From positions 1-64,000 of the forward strand of contig FLMG01001570.1 of assembly GCA_900088475.1 (NCBI GenBank): DNA of 64,000 bases, in the 5' to 3' direction. Both the position numbers and the translations under genes were made by a program. Below the pieces are notes generated by a model that was not told the DNA's origin, made no database searches, and was given only the letters and a program-made list of their open reading frames with translations. This stretch comes from Hyphochytrium catenoides. Its lineage: Eukaryota; Protista; Hyphochytriomycota. This document shows, one piece after another, positions 1-64,000 of this stretch; the stretch's first letter is position 1; every line of letters starts with the position of its first letter.

Positions 1-1687
1 TGGTAGATGAGACGTGTTGGCTGCTTGAACCTGCTTGCTCTTCTGTTAAGAAGTCCTACGGTTAGCTAGCTATAGGGGCCGCTGCACCCAAAAGGAAGAA
101 TGACAAGAGGCGACCTTGAGAACTGGTGCTGCCTGCCGGCGCTTGGAGTCCCCCTCCCTCCACTCATCAGCAATGACGACGCCAGCAGGCTGCGATAGTC
201 TCAAAGCCTGTTCGATGAAAATCTTCTCTGCTGCTCCACTTCAACAAGGCGATGAAGTTGCTATGTCTATCTCAAGGATGATCCTGACCTGTCAACAATG
301 ATGGGAGGATGCTCCAGATTCAGAAAGTTGGGAATCCCAACAACTACCGAAGGTCATCTCAACTCTCATGCCTATGCACCAGGAGGAGATCTGGGACTTC
401 CAAGGAATAATAACTCTGGTGTATCGCCTTCCTGTAAGCTCTTCCTGATTCCTGACTACTTTCTTCTAACAACAACTCCAGTTGCGCAAGGAAGAGTAGA
501 AGTAAAGGGCTAGCGTGTCTCTTGATGGATGTGGCAGCAGGACTAGCGCTCAGAACATCAGAACCTGCGAGAACTAGGAACTAGCAGAACGATCCCAGCT
601 CATCTCAAGTCAAACCGGTACGCAAGGATAGAAGAGTCTGAGCGCTACACTGGGAAGAAGTGAGCGTCGAGCAGATAATGATTGGACTCTTGAAATTAAC
701 CAGGAGTTGAAAGCAGTGATTGACTGAGTTGCTTGGATAGAGCGCCTAGTTTTGTAATGAATGCGTTTGGAGGAGCTCGGGTAGAGGCTCGGCCACCGGA
801 GAAGGGAGCATTCCCACTGGATCACCGTGGCGAGTGCCGTCAGCAGATGAAGGTCACCGATATTGCTTTCCAGGCCTTCCCACAGAGGCCGACGGATGAG
901 ATCACGCCAACCGTTTGACTCCTGTTTTGTAGGTTTATCTTACCTGCGTCAAGGCCAACGAGAGTGATCAGAGTAAATGCCGAGAGTTGGCCAAGGCCTA
1001 CTTTGAGTGCAGGATGGAGAGGTAGGGTCTTGCCAGGGCATGGCTGTCACGGCAATGCCATAACGCAATGTAATGTGCGGTAATTCTTTAGAGGACTAAT
1101 GCAGCAAGAAGACTTAGAGGAACTGGGATTGACTGGAGAGCCCGTAGCCCGGCAAGAGGCAGCAGAAGGCTCAAAGGAAGGTTAGATGCTGTCGCTGTCT
1201 ATCTCCATGCCATCTCTTGTCGTTAATAAGACTCTCCAGCCAAAGGCTTCATGGCTGGAACAGGGGCGAAGAACAAGAAACCATGGATCAGCTGGTAGTC
1301 CTAGAAGTATAAGGACCTGAACCCAGCGTTGAGCACTTCTCTAAAGAGGAGGGTCCAGGAACCTGACTTGAACTCGCGCAAGGAGCAGCGTGAGGTGTCT
1401 GACTCCCGACGCTCCATTTTTTGCCATTGTTCATAGTTTCGTTTTCAAAGGCAGCTACACATGCAGATGTGCCGTTCTATTGCCAAAGGAGGACCTCACG
1501 TCACCTCGGCCGCATTATCACACACATATACTACTCAAAAAAGAATCACTGTTAGATAGTTACCCTCCAGAAGGGTGATATAACCTGCGATATATTTCTT
1601 CGCATGTCTGCTTGTGGCGCAGCCGAATATGGCGACTAACACGCCTGTACGCCGTGCGGTGTTATCAGCTTGGTTAGGTTACGAAGC

Positions 1688-1870
1688 TCACTTTCCTCCC
1701 TGTTGTTGTTGCTGGGCTGCTTTACGAGCAAGCTTATCCTGAAGTGCCTTAGCGTCTGCTTCCTTGCGCTGGAGAAAGCTCCCGCCTTTCTTGTTGTCTG
1801 CACCCTTGGTTTTCTTCGCCCTTGCTTGTGCCCGCGCGCGATCTCTCTCTCTCTGATCTCCTCTTGTCAT
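1688..1870 (-). CDS. SERF: SERF/4F5-family small EDRK-rich factor (60 aa)
   Basis: N-terminus MTRGDQRERDRARAQ and the motif QRKEADAKALQDK match the 4F5/SERF consensus (MTRGNQRELAR...DA.IMQ.K). Single exon. Confidence 0.9.
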   Translation of the reverse strand: MTRGDQRERDRARAQARAKKTKGADNKKGGSFLQRKEADAKALQDKLARKAAQQQQQGGK

Positions 1871-2914
1871 TTTAGTCGCGGAGTGATCGCTTTGAGCAGC
1901 GCCAGCAAAGAGTCCTGGGGACCGTAATCAGAGAATAAGCCACGCCACCAAAGTCCCGTAGTAGGATGCCTCCAAAAAGTAACCAAGCGATGACCCTGAC
2001 GCCCCTGAAGTCCCAAGTAACTGGCAAGTTGCGATGGAAGTGGAACAACGTCAAGGTGATAGACAGATGTCTCTCCCGTAGCTGGTAGAGAAGTGAAGAA
2101 TGAGTCCTTTACGATGCTGCCTCGATGCCTGGATGAATGAAAGGAGAGTTATTATTGCGCTGTTTATAGCACTGATAATAACTCAGAAATGTGGGTTTGT
2201 GCAGAGGGCGGAGCTTTTACTCTGCCCAGCTGCATTATGTAAACAGAGAATGACAGTGGGAATGGAACCTTCTGGACCTGGGCCTTTGTCCTGGATAACA
2301 CGCTGTCATACTCTTTAGATACTAAAATACAAACGCACCGGTTAGGAATAGATCCTTAGCAGATATCACAAAGTAGATAACAGGTCTGTGATAATCGATT
2401 GCAATCAGTAATAGGTAATCAGCGCCACTCAGGAAGCTGCTGTAACGCCCATCATCAAAGAGAGGCCATCCACCACTGAGAGAAAGGCCACGAGACATCT
2501 TGAGAACCTTGTCAGTGGGCCGCTTCTGGCTTCCTGTCCCGCCGGCTGCGTGGCCGTCGTACGCTTGTTGGTCGTTCTTATCCCCTTAGTCTCGCGCTAC
2601 TACCCTCGCCGCAGCCATAACTTAGTCCTTAAGCCTCTCTGGGCCAGGCTTGATACAGCCTTCCGCGTAGTTTGCCTAGAGACGGAGAGGACAATCCCCT
2701 ATGTCGTCCCTTTCCATACATCTTACAGGCATCCTTTTCATATTAATCCATCCGACTGCGGCTTAGGCTTGTTCTTGCTGACATTAAAAGGCGAGTCAAA
2801 AACCTTCTAGCTCTCCGACTAGTTGGGATATGCGATATGCGTGTGTGAGGTGCAATACAAATTAGTAACTCTTACGTTGCTGAGAAGACCTTCGACTGTC
2901 ACGTCTCTCAAATA

Positions 2915-5900
2915 ATGTCGGACCTGATCGATAGCCCCAAGGCCAGTAGTCCTGCCATCGAGGATGTCAAACAGTCAGAAAAACAGCCAGAGCAACCCAT
3001 GCACAGCACAAAGAAGGATATGCATGAATCCGTTCAGGGGGAAAGACGATCCATGAGCTCAATGAAAGCCCAAGCGGACGCACCTGATATAAAGAGTCGG
3101 AAGAGCGAACCACTAATTAGTCCTCATCTCTCTATACCTCTCCCTTCAACATACCTTGACCCTGCCGGGAAGTGCATTCTTAACCTCCGAAAGCATGGTG
3201 TTCTGTATCGAGCCGTGGGCTCAAAGCTCAGGAAAGCGTACAGGAAGCAGTACCTCCAGTTAGGCCTGGATACTATTGGAGTGTTTGACTATGAGGCAGG
3301 TAAATTGACCTGTAACACTATCCAGGTGGTGTCACAGAAGTGCAGAGTTGAGATCAACTCCAAGAGCTCGTCCAATCTTAAGTTCACACTCTTCCATGCT
3401 GAGGGAGGGCATCGGGAGGAGGTGATGCAGTTCAAGGCAGCTTCACAGACAGAACGCGATGACTGGCTGAAGGCCTTTCAGCAGAGCATCAATGGCGAGC
3501 CCATTAACTTTCCGATACAAATCTCTCAGGAGGAGTTCCTCCAGCTGACCTCAGCCTTGTCTGAAGCCAAGACCCCCAAGTATCTCTGGGCCAGACCTCC
3601 TGAACTGCAGTGGGAGAAGGTTTCCGCTTCAGAGAAGTTCCATATCTCCCCGACTGGCTCTCCGCTAAGTGCCAGTGCCAAAGCTAGTAGCTTTAACATC
3701 AACGAGAACGCAGACACCTCCAAGACCGTTGGAGAGGAAGAAACACCAGCCAAGGCTCCTGAGGAAGGCAGTGGGGATACCCCGCCAGCTGCTAAGATGG
3801 AAGCGGAAGAAACCCGCCAACCTGACGTTGTCTCACCTAGTGTTCTAGACGACAACTCTCTTACCTCCTCTCAGACAATCTCCGCTCACAATGTGCAGGA
3901 CCCAGTAGACTCTGCCACACAAGTCGTACAAAGTGAGGTGGGGGAGGTCACATCTAGCTCGCGAGCGTCAACCGGGGACTCTTCCGAAAGTGGTAAACGA
4001 AGCTCTACTTCCTCTCAAAAGCAAGTGCCGAAGCCTCCCACCCTGACGTACAACCTTCGACGCTTTGGAGTGCACGTATTCTCAACCTTTTTCCAACCTG
4101 AAGTCCTCAGTGCAAGAGAAAGTTCGCCCTATGAAGTCGTCCTTGCGCTTAAGCCTCTTGACGTCCAAAAAGATGCACTGGACGGTCCTCAGTGTGAGAG
4201 GCAGACCCCTGTCGTGAACTTGGTCACGGAGCAGCTGCAACAAGGTGGCTTTACCGTCTCTAGATCAGAAGTAGCCTCTGCGCCACTCTGGAAGAGATTG
4301 CATGGGAATGATGAGACAAACACAAAGGAATATAAGCCCGACGCAATTCTCTTGAAGGTCCTACGCTTCTTCTCTTGTCTTTATAATTGCACGGTGGCAT
4401 ATTCTCTGCGTTCTTGCTCTTTCCGTACGGTCCTGCCATTGCTGGACCCCCTATCAATGTCCCTCTCTTTTCTCGCTCACTGTGCTGTCGGTGGATCTGC
4501 CAAACGTCAGTTTATAGTCTTAAGTTCCTAGCACTTGGAGCACTTAACTCTACACCGGTACAAGATCCACTAACCTGCTTTGGTTGTCTGCCTGTAATCA
4601 TCATTAGCTGAGCCTTGCCACGTCGGAGCTCCTTCGCGAGGCTGAAGTACAAAGACTGAGAAAGCGGTTGAAGGAGATGTCTACGTCCGGGGAGTACTAC
4701 GAAGAGTTCACTTCCACGAGGCGCCGACTATTTCTGGGCTTTGATGACGAGGGGAATATGCTAGAAACGTTTCTAGTTCCGGAAGAGAGGCAGCAGCTTA
4801 ACATGGGCAGGTAAGCAGAAGAGATCGAATAGAAGATGGCGCAGGACCGAACGGAGGGAGAGACCTGAAAAAGTTGATTTGGTTCGGAGTAAGCCTCAGA
4901 TAATAAGCCATACCTCTTTTTCTACGCAACAGACTCCACAGCCTTCCAGCTGGGGCGGTAGCGGCAGCTTTGACTCCTGAATCCAAGTCCAACAACACCG
5001 CACTGTTGCTGAAGTATCTTGAGAAGAAGGGCATCCTCCTCGCCAAATACAGCGTCCATGACTACAGTCAGAACCCTATAGGGACATCTTTGAGAGAACA
5101 CTGGCTACGGAGGAAACTCTTTGCCCCAACACCCTATTTGGACGTGAAGAAGGTCAGTGTTTGACTGAGCAAGAGTAGCTAAAACATCATGTCAAGCGGT
5201 CTTTTACTCCTGTGGCCCTTTGTCTATCCTATGTGATGACATTGAGGCCACTTACCTCAGGAGCTTGTTAACGTCTTCTTCTTGCTACCATCACAATGCC
5301 AATTGATGGTTTTCCGCTAGTGCCCCTACATTCCTACCATTAACTCGCTTATAATCCGCAACCATTGCCCTCTGTCATTTTCCTCCGCCAGTACTTTGGC
5401 GACCAAGTTGCCGTCTTTATCGACTGGGCAACCTACCATACCACCGCACTGAGCTTTCCAGCAATCCTCGGAGTGTGGGTCACTCTAAAGAGTGACACGA
5501 AAATGGCGCACATATTGGAACTTCTCTTCCCAGTGACGGTGATCGTCTGGACCTCCCTCTATATTTACTTCTGGAAGAGGCGAGCAGCCGCCAACAGATA
5601 CAAGTGGAACCTCGTCAGCCCTTCCTTAGAGGTAGATCACCTTGATCTGGCTACTTGCATCAACTGGTTTTGGCGACTCTTCTCTCCTTCTGACTTGTTT
5701 CTCGAGAACCTGGTTCTTCCAGAGCACTTAGAAAATCTTCACCTTCCTCTTTCTCTTAGCTCTTTGCCCTCTCCGGCTAACCCCTTTGCTCCTTGCCATC
5801 GTTCAGGGAGTGACTGAGCTAGAGATTGAGGAGGCTCGACTTCAGATAGAGGGGAACGGAGCCAGACACTTCAAGCCTCCCTTCATTACCCAGCAGCTGC

Positions 5901-7544
5901 CAAAGTATTTAGCCACAGCGCTGATATTTTTCTCACTATCTACACTGAATGTTGGACTGATTGGACTCGCTACCTATTTCAAGAATAGCCCTCCTTATAA
6001 TGAGGGCATGCTGAAGTTTGTCCCACTTGGAGGTACCCGGCGAGAATAGCCTCTAGCCAACTCAATGCGCATGTCCGTGTCTTTGACCCTGGCATCATTC
6101 CTCGAGTATCCCTCGTTTCGGCTCTTCTACGTCTATCTCTTTATATCTCTATCTTTTCTATGTTTCTCTGCACCGCTCTTTCTCTTTCTTGCTCTACCCT
6201 CCCACTCTCGCTTTCTCTTCGCCCCCTCTCTCTCTCATGCGCGGTCGTCTCTTTCTTTCTTTCTTTCTTACTTACTTCTCTCTTTCTCCCTCTCTCGTTC
6301 TTTCCATGCCGCCTGTCCTGTCCTACGTGCATTCCTAGGACAAGCACTATATATCGAGGTCGCATCTCTCATCTTTGACAATGTTGCCCGCTGGAATGTG
6401 GAGTGGATGAATCTTCGGTCCCATGAGGATTACGTTAACCAGTACATCATCAGGTCTGCCTCTCGCTCACCTTCTTCGCCTTGTCAATAACAAAAGGCGC
6501 CTATTAACTGCTGTTCATTACACCTTACTCTGCCATTAATCACTGTCTATTTGTTCGCTTCCTGCTCCTGCCTATGTCTTGCATTCGTTTATCTGAATGC
6601 CCCCACAAGAAAGCCTTCCTTGGTAATATGGTCCTGTCCTTGAGATCTCAGTGGTTCTTCCTCTTTCTGCAACATCGCTTTCGTCTTCCCCCAGAAGACT
6701 GTTCCGACACAATTCTTCAGTGGTAGCAGTATCTCAATTGCCCATCTAAGCCTAACTTTTGCTTTTCTTCCGCAGGAGAATCTTCTTCCTCTTTCCGACA
6801 AAATGTCTTCCTCTGTGGTACACAGCCTTCTTCCTGAAGGACGTCCCAATGCTCCGTGATCAGCTTCTTTCAATGGTCTTGACTGCTCAGATCATTGAAA
6901 TCGCTGGTCAGACCGTCTTCGCACACATCAAACACTGTGCTGTCACATTCAACTCTACTTACCAAAGGAGACAGCTCAGCACGCTGGCCGAGAGCCAGTT
7001 CCATTTAAAGAAGCTGGATCTCACCGCCAAGTACGCAGATAAAGTCCTTCAATTCGGATTCTTGACAATGTGGGCAGCTGCTTTCCCGTTGGGGTTCGCA
7101 CTGAACTTTATCGCCAACCTCCTAGACGTCCGTGCTCTGCCATATGCCTTGCTCTACACTTTCCGAAGACCGCTTGCCTCCAAGTGCTCCGGTATTGGGA
7201 TGTGGTATGGTGTCATTCTTGTGTCGTCAGTAATCGCCATCATTAACAACTCGGCATACATTTTGCTGACGGCCAAGCATCTGGATAACGTTTGGGACTC
7301 ACTCGGCGTCGATCGAACCTTGACAGTCTTTGGCGTGGAGCACTTGCTGCTTTTATTACACTTTGTGGTGGTGGCATACATTCCTCATGTCCCTAAGAAC
7401 GTGAGAAACCTCATTGCTCATGATATTGCGCTACGAAGGGTGATGATGAGAAAGTTTGTGGCCCAGAAGTGGGTGCAGATGAAGACGATTCTAGGGATGT
7501 CCTCTCCGCGAGGCCAAAGACCAAGAGGAGCCTCTCAAGAGTAA
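2915..7544 (+). CDS. Multi-exon anoctamin/TMEM16-family protein with N-terminal PH domain
   Basis: Exon 1 has a PH fold (RKHGVLYR...YRKQYLQL...FKAASQTERDDWLKAFQQSI). Spliced exons give ELLREAEVQRLRK, KYSVHD, LDVKK|YFGDQVAVFIDW, QFGFLTMWAAAFPL, RRPLASKCSGIGMW and EHLLLLLHFVV..IP.VP, all anoctamin signatures. Some internal exon boundaries are approximate. Confidence 0.88.
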
Positions 7545-7716
7545 TATCTGAGGCAGTCTTTACTTAGCGCTTCCTCTCCATACACAGAACGCGTTAGTGG
7601 CTTTGCTGCATATTAGAGCTACCTGCAGATCTGGTAAGGAACTTGGGACGATTTGAGAGTTGCTGCCGAGGTCACTTTTCAAGATAGGAATATGTCCATT
7701 ACTTCTAATCTAATTG

Positions 7717-8534
7717 TTAAATATCAACAAACCGACTGTTGCTCATGTATGTTCGCGTAGGTGCCACTTCAGCGGACGGCGACGGTGTCATCCCAATGTT
7801 TTCTGTGGTCTGCGGGCTGGAGGTAGAAGCCGTCTCATGTTGCGATCCCTTCTTCATGTCCACGTCCAGAGTGATAGCTCCGACACTAGCCCCTCCTCCC
7901 GGATATGCCCTTAATAGAGCATCCGCTGGGACGATGTCAATGGAGACTTCTGGAATACAGGCGATTCCCACCGTCACCGCAATGGAGGCCACCTTGTATC
8001 CCTTACCCTCGAGCCTGGAGTGCGGCGTCAGAGACAGATAGGTCCTCAGAGACATGTCTCATAACCTCTGCAACAGGTTGTATGTCTTACTTACCCTGTC
8101 GCAAGCTTTTCCACCCGAAAGATAGATGAGAGAATGGCCTTCTGTATGGTAGTTAATGAGGTGTCTTCTAGTACAATCTCTATGACGGACAAATCAGCGC
8201 CATGCAACTTCTGAAGCATCAGTGTGACCTTTGGTAGGAGAGTCAGATGCATGCGGAGCACGCTGAAGTCATAACTACGAAAGCGTGAAAGCGTGTAAGC
8301 TGGAGGCTATGCTAATATTATCAGCTTTGTACCTTACCCTATGACATTCAGCTGTGGTCTGAGGCGGGATGCCTCGTCGATGATCTGGCCCATAACTGTA
8401 TCGGATTGCTCTGTCTCCGCCGAAGGAGAAGGGGAAGCCTTGTCTTGCGACGACTCGCTCTTCTGTGTGTCCGAAGCGAATAGACCCTTCACCTCCTCCA
8501 ACATACCGCGAAATGAGGCCTGCGCGCCGCTCAT
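7717..8534 (-). CDS. Uncharacterised ~224-aa protein with internal two-fold repeat
   Basis: Hand-spliced exons 8534-8338, 8274-8095 and 8014-7717 have GT-AG boundaries and keep frame. The start ATG at 8534 is plausible, but upstream exons are not excluded. Confidence 0.65.
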
Positions 8535-9467
8535 ACTGAGTGTAACCTTCAAATAATGAGCAGAACCCAACCCTGGAACAACCAAGAGAACAAGAGATCA
8601 AAAGATCTTCCAACGACGTGCTGCTAGCTTCTGCCTGAGAAGGTCTAAACTCCTCTAACCCCTCCGTAAGCTCAGTGAGGATCAAGACTCTATCGATGGA
8701 TCCCAATGCTGCGACTCTCTTGTACTAGCTCTTGCTCTTCCTCTTGCAGAATGGAGCCCACGCCTCGCAGTCAACCCAGTGGGACCGTCACTCTCCTCTA
8801 GGTCGCATCAACAACCCGCCAACAGGTCGGAAGAAAGAGATCCCAGTCTTTTGTATAGGAGGAAAGAGGATCAGAAGCGTCCTCATTAGGGAACGACAGT
8901 ACAGTAGAAGAAAAAGAATCACAGCTCCTGGGGGTGGCCTGCTTATGCTACAAAAGGGTTCTGAACCATTCAGAGTTCCTCCAGGAGCATGGTTCTCAAA
9001 TGTAACCAACGTCTGTCGCGCTTTGCCTTCGACGAGTCATTCGACCGCTTGGCAAGGGTCCAATAGCTGTCAATAAGAGGAGATGTCACGCAGCGTGAAG
9101 ACCCGAGAAAACTTGAGGCAGAAGGCGAATCCGGTGTCGGAGGCGAGCTCCAGGACTAGAAGCTCTTCAGCTGCATCAGAACACGATAAGAGTGCTAGAG
9201 TAGGAGAGACGAGTGCCGAGCGCAAGGGAATGAAACCTTGGAACCCACACTTGGCTTCTGGTATTACGCTCGTGTCGTTTAGTGCTAGAACATACCAATG
9301 GCGGTAGAGGATGAAGACAGCCAGGACACTGGCGGCCGAGACTCCGGGAAAAGAGACTCCGGAGTGCAGGAGTCAGGGAGGAACCCTTACCTGTCGCATA
9401 TGAGGGGAAGGTAAAGAAGTTGGACCGTGCTGCCAGACATTTGCCGCTAACCTTGACAACTCCCAGT

Positions 9468-10521
9468 ATGATTCTAGCGGGAGTCATCCAACTTATAGCC
9501 GGCACTGTATTGCTGCTCTGTGCTGTTATGTTTGACTATCAGTATGGCGAGTCGTATGTCTCAACATTTGACAAAGGCGGCGCTCCTATAACGACACTTC
9601 TCTACATCAGCAGCGCTTGCACTGTGGTGAGAAACAAGCCCAAACGCTAATGAACTGACTCTGTTGGGCCATACCGCTGATCCTTTTGTAGATTGCAGCT
9701 GTTACCGCTTCGTTCACGTACATTTGGTGGTCCAAGATCCAAACCGTGGCTTCATTCTTCGTTAGTGTACATTTGATCCTCAGCCTTCTGGCATGGCTTC
9801 TCAGTGAGTACCACTCATCCTACTTACGGTGACGCCATCGTAATTGAGAGAACGTAAACTCTAGCTCTATGTGCTTCCTAACTGACATTCTGTGCATTTG
9901 GTCCTCATGATAGCACTATGGGCGGGCTTGGCTATGGTTTACTGCATCCATTTCTACAGTTGGGTCACCATCACAAAGTATTCCTACACAGAACCTATCA
10001 TGGTCATATCTTTGGCGTGCATCATTGTAAGTCAATGTACTAAAGAGCAGTATAGACATAAAAATTATAGAGGAGAAAGTAGTTAGAGCTATTGTGAGGA
10101 GCTGACGCAGTGGCCATGAAGTTCTCATGTAGGAGACGTGATGGTAGAGCCTTCTGTGCAAAAAGTGAACTAGCTCTCAGGCATGATTCCTATTTGTCCT
10201 ATCACCAGGTCATTATCTTTTCAGCTTTTCTCTCCGTCAAGGAGGTCCTCTATCGCAGTGCCTTTTTCCGCTCTGCAAGGTAAGGCAGACGTGCCATCCA
10301 ATTTAGGCAAAGAAAGGAAAGTAATCAGCTACATACAGGTACGCGAGGAGAACTCAGCCTGATGATATTGAGCAACAATCAAGTCCTGAGGTCCAAGAGT
10401 CATTAAGTCATCGAGGCAAAGTGAGGTCTGTACTTCGTAGTTTGGCTTTAGAAAGGCAAAGTCTGACCCCTTCTCCCTCGGTATTGGCTTGCCTCGCGCG
10501 AGAACAGGGATAGTCAGGTAA
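9468..10521 (+). CDS. Uncharacterised multi-pass (~4 TM) membrane protein
   Basis: Exons 9468-9626, 9692-9803, 9914-10026, 10209-10279 and 10339-10521 splice in frame. The product has four hydrophobic segments and a polar/basic C-tail. Confidence 0.65.
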
Positions 10522-10619
10522 CTTTTTCTTTCACGTTAAGGACTCTGTAGACTGGTCTAACTGGCGTTATAAAGATACTAGAGGTGGATTTTAGAGGCAA
10601 GAAATTGGGTCGGTCCAGT

Positions 10620-11225
10620 ATGTCGCTAGAGATTGGACGATCGCTCGACAATGCAGCATATCAGGCACAATGGAGTTCTACTGCTACCACGTATGTCTTC
10701 CCCGCTCCAACAAAATAACTGGCATCGCTGCGCTAATAAACTCTTGTTAGGGGCCAGTTCACCTGTATCATCCATAGTGTGCCGCAAACGCGGCAGGTTG
10801 TCAAGCATTTGGAGAAGCAGAAGTTCCAAGTGGTCAGTGTAACCAATCCCACAGTGGGGACCTCGATAATACAATTCTGCGCCAGAGAGGTATGTCCATA
10901 ATTGTGTACGCACTTCCCCTTCAAGATGCTTTCTAACCTTGATGCTGTCAATCTCTAGTTTGCGCTAGACGATGACCCCGTCCAAGGTGCCATGTTCCTT
11001 GGCCAGTTTACACTGTTAGAGGCCCAGAAAATCCTGAAGGCCGTTTTCAAGTGTGAGGTATTTCCTCTCCAGCCTTTCAAATAGCTATCGAATAGACAGC
11101 TAAACACCTCCTTTCCCCGTTGTCAGGTCCCGCAGAAGACTGGACAATTTGTCCAGTGTCTATCACTTTCAAAGATTGTTACCGTCATAGAAGAGTTACG
11201 TCCCGAATTGGAAGAGCATGCGTAA
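10620..11225 (+). CDS. Stand-alone beta-adaptin appendage C-terminal (platform) domain protein, 135 aa
   Basis: Not in the ORF track. Exons 10620-10690, 10751-10889, 10959-11057 and 11127-11225 give MSLEIGRSLDNAAYQAQWSS...VVKHLEKQKFQVVS...MFLGQF...LKAVFKCEVPQKTGQFVQCLSL. This resembles the beta-adaptin ear platform pattern (LD...FQ..W; HL....F.V; FL; A.FKCE....FV..L). Confidence 0.7.
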
Positions 11226-11419
11226 ACGCCTTAACCATCTAAGTTGCCCAGTCTTGTGCTTTGACATTCTTTCTTAGCCTATCGTAGCTTTCAGACTCGT
11301 AGAGTATAGATATAAAGATTAAACCATTATCGCAAAGAGAACGGCGGTATTCTTTCCAACCGTCTTACACGTCAGCTATGACCGCATACTCTTCCCTGAA
11401 ACTCGGTCTGCTGCTTATC

Positions 11420-12576
11420 TCAACTGCTATATCTGCCCTTCTTACTCTCGACCCTTGGCTTCATACTCTTCAATTTCTCAGTCAGACGCTCTAGGTACCA
11501 GCGGTTTTCTGGAGCAGGTGTCAGTAGAGCCTGAATATTCGGGCCTAAGGCGCTGCAGATAGCGCCCATTCCAGCTCCTAAAGCTACTCCAACCCTCTTC
11601 TGCGGTAGCCGCGCTCGGAGGCCCCATAACCCGCCGGCAAGGGCTCCCCCTATGATGGGATTAATAGGATCGCGCTTCTTCCTTATTCCCGCGACAACAC
11701 ACTGCGTGGTGGTGGCCACAGTCAGCACAAGGGCCGTAGTCCCAGCGACCCTTTTCGTTCCGCCAAAGAATGCACGGCGATCTGTCAGTGAGGCAGCCCG
11801 ACGTCTGTAAGAAAGGCCAGAGGCCAGAGTCAGTCATAAGGGCCATGGTAAAGCCTGTAGTCCCTCTTACGCTGTTTTATCAGCCCCTTCATCTCCTCGC
11901 AGACAGCTCTTCTTCCTTCTGCTAGTTCGTCCAGGCCCTGTCTTACCTTGTGGCATGCATGATAAAGTCCCTGATTCCTAATACTCCTCCTATCCCGATA
12001 CCGGACGCAGCCTAACGGTGAGTTAGATTATGGTATCTTGAGCTCAACATTCAGGCTTCTTGGAACAGGAAGTACTCCACTTACCCCGAAGAAGAAGCTA
12101 CATAGGGCGACACTAGGGCATATTAACCCTGGAGGCGAATGGTCCAGAAGTAGGGAGACCTCACGATCTCGCTCCCTAGCGAGTTTGACCATTTCTCCAT
12201 ACCCCCGAATGCGACCTGCGAAGACATCCCTTATCACGGAAAGCATGAAGTCGTCAATCTCTTCTAGGTCTCCCTGCGTCGATGATTTTTCCATCTTGTC
12301 AACGGCTTCTAGGGCTTTTTGGAAGGGATCGTCTGATGGAAAACCTGACGGTGTTTCCGGCTGATCTTCATGCGGTAGGATGTTTTTAAGAAAACTTTCC
12401 CCTCTTTGGCCCTCGTCGTTGTCCTGGTTCTCAGTGAAGAAAGCATTCGTCATTGTATAGGAGGGATCATCACCCCTACTTCCAAAGACAGACTCATCCT
12501 CGTCATCATCTTCCCAAGGATCAGCTGCGCTCTTCTTCTGTTCACCAGGAGTTTCTGTGCGAGCAGACCAGCGCAT
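11420..12576 (-). CDS. Tim17/Tim22/Tim23-family protein, paralogue A, acidic N-terminal extension
   Basis: Spliced product: ...CPSVALCSFFFG|AASGIGIGGVLGIRDF...|...TTQCVVAGIRKKRDPINPIIGGALAGGLWG. Contains the family motif C....R.K.D..N...G...G and GxxxG-rich TMs. Confidence 0.8.
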
Positions 12577-14557
12577 CCTGGTACTTGACAGTCGCACGCT
12601 CGGATGGCGGCTCGGCGATAAAAACTGAAGCAGGCTGAATAGATCCTGGAGTGCCTTTCTTCCTTACTCTGGGTCTCTGACTTTTCTCAAACACAGTGGT
12701 GCGCTTGTTCTGTTTGAAGAGCCTACAGTCTGTGGAGGATAGACGTTGAAGTTCTTCAATTCTTCTGCATCATCAAAAACAATCGCAGATTTCTTTGTAA
12801 AAAAGGAAGATCAGACTTGGCAAAGATTATTGCTAAAGGATTTGTTTGGCTCTGGGTTCCTCACTATCTGATAGCTTGGTGTTGGTGTTTTATACAGTAA
12901 AACTATGGTAATGATGACACTCATCAACTCATCAAGAATCCAATAATGAGCTCTATCTTATTCCTCAGGACTACTGTGAGGTAGGTCTATAGGTTGAACC
13001 TATTGAACTGCTTCTTTATAAAAGTATAACTCCTCAGAGCTGCATGACTCATGATCAGCAAGCCAGCAGCTTTCCTCATCATAGTCTTTTGCCCAGTGGT
13101 GACCTCTCTCGGTGAGAGAACCAATGGAACAGATCCTCTGACTCTATAAGGCATAACTTTAGGCTGCCTGATGAACACCGCGTTTGCTTCATCTGACGTT
13201 TGCTTCATCTGAAAGAGCCACGGGACCGAAGACGGTGACTTCGACTTGGCCGTCGGACCGCTGTTGGACAAGGTTTCATAGCAGACAAAGTAATAATGCC
13301 TTGCAAAGGAGTAGGGGCGTGAACCACCAGCATGGTGATAGATAGTTAGAGGATTTGTTGAACCTCACAATTAGGTCTGCGGTAGAGGCGCTCTGCGTGC
13401 AGTTGGATTGCTGATAGGGCGCGGCGCCCATCCGTAGTTCCGCCGTTGAATGAGAGACCAAGTCGTTCCCCTATGACAGAGACCTTCTATAACCCTTGGC
13501 CCGGGGGCGCAGATTGCCGCAACAACCTTACAGATGGACAGGAGATGAGGCTTAGGCTTGGACCAACCCAGACGGGAGGTGGTGCTACTTGGTGAAGAGA
13601 GGGGACGACAAGACTGCAAAAGACTAGTTTGAGAGTTTGGGATCTCCTAAAAGAAGAGGCAAACTCTCGCACTCTCTGTTTTGGTGTCAATGCAAGAGCC
13701 TAAAATAGCCAGGTAACTGCTGACGGGCGCTTCGCAAATTCCAGAGTTAATAAGGACATCGAGCATTTGTCGGTCTACTGGATCCCTCGACAGATGGGCG
13801 ATCGTTCAAGAGTTGCATAACGTAAACGCTTGGCCAAGACAGTGAACACCTATACCACTCACTTCTCAAGTCGCTAATGTAGGGATTTCTCCATCCGCTC
13901 TATCAGGCCAGGGCGTTGGGATATTCCAGAAGCAGAAGCTCCAGATGGTGCTGACCTAGTCGAAGGTGTGATGCTTCTAAGCCATTCTTTCCTGTTACGA
14001 GGCACAACTGATGTTAGGGGCTTATATCACGCGGGTTTAGCCCCCTTGGATGCTTCTCGCATAGCTACGTAGAGCCTTCGTGCTCCTCGTGTGCTAGAAG
14101 AGCTAGCCGCAGTCCCCGGACGAACAAGCGTTGACTCCCTGACTAGGTACTATCTCCAGGAAGGTACTGTTCACTGATTTGTCATGCAACGAGGTTGTCA
14201 AATAGCAGTGGTGAATGCAAGGGAAAGCCATGTCTTGGTGTCGAGACCTAAGGCCCACTCACAAGCGGAAACACTAACAATAGTAGAGATTTGCCCCTCG
14301 GACGCGCGGCAGCACTTTCTATGTTAAAGAAACTACATCTCCTTGTTCTCCGTCGCATTCAGTCTATCCAAGTCTAGACGTTGGCGGAGTAGCGAAGGCC
14401 CTGCGACTTTTAAAGCCCTGTTGACGATACACGTCTAGCTTAAGCTTGAGCCCATCCAGTGCATACCGCTCTTTTAATACTTTTGGACCTTCCAACCCGC
14501 GGGCATCTGGGCCTTAACTTAATTAGACGAGTCTTGTCGTGCTGGCCGACCTGGGGC

Positions 14558-15745
14558 TCATAGGAACGGTGGACGCTCCACGACTGGGGTACCTCTAACC
14601 TGGTACTTGGGGTCTAAAAAGCTGCATATGGCACCCAACCCAGCCCCGATTGCTAGTCCAACCGACTTTCGTGGTCGTCGCGATAGTATGGCCCATAGGC
14701 CGCCCGCAAGTGCTCCCCCTACAATGGGGTTGATGTGATCGCGCTTCTTCCTTATTCCTGTGAGAACGCATTTTGTGCTGCTGGCCACAGTCAGCACAAG
14801 AGCCATAGTCCCAGTCATTCTTCCCATTTTTCGATACAGCACTCTTACGTCTGCGGATGTGACAGGCCGACCTCTGCAGCGAAAAGAGCAGCACATAGTC
14901 ATATGAGTCCCAGGACCAGTGAATTCTTCCTCTCGCTCTACGATTTGTGGACCACGAGGAAGCTTTTCTCTTTCAGAGAAGTCAAGAGGGCTGGGTGCCT
15001 GCATACCTTGTCTGCAGTCCAAAGTCCCTGATGCCTATGAGCGTTCCTATCCCAAGTCCAAACAACGCCTACAGCAAACCATGATGTGTCTATTCAGCCT
15101 CAGGGCTCGGGTTGTTAAAGGACGCACCTCACTTACCCCCTCAAAGAACTGGTCCATGGCGAACCGTAAGCATACCTTCGGAGAACTAGCCTGGTCATAC
15201 ATCATAGATACGAGCTTCCACTTCAGTTGCTCGATTGCTTCGGGAGGAAGTCCTCGCTCTTTGCAAAAGGCTTCCAGGTCTTCGAATGAATTAATCTGAA
15301 CTTGCTTCCCCTTAGGCATGGATGCCCGGGTCTCGCCCCTCGTCTCAACCTTGCCACTGCTCAAGGTGGAATAAACTTCGGGAGTCACGGCAGATGGCTC
15401 TTGCTCCAAAGGCAGTGGCGAATGTGTCCCTTGCCCTTGGCCATCATTGTGATGAGGATCAGGGCTGGGTTTTTCTGCTGAAGAGGCTGTGAATGGTGTA
15501 TCTCGTTTGCCCCACCGCAGGACTTTCTCAAGGAACTTGCCACCTTCTTCGCCCTCATTACCCTTCTCCTTCTGGGCCGAGAGTTTGGCAGCGACTCTGT
15601 AAGGGTCATCTGTTCTGTCAGGTATAGCGGTCCCATTCCTGAGTTGGCCAAACTCAGAACAGGCATCATCGTCCTCATCTTCCCAAGGATCAGGAGCTTG
15701 CCTTTTTGGTCCATCTGTGTCCTCGCGGCGAGCTGATCGGTTCAT
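14558..15745 (-). CDS. Tim17/Tim22/Tim23-family protein, paralogue B, long acidic N-terminal extension
   Basis: Spliced product: ...CLRFAMDQFFEG|ALFGLGIGTLIGIRDF...|...STKCVLTGIRKKRDHINPIVGGALAGGLWA. The 3' end may extend to ~14438 if a further intron is used. Confidence 0.8.
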
Positions 15746-16412
15746 CTCCACCTTTACCCGCTCGTGTTGAGGTCGATGGATATAGATGAGCCGCCAGAGA
15801 CTCACCTGTGCGGCTTATTCTCTTGGTCTACTTACATTGTGGCCCTCTTTCTTCCATCATGGGCATGACCGTTAGTCCGCTGACCCAGCCTCTACCAGGG
15901 CTCGGCAGGGGCTCTCATCGTCTTGACAATGATGGAACTCTTGTGGATCAGAAGATACAGAGAATCTCAGCCTTTACGCCTTTACAGCAGATCCAACACT
16001 CAGCCTGCGCTGACGGTTCTGAAGTTAACTCAGATCTCCTCCAGGATGGTGATAGCTTCATAGCAGCGTATCAAACCCTCTTCCTTCAGATCTTCCCCAG
16101 GAGTCAGAGTGTCATGAAGACAATCTGATCTTCATCATCGTCCTCAGCTCCTCGGCGCATCAAGATGCAGCTCAAGCAAGCTCCGCCCTTTCCAAGCGCT
16201 CACTTGTTCACGCCGTCGGCTTTTGAGAAGGTTATACTGGTGTGCTTATGAAGTCTTCCTAAGGAGAGAGCGGCGACTGGAGAAAGCGAGAGTCGTAGGG
16301 AAGGACGGAAGAGAGCGGAGGGTAGAAAGTGGTTCATTCGCGCTTTTGTTAGTTAAGAACACCACCTACAAAATTGAGGCAATCGTCCAAGCGTTGCAAA
16401 TAGTTCGACAAG

Positions 16413-19400
16413 ATGGCCACGAATAACAAGTACGATAGACAGGTAGGCCGCTTTCTTATATTCCTACTAGGTCTACCTCTTAGGCGCTCTTCGTGTAGTT
16501 GCGGCTCTGGGGCGAAAGTGGGCAGGCAGCTCTCGCCAATGCCAGCATTCTTGTCATCAATGCAAGCGCTGTGGGGAGTGAGACTCTCAAGAACCTAGTG
16601 CTGCCAGGGCTAGGAGCGTTTACAATCCTTGATCCTGAGATGGTGCAGCAGTCAGATCTGGGCAACAACTTCTTTGTTACAGCAGACAGAATTGGACATA
16701 GTCGAGCAAAGGTACACAATCAACAATCGACGTCTGTTCTTTCCATCCTCTGCGAAAACATAGCATTCATCCTTGACATGGTCGGACAGGCCGTGATGGA
16801 AATGATGCTTGAAATGAACCCGGACGTAAAGGGAAGCTATCGACTGGACAGACTGGACGATGTGATGGCAAGCGGTAACGTCCTCGGTCTTAGCCGGAGG
16901 AGGATGGCTTTACTTTTACGCTGACCTTGATGTGGTCTAGACCCGGCCTACTTCCTTAACTTTGACCTGGTCATTGCGACGCAGCTGGACATCGTCTCCT
17001 TGCGGGAACTGGCCGCGCTGTGTGAGCGCCAAGCTGTCCCTCTACTGGTAGGAAAGCTGTCACAGTGCCATCATGAGACCCCTTGCTTGACTCTCGTTCT
17101 ATCTAGGTTGGAAGATCTTACGGACTACTAGGCTATGTGCGTATTATCGCCCGCGAACATACTATTCTGGATTCAAAACCAGACCCCAGAGGAGATGATC
17201 TACGCATAGACAACCCATTTCCCGCGCTGCAGGTCTCAAAGCCTCTCTATAGACGACCTTTGGCTCTCTCTCTCACTTTCTGTACCCTGCTGTGCGTGCC
17301 AATGGCTTGTTCTTTCCTGGTCAGGCCTTCGTAGATTCGTTTGATTTCGCGAAGCTTTCTTCCATAGAGTACGCACACATCCCTTTCGTCGTCATCCTTA
17401 TTCAAGCCATTCAGAGATGGAAAGCCTCTCATACAGGAAAGCTGCCAAGGTCCGTAGACTCTCTTATCTCTTTCCGCTGCTCTTCTTTTGGGTTCGGCTT
17501 GGCCTTATGCTATGTCTGAACTGAAGGCATCTTTAGGCTGCGCGTCTAAGCCCTGCATAAGGCTTCTCGTACAGGATCCTTTCGTTCGACAGTACTAACG
17601 ATAACATTGTAGCACTCTTGCCGAGAAAGAGGCATTTAAGAGCACGATCAGAAAGATGTCGAAGACCTCTTCTGCCAACTTTGTGGAGGCTGTAGACAAT
17701 GCCTACAAAGCCTATGTGGTAAAGGAGGTAAAAACGATTCAGTTGCGACAATATCACCTACTACTCTTTCTACGGCGAGGGAGTACGGTTACGAGTCAAG
17801 CCACCCTTACTCTCTTTATCGGTTGTCTCCCGACTAGATTTATCTCTTTATGATCTCCTACAATGGTGCTCGTCCTCCTCCATAGATCCCGCCGGAAGTA
17901 GCTGAAGTCTTGGACCACCCCAACTGTCAAAACCTGTCACCGTCAACTGTCAACTTTTGGATTATGGCTCGTGCCCTCAAGGAATTTGTCAGCAAGGATG
18001 GAAAGGGGCAGCTTCCACTCAGTGGCCATTTGCCGGATATGACAGCAACAACTGAGTGGTTTGTTGAAATGCAGCAGATCTACAAGAAGAAAGCTGAGGA
18101 GGACAGGGTATGTCCCTTATGATATATGGATTACTGGTAAAAGTTTGGATGAATCTAATCCTCTTGTTCTGGCATTCAGAGTCGCATAGGGGAGCTCACA
18201 AAAGAGATCCTATTGTCTCTGGGTTTGCCATCGAGCAGGTACTCACATTTTTCGTTGAAGTCTTTGATCTCTCAACCCACCAACAGTCTCCAAACTCCCG
18301 AGCAGGGTAACTCAAGAGGAGCTTGAAAACTTTTGCAAAAACGCCAGCGTTATCCAGGTATATCTGAGTTAACAAATCAAAGCCTAACGGCTTTTGGGAA
18401 GGAAAGAAGGAGTGGAGACAAGAGTAGTTTGTTACCCCGGCCAATTAAAGTACAGCACGAAAGGAAAAGAATGAAGGGACTTGTTGCTTAGGTTACACTA
18501 AGCCCACAGAAACTGAGTAGTCTCATTCTGTCAAACCTCTATCTTAGTGTCTCAGTACCCGGTCCTTTGCCGAGGAGCTTGCATCCCCAAACGCCGATGA
18601 GGTGAGCTGCTGCATGAGTCATTCCTTGGTTGGCTCAGTGTGGAACGCTTCTCTAATGTACGTCTCACCCCTCTCCGTGCTGCCTCCGGCTTTCTTCTAT
18701 GGTTCCTGTAGCTGCGCTCCCTCTTGCTTTCGGAGCCCGACGTGCAGCATCCCGCACTTTGGTATCTTATGCTACGACTAGCCGACGAGTTCTACGCGAA
18801 GGTGGGCGATAAAGCCTCATTAACTCCTGCCACTCCTAATGACGTCAGCCCTATCTGTTGACTTTATGTGGCTACCTTCTACTCTACGCCAATGCCTTGC
18901 TATATATATGCTACTATCCTCTTGGCAACCTCGCACCTCGGCTATATAGCATCAACGCTATCCTGGGACCAGGCAGGAAGAGGTGAGAAAGTCAAGGATA
19001 TATAAATCTGCCTCGGCAAATCCAGACTGTATCTAACTACTTGTTCCCCAGCTCGCAGCAGACGCAGCTTCACTTTACGGGGATATCAAAGTTCTTTGGA
19101 AGCGCTTAGGGCTAGAAGACTCTACTGTCTCAGAACATCACGCGCATGAATTGTAAGTCTCTGTTCCCACCCTGTCTCGACCTGCAATAATCAGCTATGT
19201 TAATGTCGCTAGCTCTCTATTGTGACAATTATCGGAAGGAGGCTAGATCTCACCCTCAGCATTCCTTTCCCCTTACCCGCTATGTATCAAACTCTAATGT
19301 CTGCCTCACTTACTCGGACAAACATCCCATCGGCAACGACGAAGGGTCCGTTACGGAGCTTGCGAGCTTCATAATATAGCTGCGATAGTTGGAGGACTTG

Positions 19401-19621
19401 CCTCACAGGAGGCTGTGAAGGTAAATTAAAAAACAGTTCCACTTTTTATGAGATTTTTGCTGCGCAGTAAAGCATCATAATTTGCATGTTGGACCTCTCT
19501 CTTTCCGTCTGTTTAATCTCACTATCTTGTCGTGCAGCTCATTACGGGGCAATATGTACCCCTAAACAATACCTATCTTTTTAATGGGATCACTGCAACG
19601 GCTGCAGTCTTTGAAGCCTGA
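16413..19621 (+). CDS. NAE1: NEDD8-activating enzyme E1 regulatory subunit (NAE1/APPBP1/AXR1), multi-exon
   Basis: KYDRQ|LRLWGESGQAAL, ETLKNLVLPG, DLRIDNPFPAL, HIPFVVIL, LPLSGHLPDMTATT, RYGACELHNIAAIVGGLASQEAVK|LITGQYVPLNNTYLFNG. Stop at 19619-19621. Confidence 0.95.
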
Positions 19622-19791
19622 GAATGCCGGACATTTTTAGCAGGCGGCCGCTCTTTTGGACGTGCAATCTAAATGGGTCCACACAAAGGCTCTGCGAGCG
19701 GAAGACCAATCCTACTTCAACCTCGTTGATGCACCATCTTTAGAGGCTTCCTAATAGGGCTCTTCGGTGCCAAGGCTTCCTCTCCCGTCCA

Positions 19792-22700
19792 TTACAGCTC
19801 CTCTATAATGGGCTTAGTCATTGCTACTGCTTGCAGCACTCTGGCTTCAGAGTCAGATGAAAGCGCTTGTAGCTGCGCCAAAAGCTGCTCTTTGAAGGGA
19901 AGGACTAGGAGCAACGCTTCTAGAGACAGACCACGAATGAGCAAAACGAGGATGATTGTGGTCCGAAAACGACATCGGAGTTTACCTTTCCTAGAGCATA
20001 AGCTGTGTATAACTTGCACGCCTGCCTGCCGCACTTGTGAATATTTACCGTCTTTTGTCCCTTCCAGCGCCGTCTGCAGAATACTTTCCGCCATTGTGGC
20101 CATTAGCACGCCACTCCGCAGACTCCTTCCTCCGCCTACTAGAAGATAGGCAGGTATACAGGGGACGCAATAAAAGGAAACGGCATCAGTAAAGGAAAAA
20201 GATGGGATGGCAAGAATGGCAAGAATCAATCAAGGAGATTGAAGGGGCAACGACACCAATAAGTAGCTTCAAGGGGAAACTCCTTAGGATAGAAGCCACC
20301 CCGAACCTGGCCCAAGTAAGAACGCATAACAGTGACAGGTCACATAAGATGCGAAGGGACAAGTATCGGCCGAGAGCAAAGGTACTTCTCGACCAACCAC
20401 CAATAGTTTCCGTTTCAACACAATAGGAGTCACCTTCGCTAGCTTCTAGATAAGACGTCCTTGCCACTGTCTCAAGAGCCTTCAGAATTGCGACGCGGAT
20501 ACTCCAGATGCCCACCTGCACAACCCGAAGGCCACGTCATGTCTTTGTATTGCCAATATCATAAAGCGCTCAAGGCAAAATGCAAGGAAGCAGATGATGG
20601 AGTCCCATAAAGGCGAAAGGAAGAGAATATGTCCGGTTTGAGTGGATGGACCGAACTCTCTAAATGAAAAGGAATTTGGAAACACTTATAGCAGTCAGAG
20701 AACGAGACCAGCGACCAAGTTCATGCCATTGGCAGCACGATAAACTACAACAGGAGCTGAAGAGTTTCTTGCGACCTTGTGATAATCAGCCGAGAGCATC
20801 GTGATAAGGGTGCCAGCCTCTCGTCGCTGCACCTCATAGGCGGGTTCAGAAAGCCCAGTACTCGTCAATGGCTCTGGCGGAAACAAGGTTTAAATTCAGT
20901 CAGCCCTGAGCCTGCCCTGCTCTCGTTCTCTAGGTTCTTTCGATAGCTCTCACCTTCTGCTCCTTCAACGAGCCCAAAATCTCCTTCTTGGAAGCCTTGC
21001 ACTCGGGGCCAGCTGGCTCCCAGGCACTCGTAGAGTTTGCATTGCAAGAGTGGGGCAAAGCTTCCAATCTTTAGCTCAGTTCGCTCTTCACTTTCCCTTT
21101 CGCCTTCTTCTCTAAGTTCGTTGATCCTAGTCACAATGACTTTGTGCACTCTAGGGTAGCTTACGACACCTGGGAACGCCGAGAGAAGGCGAGAAAGAGA
21201 CTCTGCAGCCACGCTAGCGTATTGCTGGACAAAAGCAGTTTTTAGCCAGGGACTAAATGTGAAAGGGAAGACCATGGATGGCTAGCTATATGTGGGTTAG
21301 ATCAAAACACATTCGCTTACAGAGAGTAGCCTACCGAAATGCAGATTATGGTTTTGAGTCATCGTACCTTGTTGCTATTCTTCACCTCCAGGAGGAGCAG
21401 GTCAATTACTTGCTTAAGTGATAACTTCATTTCTGGTCCCTTCTTTTCTGGGTTTGACTTCTCCTCATGTTCTCCTGGCATTGTCTCAGACTCTAGGTCC
21501 ATACTATCTTCTACACTTTCAGCTGTCATGTTATGTCTTTCAACCCCTTGCTCCGCGATATCTTCATCCATAGCGTCGCCCTTATCAGCCGGTTCGTGCA
21601 GGTCCGCTGTTCCTGAGTGGTCAGGCCTGTCTTCAACTCCTTCCCTTGCCTTCCTGGTGTCAGTGGCAGGATTTTGAACACGCCATACCGTCAATTCGTG
21701 AAGAGAGAAATCGCTGTCTTCTTCCAAGAGAAGTGACGCCGAACCCCGCCTCAGCTTCGACTTCCATGCTATGCACAGCGCGACTAGTGCAGAAAGCATC
21801 TTTTCTTTCCCCTCCCAATGCTTTCCCAGCAGGGAAGTGACTAGGGGAGGCATAAGTACAGGAAAGAGAGGGCTGATTTCGTGTTCACTACACTTTTCTA
21901 CTATTTCGGATAGTGCGGCAGCTCCTTGGCGCCTTCTTTTCCAGGAAGAGGCGGAAAGAGCAGCAGCGATCTCAATCCCTAACTGAGGGAGGAATTCCTT
22001 GATGACCCTTAGACTACCTCCTGAAACATCGTCCAGCACCTGTGAGGCGCCCAATAAAGCGCAAGATCAGTATAGAGGTTTGGTCTCCCTTGTGCAGAGT
22101 CTCTCACTAGCAACATCACTGTCCTTCTGCATCTTACCTGAGTCCAGACTCTAGTAATGTTCTCGTCACTGTCATTTTTTCCGAGAAAGGAAAGCGGAAT
22201 CGTTATGGCTCTAATACTACCAGCAGATTTAGAATGGTAGCGTAGAAGGTCCGCGAACGCTTGTGGCACAGATTGTGGAGGAAGGCTCGAGCTCTGCCCA
22301 TCCATGGTTTTCGGACGCCAAACATATTTATTCCCGGGGGAATGGCGAGAGAAAATAGCTGTTAGTTGAGACCAAGACAAGGCAAACTTCGCAGGCTAAG
22401 TAGATTCCTATGAGCTCAACGAAAGCCTTGGTGAAAGTGAGTTATGTAACTCTTAGAAAGGGGAAGGAGACAGGAGAAGAGATCTTCAGAGTCACATAAA
22501 GGTAGGTTCCTGGATGTAGGCGAACGAATGAGCCTTCGACATTTCCCACTCAAACTACCAGATATAGCTGCCTCAGTCTATCCGCGTAGCGGCGAACAGT
22601 TTTCTCCTTACAAAGTCGACAGAGGTAGGCAGCCGCCACAGAGTACGCGGCTCGGACGGAGGGAGATTGGTCGGACAATTGGCCTGTGAGGTAAATGGTC

Positions 22701-25700
22701 AGAATTTAGAGTTTGATTTTATTCCGTGTAGAAACAGCGTGAGAAGGGAACTGGTGACATTAGACTGAAGTCTAAGGCGGATAAAAGCGACGAGAGAGCT
22801 ATAGTGGGCGGAAGCAGCTGTAAAAAGGGGAGGATGCACTTTGATGTTCTAACTATCTGGAGCGGCGGCATACAGCATAACCTCGACTCGAAGCTACTGG
22901 GCCGTACCTGCAACGACTCGCAGCGCTTTATCCGCGTATGGACGGAATTCCTCTGGCAACTGTATAGACAGCGCTGCAAATAGGTGAGCAGATTATAAGC
23001 ACCAATACAATGTTTTTTGTAGGGCAGGGATCCCTCTCAGACCACCTCCGATCCTCTCTGTCTTGAAGCCTTGGCTCAGGTCTCTCCCTGTGTTTCGCCG
23101 AACTTTATCCCTTGAGGAGGCTGTCTGTCTCTCTCCGCCACATTTGGATCAGTTACTCCTTTGTTTTATCACTCCTAATAACAGTACCTGTTATAAAGTT
23201 AGCTGTTGCTGCCCTGGTGGTGAGTCCTACTCCACTTTGAACCATGGCAAGTAGCTTGGGAGCTAGCTCTGCCATAACCTAAGGGTGATGAGGAGAAGGC
23301 AGGTTATGCTGAGGATATTTCGTACATGTGACAGGCAAGACACCATGGTGGTCAAAGCAAATTACTAAGCGAAAGCGAGAAGAAACTCTGTAGTTCAGTC
23401 GCGTAACTAGCTCAGAGGAATCCAAGCGTTATTCAGAAGCAAGAGATACAAGGAAGCTATGTCTGTCTTGAAGGAAGAAACGAGAGGAGCAAGAGCTACA
23501 GGGACAGAAGACCAGTTTCCCTTCCAAGATTAGCGCTTATCAAACTCCTCTAACGACTTCCGTTCGGTGGATTCCTCCACTTCTCCTCTTCTTCTAAACC
23601 CATGCTCCTGCCTTAATGGCACCGACGAATGTGACCTCACCTTAGCATTGATGTGCTTTATGCTGTAGTCAAGTACCTCCTGTAGGGGTGTAGCCCTCGC
23701 TAGGGAAAGTCTTACTTTTTCCAACTGCTCTCTTGAAACCTCCATAGACTCTGTATGAAACATCATATACTGAAATGCTTGCGGTTCTAACGCCCCAAAG
23801 GACTCTAGGAGAAGGAGAACCTGGATGAAAGGGAAGGAGAGTAGGACGAAGGTCAATTGCTGGGAGCTGAGACGTAACGATAGGACTCAATATAGTAATC
23901 ATGTGAGAGGCGGAGTGTGAGGCACCCTTTCGGGCCCAAAAAGATGGATACAGGTGCTGGAAGCGAGACATGATTTCTGTCCTTACCAGCCGTGCAAGAT
24001 AATTTTCTAAAGAAGGGCCCGCAGCCTTGGCGATTCTGCCGACCAGCTTCAGGCACTCAAGTCGCACGTCAGCACCGAAGTCAAGTAACCCTACAGTGGA
24101 GCATCAGCCGCACCGACTTTAGGCTTCGTCCCTGGCACCGAGTTAAGGCTTTCTTCTTGAAGTGCATGTGCGCGTACCTTTCTCCATAAGAAAGGGGAGT
24201 ATGATGTTGACAGCTCTTCGACTTTCCTCAGAGCTACCAGCCTGGTCGCCATCACAGTATTTGACAGATAGCTCCGAGAGCCCCCGGAAGTACGGCTGAG
24301 CAGCCTTTCGCACTAAACAGAGCTAGTTAACACGCGGCTGCTTTGCTGCACTTCTCATAGAGGACTAGATGGCAATGATCACACTCGGACGCAGAAAGAA
24401 AGGATGGTAGTAAGGTACCGGGAACAGATAATGTGGGGTTCTGTTGCTGTTATGATGCCTAGAACCCTGTAACGAGTATCTCGCTTCTTACCCGACTCAT
24501 TGAGGTCATCAGATGCCCTGCAAGCTATCAGCCAGGCACGAGCTAGTGAAGGTTCTAACTCAGAAAATGTTCTGCCGCGGATTAGATCACCAAGAGCAGC
24601 AGCGGCTGCCTCTCTTTCTCTATACGCAGTTACAGGCACAGTGCAAGAGGGTAGCAAGATTGTGAAAAACTGTCAATACTAATGACTTTCAATCAACTCT
24701 GCATAGTACACCATAGGTCCATTCTCCCGCACCTATGCTTTCTGCTGCCTAATGAGACCAACAAATTCTCAAGGATACGAGGAAACTCTCTGTCCACGGT
24801 CTTATTTCCCTCCTTGACAAGCTGGTTCCACAGGTTGGAGAAGCATTCCTTGACCTACAAGATAAGGTAAGAGGAAGCGAGTGTCTCAACCCTTGAAGTT
24901 CTTGTGTGCCTCACGTGAGAATAGATTGGAACTCATTGTGTGTTTCTTTCTTTTCCGCAGAATGCTCTCGCAGGACTCTCAGAAATGTTCATGTCCTCAT
25001 GGCTTGCAACGCCCTGCGAATTACCTTAGCTAGTGGATCATACTTCTGCCGATAGAGTATCGGAAGGAGCTGGGTAACCAAAGGCTCTAAGCTCTCCCTT
25101 GCGGCTTGGGACAGAGACTGCAGCCACACGACCGCAACTTCTGAGTGTCTGGGTGGGGTCTTAATGTCGATGTCGGAGACGAAAAAGCCGACACTGGCCC
25201 AAGTTAGACGCAAGTCAGTCAGTTTTTCAATAGAAGATATGAATGACTAGCAAAAGCAGCAACAGCACAAATGGTGCAGGGTACTGAAGACCTAACGCAA
25301 TAGAGAACACAAGTGTGGAATGGAAGTAGCAGAAAGGCCAGAAGTATCTAAATCGGGAGAACAGCACCTAGTAGATGCCTGGGAAGGTGAGCAAGCGAGA
25401 AGCAGGCAGTCCTCAAGGCGCTCCGGGTGGCCAACGTCTGTCAGCATCGCGAGGATGTCCTTGAAAGCCACTGCCGGTGGAGGGCTAGGTGGGGTTGCGG
25501 AAGTACTAGACAACGAAGGAGATTGCAGAGAGTCTGGAAGAGCATGAGGAAGAAGTGTCACCCAAAAAGCATATGATGAGCCGCTACGAGTAGGCAGAGG
25601 AGCACGACTAGATTGTCAAACGCTAAGACAAAAGCCAAGTGACCTTGAACTTGTACCTGCAGTCTTAAGCTTCTGTCCAGTCCGAAGAGTATGAATAAGG

Positions 25701-28700
25701 GAGAGCTGCAAAGTGTGACGCAAGGTGTTGTCCTGACACAGCTCGTGAAGCATTACTAGCGCATGGACGCCGTGTTCCTAGAACGATAGCGATGGACGTC
25801 AGCTTGTTTTACTAGGGGTAGTAGTCCACGGCCACCATGTACCGCTGAGTTCGAGGTAATTAGCTCTTTGTCTGACCTGCATTGTTTCTTGTCTGTTGCC
25901 TAGCATGCTTATCATACCCTCTTGAAGGTCTAAAAAGGGTAGGACTGCAGCGATGTCCGGATGCGCTCTTAAAGCGTTCAAGAGGCACAAAAGCCATATC
26001 TGGGCCGCATTGCGGGGAAAGGGGCTAATATTGGCACATAAGGGTAGAGGGACGAATCAGAGAGGCTGTCGGTGGATGAAATGAGTTGGACTAGAGCTGA
26101 CACTTCGTCCCTAAGGAGCCAATTAATGCGAGAGATGGCTTGATCAAAGATCATGCAACTCCAGCACATAGCATATATCTACTTTCTGCAGTACTCCTAG
26201 ACTCTTCCCTGACGCTTACCTTGGATCCTGGACTGGTCCTGCCAGGAGTCTCGATATAAACTCCAACACGACACCATTATCCTTCGCCGTGGTTTTACTT
26301 TCCTCTGCTTCTTCTCTTCCGTAATTGTGCTTTCGGATCGTCATTTGGACTAAGCTTTGCCCCAAGGCAAACTGAAGCTCATCGTTTCTACAAAAGAGAA
26401 ATAATTAGAAGGATCTATTGTGATCCTTGTGAGGTCTCGCACATGTGCCGGACAGAGAGTGTGGAAAAGGATGCTATATCCAGGGTCCAAGGAGCTAAAC
26501 GAAGTCCTCTAAACGGACTTCCATATAATAGCTTCTGATCAACTGCTGGCAAGAATCACCTGACTTCCGCCAGCTTAAAGAGGTGAGACAATATCCCAAG
26601 CTCGATCATGTGGGTCTCGAATATGTCTCCTAGGGATACGACAGCGGCCTGCAGGCAAGGGGAAAGTTCATCTTGATATTGCTTCAACGTGGGAAAAGCA
26701 AAGCGGACGATAGGAACCCTATGATTCCAGGCAAGTCAAGCCACCTTGCTTTCAACCGGCAGAAGATAAAAGAGAAAGCCACAAAGTGTATGTGTCCTTA
26801 CCTCCAGGATTTCTTGGTCTTGATCTTTCCTCCTCAAGACATCTAGTACTTTCTCAACCATCAGTTGGTGAGCAACAAGGTCTGAACTGCTAAGTACATT
26901 ATTTGATTTTTGCGTCAGTAAAGGTCCAAGCCCTTGGTAAGACCATAGAAGAATAGATGAAGAGAGTGGGAGTCAAGTAAGCGCGGTTACCTGCTCTTTG
27001 TCGGGTCAAAGCGTATGGTCTTGGCTGAGTACAGGAAAGGGCAGTACGTGAGAAAGAGAGGGCAGAACAATTGGTTGTTCAGGTCAGCAACGATGAAACG
27101 CTATACTTTAAATAGGCACAGAGCATCTCGGCGAAGAACGTTTCTGACCAATGCGTCCGAGTCCCTTCAGAGCCTCAATAGCAATGAACTTTACTGGATG
27201 GTTAACATGGGCGGACACCAGTGAGATGAGAGGCAGCAGCCTTCCTTGCTCTTGTTCAGGCTGCAGTGGGCTGGCAGCAGCTACGGTGCCAACACCCCAA
27301 CTGAGACATGCAATACTTTTGTAGAACGAGTCCAAGAAGCGAAGAAGTGAGTTGTCAGGGGAATAAAGAGATGAAAGGATAACTGTAAGACTATTTATCA
27401 GAGACAGAGTTAGAGTAGAGTCAACCCACAAATGGATGGTGGTTGGTGAGATGCAGCGAAGTCAGCGGATCCACGTCAGAAAAGAGATATTGAGGTACGA
27501 GAAAGCCGCAAGACCAGGGCAGAAGTCACAGGTCATGAATCACATTCGCGACACAACCTAGTTTACTAACCTTCCGTGAACATGTCCTGCCCTACTTGGA
27601 GTCTCATGATCCTTCTCAATTGTCTGTCGAACCTTCTCCAAGACAGTTTCCCTTTGATCTGAGGTTACTCTAGAGATGGTAACACCTATGACCTAGAGGA
27701 AGGTTTATGTGGCATGCCAAGTGTCCCTTGAAAACGGTAACATGCAAACCTTAGCCATATTTTCTCGGACATCTTGTCTCCGATGCTCAAGCCATTCCAA
27801 CAGCCACCTGGGGTCTCTCCATAGCTCGGAGAACGGATAGGAAGCGTCCAGAACCACCAACTCTGCAAGGGAAACTGAAGGGAAAATGACCAATCGTAGC
27901 ACACTCGCACCGAAAGGAGGACAAAGCACATAGAGTAGCCATTATAAGATGAAACGTACTCCAGGCAAGAAAGACACAATAGTAGTACGCTCATTGGGGT
28001 CCCAAAAGATGACGCCAAGACACAATTTACAAGAGTACGCAGAATGTCTGAGATCCGTAGGGAGGTAGTACTCACGCGAGGCCACCCTATGTAGCAAAAT
28101 GACATCATCGTACTCTCCCCTTGTTTTGAGAGCATCCAATATCGACTTGCGGTACGCGTGCAACGCATATTGCATCGTGGGTTGCTGGAGCTTCGGGTCG
28201 CACAGTTCGTTGAGATCCTTTCCCTCACGCGCAATGTGGTGCAGGCAGAGATGAGAGAAACGCAAGACTTGGGCGTAGCTACTCAAAGAAAGTGACGAAA
28301 ATGAAGGATCACGAAACACTTCTGAGCAGAAGGCTTCAAAGGTAGGTAGGTCATCGGTTGCTGAAGGTGTAAGGCCTGTTGATAAGGAAATTGAAGGGTA
28401 GAGAATGGTACTTAGAGAATACTCTTCTCGTAATGGCATCGAGAAGAGAGAGGGTAAATGGACAACCCCAGCCATGTAAGCTTTATGAAGGATCGCTATG
28501 ATCCAGACTTAAGTCACTCTGGTCAGCAAACAAGAACATTCACAACGTGACAGTAATAGACGGAGAAAGGTCACGAAGTTTAAACCAGGGAGAGGCCACG
28601 TATAATTCATGATGCTTTGACGAAAGAGCCTCATCTGACCCTTGATGGCTGTCTCCCTTACGGCTTGAACCTCATCGGTGAAAAGCCTGAGACTACAAAG

Positions 28701-30915
28701 CCGCGCCTTGGGAGAACTGAAAGGTAATAACCGGCATATCCAGTGCAGCGCAGTCATTCGAACCCTGGGTTCTGCGTGTGACGTTTGATTGAAGAGAAAG
28801 GCAGTCAATTCTTCTTTCTGGGACGGGGACGAGGCCGTGTAGGCCTCACATACCTAAGGAGATGGCATTTGAAGTAGAAGAATTGCTTAGCTCCTTGATG
28901 CAGTTTCTTCAGGCAAGCGTGGCGCTTTATGAAGAGGCCCAAAAGAGACAAGACATCGAAATAACCTGAGGCAGCAAAAGGAGGGGCAATGAGAACAAGG
29001 AGAGCAAGCACTACTCAAGAGAAAATGCGTTAGGAGATGGGACAATCAGCACTGAGAGTGTTACTCGGCGTTCTGACCATGCCGAGTGCTTCTTGTATGG
29101 TCGCTCGCCTAGTGGCGTGCTCAACTGCCATAGCTCGAAATAAAAGTTTGGGAAGAGTGATGTCCTGGGCGACTAAGCGCGGGCAGCGATACCCCATGCT
29201 ACCCATGACAGCATACATTTTCTCTCTTGGCCCCTCGTCTCGAGAAAGAGCGGTTGCAGTCTGCACTGCGAGGGAGAGATGCTGGAGTAAGGCTTGATAA
29301 AGCGCCGCACCGACAGCGTCCAACGTACGCTGGTCGACGTTGCCTACAAACCACGACATGAAGTTCATCCCTTCCACCTACACCAAGAGACCACAGCGCG
29401 TGGTAAAAGGGAAGTCAGCCTGCCGATAGTCCGACTTTGTTGCACACATCGCTCTAAAGGACTGTATCATCTTTGCATTACCCGTTGCTTAGACGTGCTT
29501 TGCTCTCCAAAGACGCTGTCCAACAAGATTCGAAAGTTCGCTGGGAAGCAATCGCAGGCTGCTTTGGACCGCGAGAGTGCTTGCAGAATGAGCGTTCTTG
29601 CCTCACTCCCAGCTGGTGATCTCTGGAACTCTATGGGCAAGCAGGAAGCCAGAGCCTAGAGATAGAATATTAGCGTGTGGCTATGCCTTTCAGTCTCAAT
29701 CTTAGATCCATAAATCACCATAGCCGTTCGGTTTGGGAACTGCTCTCCAGGACTTTTCTCCCCAAGATAGAGCCCCATCATACTCTCCACTGCGACAGGG
29801 TCCTCTAGGGCATCCGACTTGAGAAGCTTCTTGAACTCCTCTGCACCAACTGAAACAATCTCATAAGCAGCATCGCAAGCAGCGGCGATAATATGGGTCG
29901 CCCTCTGACCCAATGAGAATAGGCCAGAGTTCCGCAGGATAGCTGGGGTTATCATCAAGAGCTAGAGTTAGGCACATTCTAATGTTCTGCGAAGTGAATA
30001 CGGGAGTAGAGGACGCGCTTTTGCTTTAGAGCTGTAGCTCTAATTCTCCTTACCTAATGCCGCGCGCTTAAGCCCACCAAGAGCTTCGGGGTCATTGGCG
30101 GCGACAACTCTCCCGCCAGAAAGCCTAATTTTGTGGCTTGACATGAGACGTTTCTGCCTGGCTGTCGAGAGGCCCGGTAAAAGCTGGACGGTATCCTTCA
30201 TTTGGGGATAGAGGAGGATGTCGAGCAAAAAGTCTGACAGAAGTAGAAGATCAGGAGCCAACGGGTCCACCTGTATGTCTGACGTAGCTGGAACTAGAAT
30301 CGTAGAGTACAACTCTCTAACCCTTTCTGGGTCGACGGAAAGGTTTAGGCTCTGACCACAATTGATAAGGAGAAAAAGGATAATCTCTTGCTGTGAGGTT
30401 GTAAGGGCAGACAGTCCTTGCAAGAGGTAAGGGCCAAGCTCCAGCTGCTCTGGCTCCGAGAGTCTATGAAAGCCCATTTCTAGTAGATGACATGGGAACA
30501 AAGATTACTTCCTTAGACCAAGATATCATCTGATGATCGGGGCCATACCGAGGTAAACGACAGCAAAGTTCTTAACAAAGCTGTTGCTACTGGGTTTTCT
30601 ATAGAGCGCTGAGAGAGCAGCGCATGGTAGTTTGATGTCATTTGATGCCCGAAGCCTCTTGTTCAAGTGGCCGAATATTGAGATCACCTTAATCAGCACA
30701 AGGCAGTAAGATGAACCCTGTATCATGGGACTGCGGCACAGGGAGGTGAGGAGGACGTTTACCTTTGCTCTGATGGCGCTGTCATCAATTGCTAGCTTTT
30801 CTATGAGGATTGGAAGAAGCTTGTCCAGGATCGAAGTAAGCCTCTCATCACTGTCAATGGTGGCAAGCCGGTAGTGTACCCTCTCCAAAGCCTCTAACTC
30901 ACTCTCGGCAGCCAT
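19792..30915 (-). CDS. ECM29: Proteasome adaptor and scaffold ECM29 (HEAT-repeat), large multi-exon gene
   Basis: N-terminus ELEALERVHYRLA...LLPILIEKL...HLNKRLR...IKLP...FVKNFAVVYL. Internal LLPILYRQKYDP, YREREAAAAALGDL, DDLNESVRKAA, LEPQAFQY..FH and GKHWEGKEKML are all ECM29-type motifs. Confidence 0.92.
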
Positions 30916-31450
30916 CTTAACTTGTATCTAATCAACAAGTTAGAGCTCGGAGCTGTAGCGAGCTCACCGATGTTATTGCTTCAATGAGGCTGTAGGTCTC
31001 AAGGCCTTATCGGCACGATGTCGGCAGCAAATCCTCCTGAAGAATAATCTCTGTCTTACTCTGAGAAGTGTCAACTCCCCTGTATTCTCGTAAGCCAAAG
31101 AGTCAAACCTTCCTTGGCGCAAGGTTGCCAATGGCTATCTGAGAGCGAAGAATGAAGCTCAATGACCCAGACGCGTCTTCGTCGGCAGACGATCTCACTA
31201 AGGCCGCGCGGGCCGTGTGGAACGGAAGCGAATTCACTGTCTGTCACCTGAAGCGACAATCAGAATCCTTGAAAACGAAGGAAACCCTCGAAAAGAAACC
31301 TTAGATGAAAGCTTCGAAGGTATAGCATACGTGAAACTAGCTGCATTATTTCTATCCTGAAGAGTGAAAGTTATCCATCAACAGCTAGCTCCACAGTAAA
31401 CAACTTTGTTCGCCGGCTTGACTATGGGCATGCCAAGGCTATCGCTCCTT

Positions 31451-31637
31451 CTGTCCAGCAGACCCAAGGAAGCTCCACGACTTCCATTGATGGGACTCTC
31501 CGTAAGGCTTCCAAATTTGTCTGTGGCAAAGACGGGCAACCAGCTCCTGTCCAGCAGACCCAAGGAAGCTTCATGAGATGAGGATGGGACTCTCCTTAAG
31601 GCTTCCAAATGTCTGCGGCATAGATTGGCAACCAGCT
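31451..31637. repeat. Two diverged tandem copies of a ~96-bp unit
   Basis: CTGTCCAGCAGACCCAAGGAAGCT...GATGGGACTCTCC.TAAGGCTTCCAAAT...GGCAACCAGCT occurs starting at 31451 and again at 31547. Confidence 0.85.
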
Positions 31638-32197
31638 GCCATAAGGGCCTGGAGAAGAGTTCTATCCATAAGAGAAGGGATGCGAGCGCCGCGCTGCTTA
31701 GGGGATGACAGTAGACATATAGTGGATAATAACGTTATCTGGAAGCCTATCCGACTTCTCAGACATTAAGTTCATATGGTGGGTCACGTATCAACATATT
31801 TATCTTGCTCCTTTCTTGGAACACAGGCTCAAGGTGCCTCTCCGGATCTGGGGAAGGATATTATGTCCTCAGGACCACAGACTTTGGGTGTCCTATGCCG
31901 GCTGCCTTGTACAGCCACGATCATGAACTCAGCTTCATTCATTGCGGTAACCCCACGATAAGGAGTTCCGCACTCACGAAGAGAGCAGGTTCTGGACAAT
32001 GTGCATAACATGAAAAGCCAAGTCGAGGGAAGTTCAAGGCTTTCAAGCCAATCGATGTTCTGAGGATTAGACTTGCATGAGCAGGCCCTCCATTGGCCGC
32101 CAGAAATTTCCTTGTCGGGCGTACTTCGCTATCTGAAGAGAAGGAAGTGTCCGTTGATGCTGAACCCTGCGGTTGCTTCCTGGAAAGTGATGTAGCC

Positions 32198-33298
32198 TTA
32201 TGACCTGTCCTTGGACCGTTTGGTTAGCATACTAACTATGCTGAGGCCTATGCCAAAGAAGAGGCCAGAGCACAGCCCAAAGAGAATGGAGCTGATTATA
32301 TTCTCCAAAATTCTGATGAGCGATTGTCTGTTCTTGTCGTCAGGATCATCAGCACTATTGTTCTTGACCCGCTCGTACTCCCGGAGAATCTGAAAGACTG
32401 CAGCGCTGGAGAACTGCTCTGAATCAGTCTGTCGCTCACCAGGCTTCTTTGAATGGTGCATGGGAAGGTGTGCCAGAAGCTGAGTTTTGCTCGGCCCCGC
32501 TATCGTAATGTTGTTTTGCACTTGGTCAACTCCGATAGAGACAAAGGTTGAGCCTCGGGTAGCTAGATTGTCAAGAATGGGGGCGATGTAGCGGGCAGTA
32601 GCTCGTCCCTTCGTAACGGACTCAACTACCGGACCCATCAACTCAGTGATGGAGGAATGGCCCATATTTTCAAAGTTTAGGACGACTCGACCTTCCTGCT
32701 TCCCGTCCTTTAACGTGATGACAAAGGATGACTTCCCTGAAGCTGAGCCTTGGCTATCTGTGCTGCTGCTGTTGCCCTCTGACTCCAACCCTAGCTCGGC
32801 TGACATGCGTCTCTTGAGCTTACCGATACCTTCCAACACTTGATCCTTAGACTTGACAAGCTCCGTAATTGGAGACTCATCTGGGAAATTTGGCATTGGC
32901 CAAGCTGGCTCTACTCCGGGATCTGGAGCCTCCAACGAAACTTTCTCCATTGTGCTGGACTCCACCTGCCCCGTGAGGATATCTGAGCGAGCATCCGACG
33001 CCTGCACTACTGCTTTCGTCCATATCCCCCTAATAGTCTCCCTTAACGGAGCTACCGACTCCGAAAGGTTGCGTGGGTCAATTCCTGTCCCGAAGAGTCC
33101 TCTGGCACTTTCAGCATGGCCTGAAGTAGCTTGTCCGCTCATTTGAGAATAAGGTGGAGCGGATGGTAGAGCTGAGATATCAATCTTGGGAAGTATCTCT
33201 TTTAAGGTCCTCCCGTCAAGGTGTGGACCAAAGAGATCAGGGTCTGGATCAGGAATTGCTGCTCCATCTGATGAGTCTTCCCTTTCGGTGGCTGTCAT
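32198..33298 (-). CDS. Uncharacterised single-exon protein with a C-terminal TM helix (probable tail anchor)
   Basis: Long uninterrupted ORF (first ATG at 33298). Ends IISSILFGLCSGLFFGIGLSIVSML followed by basic TKRSKDRS. Confidence 0.7.
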   Translation of the reverse strand: MTATEREDSSDGAAIPDPDPDLFGPHLDGRTLKEILPKIDISALPSAPPYSQMSGQATSGHAESARGLFGTGIDPRNLSESVAPLRETIRGIWTKAVVQASDARSDILTGQVESSTMEKVSLEAPDPGVEPAWPMPNFPDESPITELVKSKDQVLEGIGKLKRRMSAELGLESEGNSSSTDSQGSASGKSSFVITLKDGKQEGRVVLNFENMGHSSITELMGPVVESVTKGRATARYIAPILDNLATRGSTFVSIGVDQVQNNITIAGPSKTQLLAHLPMHHSKKPGERQTDSEQFSSAAVFQILREYERVKNNSADDPDDKNRQSLIRILENIISSILFGLCSGLFFGIGLSIVSMLTKRSKDRS

Positions 33299-36200
33299 CC
33301 TATAATCTTTACGATTGAAGAAATGTCGTAGATAATAGCTGAAGTGACGAGTTGTCACCTCATGACTGGATCTTTCTTTAGCTGATCTGGCGAGAAGCAC
33401 GAATCGAAGTGCTTTCGGCCCTTAAGTGACTAGCCATCGCCCTGAGATTTTGAGCCAGGAAGGTCACTTCACAGGGCTAATGGGTCCGCGCCCCTTGGAG
33501 AAATAAGAAGATAACCGTGGTAGTAGAGAACAGGGAGACTTCGACCTCTTTCTATAGGCTGACAGTGGACTCCAGTAAGAAGTACTGTCTCTAGGCGTCA
33601 CACCGCATCGTAAGTGTGCTCATCTACCAGCGTAAGGAGTAGTCCTGGACATAAAGAAGAATTACGAAGCTCATCCTCATCATCGTGCTATGCAGCAGAT
33701 TCTTCCTCTTCAGATCGGAACTTTGGCTGTGTGGTGCATTCTATCATTCGCCTAACTCCTAGACCTGGACGCACAAATAAAAGCTTTCATAGAGTTCTGA
33801 TACTGCCGCAGAACGGCTAACGCCTGACTTCAAGCTTCAACCAGACAAGAATATACCCGTCCTTCCTCGCTCCCTCCTACACTCCCTATTTCTGCCTGTT
33901 GTTTGCTGTACCTCGGACAAGAGAGGCTCTACACCTCTATTGTTAGCTCCTGGGGTAGGTTTGGCATTACTTCAGGTATTATGATAGAATAATGTATCAT
34001 CATCATCATCGAACAACACATGCTGGGTGACGGCCGCCAATGGACGGTGTGGAAGGGAAGAGATCGAGGGACGCGGAGATGTTTGATCATAATACTCTAA
34101 TGACTATAAGGGAATGGTGTACACCCCTAGGTAGTGAAGGGTTTAATGGATCAAAGGAAGAAGAAGAGATAGGATCATCATCTACTACTATTACTGTATT
34201 ATGATGATTGTTGGTTGGTAGTTTGGTGATGATGAGCGTTCTGTTTTGTCTGACTTCTCTCGGCGCTGGGGCGACTGGTTGTGTTGTCATACATAGCACC
34301 ACTTACTAGCCATCTTTCGGGCCTAACGACAAAGCAGTGGTCAACACCCTTGCACGCACTGCTGTAATCCCAGCCACGATAATTCATGATTCTTGGAGAC
34401 TAGCGTAGCTCACCTGATGATATTTCTGGGTAATAACGACCCGGTAGTGTTACCGCAACCCCTTAGTTCAATTATTACAAGGCAGCGTTGATGATGTAGA
34501 AAAAAAGAGTCAAAGAATGAATGCAGCCGGCAATATCTGATGCTTCTTTTCTGATATAAACTGTAGCCTGGTGATTAGAACCTCCTCTATTATGTTAGCA
34601 GGAGACTATGCTCTTACCAGTTGTCGCACTCTTTCTGGACAAAGCAAGCCTTAGAAATAATGACTGGCAGAGGAGACACTGTGGCTAGTCAACTGACAAA
34701 GAGGCGGCGACCAACAGCATGCCCGTCAGAAAATTCCAGTTGGGCGGTCTTGAGCTATTTTAATGCCAGCTGGGGAAGAGTTGGTGATGACGATTTCTCT
34801 TCCTTAGCACGGAGATAGAATGCACGGCTTGCTAGATTTAGTGAGTGATAGAGCTGCTTGTTCTGGGCAAGATCATGAAGCCAGCAGTAGAATCTACTAA
34901 CTTCGATTGACTCTATGCAGACAGGCCTTTTCAGCTTCGTGGAAGAGGTATCACGAATGCTTTTCTGATTCTCTGGTTCCTGAAATGGCTAAGGAATCAG
35001 CTGTACGTCTACAAAAGAGACCATCTCCCATCTCCCATCCTTTCCGTTGATCGGCCTCTAAAAAGGTGTAGACCAAGTATGACAACCACCACCCTGATGA
35101 GGCCCTAACAAGATATGGCTATTTTACCATTATGATGAGCTTGATGAAGTCCTCCGAAATGGATGGAGATCCGCCACCACCCTTATCACCTGCCTACAGT
35201 ATGGAAAGGCTTAACGAATAGGATGAGCAAGTATTTCTTTGGATGATAGAGATGATAGAGCGAATGCTGAGCGTCAATCCCATCGAAGCCCAAGAGGAGG
35301 GGCCAATTCGTTATCCTAGAGATTCATGCGAGCTGATACCCGAGAAGGATCACTTAGATTGGCGTAACGGAAGAGAACGACGAAAATAGATGGGTCCTAA
35401 AACACGGGTGTTGTAGGAGGAGAAGCCATCACAGGTTGCAGGCCGTAAGGCCGCCATCATCAAAGGCAGTAACCTGATGATGAAGCTCTCTCCAGCGCGG
35501 AAGCTAACGGACTCAAGGCTTGAAGTTAAAGAGCACTAATAGTCCGCACGAAGGCAAGGCTATGATATAGTTAATGATGGCGAAGGTGATGAGGATCATT
35601 GCTCCTAGCTCATGGTTCATGGTGATGTGCAGATCTCTCTCCCTATTGACGATTAGAGTAGGTTGTCCATTAGGGGCGGCAAGAAGGTGTAGAAACGGCC
35701 ATCTTTGGTGAAACTCCCCGAGTACTGCTCCTGGAGGAGATTTGAAGCCGTCCTAAGATACAAAAGGTCACTCGCATTGGCGGTGGCAAGCCCTGCCTTT
35801 CTCAAAAATCAAAACCCAATTTCGGTCTCGAGATGGGCAGTTACCCAGCAGATGGTGGATATGTAAGTATCTGTTGCGGCTGTGAACCAAAGAATGTGGG
35901 GGGGGAAGTTGTGATGAGTTCTAATAAGGACCAAGCCTTTCTAACGATACATCTGATTCGCTTACTATTACCTAGCAAGTACGGTGCTATTTATTACTTT
36001 CACGCAAGGCCTATTATGATGATAGGAATTGGGAGTCTGTGCTCTTGAAATTCTGTCATTCTCAAGGTTTCGGTGTTTCTTTCAATACTTTCAACCAGCA
36101 TAATATATCTCCCGACAACTTTGGGCAAGGGCGTCTGGTGGATAAGACAGGAAGCACAGAGCCGGTCTCCTCGCTAGTCTGTATCTTTCATCGCTTCCTA

Positions 36201-37123
36201 CACTTACTGCTGCCATGTTACCATGTTAGGCCTATGTCACAATAATATAGCTCACAGGATACTCATTCTTCTCCAACCCCTGCCTCATCTTTCCTTTCTT
36301 ACCCAGCCATCATAATTTTCATAGCAGAATAATTGGCCCCAGCAGGATGGCGTGCTGGACCGCCATCTCGCCCCCTCTCGTTCTTGTGTCTTAGACCAGT
36401 AGGTCTCTTCACAAGGCAAAAGAGGATGAGAAGGTGCAGTAGGACAGAATGGACAGGGAAGCCGGCCATCGCAACCCCTTCTGTCACGCCATGAGTTCCA
36501 AGACCCTTTGTCCTAAGCCTGAGTGAGGTGAGAAGACGGAAGCGAAGAAACTAGTTCTACTCTAAACCAAGGAATGAGAAAGAGATGGGAGATGGGCGTT
36601 TGGAAGCTCGATTCCAAAGAGCCCCACTATCCGCTTGGTCAGTTCTTTAGGGCCAAACACTAGAAAGAGTGGTGACCACTGCCCTTTGTCACAACAGACA
36701 ATAGAAGCACAGGCCAGTGCTGTTCATCCTACGACGGTCGACGCACCCCCGCACTAGCCCAAATTGTGAAGGGAAGACAGGAAGGGCCGGTGGCTGGTGA
36801 AAATATCAAGGGAGATTAGTACAGTAACAAACGGCCATGTCCACTTCGAGAGAAAAGGTTGAGACAGAGAGGGGTGACGATGAGAAAGAAGCAAGGGATC
36901 GGGAGCGAGGATAGTTAACTTAGATAAAAGGAACTAATGAGCAAGACAGAGTAAGGGCATGCGAGACAGAGAGCCACACTTGGAGAGACAGAGAGAGAAA
37001 CGGAGAGAACGAAAAAGAGCACGCCAGAGTGTACAACACCCATCAAAAGTGCTGTTTCAGTGTGAGCCCTGAAGCTCCTCTTTCGTCCCACTCTCCACCC
37101 TTCTCTCCCTCCTCCTTGTGGTC

Positions 37124-37154
<31 letters not shown>

Positions 37155-37199
37155 TCTCTCCCTCTCTCTCACTGTCTCTCTCGTTCTCTCTCTCTCTCT
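37124..37199. repeat. Imperfect (CT)n microsatellite
   Basis: Visible CT dinucleotide run about 220 bp upstream of the apyrase ATG. Confidence 0.95.
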
Positions 37200-37419
37200 T
37201 CTGTCATGCACAATAATAATTGTGGGGCACCATCAGCGCCAGGTGAGATTGCCGCTGCATGCTGTTGTTCGATCGGAGTTATTTTCAGTTTTGTGAAGTC
37301 TTTATCACTAGAGCTTCCAGCTCCGTTCGCACCGCCGTGGTGTCTAAATAGAGATTGCTGCAGCAGATCGGTGATCCGGCTAGGCGGTCACCGTTGCTAG
37401 CGGCTGGTTAGGTTAGACA

Positions 37420-38586
37420 ATGAAGCGCTATCGGGGGAATATGCTGAGGGTTTACGCCCAACGCCATCTTGCCCGGCGGTCGACTCCTCTCTTGTTCTTA
37501 GCGGCCTTCGTGATCTTCTTCTACATATCAGCTCCTAGGACAACCCATAATATGGCGATAGAGGATGTACCTACGCCGCTTAGCTCTAGAACGTTGCACG
37601 CTAGGCTTAGAACTGCCCAAATAGGAGTCCAGGACTGCAGCTCTTTCGAGCGCACGGTGGCTGCCGTCGCTGATCTGGATCGGAAGTCTAAAGTAGAGGG
37701 TACTGCTGGGCGCCTGATGTTCCATAGTTATTTCAAGATAGGGACTTTATCCAGAACCTGCAACAACGGCAATGTCGCCTCTTACAGCTTGCGGTGGGAC
37801 GAGAAGCAAGCCATGTTTTCTCATCAGAATGAAGCTGGTCGAGGCTTCGAACTAAGCGAGCTAGTGAAGTTTAATGACAAGCTCTACACCTTTGACGACC
37901 GTACGGGTATCGTCTATGAGGTTCTTCGAGGAGGTGACGGCAAATATGGTGCGGTTCCTCGCCACATCCTTTCGGAGGGAAATGGTTCTTCGTCTGACAA
38001 GGGCATGAAGATTGAATGGGCCACTGTCAAGGATGGCGAACTCTACGTTGGAAGTACGGGCAAGGACTTCACTGACGACGATGGCTACGTCGTCCACCGA
38101 AAAAACCTATGGATAACGCGTATTGACGTGTGGGGTAATGTTCAGACTGAGGACTGGAGTGAGCGGTATGATAGACTGAAGGAGGCCGTCGGAGTACCCT
38201 TCCCTGGCTACATCGTACATGAGGCCATTGAATGGAGCAGCATCCGGCAGCAATGGGTTATTCTACCTAGACGAGTTAGCTCCGAAGCCTACAACGAGGT
38301 TTATGACGAGTCAAGGGGATCCGACGTACTCATCCTTGCTAATGAAGACTTCACAGAATTTCAAGTGAAGCACATTGGTAAGCTCACCAACACGCGAGGC
38401 TTCTCTACCTTCAAGTTTGTCCCTGATACCAGTGACTCTGTAATCGTGGCGCTTAAGAGCGAAGAAAATGAAGCGCTAGGCACTCAGGCCACATATGCTA
38501 CAATTCTCGACATTGATAGCGGAGTTGAGTATGTTCCTGAGACTCTGATGGATTCACTGAAGTACGAGGGCATTGCCTTCATTTGA
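37420..38586 (+). CDS. CANT1: Calcium-activated nucleotidase / apyrase (CANT1/SHAPY family), type II membrane anchor, intronless
   Basis: VADLD, GRGFELSELV.FN.KLYTFDDRTG, KGMKIEWATVKDGELYVGSTGK, GYIVHEA, LPRR, RGFSTFKFVP, ALKSEE, KYEGIAFI. N-terminal hydrophobic anchor. Confidence 0.95.
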   Translation: MKRYRGNMLRVYAQRHLARRSTPLLFLAAFVIFFYISAPRTTHNMAIEDVPTPLSSRTLHARLRTAQIGVQDCSSFERTVAAVADLDRKSKVEGTAGRLMFHSYFKIGTLSRTCNNGNVASYSLRWDEKQAMFSHQNEAGRGFELSELVKFNDKLYTFDDRTGIVYEVLRGGDGKYGAVPRHILSEGNGSSSDKGMKIEWATVKDGELYVGSTGKDFTDDDGYVVHRKNLWITRIDVWGNVQTEDWSERYDRLKEAVGVPFPGYIVHEAIEWSSIRQQWVILPRRVSSEAYNEVYDESRGSDVLILANEDFTEFQVKHIGKLTNTRGFSTFKFVPDTSDSVIVALKSEENEALGTQATYATILDIDSGVEYVPETLMDSLKYEGIAFI

Positions 38587-41543
38587 AATAGCGAAAGATG
38601 CCATTATTTATTTAACTATGCCTTAATTTATTTAACGGCCGCGCTGAGGGTATGGCACTCTCGGTGGCGGGCCTTCCTTCCCAGATATCTCCTCGTGAAC
38701 CCCCTGCTATGAAATCCATCAGCAGTCACATCAGACAGTACAAAGTGAAAATGCCTTTTGCGACTCCAAAGCTAGCAAACCACGGATAAGCGGACTATTG
38801 GCTGGTTCATGGCGGTCCATTTCAAGGGAAGGGCGGAAGTATGGGCTAGATGTGAACCGGTTCCAACGACATCGAAGTTAGGTACATCAAAGCCACCCAA
38901 CAAATTCGGCAGTGTCATTGAGGGAGAAGCGCCTTGAGCACTATTGGAGGAGACGCCTTAGTGGTCAGAATGTACGGAAGCTGGTTATTTATACGCATTG
39001 GCTGGCAGATGACTAGTGTGAAGTGAAGTCCTGATAAATGAAGGCTCAACGTCTACTAAGCGAAATATGACAAATCTGGCCTTGGCAATCACTAGCCATG
39101 AGAGGCACTCGACAATAAGTTGGCGCTTCCAAACTCTATGAATAAGGGCTTCAGCAACTCAGGCAACATTCACAAATACTTGGGGAAGTTTAGGCTGCCC
39201 AGAAGGTTAAAAAGTATAAAGAATAATGACAAAGTGACATTAGATTATAAAGAAGCATCGCCGTCATCTAGTCGGCAGGACATAGAACAAGGAACCCCAC
39301 ACCGAACTTCAGCACACGGAGAACCAATATGCTGCTCAAAACTTGTCTACAATTTCTGCTAACAAAACTTACACCTGGCCTGAGGAGTCCTGAAGATCGT
39401 ATCCTTCGACGTAGGTTTCCTCGCAGGCTGCTCTAGCAACAGGTTAAAAAATAGCAGGGCGCTGACTATCTCCTTCAACAACCTACATGGCGTAACCTGG
39501 TGTCCGGGCGGCTTGTATAGGGATCACGTATCCACAGAGCAGACCACTGCTGTACTGCTAGACAAAGAAGTGCCCATTTTCAGTGTCTCGGAAGATCTAG
39601 AGCCTCTAACTTTAGCGAGAACTGGATGGGTATAGGAGAAAATCCCAAAACCCCTTGCTATCCTTTACGGTCCCGGTGACAGGTCGGCTTCCAATGCTTC
39701 AAACCATCGCTGAAAGCAGCTCACGTCCTTGTCCTTGCTCTGTACTTGGAAGTCTGGATGCTGCGCATGGAAATCCATTAGATCTGATGTTGAATTGAAA
39801 GGAGCTCCTGGCCTCTGCAGTAGCATCTGATGAGATGCATTCCGTCGTGTCTCTCTTCTTTTCCAAAATTTGTACAGACGAACGTTGTGTCTCTGCTTGT
39901 CCACATTTGAGTCCCCTTGATGTGCCTTTGTGCGGCCGGAAATCCCTAGCCAAGCCCCCTTGTGTAGAGTTTTCTTGGGAGAAGACAGTCCCCGCAGAGC
40001 ACGGCCATGTTTCCATGCGATTCTTCGTCGTCGCCAGCGCCGTCCATCATGCTTTGGGACAGTACGGGCAAAATTTCCTCTTTTCATGGTGTCAAACTCT
40101 AGGAGCATAACAAATGAAGCAGTAGGAGTGATACCTTAATGGTCAGTTCTGGCCGTTTCTCCAGCCGCGATCAGCTAGGTCGTCACTGCTAGCTTTGATG
40201 CTTCCAGCTAACTAGTTCGTGTAAAGGCACAGGTCGTCCTCCGCTGTAGAACGCTGAGCTTCTTCTAGCAATTGACTAACAGCAGCAGCAGAACGCTTGC
40301 CACCGGTGCTCAAGAGAGACAAAGTGCTTATGGCACTGAAAGAGAGATCAAACGAGGAGACAGACTTTGTAGAAAACTCCGATGTACCCGGCGCTGCCCC
40401 ATGTCGCGGTGTCTTCTCAAAGATGAGTCACACACTTCATGAGAAAGGCATTGCCTGCAATGATCAAGTCTGAGGTATAACATTAGGAGTCGGTGGCCGG
40501 GACAGGTTGACTCTACGAGTTACGAGCAACGGGGAAACTGCCGGCCTTTTATCCTCTATGGATTCCTGTCGAACCTCTCATCGAGAAAGCTTCAAAATGA
40601 AAGCTTCCAGCTGAAAGCTTCAAGAAAGAGGCAGTGGCTCAGCGAAATACATCTTGGACGTTTCATACTTTCTACGGAAAGTACCAAACTTTACTTTTCC
40701 CAACCCCATTGACCTTTGAGCTTCGCTTTGGATGTCGCACACACACAGTGTACAACAACAACATCAGTTGAGATAAGGTTGGAGAAGGGGGCGAATCAGC
40801 ACCAGCGTCTCTAGGAACTAACTCCAGGACGTTTCCTTTGTTTTATTATTGTAGAACTTGTACAGTACTACGAGTACCGTTTTACCAGAACGTGACAAAG
40901 ACCGCTAGGTACGTTACCACTAGGACTGCTGAGGGACAGACAATAGAAGAAGAAATAAGGGATAACGCGATAATCTCGGTGCTGGTGGCTGCGGGATGTC
41001 ACTAAAGAACACCAAACAGAGATCAGCCTCTTCTCCTTTGTACTATGATGGAGTATGGATTTCTCTTCTACATGCACGTCGTCAAGGATGGTAGAAGTGT
41101 AATAAACGCATCCACGGTTGGCTGTTTCTCTCTGAAGCAACGATTCAAGATGAGGGAGACAAGCAAGGATTGTTGCTGCCACAAGCCCGCTAGTTTCGTT
41201 TCCCTGCAATATATGCCGCAAGACGACTCTTCTTACCTTTCGCCGCTTTCTTCTCATGCAGTCTTCTTTCTCTTCTCACCATCTAACCTGGTGACAACGA
41301 TACAAAATCAGACTGCCAAAAGAAAAAGATCTTTCACTTGATAATAATTAAAACTAACTATCACCGACACAGCCCTAATTGGAAGAAGAATAGGGCGGAA
41401 GTCATGCTGGGTCAAAGCCCATCAGGTATAGACCCAACAAGGCCCTGCTGTTGGTCGTTATTGGTGTGTCGTCAAAGACGACAGACTTCTACTACTACTG
41501 CTACTGGCTCTGCTATAATAAGAAAAGTAAGTATGAACCTAGC

Positions 41544-42038
41544 CTACTTTCGTAGGCTTCTCGCCGACCACTGGGCAGGGGCACTAGGGTTGCACAGTGA
41601 AGGTTCCTCTCGTCCTCCCTTCCACTCACACCGGTACAGATATCTTGGTACCGTAAGCCCATCGTGATATACTTTTTCGTACGGGACGCACTTGACGTTT
41701 TTCTTGGTCCACTCGGACGACTCATCATAGCCCCATGGATTGGGGCAGAGCGCTTGCCATGCTCCTTTGCAGTAGTCACCAAGACCCTGGTTGGAAGAGG
41801 TAGTACTGTCACCGCACACATAGCCCGGCTGGGCCATTCCCGGTAGATTGTATATGGGGATCCACTCCGAGTGACAAGGGCTGTCTAATGTTCCACTAAT
41901 TGAGGTCGGGTCGTAGGGCAGTATTTCTTTCTTCTTGGGGTTTTCAACGCATTGAGAAGGCGAAGAGGCCAACACACCTGATGGAGCGGCCAACAGGGCG
42001 GCCGCGCTGAAGGTGGCACAGACGTAGAAAGCCTTCAT
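41544..42038 (-). CDS. Small secreted Cys-rich protein (164 aa), C-terminus resembling a CBM5/12-type carbohydrate-binding module
   Basis: Signal peptide MKAFYVCATFSAAALLAAPSGVLA. Eight Cys in the mature part. Aromatic pattern PW...YEKVYHDG...YLYRCEW..EEPS...AQW. Confidence 0.65.
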   Translation of the reverse strand: MKAFYVCATFSAAALLAAPSGVLASSPSQCVENPKKKEILPYDPTSISGTLDSPCHSEWIPIYNLPGMAQPGYVCGDSTTSSNQGLGDYCKGAWQALCPNPWGYDESSEWTKKNVKCVPYEKVYHDGLTVPRYLYRCEWKGGREEPSLCNPSAPAQWSARSLRK

Positions 42039-42530
42039 GGTGTATACACCTACGAAAGTGAGGTACTTGCTAAGAGATTCGTCGAAAGTCGGCTCCCTTT
42101 TCACTGATCACTGCAACACGGAGATGAGGGAAGACAGACACAAAAGGCCCAAGCCTACTTATCGCAAGGCTGATGATTTGTACGGACCTCAGTGGAAGTA
42201 TGGAACTGTGCGATCTTGAGCCCATGCAGCCGTCTCTGTCGTCAGCGGCGAGTGCTAGTAGGACGGAGGCGTTGTTGAGGCAGGACCCAAGAAGCGAAGA
42301 AGTACTGTTCAGTACTTTAATGTTGATCAAAAGAAGGTCGTCGCCTCGGTGCCTGGGCGACGTAAGCGGGAAGCAGCACCTCCACCATCGTGCAGCAGAA
42401 GAAGTAGAACTAGTGTAGACAAGTCGTCGTAAGAGAAATATTCGACCTTCCTTTTGTTCTTTCTGTTTATCTGGTTCCTACGGGCGGGAAAGAGAGAGAA
42501 AGGCAGTAGCCCACAGTACTACTACTACTC

Positions 42531-42590
42531 ACTGTATGTACCTCTACTACCGCTGGATGTACCTCCACTACTACTGTATGTACCTCTACA
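42531..42590. repeat. Short tandem repeat, ~3 x 21 bp
   Basis: ACTGTATGTACCTCTACTACC / GCTGGATGTACCTCCACTACT / ACTGTATGTACCTCTACAC. Confidence 0.8.
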
Positions 42591-44635
42591 CGTGTCCAAA
42601 GATTAGAACAGCGCGCAGGCCGAGTACCGCCGCTTGTAAGCGTGTTCAGAGTAGGTAGTTCTAATAGTTTCAGGTAGCTTCCATTAATAGGGCAATTTAT
42701 AAAAGGTAATAAAATCCTTGCTCTAAGAAGCATGACCATCCTCGAGGTGTTTCTTCTCTTCTACTACTGGTACAACTATAGAACATTTGGATGTGCGCGG
42801 TATTATCCTGCTTTGTCGCCATACTACTGTCGCAACGGCATGAACAACGTTTTCAGCTTCCTTGTCTCGCTCGCCGCATCGTGGTTAATAACAATATTGC
42901 TCTATTGTTGACAATTAGTGCACAGCTATTGCACATACAAACGGCGCCAAAAATCGTGGTAGAGCAAATCTCTAATAGCTGACTGATAGCCTTTTTTCAT
43001 GCGAGGATCACCAACAATAGAGCTTCCCGTTGATCAATGGTAAGCTCCTCTGAGCCCATCAGTGGAGCTGCGGCAGCCCTATTTACTATTCCTTCTATAT
43101 CATCATCGTCAAAATGCTAAGAGTGAATTTTTGGTGCAGATGAAGCATCTAAGACAAAATGGAGTGGCCATACGTCGTACTGCTGTACAGTACTCCTTCA
43201 AATCAGAAACAGACGCGCGAGCAGCTCAACTCTTCGTTCTGTAGACTTCTTTCTACTGTGGCACATACCTCGATCGTAAACGTAAGGTGGCGACCAGGTG
43301 CCTTATTGGGAAGGCGTTATTGAAGTACAGACGGAGTTTCTGCCAACCGCAACAACCGCTAGTAGGGACACTTGTTTGAACCCAGCATCGTCATGCAGCT
43401 GGTCGAGAAACCGAGGTAGTTGATGGTCCACCGAAGTGAGCCCCACCAAAAGAAAGACGAGTGCCTAAAACTTCTTTCCCCTTCCGATCATTATCTGAGT
43501 TAGATTAAACGTGACGATACTCGCATAATAAATAATATCAGTCCGCATAGCACCCCTGCGCTGCCGTGACTATTTCCATTTACTACTGACTCCTGGCCTG
43601 ACTTTTCTCATTGCCGTTAGCCTTTTCCTGCCTAAGTGATCCGCTTATTAATATCCAGATGGAAGAAAATTATCTAAGAGGACAAAGATCCTCGCCATTC
43701 TGCTTTCCTCTCTCCATTCCGAAGGTAGTAGTAGGGCAACTCATTGTATGACTCCAGATGGAGCGATAGCTGCCTTATTATCTTTCAAATGAGTAACCCT
43801 TGCCCATAATTCTCCACTGACCCTGAATTTGATGCTGTGAACAGGAAGGAAGAAGATCGATCACGAGAGGCGTGTCAAGGGGTACGTCCCAAAGTCCGCT
43901 AGCTAGGCGTACTATTTGCCTGCGCTGCCGGGGAGAGAGGAACAGGTCTGTGCTATCATCTATGGCAAAATTTAGTAGCAGTCTTGTGGTGGTGCGAACC
44001 AATATTATGCTTTTGCTGTTCGTTCAGGATCATATCCATCATGTCATCAGTACCTTAGATCTCATCCTCCCGAGATCCAGCCACAGCCGTTGTGCAACCA
44101 TGGACCAAGGATCAACAAGCAGGACCTAACAAGGAGGAGCAAGCCTCGTCGTGCGCGGATGGAATGATAATAGCAGAATGACAAAGGATTGTTATTGCTC
44201 TTCCTGCATCTTCTTTCCTTGAAGCATCGAAGCACAAGAAAGATGCTAGAAAACTTGCCTCTAACGTGAAATATGTGAATTAACCACCACGGTTTTGAAG
44301 AGTGGTGAGTTTATTTGACTACTCAGGGCTCATTGGGTCAAGGGGTACAGTACTGTAGATTACCAGGCCACATTGACAGTATCATTAATTCTTAATTTGC
44401 AGTCTTTGACAATTCTTTACGCGGAGAGTTATGTAAATTTACCACGGCTATTTGGAGTTGTCGTCGCTTGTTCTTCTTGTGACGAGACTTCCGTTGTACC
44501 GTCCTGCAACTGCAGATAGAGACGCCATAACATAGAGATCTCAGAGCGAAAGAGACCGAGCCTCACTCACATCAGAGCTGTGAGCCCAGACATCGAGAGA
44601 AGTGTCAGAGACTCTGTATTGGCCCGGCAGGAGCT

Positions 44636-45669
<1,034 letters not shown>

Positions 45670-46666
45670 TTGGCCACTCACCTTCCTTACCTTGTACAGA
45701 GAGTCCATCAGCTGTCTTTATATGATGGAACGTAGTAATCCTCTCCATGGCATTGGCTTGCACATTGTGGCCGTCTTCACTATGGCCTTCACTATAATAA
45801 ATCAGTTAACTGATCTCGTGATCCACCAGTGGCGCGTCAACTATCTAAACACTTCTCGCTCCTCAGCATTAAGTGCTATGACTATGCTTTTCTCATGCTA
45901 ATAGCAACGTCCTGAAGTACGCAATCATCTCTATTCTGCAAGGCGCAGCAGGTGTCGCTTATTGGCTCCCCAAGCTCTACTTACAGAGCTCAGAGCTGCT
46001 CAAACAATGAGGCGTTTGGCCTCTTGGCATCCGTGGCATTCCATCATATTCGGAATGTAGCTTGTACCTATTCTCATTGAGCGACTACCCAGATGTGATA
46101 CATGGCCTGTGACCCCGAAAGCCTGTGATATTAACCTGGCACGTGGGTGTTACAGAAGTTTGCTTACTCTCTCCACCTGTTACGATTTAGAATGATAATG
46201 ATTGCGTGAGGTAGGGCTGATGAACTGATGAAAAAGGAGCTGAGAGCTCAAGTGAGAGCTCAACGACAATGCTTCTTCTGCATCAGACGATGCGATGATT
46301 GCCTGACATCGAAGGTCAATGCCGGACAGCTCGCTCTCTTGCGCTCAACCGTTGCCTACAGTGTGTTAACGCCAGCATCTTGGGCCTCGGACAGTAGGAA
46401 GAGCCATTGGATAGGCAGAGACCCTAAGCACTTATTATATAGTGTGTAAGGACGGCAGTAGTAGGAAGCAAGGGAAGCTCGAAGAGCTATTTGGTAAAGC
46501 CTCTAGCAGGTGTGGACAGCTGTCCAGCCTGAAGCGATATAGGAACTTGACCTGTTGGAAGAGTATGCCGGAGTGAACTTAGTGGGCGTTGCGCCCGCGG
46601 ACTGGCAAGGCTTTAGTTGGAGTCCCACCCCAAGTTGGGCGAGCCAGATATCTGTGACTCATAGGG

Positions 46667-48828
46667 ATGTGCAAAACGTGGGGCACGCATAGTGCGTAAG
46701 TCCTACTCTTCTCGACAAGGCATCATCTCTAGTTGACTTCACCGCTGACGGTTTATGGCTCTTCAGCGCAAAAGTCTGGTGCAACTCGGACTGCTGCGGC
46801 GTGATATGTGCGATCATAACATGGATGCTGATACTCTATGCAGAATATGTTGTCGTGGTGAGTCTTATTTTTAGACGGCTACGTGGACGTTACCACGGGA
46901 CAAGGCTGATGGCTCAGAATATCCTTCCTACTGTCTGCACCATAGGGTGTTCTGATTATCCCTTGGCAAGGGCTGAGTGTTAAGGGCATCAGCAACATTC
47001 TTGCCTTCTCGGCTTTGGCGTTCCTGGCTCTTACCTGCCATGGAAAAGGTGAAGATTTCGTCTTTGTCTGACTTCTACCCTGCATCGCAAAGTAGTACGC
47101 CGTAACCCTGGCCACCCAGGCTCTGGCCTCAAGATGCTCCCACCATAAGCATGCGTGTCAACCTCCGAATCATTATCTGGTCGCTTTATCCTCCACTGTG
47201 ACTCGTCGAGACTCTCTCTTGGCCAGCGACCGCTCTGTTATTTGCAATCTTCCTCTCTCAATATATTCCAACTTGGATGTCTTCTTCTAATGTCTCCGCT
47301 GCCCACCGGCAGTATACTACTCCCATCCTCAACCATGTCTCTATCTAGATCTTTGAGTTAGGAAAATGTCTCTGACCTCCCCTTCCCTTTATGCTCAACA
47401 GCCATGCTCACGGACCCAGGAGCCGTGCCTGCAGACGCTCTGCCTCCTGACTATCTTGAGGAGGAAGATGAACGGTGCGTCCGAGACTACACCTATCTTA
47501 TGCCGTTTGGATAGATGAGAGGCTCCTGTGCTACTCTTAAGACCTCTCCCGTATCTAGAGTTAGCCCTAACCTGTTCCCTCCCTTGTCCACTTCGTCTTT
47601 TGTGCCTTCGAATGTGAAGGGGCCGCAAGACCTATCGATCCTGTCGAAAGTGCAAAACATTCAAGCCCCAGCGGGCACATCACTGCNNNNNNNNNNNNNN
47701 TCCCTTTATGTCGCTTCCTCTGTCTTTGGCTGTGCCGCAGTAGCTTACAGCCTTCCTTGCTTAGCGTTTTGCCTGACTCTTTCTCACAATCTCCTGTGGC
47801 AGGTGAATAACTGCGTAGGACTCGGGAATCACAAGTTTTTCCTTTTGTTTATTGTCTACATCTTCTGGATGGCAGCTTATGCTATGAGTGTCGTAGTCCT
47901 CCGCTACATGGACTGTGTGCGGTAAGCCGCGACGAACTTACCGCTCTTGTGCCCTTGCCTTTCGTTTTTGGGTCTACTTTGCCGCGGCCTTCATTCCGCT
48001 TGGCTCTCTTTTGTTCTCTTTGTGCCCGTTCAGCAGATATGGACCATTTCCTTGTAGGCCTGATTCCCTGTATTTGTTCCCTGAGCAAGCAGATAGGCAC
48101 TAACTTCCTTTAATTACAGCAGGAGTGACTGCAGTGAGAAAGGATGTAAGGAAACGGAAAATCTTTCAAGTCGACGTCGACTGCTGGAAGTTCTAACCTT
48201 TCTCACGCTGCTCTCCGTCCTCTTGCCTATTTTACTTCCCGATCACCTTTCCGGCCTCTCGTCTCTGTCTCCTGGTCGATGACCAGCTCTACACGTCATC
48301 TTCCTCGTTGTGGAGTCCTTGTTGTTTGGCATGTTTACCCTGTGCATGGTCTGCGACCAGTACAGCGTGCTGACAACCAACGTAACGCACATCGATCGCC
48401 TCAAGGGCGAAAAGACCGACTCTACGAGTTTAAGAGCTAACCTTAGCGAGGTTTTTGGTGGTGATGATGGGAGATTTAGAATAACTTGGCTTCTTCCTGT
48501 CACTGTGACCTATCCAAGGTAGGATCACAGAGGTCACGCAGATAAAGAATGAAGTTGAGGAACACGTTAAAGAGTGAAGTTGACAGCGCTACAAGGAGGT
48601 TAGAGAAGAGCACAGCATGCGGAAGATTCTGACTCTGAATCCACGCTGAACGTAGTAACCCCCTATTCCTCCGCCCTTGCCGCTCTTGCCAGCTCTGTGA
48701 AGGTCAAGCTGCTGGGCTACATCTGTGAACCTGACCTGGAGAACATGAAAGCGGAGTTCCACGTACCCGTGGAAGGGAGTACAGGTGATGCACAATTCCT
48801 TTTCCGAACTGATAGGTCTTGGAGCTAA
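46667..48828 (+). CDS. DHHC-type protein S-palmitoyltransferase (ZDHHC3/7-like), multi-exon
   Basis: DCCGVICAIITWMLILYAEYVV, AMLTDPGAVP, CRKCKTFKPQRAHHC[N-gap], VNNCVGLGNHKFFLLF, ESLLFGMFTLCMVCDQ, NLSEVFG...WLLP. The DHHC tetrapeptide itself is expected in the gap at 47687-47700. Confidence 0.9.
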
Positions 48829-49012
48829 AGTCGCGCTATTCCTTCATTTCGCTGTCAAGCAGTTACTAAGGTTCTTGAGGGTGGCTGGTCCGTCGAAAAG
48901 CACATTACATCCGAGTCCGAAGATGAGACGGATGCCTTAGTATAGCCTAGCTGTATGGGTGTTACACTGCCGTATGCTGTTTGTATCTATGGGGACTGCT
49001 TAAACCTATCCA

Positions 49013-51082
49013 TTATTCAAGCTCAATAAGCTCATCCTCGTCAAACTCTTCCTCTACAATCTCTGGCTCGGTTTGTTCTTCCTCTCCATCTGCAGCTTGA
49101 GCATAGTAATCCTGGGCTGCGCCTTCCATCGAGTCCCTGATATCTCTCTCTTTAGCTGGATCTCCACCTGTCCCTTTCGGCACTCCTTCCTCACCCTCTA
49201 GTCTATTCTCACTCTTTCTGCTTTGCTTCGTCCTCTGCCTCTTGGGCTGTGCTGGAGGAGGTCGTTTTCTAATGGTGGGCATTGAGACGAGTGGGAGCTC
49301 CGAACCTCTAGCTTCTTCTATGAACGAGGCAATGTCATCATACGTAAAAGTATCACGATGAGCCTTCACTTGCACTTTTCCTCTCTGCTGTTTGTCGTCC
49401 GCTGACTTGCCCTCCTGCTTGGCGAAGAAAATGACTCGATGATTGCCTGACGATCGAAGGAAAGAAGTTAGAGCTAATCCCATCAGGTAGCCTCTCCCGC
49501 TGACTAAACTACTGCTAGTGCGTTAGCCTTCGCCCCCGCTCTGTCCTACGGCCTTGTCCAACGTGAGCTTCCCTTATTGAGACAATGGCCAAGATAAACC
49601 TGCCCGGTCTCCTAAAAGCTTCATGTTGAAGCGAACCCTTCCATCAAGTGGTTTTCGCTCCGGGCATACCTCTCTCGAAAGCAGGTATTTTTGACTCTAA
49701 GCTGGTTTCCCATTGAGCGGCATCCAGTTCCGCGAATGTTACCGTCCGGTAACTATCCATCAGCTGCTGGACTGTCGCCCTGTCCTGCTTATCAAACTTG
49801 CTGCCTGCCATAAAGGAAGAGAGGGTTAGTCTACCTGGTAGCAGGACAAGGCAGCAAAGAAGCGTATATAGGAGAGCAAAGCGGAATCATGGGAAGCTAG
49901 GGCCCCGAGAGACCAAAGAGTACAATCAGCTAGCTTTCAGTTGAAAATCAAAAGCCCATAGACAGCTAAACATGAGGGAGGAGAAACAATGGAGGCATGG
50001 GCCTTTTAGACTTGAAGCCCAGTGAGCGAACCAATTCGCTAGCTTGGGATCGGCAAATCGACCATCCTCTTACCTCGTAGCAGCAGGACGCATTGCGACT
50101 TTTTGAGGCACTTGGACTCGAACTGGGTCTGCGACGTAATCTTATACAGGTGCTTCGTGGTTACCTTCAGCACCTCGTCCACCAGCTTTTTGGGGGTGTT
50201 CAGGTAGTACATTGCAAACTACTCAAGCAGGAGAGCGCGCAAAGATGGGCAGGTAGGAGAAGTGAGATTCTCTATTTAGAGACCTCTTGCGTTTTTGAAT
50301 TCTCTGCGTTACTCTCCTTTGCTCTCTCCTTCCTCAGTTATCTCTCTCTCTCACCTCTACCACCTTGCTCGTCCGCCCGTCCATCCCCTTTCCCCTCTCA
50401 TCCGTCACCACCATCAGGCTTCCTGTCCCGTCTTCTCCTTCTTTCCTCTCCTCTATATATCGGTCAACGAAGGACGGCAGTCCCTTACAATTCTCCTATA
50501 GCCTCCATAGCCTTCAGCCTCCTCTAGGGTCTCTTCTCGTGCTTTATACAATTGTACTCTTTACCTGATGGGGTTTGAGGCCGTTGGCCACGCCGAAGAC
50601 AGTGGGCTTTAAAGACCGATTGATGTCGAATCTCTCCATCACTGTCTTCCCAGATGGGAGCTTGGTGTGATCGCAGTCCAATATGCCAATCGAGACACCT
50701 TTCTGGAGGAGTGAGTCGCTTGCCCTGGATAGAACAGGCGGCAGAAAGGCTAGAAACACGTACGGCACCGCACCCAAAAGTTAGCTCTGGCTTTACCAGT
50801 GCTTGGAAAAGGAAACGACGTACCCTTCTCCGAGTCCTTACAATGGACCACCCAGGGTTGTCCGCTCCTAAAAACTCTCTCGAGATCTGCAGGGTTATCA
50901 GTGATAACCTCCACAGCTGGCTTTGTTACTCCTCGAGTGATCTGATAGACCATCGCCGCCACGGCAACAATTATCACGCCGAAGAAGAGGCCGCGGTATT
51001 GCTGGAAATATGCATTCTTCATAAAGTTCTTCCATTCTCCCCGCTTTGATACATCTCCCGACCCTCGCTTACCCTTAGCCAT
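49013..51082 (-). CDS. Uncharacterised type II membrane protein, probable thioredoxin-like folds without CxxC, acidic C-tail
   Basis: TM GLFFGVIIVAVAAMVY, then LERVFRSGQPWVVHC and GILDCDHTKLPSGKTVMERF (Trx/PDI-like F..G.PWVV and .DC elements). Ends EEEFDEDELIELE. Multi-exon. Confidence 0.6.
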
Positions 51083-51788
51083 ATCTGTCCGAGTCTTCAA
51101 CAAGCAAGGGCAACCACAAGGTATTGCCTCTTGTAGAATGCTGCAGTTCGTCTCCTTGCCAAAGAGCGTGCAATCTTCAGCTTGGTAGAGAGACAATAGC
51201 CTCGTGCCCTTGCCCTTGGGAGTCTTTACCGGCCGAAGTGACAGGCAGGCAGGCAGAGGTTCCGNNNNNNNNNNNNNNNNNNTTCCTGATTTTAATATGT
51301 AGTCCTGGTTCTCATTCTTGAGGGTGTAGGCGAGATCATGAATACCAAGTCACTGTTACTATTGTTCCGCCACGGTAGAAGCAGCGGCAGGAGCAGATGG
51401 GGAGGACGAGCGAAGTCGCAATACCTCTCATCATAACCGCAAGCATCTATGACAATGTGAGCGGCACGGAGAAGGAAAGAGGAAGACTGGGCGTGATATG
51501 CAGACGGCAATTGCCTAGACGGAGAAGACATAGAGGGACAAGACGGACGCAATGAGCTCTGAGAGACAAGAACCCAGGACAGAGACTTCCGAGGGTGAGC
51601 TTATAGAGTCTGCGACGGGTAACGGCCCTTAAAGGATCAGCAATGGTGCTATCGTGAGGATGGCAACGTACAGACTGTCTCTGTTTTGACTGTTGCTCCC
51701 TTCATACCAACGGAGGCGAATGCAAGTTGAATTGTCGGTGTCAGTATAGCAGACCGCTCGGGAGCGCTAGGCTCGTCTTTGAGATACC

Positions 51789-53859
51789 ATGTTGCCAAGA
51801 CCGGCTTCCGGGCAGCTCGCACAGGACGACACGGGCCGTGATGCCCTGACCCAAAGCACAGTCCTGCAGGCGGGAACCAACACTGTCTTTTCTTTTCTGC
51901 TCCGCGAGAACTCTAGTGCTCTAGCGTTTGGAGAAAGCAGGATATCACAAAGCCCAACTGCTTCCCGTATTCCTACGCAGGTAGAGGGCCCTATCTCAGA
52001 AGCTCCTGTTCAAGGGCTAGAAGTCCAGCCTTTGTTAGCCTCAGAAACAGATTCAGAGAGCAGGCCTCTTACTCCTATTCGGAGGCCACGAACGAGAAGA
52101 AACGACAGCCAGGATGAAGGCAGATCACGCTCAGGGCGAGGAGAAGATGCAGGTCGTGCTTTATCACATCTGCCGCCTCCTACATAATGACCATCATCAC
52201 TAAAAGGCCACCCTATTTTTGATTTGCAGATACTGAGCAGATGAGGGATGAGCTGAGGACGATAGTGTTCAAACTGCAGAACTTCTTGCCCTTTGTGTTA
52301 ATTTTCCTATGTCATTTTTACTATCAGCATGCGAAAGGTAGAGAGCGGAGCACGATTCTGCAAGTACTTGCTTCACACATACCTTCCACTTGCTGCTCAC
52401 TGAACTTTTTCGTCCACTCATTCCAACGCCAGCACCGCTAAGAAATGTTGTCTATATAGGCATATCAATGGCTATCATGGCCACCGCTGCCTTATCTTGG
52501 CTGGATCAGCGCTTCAAGGGACAGGTGGCGCTTAAGGTTGGATGGACCAGCAACTAGCGATAAATGACTTAGAGCCTGCCTAACCGTCTTTTTGATATTG
52601 ACTTAGGAGAATGCAAGCCTACGATCCCTCGTAGTGATTGTGTTCTTTTGCGTGGTCTACTGCTCCTGCCTTTACCTTATAGAGCAGAGCTCGCCGTGGT
52701 ACAGCTGGTACAGTCTGACCTTCGACTCTAGCGAAGATAGTGTCTCCTTGTGGGACGTTCTATGGGTAGTAGGAACAAATGGTAGGGCAAGCTGCTTGAT
52801 GTGCTTTGCAGTAGTGCTGGTCTAAGTTTTCCAATGTACACTTCTTTTCATCTCTGCCTTGCCCTGGTCCGTCTTGGGCTTCTGTGGATCTTGCCTAGAC
52901 TTTATGCTCAGGGTAGCGAGTATTGCGGTGAAGGCCACCGTCACTCTTCTAAACTTTGACCATAGGTAAGCCCATTAAGAAGAAGAAATGGCCACTACTC
53001 CTTTAACTCTATTTAACCTATAGGAAAGGCGTTTGCCTTGTTCAGCGGCCACAGACTGACGTTAGCGCGGTTAGACGACCTGCAGCTCCACAACATCGGA
53101 AGAATGTGAGCTGGCCTATTATCATTTGGCTGCTCTGAGACTCCACACACGTGCTGAATCTTCGCGTCTCTCTTTCTTCTGCTACTTCTCCTCCTTGTCT
53201 TCTGCAGCGGCGTATGTACGCATTCATCGAGTATAGCTCTATATTTCTTAGGACCTTGGTATCAACAGGACCGTGGTATCGTTTCTACTTGGTACGGACA
53301 AGATTTCCCTATTACCAGCGTTCGACACTCAACCAACGGATGTAATTTTTCTGATATAGGGATCCAACTCGGCAAAATTTGCTGGAAGTTTCTTTAGCTC
53401 CTTTTACCTTATAATGAAAGGGCTGGTACTTGGTAACCAAGCCCGAAGACTTTTCACGGTGGCTAAAGTGGTAGGGAAGTCAGGACTGGTGAGTGCAGTT
53501 TTCTAAGGGCTGCAGGAGCCTCTATTTATGAGAATTCCGCTTGTCAGGAGTATGGCAAGTATGTGACCACAAGCGAGTTTGCAGAAGCGGGATCCCCAGA
53601 CTGCTCTATCTGCTATGAAAGGATGACGCAGCCAGTGAGCTTTCCCTGTGACCACATGTTCTGTGAAGATTGCGTCAGTGAATGGTAAGCAACTTGACGC
53701 ATTCAGAACGCCATACTTAACCTAACAAATGATGTCACCAGGCTGGAGAGAGAAAGAACTTGTCCCTTATGCCGTGCTGACGTTGTTCCTGAGGCGGACA
53801 AATCTCTGAAGCTCCAATATTTGGACGGCGGCACATCCCTATTTCCGCAGATGCTCTAG
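51789..53859 (+). CDS. RING finger and transmembrane domain E3 ligase (RNFT1/2-like)
   Basis: LPFVLIFL, FKGQVALKE, LWDVLWVVGTNDF, FIEYSSIFLRTL...PWYRFY. C3HC4 RING CSIC...[25 protein letters not shown], ending DGGTSLFPQML. Confidence 0.9.
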
Positions 53860-55066
53860 TCATTAAGCTTTTTCACATCCGTCACATGTTGTGCAGCTTT
53901 TTGCGTCCTTTTCTGTTAATGACTGCCAAACGGAGCTCATCTTACGGCCTTGCGGGATCAAGCTATGGGTGAAAGGAAGGACAGCACAGATGTAAATAGC
54001 CCAAATAAAATTGAATCATGTGTGCCATTTTGAGACTTTGAGACCAAGCCTTTCCTTACACTTTTATACAAGCTCCATAGGTACAGTATGGTAGCAACGT
54101 GTTACTCCGGCATTGCTTCGTAAACCTTAAACCCTCTTGAGAGAGAGCGTGTGCCTCCTTCATTGTTGATGCACCACAAGCATTGTGGTGCCTGTCAGGA
54201 TGGCACGATGGGCTTTGAATGAGTTGACGAAGGTCATGGCAGCTGCCATAGCGGCTAAGGAATGATGACAATGTGAACGGACGAAGGGTCAAGGTTCCGT
54301 GATGGCCACGAAGGTGTCACGCTCTTCCTAAGGGAAGGATTGGACTAGGAATCATCATTATTTTTGACACCTTTCTTGCCGACGCGTGGAAGAATCATCA
54401 TTAACTTTAGTGATTATCAGTCTTGAGACCGATAAGGTTATCGATAGTCTTGAAGGATCCCCACCCACACTCTATGAACATCCAGACTCCACAGTCCAAG
54501 ATGGGGCGCTCCATCCTTCCCTACCACCAATGTTTCATTTCAAGAAAGAAAGAAATCTATACTGGTGTGACTGTACAGAGATAATGATTTCCAGTGGCAC
54601 TGAAATGTTTCCCGGTGGGTTTTGATGGAGTAGAGGAATGGGTGGGCTTGACCCAAAATGAGAGTAGGGTTGAAACAATGGCTTTGGGAGGCCAAACGTA
54701 GAAGAGCCATTTCCTAGTCTGAGTTGGCTGTTGACGTTCATGAAAGTATCTAACTAACCAAGACAGAGTAAGTCCGAGATGACAAACCACAAGCAAGAGA
54801 GATGAGACTAGTACCAAGACAGAACAAGCATTATGTATACTGTATATACACTATGCCAAGACGGAGAGAGCAGTCGGGTGTGAATGAGACTGGTCTGACT
54901 AGCATAGAGAGAATGTGCAAGAGATGGTGGGATATAGGCAGAGCTGAGGAACTGAGGGATGTGGCGCAGGAAGAAGGAAGAGGAGGAGGAAAGCCATTTA
55001 CAATAACGCGCTCACCTCAGATCCTTTGCACCAGACAGAGCTAACCCCGAGCAAAACCCCATCATC

Positions 55067-55070
<4 letters not shown>

Positions 55071-55108
<38 letters not shown>
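55071..55108. repeat. (GA)n microsatellite abutting an assembly gap (55109-55160)
   Basis: Pure GA run followed by Ns. Confidence 0.95.
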
Positions 55109-55732
55109 NNNNNNNNNNNNNNNNNNNNNNNNNNNNNNNNNNNNNNNNNNNNNNNNNNNNTGGTCTTAGCCGTCCACCGCTAACGTCTGAGGGTAAACCC
55201 TTCCCTGAAGCTCAGCATTGCGCTTCAACTGCTTACCGAGGCCCAGCACGTATTGCAAACGATCTGAAGCTCCAAAAAACTCTAAAAGTTAGGAAGCAAC
55301 GAACCAGTCTGAGGCTGAGCTCGTCTACCTTTTATTTGACTCTGTGGAAGCGCTCGGAGGTGATCCTCGGGCACTCCAACTGGGGTTAGAGTCCTAGCAC
55401 AGAGGCCTGGTACCCGCTTCCTAGAGAGTAGAGTGGTTCGACGCTCAGGACCACTTTTCGGTAGCTTCAATGGAAAGGAGAAGGCTCCACAGTCTACTAG
55501 CCTGCCGGAAGTGACTTGCTAGTGTTGTGGGGTAGACTTCCAGGGAGGAAAGATCTGTAGAACAGACTTAGGGAGTAGGGAGCAAGCTTCTCCCTTTCTC
55601 TCTGATCCCACCGTGGGCTGGAAACAAGGTCAGACAGTGACTAGGCACTTGAAGTGCAAGGTAGGATGCAGCAGCACATCTAAGAGCTTTCTTAGTGGTT
55701 CTTATAGCCCTTTTTCAAGGCGTCTGGCTTGC

Positions 55733-56676
55733 ATGGGCGACTCTTTCTTTATGGGGCAGTCGAAGTCGAAGGCGGATGAATCGATGTACGGTCAAGGAAT
55801 ATACGCTGTGGCTCTAAGCTTCGACAAGCAGACAGAATTAAGGTGCAGACACTTACCAGTTTGGATTGGTCTTGCCGCCTCCCACTTCCTCTGCTTCTGT
55901 CTACTTTCCCTTTCCTTGATCCTCTACAACCTGTGAACTCTTTACGATTTTGCCTGCGCTCGTGTCGTCTTCGTACTCTAGGTCTTGATGCCTCGTGTGT
56001 CTATCAGACTCTCCTTGTCGGCTCGTCCTCTACGTTCGCTTGGACCTCGCTACTCCTTCCATCTATCTCAGGCTTGCCACTCGGGCTCCTAACAACGTTG
56101 CCATTTCCTTTCTCCCACCTCCCTCCATTTATGCTTCTCTCTTGAAGATATGATGGAGGTGAAGAAGTTTGCATTGGGACCCGGTCCAAGTTGAGGCTCT
56201 TGAGTGCGGAGGCCACCAAGGGAGACTTTTTCAAGCGTCTAGGCCTCATGATACAGACCAAAGGCAACAGGGTTTCGCGCAATGCAATAGTCATAGTGAA
56301 AGACTATTATAGGTTAGTCAACGGCAAGTTAGTCAAAAGAAATAGTCAACAGGGCACCACTCCGAGCGCATGGACTGGAGACAAGGGACCCGCTGAATGT
56401 AGTGGGGCTGTGCGATGTGGTGACATTATCTATGCAATCAACGGCCGGATGATGGTGAACAAGACCAAGTCCCAGGTCTCTAAGATAGTTAGAGACATAC
56501 TGGACAAGGGCGATACGCTTATCGTTACTTGGAAGCACAGTGAAGCAGTGAACCAAATTCCTTGGGAGCAAGAGATTCCGCTAACTCCTCCTGATGGGGA
56601 ATACTGGCAGCCTTACAAGGAATGGGGCATCATCAGACCCTCCGAGTTCCATCAGCCGTCGTCAATCACACTTTGA
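55733..56676 (+). CDS. Small PDZ-domain protein (2 exons)
   Basis: Exon 55733-~55842 splices to 56148. KRLGLMI (GLGF-like loop), GPAECSGAVRCGDIIYAINGRMMVNKTKSQVSKIVR...LIVTW matches the PDZ pattern GPA..G.L..GD.I..ING. Confidence 0.75.
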
Positions 56677-57045
56677 GGAAGCCCTCTGGAGCGCGCAGGG
56701 GAAATCTGCGTTCCACCAGCTAATTATAGTGGGTCTGCAGAGGAGTCTTAGGCAATGGAGCTCAAGTGTCTCTTCCGGCACCGTCTCCCTCTCTCTTCAA
56801 TCTGCTTTGCTCTTTCATCACCGTCTCATCACTGCCTTTCAGTCGGATTTGGAGAACTTCCTCCGTTTGCTTATCTCTTCTCCTAAACACCTAGGGCCGC
56901 TCGTTATACCCAGGAGCTACTTTCTCCAACAGGTTCTTACGATGTCCCATTTCGTTAGGCAGCCAACACTTTTTCCTTTCATCTTTCCCTCCATGTAAGG
57001 CTTTGAGTAGGCATGTCTTTTTAACATTAACAGCACAAGGCCAAT

Positions 57046-58536
57046 TTATCGTACAACTTTGGATCCTGGGCTTTTAGCGCCGCTGTCCCCACTATCTGAG
57101 GTCCCCTCCTCTACGCCTCGTTCGTTACTAAGGAAATCTGAGAGATATGTCCGATCCTCTGGTCGCCATGCTCTGTCCGTGCCACTCCATTTTGTACCTC
57201 CTTGTATCTTCTCAGCAATTTGATAGTCCTTGCAATACTTCTCTACGACTGGCCCTACCATGTGCACGACTCCTCTCCCTTCCATCAGGTGCCGCCTTAC
57301 TCTGTGAGAAGAAGTGGCGTCTAGCTCGGCTGATAAAACGGCCTTGTCTTCAACTAAATGCAGCATGCCTGTCCATCTGGGGCGTCATGTGTGTGAGACA
57401 GTATGCAAAAGGAAGAGCAGGAAGAGGGGAGGAGCGTGGATATGAAGGAAGCACACGTAGGCAGTGAGTAAGAGCTCTTCCTACTTTGAAGAGAGCTGCT
57501 TTCGCAAAGAATCCATCTGACTGGGTCGCGTCACTACGACAACGTCAAATCCTTCAGCTTTCAAAGCCGGCTGGCTCAGTTTGCAAAGGGTGTTGGGACC
57601 ACAAAGATACATAACACGGAACCTATGGCCTTGGAACTGTTTTTCTAGGATCTACCAAGCGCAAATGCGAGGAACAACAAAGAAATGTGATGTAAGGATG
57701 ACGAAAAGAGAAGCAGTTGACCCTTCTTAGAGATGGAGCACTTGCGAAGAAAGAGAAAATGGGAAGGTAACTACTGACGAGCTTCATATAGAATTTATCT
57801 GAAGAGGCTGAACTGACCTCTTTGCAGTGCTTCAGTGAGCTCAGGTAGTCAAGCACCCGTCGCCGAGTGATCTATGAGCGGAGTGAATTGTAGACATGTA
57901 AGGGCATGAGAGACAGACGAAGTGGAGGATGAAAGGATAAAGGCGTATAGGTAATTTGCCCAGTGAGATCAAGTAGCAGAGAATTAGCGCTGGACATACC
58001 TCCCACTTGTCCACACCTATCCAAGACGAAGGATCAGTAGCCAGCTCAGCCATCCGGAGCCTGTGTGGGGCTGGGATCATTTCTTTGACAATATTCCGAG
58101 TCTTTAACCGAACTGTGAAAAGTTAAGAGGGAAGGCTGGTCAATGAGCGAAAAGGCCTTCGATGAACATAGTAAAGGCGAGCAAGGCAGGCAGAGAGGAT
58201 GGGAGAGACAAAAGAGAAGGATTTAGCCCGTGAGAGGCCAGTATATTTGTAGGATTGAGTCGAGAGGATGCCCCCTTTCAGTCTGAACCCACCGTAGGTG
58301 TCATGACAGGGTGAGACAATTCCACCAGCAACAACACAGCCCGTGAACCTGTTCTCCAGATACTGCAATGTGCAGTAAAGATAGTGGAAGGAGAGAAGGC
58401 CAAGGTGAGTGGATGAGGTAGAGCTATAGAAGGTCCGACAACCCAAGAGTGGAAAACAGAACGGAGAGGAACCAAGAGCGGCCGCATCAATGAAAGAGGA
58501 GAAAGCAGAGAAAAAGAGAGAGAGAGAGAGAGAGAG

Positions 58537-58575
<39 letters not shown>

Positions 58576-58988
58576 AGAGAGAGAGAAGAGAGAGAAAGAA
58601 AGCATAAGAATCGGCACCCCACCGCTTTAGCAAGGTGGAAGGCTCTAATATGCATCATATGTATGGGATTATATGCCCCAGACTGCAGGAGGACTATCCA
58701 CTGCCCTCCAGGAGGAAGCACGCTGCGAGAGAGTGAGAAAGCAATTTTGGCAAGGGGATATGGAGCCAGTGGAGGCGCTTCGACGAGAGGAGCTAAAGGG
58801 TGAAGAGAAGCTACCGTCTCGCGCCCTTCCTTCTCATTCTCTATGACTTGTTGGGATGCACTGCATCCTTGTTCTTGCTTCTTTCCTAGCTCACAAGGCA
58901 GGGGGACCGCAGAGCTCAGAAGTAAATCCTGTCTGCTGACGAGAGCCGGCAAGCCTTCAGCTTTCTCTCTGTTCGGTTCATTGCTCAT
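57046..58988 (-). CDS. NMNAT-like nucleotidyltransferase (cytidylyltransferase fold), divergent
   Basis: SGAYNPIHMMH, GGIVSPCHDTY, HRLRMAELA...SSWIGVDKWE, LCGPN, VVVTRP, SSHRVRRHL...VGPVVEKY. Multi-exon; start uncertain. Confidence 0.85.
58515..58595. repeat. (GA)n/(CT)n microsatellite within an intron of the NMNAT-like gene
   Basis: Visible dinucleotide run. Confidence 0.9.
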
Positions 58989-59880
58989 TAAAGGCGAGAG
59001 AGCGAGGATAGGCGTCGTAGATGGTCCTCGCACCAGTTCCTCAGACGCTTGACTCCGCTCCTGAAGAGATGGAGTTAGTCGTTGCCTCCATATCTATCTC
59101 TTGACATTCCTTGCCCTTCTCTTCTCCCTCCCTCTCTCCCTCCCTTTCTCTCTCTCCCTCTCTCTCTCTCCCTCTTCTATCTCTCTCTTCCTCTTCTCTC
59201 TCTCCCTTGTTAGTGACTGTTAGATGGCGCCTGACTCTGAGATTCAGACCTCTGCGACATACATTTGCTTCACACTAATTCAAATCCTGTCCTCTTATGT
59301 TTCTCTCTGCATTGACTTCCCATCGATGCTAGGGTACGACCTGTGACGCTTAGGGCTTACCTCAATGGTCGAAGGGAATTGTGGGTCTAGGGCCTTTGGG
59401 AACACCATCGCCCTTCTGCTACCTCAGCAGCTAACCATCAGCCTGCTCATAAGAAATTGCGCTCTCTGTTTGGTTCGCATCTTCTAAGTTTATGAGTCCA
59501 GAAACGCTTTACAATGCAGCACGAGTCTCTTGGAAGTCATTAGGCTAAAAGAGACGAAGACCGTAGGAGCCTGAGATAGCCTCTCGGAGATGAGAGCTCT
59601 CCTGGTTGGTGGCAGGGTTTCGATGACTAATGTGAACGATGGCTGTGACCTCGCGTCTGGCGATGAGGCTGTCAGAGACTATGGCGATATTACTTTTCGC
59701 TTTCTTGAGGTCTCTCTATGTCAATCTCTCTCTTTCCTCTCTCTCTCTCTCTTTACGGAGCTACTCTACTTTTGCTATCACGTCGAGCCGCCCTTCATTC
59801 TACGCTTCTCTCCTTCTCCCTTCGTCTATCCCCTCCATCTTGATCTTGTTTCTCTCCCTTTCTTGTTTTCCTTCCCTTCT

Positions 59881-59907
59881 CTCTGTCTGTCTCTCTGCCT
59901 CTCTCTT

Positions 59908-59998
<91 letters not shown>
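59881..59998. repeat. Long (CT)n microsatellite
   Basis: About 118 bp of near-pure CT repeat. Confidence 0.95.
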
Positions 59999-60002
<4 letters not shown>

Positions 60003-60193
60003 TCTCTTCCCCTTTATTTGATCCTCGTCTCCTCCTAGGCGCTCTTATGTCAGATGCTGTCTCTGTGATGGTGACGCTCTGCTGCCCTGGAGAACTACAA
60101 CAAGTCCGTTACTGAGTGTTAAAGGGGAACTTCAAGGTCCGAGGGGACCTCTGACGCTGTACCTGAGAACCTTTTATATGGAGTATCTATTAT

Positions 60194-63100
60194 TCACAGC
60201 TGTACAAGACCTTCTTCTTCACTGATGATGATGGAGCGGTCGGTCTCTTGACGATGACTCTGGCTCCTCAGCAGCAAGAGTCGCAGCATGTCTTCTTCAC
60301 TCGACGTGCTTATTGATCGTCAGGGTCATAGGACAGTTGTAGGAGAGGAGCTGGGGCGTTGGCGGACGAAGGAGCAGAAGAGAGACATGAACAGACTTGA
60401 ATGCATTTATTGTACAGACAGGGCAACCTTCGATGCAGCGTCATATGATTGATAATGAAGAGCGTAGATGAGGGTCATAAATAAACTATCGAGGACAAAA
60501 TCTGCTATCTTCTTGGGAGGTCCGCTCCTGAAGGAATAGTGCTATCCTTAGCCTAGTAGTAACGCCTTCGTAGTAAGACCTACACTCACTCTTTGAGAGG
60601 AGGTGGGATACGTTCGACAGGTGGGATCTTCCTCCGTGCAGTAGAGCACTCTCGAGAGGAGAGAACTGATAGAAGAGAAGACTAGGGCGTAACAATGGGT
60701 ATGGACTCCACATTTGTGATCCAGATCTTCAGAATCTACGGCAGAGCAAGAGTTACTATCCTTCTTTCTTATGGAGGTAGATAAGAGGCAGGAGACGGAG
60801 TAGCTAACAAAGGTTTGGGAGAAGACCAACCTCAAATTCCTCCGCTTTCTCTTCTTCCCCCGTTTCTCCTCGTTTTGTCTCTTCTTCCTCGGTGCTCCAG
60901 TCCGCATAGATGCCCAAGTCCGTCCTGGCTTGCAACAGAGGGAGGATGCTCGCCACGAACCTCTTCCTAGAGGTCTCATCCAGCGCTGTGATGTTGATGT
61001 TACGGGTGCGTAACTCCGCATAGGGGGTGCCCTTGATGACGTCATGAATCCAGTTTCCCTGAGGTCAGCAAAAGTAAGAAAGAGGACTCATCGTGAGAGA
61101 AAGAGAGATAGCTTAACTAGACCAATGAAGAAAGTGAGGAGCCAATCGGGAAGCACAGAAAATAAGATGTCCAAGCCCCTTGATGGACGAGAAGGCACAA
61201 GGGGTTGGATTGCAGTAAAGGTCTCGATTAGGGAAAAGCGACTTCGATAGAAGTGAGTCTCTCCTAGAGGCGGCGCTGTTTGTAGAGAGTGAGCTGGCAA
61301 AGAGTTAGGCGTAAGAGTTGGTTGGTACCATGCCCCTGAACTTTATTATGTCCCCCTTGCAGATTTTGGTCTCGATCAGGTCCAACATATCCACCGTGAG
61401 GGCCGGGCACGCTTGCATCAGTTGCTTCCTATAGTGCTGGAAGAGCGCGCGGCTGCCTTCAAGCCCATGCTTGCCCTAATAAAGTTAACGTTAACGCAAC
61501 GAAAAACCAAGGATTGAACGCTGTTTTGATAGTCAAGAGGCACGAGTGTGACTTGAAGCGCGCAACGGCCCTTCTCTCACGCTGACTTGGCTTGCCAATT
61601 CTTCTAACACAAGCGTTTCTTACAATGCTGTAGCATGACGTGCAGAGATGGACGTTGGAGCAGGTGGCGCAGGTCCAGATTTCTTCCATTATGGGTCTTT
61701 CGCACTCGCCACACCGTGATAGGTCATTCCCATGAACAAGGTGAGTCACAGCCGAAGCAACACTCTCTGCATGAGGACGAAGCCGCTGTTAGATACAATG
61801 CAGAACTCTAAAGCAAGCGTCACGTAGATAAGTTCCTATCCCTCAAGGAGACTGAAACTCCGAAGGGAGCAAGGAAAGAGCGTTTATGGATTGACACTGA
61901 CGTGTCCAAGCCTGCGATAATAATTTGGCGATGAAACTGCATTCCAAGGAGACGGCAGCCAGGATGTGTACTTACGGAATGCTTTGCCTGCGGTCAATCT
62001 GTTGAAAGAAATCTTGCTAACTGCTAGTTCAAAACGTGAGGCGACGGAGGTTCCTGACGGCGTGAAGCTTGGATTTCCTTCCTCAACATCACCCTCTTCA
62101 GTAATCTTTTCCATAGCAGGGACAGACTTGAACCTGGTGGCAGTCATGAGGGTTAAGTTGCCAATTTAACGTAGGGAAAGTCAGCAGATACAAGCGGCTG
62201 CTGTAGTTATCCACAAGCTCATTGGTTGCACAGGGCGAAGCACATGCTCTTGCCTTTGTGTGTAAGCTACAATCTTATCTTTATTGCTTCCACTTACCTT
62301 GCCACCCCACTGCTCTTATCTACAAATCTTAGGCTGTGAATAACTGGCTCCTTAACTTGCCGCGAGGGTCCAAAGAAACGATGAAGTGTAAACTGGTTGA
62401 TGGCATTTTCACTAAGAGCTAAGTGCTTCAGAGCCGTAGGTTCAAGTCTTTCTCTGTGGGGTCGCAGATAAAGAGAGATGCGGATGTCCCACACATCGTC
62501 ATTCTGACGCCGTTCCTCCACCTACGAAGTTGACGAGAAAGGCACGACGGCAGGGTCCATCGGGACACTCAGAGTCAGACGAGCACCACCCCGGCATTAG
62601 GTTCTCCTTACCATGACATCTAAATCTGGCCGCCTTTGCAAGAGGGGAATAATCAGTCGCTTAAGCCCATCATGGACCTAAAGAAAGTCGTATCAAGGGA
62701 AGGCATCGAAGCCGTAAGGATATACAGAAACAAATACATCAGCAACTGTTCACACACGACGGGCGATAGGCGCGGGAGTTTGCCTTACAGAAAAGGAGAT
62801 CCTATTCAGCTGGATCTTTTGCAAGAAGTCATCCTCTCGGACGTCTCTGCCTTGGATAACAAACTTTATCCATTCCAGAAGAGCCTCCTGCAGAATTATG
62901 GCCACATCGAGAGGCAGATGGAGGAGAGTTCGTGCGCAGGTTGCAGAANNNNNNNNNNNNNNNNNNNNNNNNNNNNNNNNNNNNNNNNNNNNNNNNNNNN
63001 NNNNNNNNNNNNNNNNNNNNNNNNNNNNNCCTAACCACTGGCGAGGTGAGCTCAATGGGAGCTGGAGGGTAGGCATCCAAGACCTTGGTCCAAACAGTTG

Positions 63101-64000
63101 CTGTGCAGGAATGCAACAAACGCTGAGTCCGGAGCTAGTGTAGCTTATTTCAACCTGAACCACTCTAGCGGGACACAATCTAGTGTTGGATAGAAAGAGT
63201 GGACCAGCACGCCACAGAGAGCCATGGCGAAACAGTAGCCACCGAGGCCCTATTGGCTGCCCCAGTCTGCTTCCCTAAATCCACGCCGTGAATACTGTGG
63301 AGTATCCACCTGACTCTTCAAACCCTCAAAGCTTCTAACACTGGGACTGCTCACTTCCCGGACTATTCTTACCAGTACCATGCGACCCCGAGAGCATCGC
63401 TTGCACGCTCTCTGATCTTTCTCTAGCAGCTTCAGAAATGCTAAGGCGGGATCCCAGATCAGGTTCCACAGACTCTCCACCTCCCATGCCCCACATGCTG
63501 CTGACTTGCTTCAAAAGATTGAACTTCTGCTGCTTACCCTCACCACCTCCCCGCACCGCTTTCAGGACGACACCTCCTAGCAGAAGATAGCAGTTGGGAC
63601 CTTAGAGTGCATCCCATACTAGCATTACGATGGACGAAACAAGAAGTTTGGAAAGAAACGATCCCGTAGGGAAAGCAAACGTCCCTATCTCCTCTACCAG
63701 AAGCTGACTTACCCTTCGGGGGCTGATCGGGTGCGGATCCATTAGAGAACGGAGGCTGGATGGACGAAAGCTGTCGCTGTTGCATAGAGAAAGTCCCGAG
63801 ATCGGAGCTCTCAGCGACTCTTCAAAGAGTAAACGATACCTAACCTGGGGAGGATAGGGAAGTTCATCGGTGCTGACCTTCAAACAATCCATTCTTTCCT
63901 GCAGGGCTGCAGTTTCCTCCTGATAACTTTTCCTGATCATCATATCTCTGGCGTGAGATCGTTCAATTTCCTGTATGATAATTTGGAGTCAAAATAACCC
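60194..64000 (-). CDS. Large multi-exon protein with a ZZ-type zinc finger; 5' part lies beyond the window
   Basis: CGECERPIMEEIWTCATCSNVHLCTSCY (~61630-61720) matches ZZ spacing. A series of minus-strand exons has GT-AG borders. The stop position is uncertain (60548 or 60194). Confidence 0.6.
62949..63029. other. Assembly gap (others at 47687-47700, 51265-51282, 55109-55160)
   Basis: Runs of N. Confidence 1.

Follow-up and report, generated by a model that had tools for sequence, protein, structure and literature searches.

The locus at the beginning of contig FLMG01001570.1 of Hyphochytrium catenoides raises the question whether a PH domain and a TMEM16/anoctamin membrane body belong to one and the same protein, and which role such an N-terminal arm could play for a scramblase. 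We analyzed the window, i.e. the whole stretch of 64,000 nucleotides at the start of this contig. The region from 2915 to 7544 on the + strand can be read as one gene with seven exons encoding 1071 aa in the order PH domain, linker and TMEM16/anoctamin body, and this gene model is very probably correct as judged from the DNA.

The ATG at position 2915 starts a stop-free frame that reaches 4531, and no stop-free stretch in the 64-kb window is longer than the 560 codons that hold exon 1. The chance of 289 stop-free codons downstream of the PH domain was calculated to be about 2e-6. All six introns show GT-AG borders, and a frame check of the joined exons revealed 3216 nt with one stop, which is terminal. 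The in-frame splice of exon 1 to exon 2 proposed by the first-pass annotation was confirmed as a phase-0 GT-AG intron of 250 nt, and the junction reads DAILLK/LSLATSELL in phase (the slash marks the splice site). The last three bases of this intron, TAG, close the exon-2 frame upstream, and the first Met of exon 2 is codon 24; therefore the anoctamin frame can extend upstream only via splicing to exon 1. If intron 1 is read in the frame of exon 1 a stop is found at 4529-4531, and retention of the intron would result in a 538-aa ORF. A SERF-like gene is located on the opposite strand at 1688-1870. About 1 kb of intergenic DNA separates the two divergent genes, in agreement with a start at 2915. 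Neither the Rfam scan nor the tandem-repeat scan of this region yielded anything relevant. Homology searches were performed exon by exon, and the joined frame was used for frame, length, composition and hydropathy only. At the DNA level the PH-linker-anoctamin layout is real as far as it can be read from the sequence, with the fusion resting on the continuity of frame and splice phase.

Table 1. Predicted features of the H. catenoides locus. Positions refer to the 64-kb window.
Feature	Position	Strand	Description
Exon 1	2915..4357	+	481 codons, phase 0 at 3' end, single uninterrupted frame
N-terminal head	2915..3175	+	aa 1-87; Ser/Pro/Lys-rich, without domain match
PH domain	3188..3490	+	aa 92-192; PF00169 plus PDB and Atlas neighbours
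Acidic low-complexity linker	3491..4039	+	aa 193 to ~375; Ser/Glu/Pro/Thr-rich; without Pfam match
Globular-type segment	4040..4357	+	aa 376-481; Val/Leu-rich; composition switch
Intron 1	4358..4607	+	250 nt, GT(4358)...AG(4607), phase 0
Exon 2	4608..4810	+	67 codons + 2 nt; part of cytosolic N-terminal region; first Met = codon 24
Exon 3	4933..5152	+	1 nt + 73 codons; cytosolic region ahead of TM1
Exon 4	5392..5631	+	80 codons; Anoctamin domain begins (TM1-TM2); PF04547 positions 4-78, E 9.8e-15
Exon 5	5807..6032	+	75 codons + 1 nt; TM3 to start of TM4
Exon 6	6339..6453	+	115 nt; TM4 to start of TM5; weak PF04547 match, positions 170-205
Exon 7	6776..7544	+	1 nt + 255 codons + TAA; TM5-TM10, remodelled Ca2+ site, basic C-terminal tail; PF04547 positions 210-458, E 4.1e-33

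From its N- to its C-terminal end exon 1 encodes a disordered head, the PH domain, the acidic linker and a globular-type stretch of about 105 aa. The Pfam PH model PF00169 matched at profile positions 2-104 of 105 with E 3.5e-6 and 27.9 bits, which is 2.8 bits above the curated cutoff of 25.1, and three other models of the PH clan matched the same stretch more weakly. The domain had been placed at about aa 88-192 before; its identity was supported by this score, and the profile match covers aa 92-192. At the C-terminal end of the match the predicted helix carries the invariant Trp184 (ERDDW(184)LKAFQQSI), and in the PDB sequence search this helix aligns to the corresponding helix of TAPP1, centaurin-gamma1 and cytohesin-3. 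These three PH domains account for three of the four best PDB sequence matches of the PH region. The best one, the C-terminal PH domain of TAPP1 (PDB 1eaz), is non-significant (E 0.27), and the searches against representative proteins, by words and against the PDB produced no significant pairwise match to any PH domain. The ten best named Atlas clusters for exon 1 are all PH domains, although the match is weak (0.77). Residues 88-192 are globular in composition, unlike both flanks. An AlphaFold2 single-sequence model of the PH region reached a mean pLDDT of 43, and only a strand-strand-strand-helix arrangement in its second half fits a PH domain. The basic character noted earlier for the beta1-beta2 region was borne out: the stretch RKHGVLYRAVGSKLRKAYRKQY covers aa 92-113 (nt 3188-3253), aa 88-125 contain 8 basic (K/R) and 2 acidic residues in 38 aa, and the net charge of the PH domain is +7.

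The segment that follows has the expected bias in composition (aa 193-384: S 17%, E 10%, P 9%, T 8%; net charge -10), which is strongest at aa 241-375. The description as a Ser/Glu/Pro-rich linker could be retained, but its length is nearer to 185 aa than to the 170 aa given previously. A tandem-repeat scan detected no tandem repeats in the linker. An FFAT-like motif (EEFLQLT) within this segment was rejected by eye as a poor match. The globular-type sequence at aa 376-481 presumably begins the N-terminal cytosolic domain of TMEM16, with exons 2 and 3 contributing its continuation; PDB sequence searches with aa 376-481, exon 2 and exon 3, and Pfam in the case of aa 376-481, provided no meaningful homology to this domain.

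The membrane body was assigned by the PF04547 matches in exons 4 and 7 (Table 1). The PDB matches of exon 7 are TMEM16K, F and A, nhTMEM16 and afTMEM16, and the best solved relative is TMEM16K (PDB 5oc9) with E 1.7e-18 over TM5-TM10. Hydropathy analysis placed nine to ten membrane segments in the range of aa 630-1018; for aa 1-600 the maximum was 0.83, and no such segment was indicated. Since the first 600 aa contain no hydrophobic segment, and given the TMEM16 topology of the solved structures, the N-terminal part should be wholly cytosolic. The alignment to TMEM16K also revealed that the Ca2+ site is largely dismantled, in agreement with the loss claimed by the first-pass annotation. The exchanges are N444 to E, E448 to Q, D497 to K, E500 to D, E529 to D and D533 to L; Gln, Lys and Leu take the place of three of the five acidic ligands of TM6-TM8, and the set of five ligands is incomplete. 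By analogy with Ist2, which is a constitutively active scramblase that does not need Ca2+ (PMC12618243), we infer that the membrane body is a lipid scramblase with little or no Ca2+ dependence.

The same note had also suggested that the protein may be phosphoinositide-gated, and the sequence lends no help to this idea. The beta2 arginine is a hallmark of PH domains that bind phosphoinositides with high affinity. The alignment with TAPP1 is weak overall (E 0.27), but it is well anchored locally and clear over beta2-beta3, where YFQLDENTIGYF stands against YLQLGLDTIGVF. In this alignment Gln112 occupies the place of the beta2 arginine just before the aromatic pair (YRKQYL in comparison to WKRRYF in TAPP1). 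The K-Xn-(K/R)-X-R signature is incomplete, with R110-K111-Q112 opposite to K-R-R; the TAPP1 domain has KRR before YF and contains the (K/R)-x-R part of the signature, whereas the H. catenoides protein has RKQ and lacks the key arginine. Because the signature arginine is Gln112, specific high-affinity binding of phosphoinositides is not predicted. Strong phosphoinositide binding is the exception among PH domains, and many of them bind proteins.

With exon 1 as query, phmmer gave zero hits at E<=0.001 among 1.84 billion representative proteins, and even the organism's own protein was not recovered. A word search with the 538-aa ORF, in which only aa 80-200 were scored (E<=10), returned 17 candidates, none of which scored. 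With exon 7 the word search identified eight anoctamin fragments, mostly from vertebrates and 31-40% identical; the length window for this 255-aa query excludes full-length proteins. Two metagenome scans, one with exon 7 and one with aa 80-481 of exon 1, detected no relatives, and a PDB sequence search with the whole of exon 1 gave no meaningful match. In the Atlas, exon 1 had PH clusters as neighbours and exon 7 had clusters with anoctamin only; no PH+Anoctamin cluster was among them. An orthologue of the protein did not emerge from any of these searches. A literature search covering PH together with anoctamin/TMEM16, oomycete anoctamins and domain architecture retrieved no PH-TMEM16 fusion. 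Occurrence of the combination elsewhere was probed by similarity to the N-terminus of this protein. Within the scope of this similarity search and the literature search we found no precedent for the layout. To our knowledge, characterised TMEM16 proteins in general are without a PH domain; this earlier statement held for all TMEM16 relatives that were matched or appear in the literature found, none of which is described with one.

Taken together, these data could be explained by an intracellular TMEM16K-like anoctamin to whose N-terminus a PH domain has been added, carried on a flexible acidic linker of about 185 aa as an arm for membrane targeting. To this statement as a whole we give about even credence; the targeting or tethering role of the arm, which is derived by analogy, is more tentative and somewhat doubtful when taken by itself. 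The basic PH domains, two per dimer, would act as membrane-targeting arms with affinity for anionic lipids, probably of low specificity; the target could be an apposed membrane or the one in which the protein itself resides. Lipid binding may then bring the scramblase to a certain zone of the membrane or a contact site, or keep it there. In function the arm would resemble the C-terminal lipid-binding tail of Ist2 or the phosphoinositide-binding N-terminal domain of TMEM16K, with a standard domain used for this purpose and positioned at the chain end opposite to the Ist2 tail.

Other readings concern the reality of the arm and its role. It seems highly improbable that the PH match is spurious and that the N-terminal 375 aa are nothing but a long disordered extension on an ordinary intracellular TMEM16 protein. 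The score near the cutoff (27.9 vs 25.1), the lack of significant PH matches in the pairwise searches and the low pLDDT, which leaves the fold unconfirmed, would fit this explanation; it is opposed by the end-to-end profile match including the invariant Trp, the three further PH-clan models on aa 92-192, the predominance of PH domains among the best matches in the PDB (three of four) and the best named Atlas clusters (ten of ten), and a globular composition that is confined to aa 88-192 and not shared by the flanks. That the fusion is not the main product is also very unlikely. An internal promoter could give rise to an anoctamin that lacks the PH domain and begins at one of two in-frame Met codons, Met295 in the linker or Met24 of exon 2. 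Retention of intron 1 could produce a separate soluble PH protein of 538 aa, and indeed the donor of this intron (AAG/GTCCTA) is weak and the retained intron ends the frame at 4531. However, the other donors of the gene are equally degenerate (GTCAGT, GTAGAT, GTACCC, GTCTGC), and 289 codons are open from the PH domain to the donor. Moreover, a PH-only protein would cut the globular-type region aa 376-481 in the middle of a domain, and a start in exon 2 would leave the anoctamin only about 120 aa before TM1.

If the arm is real, it could also work in cis: the PH domain would bind a phosphoinositide in the membrane of the TMEM16 body itself and switch scrambling or conductance on or off, so that a lipid signal replaces the control by Ca2+. 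A dismantled Ca2+ site makes another regulator plausible, the PH domain is basic (net +7), and PI(4,5)P2 is required for the activation of TMEM16A (PMC9396059, PMC12912972). We nevertheless consider regulation in cis unlikely, since the signature arginine is Gln112 and a flexible linker of about 185 aa would be a poor relay from lipid binding to the pore. The incomplete lipid-binding signature, and the fact that many PH domains bind proteins, would agree with an adaptor that brings a binding partner to the scramblase; small GTPases, lipid-transfer proteins and the cytoskeleton would be examples. In addition, the linker of Ist2 recruits OSH6 (PMC12618243), and TMEM16K contacts Rab7 (PMC7335067). 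An adaptor function is still distinctly unlikely, because the strongly basic beta1-beta2 region (8 K/R in 38 aa) is typical of membrane-facing PH surfaces and no partner can be named.

More and more, TMEM16 scramblases are regarded as components of membrane contact sites; examples are Ist2 with OSH6 and TMEM16K at ER-endosome contacts, and both of these proteins bind lipids through sequences peculiar to themselves. A family member with a linker-borne PH domain would offer a clean and modular experiment of nature, with an arm that can be deleted, swapped or mutated, and it could show whether the placement of a scramblase beside another membrane is what matters. A more far-reaching version, in which this protist related to oomycetes independently invented a TMEM16-based contact-site tether consisting of a Ca2+-independent, constitutively active ER scramblase to which a disordered linker attaches a PH domain at the N-terminal end, is unlikely. 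If it were true, the protein would be an Ist2 turned end for end, and the coupling of scrambling and tethering would be a recurrent solution. If the PH domain is a weak or non-specific binder, or if the fusion is not the main transcript, the locus would be one more lineage-specific domain shuffle.

Proteins of the ORP5/ORP8 type are anchored in the ER and reach the plasma membrane with a PH domain. They resemble the layout proposed for the H. catenoides protein in coupling a membrane anchor to a PH domain for contact with anionic lipids of a second membrane; in contrast, their anchor is a single tail helix combined with a lipid-transfer domain and not a TMEM16 scramblase, and homology is limited to the PH fold. 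Among solved structures, that of TMEM16K (anoctamin-10), a human ER lipid scramblase, is closest to the membrane body. Phosphoinositides are bound by the cytosolic N-terminal part of TMEM16K, which acts at ER-endosome contacts (PMC7335067). Unlike the protein described here, TMEM16K has neither a PH domain nor a long linker, and it has kept the full acidic Ca2+ site, in which E448, D497 and D533 correspond to Q, K and L in H. catenoides. Ist2 is absent from the sequence matches of exon 7 at E<=0.001; a relation to it would therefore be analogy and not orthology. The earlier description of Ist2 as a tether with a long linker and a lipid-binding end is borne out by the literature, which shows that its extended C-terminus binds the plasma membrane (PMC12618243). 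Both proteins combine a TMEM16 body with a long disordered linker and a terminal element, which binds lipids in Ist2 and may do so in the H. catenoides protein, where the order is mirrored. The linker of Ist2 comprises about 340 aa, and the linker of the H. catenoides protein is about half as long. The two proteins also differ in the arm itself, which is a polybasic helix at the C-terminal end in Ist2 and a PH domain at the N-terminal end in the H. catenoides protein.

To establish the gene structure we combined three-frame translation with the inspection of splice sites. This resulted in a model with seven exons, in which exon 1 encodes an N-terminal module with a PH domain and a linker, and exons 2 to 7 encode the body of an anoctamin. 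The gene is of eukaryotic type with short, pyrimidine-rich GT-AG introns. A script check found GT-AG borders in all six introns and a joined frame of 3216 nt (1071 aa) with a single, terminal stop. Intron 5 is particularly rich in pyrimidines (76% on its coding strand, including long runs of CT/TTC) and contains one weak direct repeat of 23 nt; the remaining introns range from 61 to 69%, except for intron 2 with 38%.

Coordinates of the PH-anoctamin gene and of other features in the window
Feature	Position	Strand	Remark
SERF-like ORF	1688-1870	-	60 aa, starts MTRGDQRERDRARAQ...
Exon 1	2915-4357	+	
First third of linker	3491-3700	+	aa 193-262
Intron 1	4358-4607	+	phase 0
Exon 2	4608-4810	+	
Exon 3	4933-5152	+	
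Exon 4	5392-5631	+	
Exon 5	5807-6032	+	
Intron 5	6033-6338	+	
Repeat in intron 5	6188-6232		
Exon 6	6339-6453	+	
Exon 7	6776-7544	+	
C-terminal tail past TM10	7410-7541	+	last 45 aa
Apyrase ORF	37420-38586	+	single exon, 388 aa

Elsewhere in the window, the apyrase ORF is a clear match to PF06079 (E 2.5e-102).

The order PH domain, linker and anoctamin, described in the first-pass annotation, was borne out at the DNA level by Pfam matches, reading frame and splice phase. The ATG at 2915 opens a frame without a stop until 4531, and the corresponding stop-free stretch of 560 codons is the longest within the 64 kb. From the end of the PH domain to the donor 289 codons are open, for which the chance probability is about 2e-6. 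The first intron joins both parts in frame (DAILLK/LSLATSELL), as had been proposed. The frame of exon 2 is shut upstream by a TAG that includes the acceptor AG, and it has no Met before codon 24; splicing is therefore the only way in which the anoctamin frame can extend upstream. The donor of exon 1 (AAG/GTCCTA) is weak, yet not below the other donors of the gene. Upstream, a divergently oriented ORF is homologous to SERF (small EDRK-rich factor; PF04419 with 33.5 bits against a cutoff of 22.3), and the spacing of about 1 kb leaves room for a divergent promoter and agrees with a start at 2915. Separate or alternative transcripts could exist instead of one product, and a PH-less isoform could start at Met295 or within exon 2; a PH-only product would truncate the globular-type segment aa 376-481. 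The case for one gene rests on DNA, namely open frame, splice sites, composition and neighbour spacing, and makes a single gene with this domain order very probable.

Within exon 1, aa 92-192 match the PH profile PF00169 with 27.9 bits (cutoff 25.1, E 3.5e-6), which confirms the predicted domain. Pairwise searches with this region gave no significant match, as would be expected of a spurious profile hit; however, the alignment covers profile positions 2-104 of 105, and three further PH-clan models match the same stretch less strongly. The C-terminal helix has its invariant Trp (W184). PH domains made up three of the four best, non-significant PDB matches (TAPP1, E 0.27; centaurin-gamma1; cytohesin-3) and all of the ten best named Atlas clusters. 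An AlphaFold2 model run without alignment reached a pLDDT of 43, too low to confirm the fold structurally. We consider it very probable that aa 92-192 adopt the PH fold. The net charge of the domain is +7, and the basic stretch noticed earlier lies at aa 92-113.

The domain is followed by the expected Ser/Glu/Pro-rich linker (aa 193-384: S 17%, E 10%, P 9%, T 8%; net charge -10), in which a tandem-repeat scan was negative. Its first third (EEFLQLTSALSEAKTPKYLWARPPELQWEK) is less disordered than the remainder and may form a helix or a short motif packing on the PH domain. From about aa 376 the composition becomes globular, rich in Val and Leu, and continues to the exon-1 donor without a stop.

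The anoctamin profile PF04547 matched exon 4 (positions 4-78, 9.8e-15) and exon 7 (210-458, 4.1e-33), with a further, weak match in exon 6 (170-205). For exon 7 the top solved relative was the ER scramblase TMEM16K (5oc9, E 1.7e-18), followed by TMEM16F, TMEM16A, nhTMEM16 and afTMEM16. Hydropathy indicated nine to ten membrane segments beyond aa 620 and none within aa 1-600; by TMEM16 family topology, PH domain, linker and N-terminal domain are all assigned to the cytosol. In the TMEM16K alignment the Ca2+ site reads N444 to E, E448 to Q, D497 to K, E500 to D, E529 to D and D533 to L. Only two of five acidic positions are still acidic and three are replaced (Q, K, L), in line with the proposed loss of the site. 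The C-terminal tail is basic (9 K/R versus 2 D/E). It may serve as a second element that faces the membrane, or belong to the C-terminal helix usual in TMEM16 proteins.

Relatives were searched with exon-sized queries one by one and judged by similarity rather than by a census of domain architectures. Exon 1 had no phmmer match at E<=0.001 among 1.84 billion representative proteins, and the PH region scored alone in a word search had none at E<=10. Within the length window of the query, exon 7 retrieved eight anoctamin fragments only (31-40% identical, mostly vertebrate). Metagenome scans with exon queries revealed no relatives, and no oomycete protein detectably similar to the N-terminal module was present in the collections searched. 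From the lack of matches to the exon queries we infer that H. catenoides and its near kin are absent from these collections.

An arginine preceding the aromatic pair of beta2 is a hallmark of high-affinity phosphoinositide binders (Akt, Btk, GRP1, TAPP1). In the TAPP1 alignment (WKRRYF opposite YRKQYL) this position is Gln112. Gating of the anoctamin in cis by a phosphoinositide bound to the PH domain, as the first-pass annotation had suggested, is a less likely alternative that the sequence does not support, and specific sensing is not expected. Because the domain is basic but its signature incomplete, weak or unspecific binding of anionic lipids, or a protein partner, would be expected instead. 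A PH domain binding protein rather than lipid is a less likely alternative. A targeting or tethering role of the PH domain is our preferred, though tentative, reading, to which we give somewhat less than an even chance. In such a role the body would be a scramblase of an internal membrane with little Ca2+ dependence, and each dimer would have a pair of basic PH domains on flexible arms, which might position the scramblase at an anionic membrane surface or hold it there.

A literature search for a PH-TMEM16 fusion found none, and the arrangement is real at the DNA level and, within the well-known TMEM16 family, apparently unprecedented. The reading as a scramblase with PH arms is based on analogy with Ist2 and TMEM16K. 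[quoted passage not shown] The function of TMEM16K depends on its N-terminal domain, by which endolysosomal phosphoinositides are bound at contacts between ER and endosomes (PMC7335067).

Follow-up and report, generated by a model that had tools for sequence, protein, structure and literature searches.

Hyphochytrium catenoides encodes a divergent TMEM16/anoctamin protein whose nearest match in both sequence and fold is TMEM16K and whose pattern of Ca2+ ligand residues is far from the family norm. The gene is located in a 64,000-nucleotide stretch of genomic DNA (contig FLMG01001570.1 of assembly GCA_900088475.1, positions 1 to 64,000 of the forward strand), which is referred to here as the window and whose first nucleotide is position 1 for all coordinates. 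The five acidic orthosteric ligands of Ca2+-activated TMEM16 proteins are incomplete in this protein: under a gap-free alignment, the residues that correspond to E702, D738, and E654 of mouse TMEM16A (mTMEM16A) are K901, L937, and Q861. Our preferred reading, to which we give about an even chance, is that this is a functional, divergent TMEM16K-like member of the family whose activity would be uncoupled from Ca2+.

Gene structure and domain organization

The anoctamin gene occupies positions 2915-7544 on the + strand and consists of seven exons in the spliced model, which encode a product of 1071 amino acids. All six introns (119-322 bp) are bounded by GT-AG, the spliced reading frame is open, and the stop codon TAA is found at 7542-7544. 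The window as a whole is eukaryotic DNA, with ~49% G+C and short introns. The published genome of H. catenoides is diploid, with ~2.1% SNPs and a mean intron length of 208 bp; it was sequenced to ~312x with GAIIx and HiSeq data, and its scaffolds were deposited unannotated (PMC5795050). Exon 1 (2915-4357, +) encodes a PH domain, a linker, and the first part of the cytosolic N-terminal region of the anoctamin, and exons 2 (4608-4810, +) and 3 (4933-5152, +) each encode a further part of that region. The membrane domain is encoded by exon 4 (5392-5631, +; TM1-TM2), exon 5 (5807-6032, +; the TM3-TM4 region), exon 6 (6339-6453, +), and exon 7, the last exon (6776-7544, +; TM5-TM10). The TMEM16/anoctamin family profile (PF04547) was matched across the membrane domain in exon 4 (E = 9.8e-15), exon 6 (E = 0.048), and the last exon (E = 4.1e-33), and no Pfam positions were matched in exon 5.

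The splice junctions are validated by the fact that amino acids 474-1034 of the spliced protein align to full-length relatives in a single HMMER domain (P0143, E = 1.4e-44; P0055, E = 4.9e-44). When position 6453 is spliced directly to 6776, the resulting peptide "...QYIIRRIFFLFPTKCLPLWYTAFFLKD" is gap-free against TMEM16K. A candidate mini-exon at ~6610-6622 (encoding KAFL) was rejected because its inclusion breaks the frame. Intron 5 contains a CT-rich simple repeat (6140-6320) over which read depth is ~4-fold up and contigs break, and length variants of 2-5 nt occur at 6190-6196.

The PH domain (3188-3490, amino acids 92-192, +) was recognized by Pfam PF00169 (E = 3.5e-6; 27.9 bits, with a cut-off of 25.1) and has a basic beta1-beta2 stretch. 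Its best match in the PDB, the PH domain of TAPP1, is weak (E = 0.27). The domain is followed by a linker of ~200 amino acids (3500-4114, amino acids 196-400, +) that is rich in Ser, Glu, Pro, Thr, and Ala and net acidic in composition and that is probably disordered. The cytosolic N-terminal region of the anoctamin core (4127-5152, amino acids 405-622, +) comprises the end of exon 1 together with exons 2 and 3. HMMER alignments to relatives begin at amino acids 474-620 and continue into the membrane domain, and no Pfam model of the anoctamin N-domain was matched. The fusion of a PH domain to an anoctamin does not depend on splice prediction since exon 1 alone spans the PH domain and reaches into the N-terminal region of the anoctamin. 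Among relatives, a PH domain was found in none of 154 hit proteins by phmmer and in none of the 10 best hits by Pfam.

Relationship to other TMEM16 proteins

When the last exon was compared with PDB chains using phmmer, the best match was TMEM16K/Anoctamin-10 (E = 1.7e-18), followed by TMEM16F (3.5e-12) and TMEM16A (8.5e-12) and, more weakly, by the fungal scramblases nhTMEM16 (3.8e-9) and afTMEM16 (1.7e-7) and by Ist2 (0.14). Structure prediction, which the first-pass annotation of this DNA had suggested for the Ca2+ site, confirmed the TMEM16 fold. The AF2 model of the last exon alone (TM5-TM10) has a pLDDT of 85, and the top 48 Foldseek matches to it are all TMEM16 structures, of which TMEM16K is the best (E = 2e-7). 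Since this fragment was modeled in isolation, the superposition is only moderate, with TM-scores of 0.46-0.49 by query length. TM6 is drawn in the model as one continuous helix (exon residues 23-63), and no functional state was read from it.

An exhaustive HMMER search of 1.84 billion cluster representatives returned 3238 relatives, the best hit having 30% identity, and no orthologue was found among these representatives, of which none exceeded ~39% identity. A scan of JGI metagenome contigs found no relative. Among relatives with a named source, those closest to the protein are anoctamins of the oomycetes Thraustotheca and Lagenidium. In a 65-sequence alignment, the H. catenoides protein keeps all 3 invariant and all 11 near-invariant columns, and the QFG, FPL, RRP, and IGxW motifs of TM7-TM9, along with the N of NN, are all present. 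The initial impression that the signature flanking the Ca2+ site is intact and that the protein does not show general decay is therefore borne out.

Ligand changes in TM7 and TM8

The orthosteric site is represented in the last exon by two peptides on the + strand, AQIIEIAGQT (6885-6914, amino acids 853-862) in TM6 and TAKYADKV...DVRALP (7023-7142, amino acids 899-938) in TM7-TM8. TM7 (7014-7094, +) carries K901 and D904, followed by intact QFGF and FPL motifs, and TM8 (7095-7175, +) carries A929, N930, D933, and L937, followed by the RRP motif. K901 (7029-7031, +) corresponds to E702 of mTMEM16A (E667 of TMEM16F and D503 of nhTMEM16), and D904 (7038-7040, +) corresponds to E705 (E506 of nhTMEM16). 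In TM8, A929 (7113-7115, +) is found at the position of mTMEM16A N730, D933 (7125-7127, +) at that of E734, and L937 (7137-7139, +) at that of D738, while N930 (7116-7118, +) retains the asparagine of N731. The replacements of E705 and E734 by D904 and D933 are conservative changes from Glu to Asp. HMMER alignments to TMEM16K, TMEM16F, and TMEM16A are gap-free from upstream of QFGF to past IGxW, and the TM7/TM8 assignments are identical by a 58-sequence profile and by MAFFT. The five substitutions that had originally been read by eye (E702 to K, E705 to D, N730 to A, E734 to D, and D738 to L) are the same by all three methods.

Among the best 150 of the 3238 relatives, the six TM7/TM8 columns hold D/E in 131, E in 113, N in 110, N in 147, E in 111, and D in 122, respectively. 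Within these best 150, only one relative (P0097) has Lys at the E702 column, and Leu at the D738 column is outside the eight commonest residues. The changes in the H. catenoides protein are concentrated on ligands, since the ligand columns deviate while all 14 conserved columns are kept.

TM6 and the remaining Ca2+ ligand positions

The register of TM6 (6864-6935, amino acids 846-869, +) differs between alignments. Gap-free alignments (to TMEM16K and by the 58-sequence profile) place Q861 (6909-6911, +) at E654 (TMEM16K E448) and E857 (6897-6899, +) at N650 (TMEM16K N444), whereas MAFFT and HMMER against the nearest relatives place E857 at E654 (the Glu of E-x-x-x-P), an assignment that needs a deletion of 4 residues (one helical turn) upstream. 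E857 sits one turn above Q861. Under either alignment, TM6 retains a carboxylate at the site, and E857 may be the equivalent of E654. The probable change of E654 to Q that was proposed in the first-pass annotation is consequently supported by the gap-free HMMER and profile alignments and contradicted by the other two. A TM6 subgroup characterized by 'E..P' was also considered and was rejected as an artefact of a 4-residue insertion made by HMMER; those relatives have an ordinary N/Q-x-x-x-E-x-x-x-P.

In mTMEM16A, the inner site (S1) is formed by E654, E702, and D738, with E734 shared, and the residues around the outer site (S2) are E705, E734, N650, N651, and N730 (PMC6028493). Two or three of the three dedicated S1 ligands are gone from the H. 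catenoides protein (E702 and D738 are replaced by K901 and L937, and E654 by Q861 if the gap-free alignment is followed), and one of them is now a cation. At S2, the shortened carboxylates D904 and D933 remain, N651 and N730 are gone, and E857 is possibly gained. The net charge of the site shifts from -5 to about -2. The earlier description of the site as largely dismantled holds insofar as the replacements by K901 and L937 are real, but it goes too far in that three carboxylates remain at or near the site (E857, D904, and D933).

A third Ca2+ site (TM2/TM10) consists of E395/D859 in TMEM16F and E259/D615 in TMEM16K (PMC7786149, PMC6718402). Both carboxylates are absent from the H. catenoides protein. 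Y681 (5566-5568, +) is located at the TM2 position of TMEM16F E395/TMEM16K E259 in the HMMER alignment with TMEM16F residues 379-412, and H1020 (7386-7388, +), which is part of AYIPHVPKN at the end of TM10 (7374-7400, +), is located at TMEM16K D615/TMEM16F D859 in the HMMER alignments with both proteins. Loss of the third site carries less weight because it is not conserved in fungal TMEM16 proteins (PMC6718402).

The main rival to a Ca2+-uncoupled protein is one with a residual single Ca2+ site. E857, D904, and D933 would, together with N930 and Q861, bind one Ca2+ at S2, and K901 would only neutralize excess charge, making the protein a low-affinity or single-ion Ca2+-activated TMEM16. Such an arrangement is consistent with the presence of carboxylates on all three site helices, with the conservative nature of the changes to Asp at E705 and E734, and with the retention of N731. 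However, each of the three S2 asparagines of TMEM16A has either disappeared or moved, the side chains at the E705 and E734 positions have been shortened by one methylene in the change from Glu to Asp, the third site is gone too, and neutralizing any one of the orthosteric ligands of TMEM16A greatly lowers its Ca2+ sensitivity (PMC6028493, PMC7786149). We regard continued regulation by Ca2+ through S2 as possible, if doubtful.

Degenerate Ca2+ sites among relatives

The relatives were surveyed using the 141 nearest cluster representatives in which all four TM7/TM8 acidic columns are aligned. All four acidic ligands are kept in 102 of the 141 and two or fewer in 28, and Lys or Arg is present in one of the four columns in 8 (P0084, P0097, P0141, P0117, P0066, P0052, P0092, and P0127). 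With approximately one-fifth of the nearest relatives degenerate and a basic residue at a ligand column in 8/141, the rarity that the first-pass annotation implied for such a site was overstated. P0097 (KENNED) has Lys at the same column as K901, P0084 (DKNNED) has Lys at the Ist2 position, P0141 reads RSHNED, and P0003, from Lagenidium giganteum, reads DDNNGT. None of the degenerate-site relatives has the full K-D-A-N-D-L pattern of the H. catenoides protein.

On a tree of the relatives that was built without the ligand columns (from 140 columns only, and with poor resolution), the degenerate label changes 9 times, and at least 7 of these changes are forced by well-supported branches. The H. 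catenoides protein is placed in no well-supported clade, and its neighbors on the tree are canonical. Its loss of the site seems to add a further independent case to the repeated losses in this family, and a surrogate cation at a ligand position may be a recurrent theme. Given that ~1/5 of the nearest TMEM16 clusters are degenerate, Ca2+-independent TMEM16 proteins may be much more frequent among protists than one would expect from published work on animals and fungi.

Variation in sequencing reads and probable constraint on the membrane core

The sequence is confirmed by DNA runs of the source organism, which include two runs of a single 2011 sample and a deep run of 2017 (~300-400x). A contig from sequencing run X1 (~380x, over 6520-7600) has three differences from the window, all of them intronic, and none is listed in 6776-7544. 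Among the variants listed (50 more are undisplayed, and the contig may be of the same haplotype as the window), X1 contigs have a single difference, which is synonymous, in the 1350 nt of exons 4-7, compared with 7 in 959 nt of non-exon sequence (Fisher p = 0.011) and 20 in 953 nt of the linker (p = 2e-7). This suggests that the membrane core is under purifying selection. The PH domain and linker (3283-4275) have at least 15 nonsynonymous and at least 12 synonymous differences among the variants listed, with ~2% differences in the linker. Variation of ~2% in the segment joining the PH domain to the core is in keeping with a diploid source and with weak constraint on the linker.

At the L937 codon (7136-7139), one X3 contig (3.5x) has two single-C insertions, one after 7136 and one after 7139, which are probably sequencing errors because they are absent from X1 (~380x) and X2 (27x). 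A 182-nt contig from X4, an 'invertebrate metagenome' run of 2022, covers the TM7-TM8 site (7004-7185) with two differences (C>T and G>A), which indicates that the same or a very close organism was present in an animal-associated sample.

The constraint on the core also bears on whether the protein transports anything. Transport could have been lost, leaving the TMEM16 core as the scaffold for an anchor, tether, or regulatory subunit in which the PH domain does the work. In favor of this are the PH-linker layout, which would be suitable for a tether, the degeneracy of the Ca2+ sites, and the lack of Pfam matches in exon 5 (TM3-TM4). Nevertheless, the core is more constrained than the introns or the linker, no conserved family column has been lost, even near the groove-forming helices TM6-TM8, and Ist2, which was once deemed inactive, turned out to be a scramblase (PMC12618243), so that a purely structural role seems quite unlikely to us. 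It is highly improbable that the gene is a decaying pseudogene in which the ligand changes reflect general erosion: although the sequencing runs found for the gene are all DNA and none RNA, the orthologue search was empty, and the low-depth X3 contig has the insertions at 7136 and 7139, the 1071-codon frame is open over seven exons with canonical splice sites, 14 of 14 conserved columns are kept, the core differences listed are synonymous only in a core far less variable than the introns, and the insertions are missing from the deep X1 run and from X2.

A possible lysine substitute for Ca2+

To our knowledge, constitutive scrambling by means of a lysine that takes over from Ca2+ has so far been demonstrated for no TMEM16 other than Ist2. 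Like the H. catenoides protein, Ist2 of Saccharomyces cerevisiae (PDB 9hhe, 9qja) combines the TMEM16 fold with a degenerate orthosteric site and an alpha7 lysine in place of an acidic ligand. It is a constitutive scramblase at ER-plasma-membrane contacts and has a long disordered extension that ends in an anionic-lipid-binding module. In the 2025 structure of Ist2, alpha7 and alpha8 carry other residues in place of three acidic ones, and K443, which replaces E506 of nhTMEM16, forms salt bridges to E379 (alpha6) and D476 (alpha8); the protein, earlier thought to be inactive, scrambles lipids constitutively and independently of Ca2+ (PMC12618243). The C terminus of Ist2 binds PI(4,5)P2 of the plasma membrane, and the N-terminal domain of TMEM16K binds endolysosomal phosphoinositides at ER-endosome contacts (PMC7335067).

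If the H. catenoides protein is active and uncoupled from Ca2+, as we prefer, the ammonium group of K901 would lie approximately where the S1 cation is otherwise bound and would form salt bridges to E857 (TM6) and D933 (TM8). The group would be about where the metal would sit because the lysine is at a ligand position, an argument based on the geometry of side-chain length and not on measured distances. With these bridges in place, TM6 would be kept packed on TM7/TM8 as in the 'Ca2+-bound' state, the role that K443 plays in Ist2, and the protein would scramble lipids constitutively or act as a leak channel. The PH domain on its flexible linker of ~200 amino acids would supply regulation or targeting that is no longer given by Ca2+, and it could do this by binding phosphoinositides, either those of an opposing membrane, which would make the protein a contact-site tether in the manner of Ist2 or TMEM16K, or those of the membrane in which the protein itself sits. 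The idea that a lysine stands in for the bound cation had already been raised in the initial annotation; K443 of Ist2 provides a precedent for it (PMC12618243), but the column of the lysine is not the same (E702 versus E705).

The two proteins are not orthologous, as Ist2 is the weakest of the PDB hits by phmmer (E = 0.14, versus 1.7e-18 for TMEM16K), and they differ in several respects. The lysine of the H. catenoides protein occupies the D503/E702 column, whereas that of Ist2 occupies the E506/E705 column, three residues later, where the H. catenoides protein has D904; this counts against a close analogy. The acidic partners that are kept are at the E705, E734, and TM6 positions in the H. 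catenoides protein and are the equivalents of E654 and D738 in Ist2. The extension is N-terminal in the former, with a PH domain and a low-complexity linker of ~200 amino acids, and C-terminal in the latter, with a polybasic stretch. Human TMEM16K/anoctamin-10 (PDB 5oc9, 6r7x-z), an ER scramblase, is the best match in both sequence and structure, with an identity of ~25-30%. Unlike the H. catenoides protein, TMEM16K has a complete orthosteric site (N444, Q445, and E448, and the D/E-E and N-N-E-D columns) and lacks both a PH domain and a long linker. It also keeps the third site (E259 and D615), and its scrambling is enhanced by Ca2+. A literature search for the engineered mutants E702K, E705K, E667K, E670K, D503K, and E506K gave unrelated proteins only.

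The H. catenoides protein would be convergent with Ist2, that is, a second and independent case of a known lysine trick and not a new kind of protein, and the structural precedent of Ist2 lowers the novelty of this interpretation. A fuller proposal, which we make tentatively and consider somewhat improbable, is that H. catenoides independently evolved an Ist2-like machine in which a TMEM16K-like scramblase is locked open by a lysine that imitates the S1 Ca2+ and a phosphoinositide-binding PH domain, attached by the long flexible linker, bridges to another membrane. If this is true, eukaryotes would have arrived at 'tethered-cation' TMEM16 scramblases at contact sites repeatedly, and such proteins would not be a peculiarity of yeast. 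A second, unrelated TMEM16 with its lysine elsewhere and with other partners would be a natural test of the Ist2 mechanism and would reveal at which ligand positions a surrogate cation can be accommodated. The presence of the PH-linker extension also suggests that targeting to contact sites may evolve hand in hand with the loss of control by Ca2+.

Neighboring genes

The anoctamin gene has a convergent neighborhood on the - strand (7717-8706), where ORFs of 112 and 143 amino acids matched no Pfam family at E < 0.01. Elsewhere in the window, a single-exon ORF of 388 amino acids (37420-38586, +) encodes a CANT1-type apyrase (Pfam PF06079, E = 2.5e-102). The Atlas clusters closest to it are of arthropod and chordate origin, an unexpected affinity for a gene in a stramenopile-like genome.
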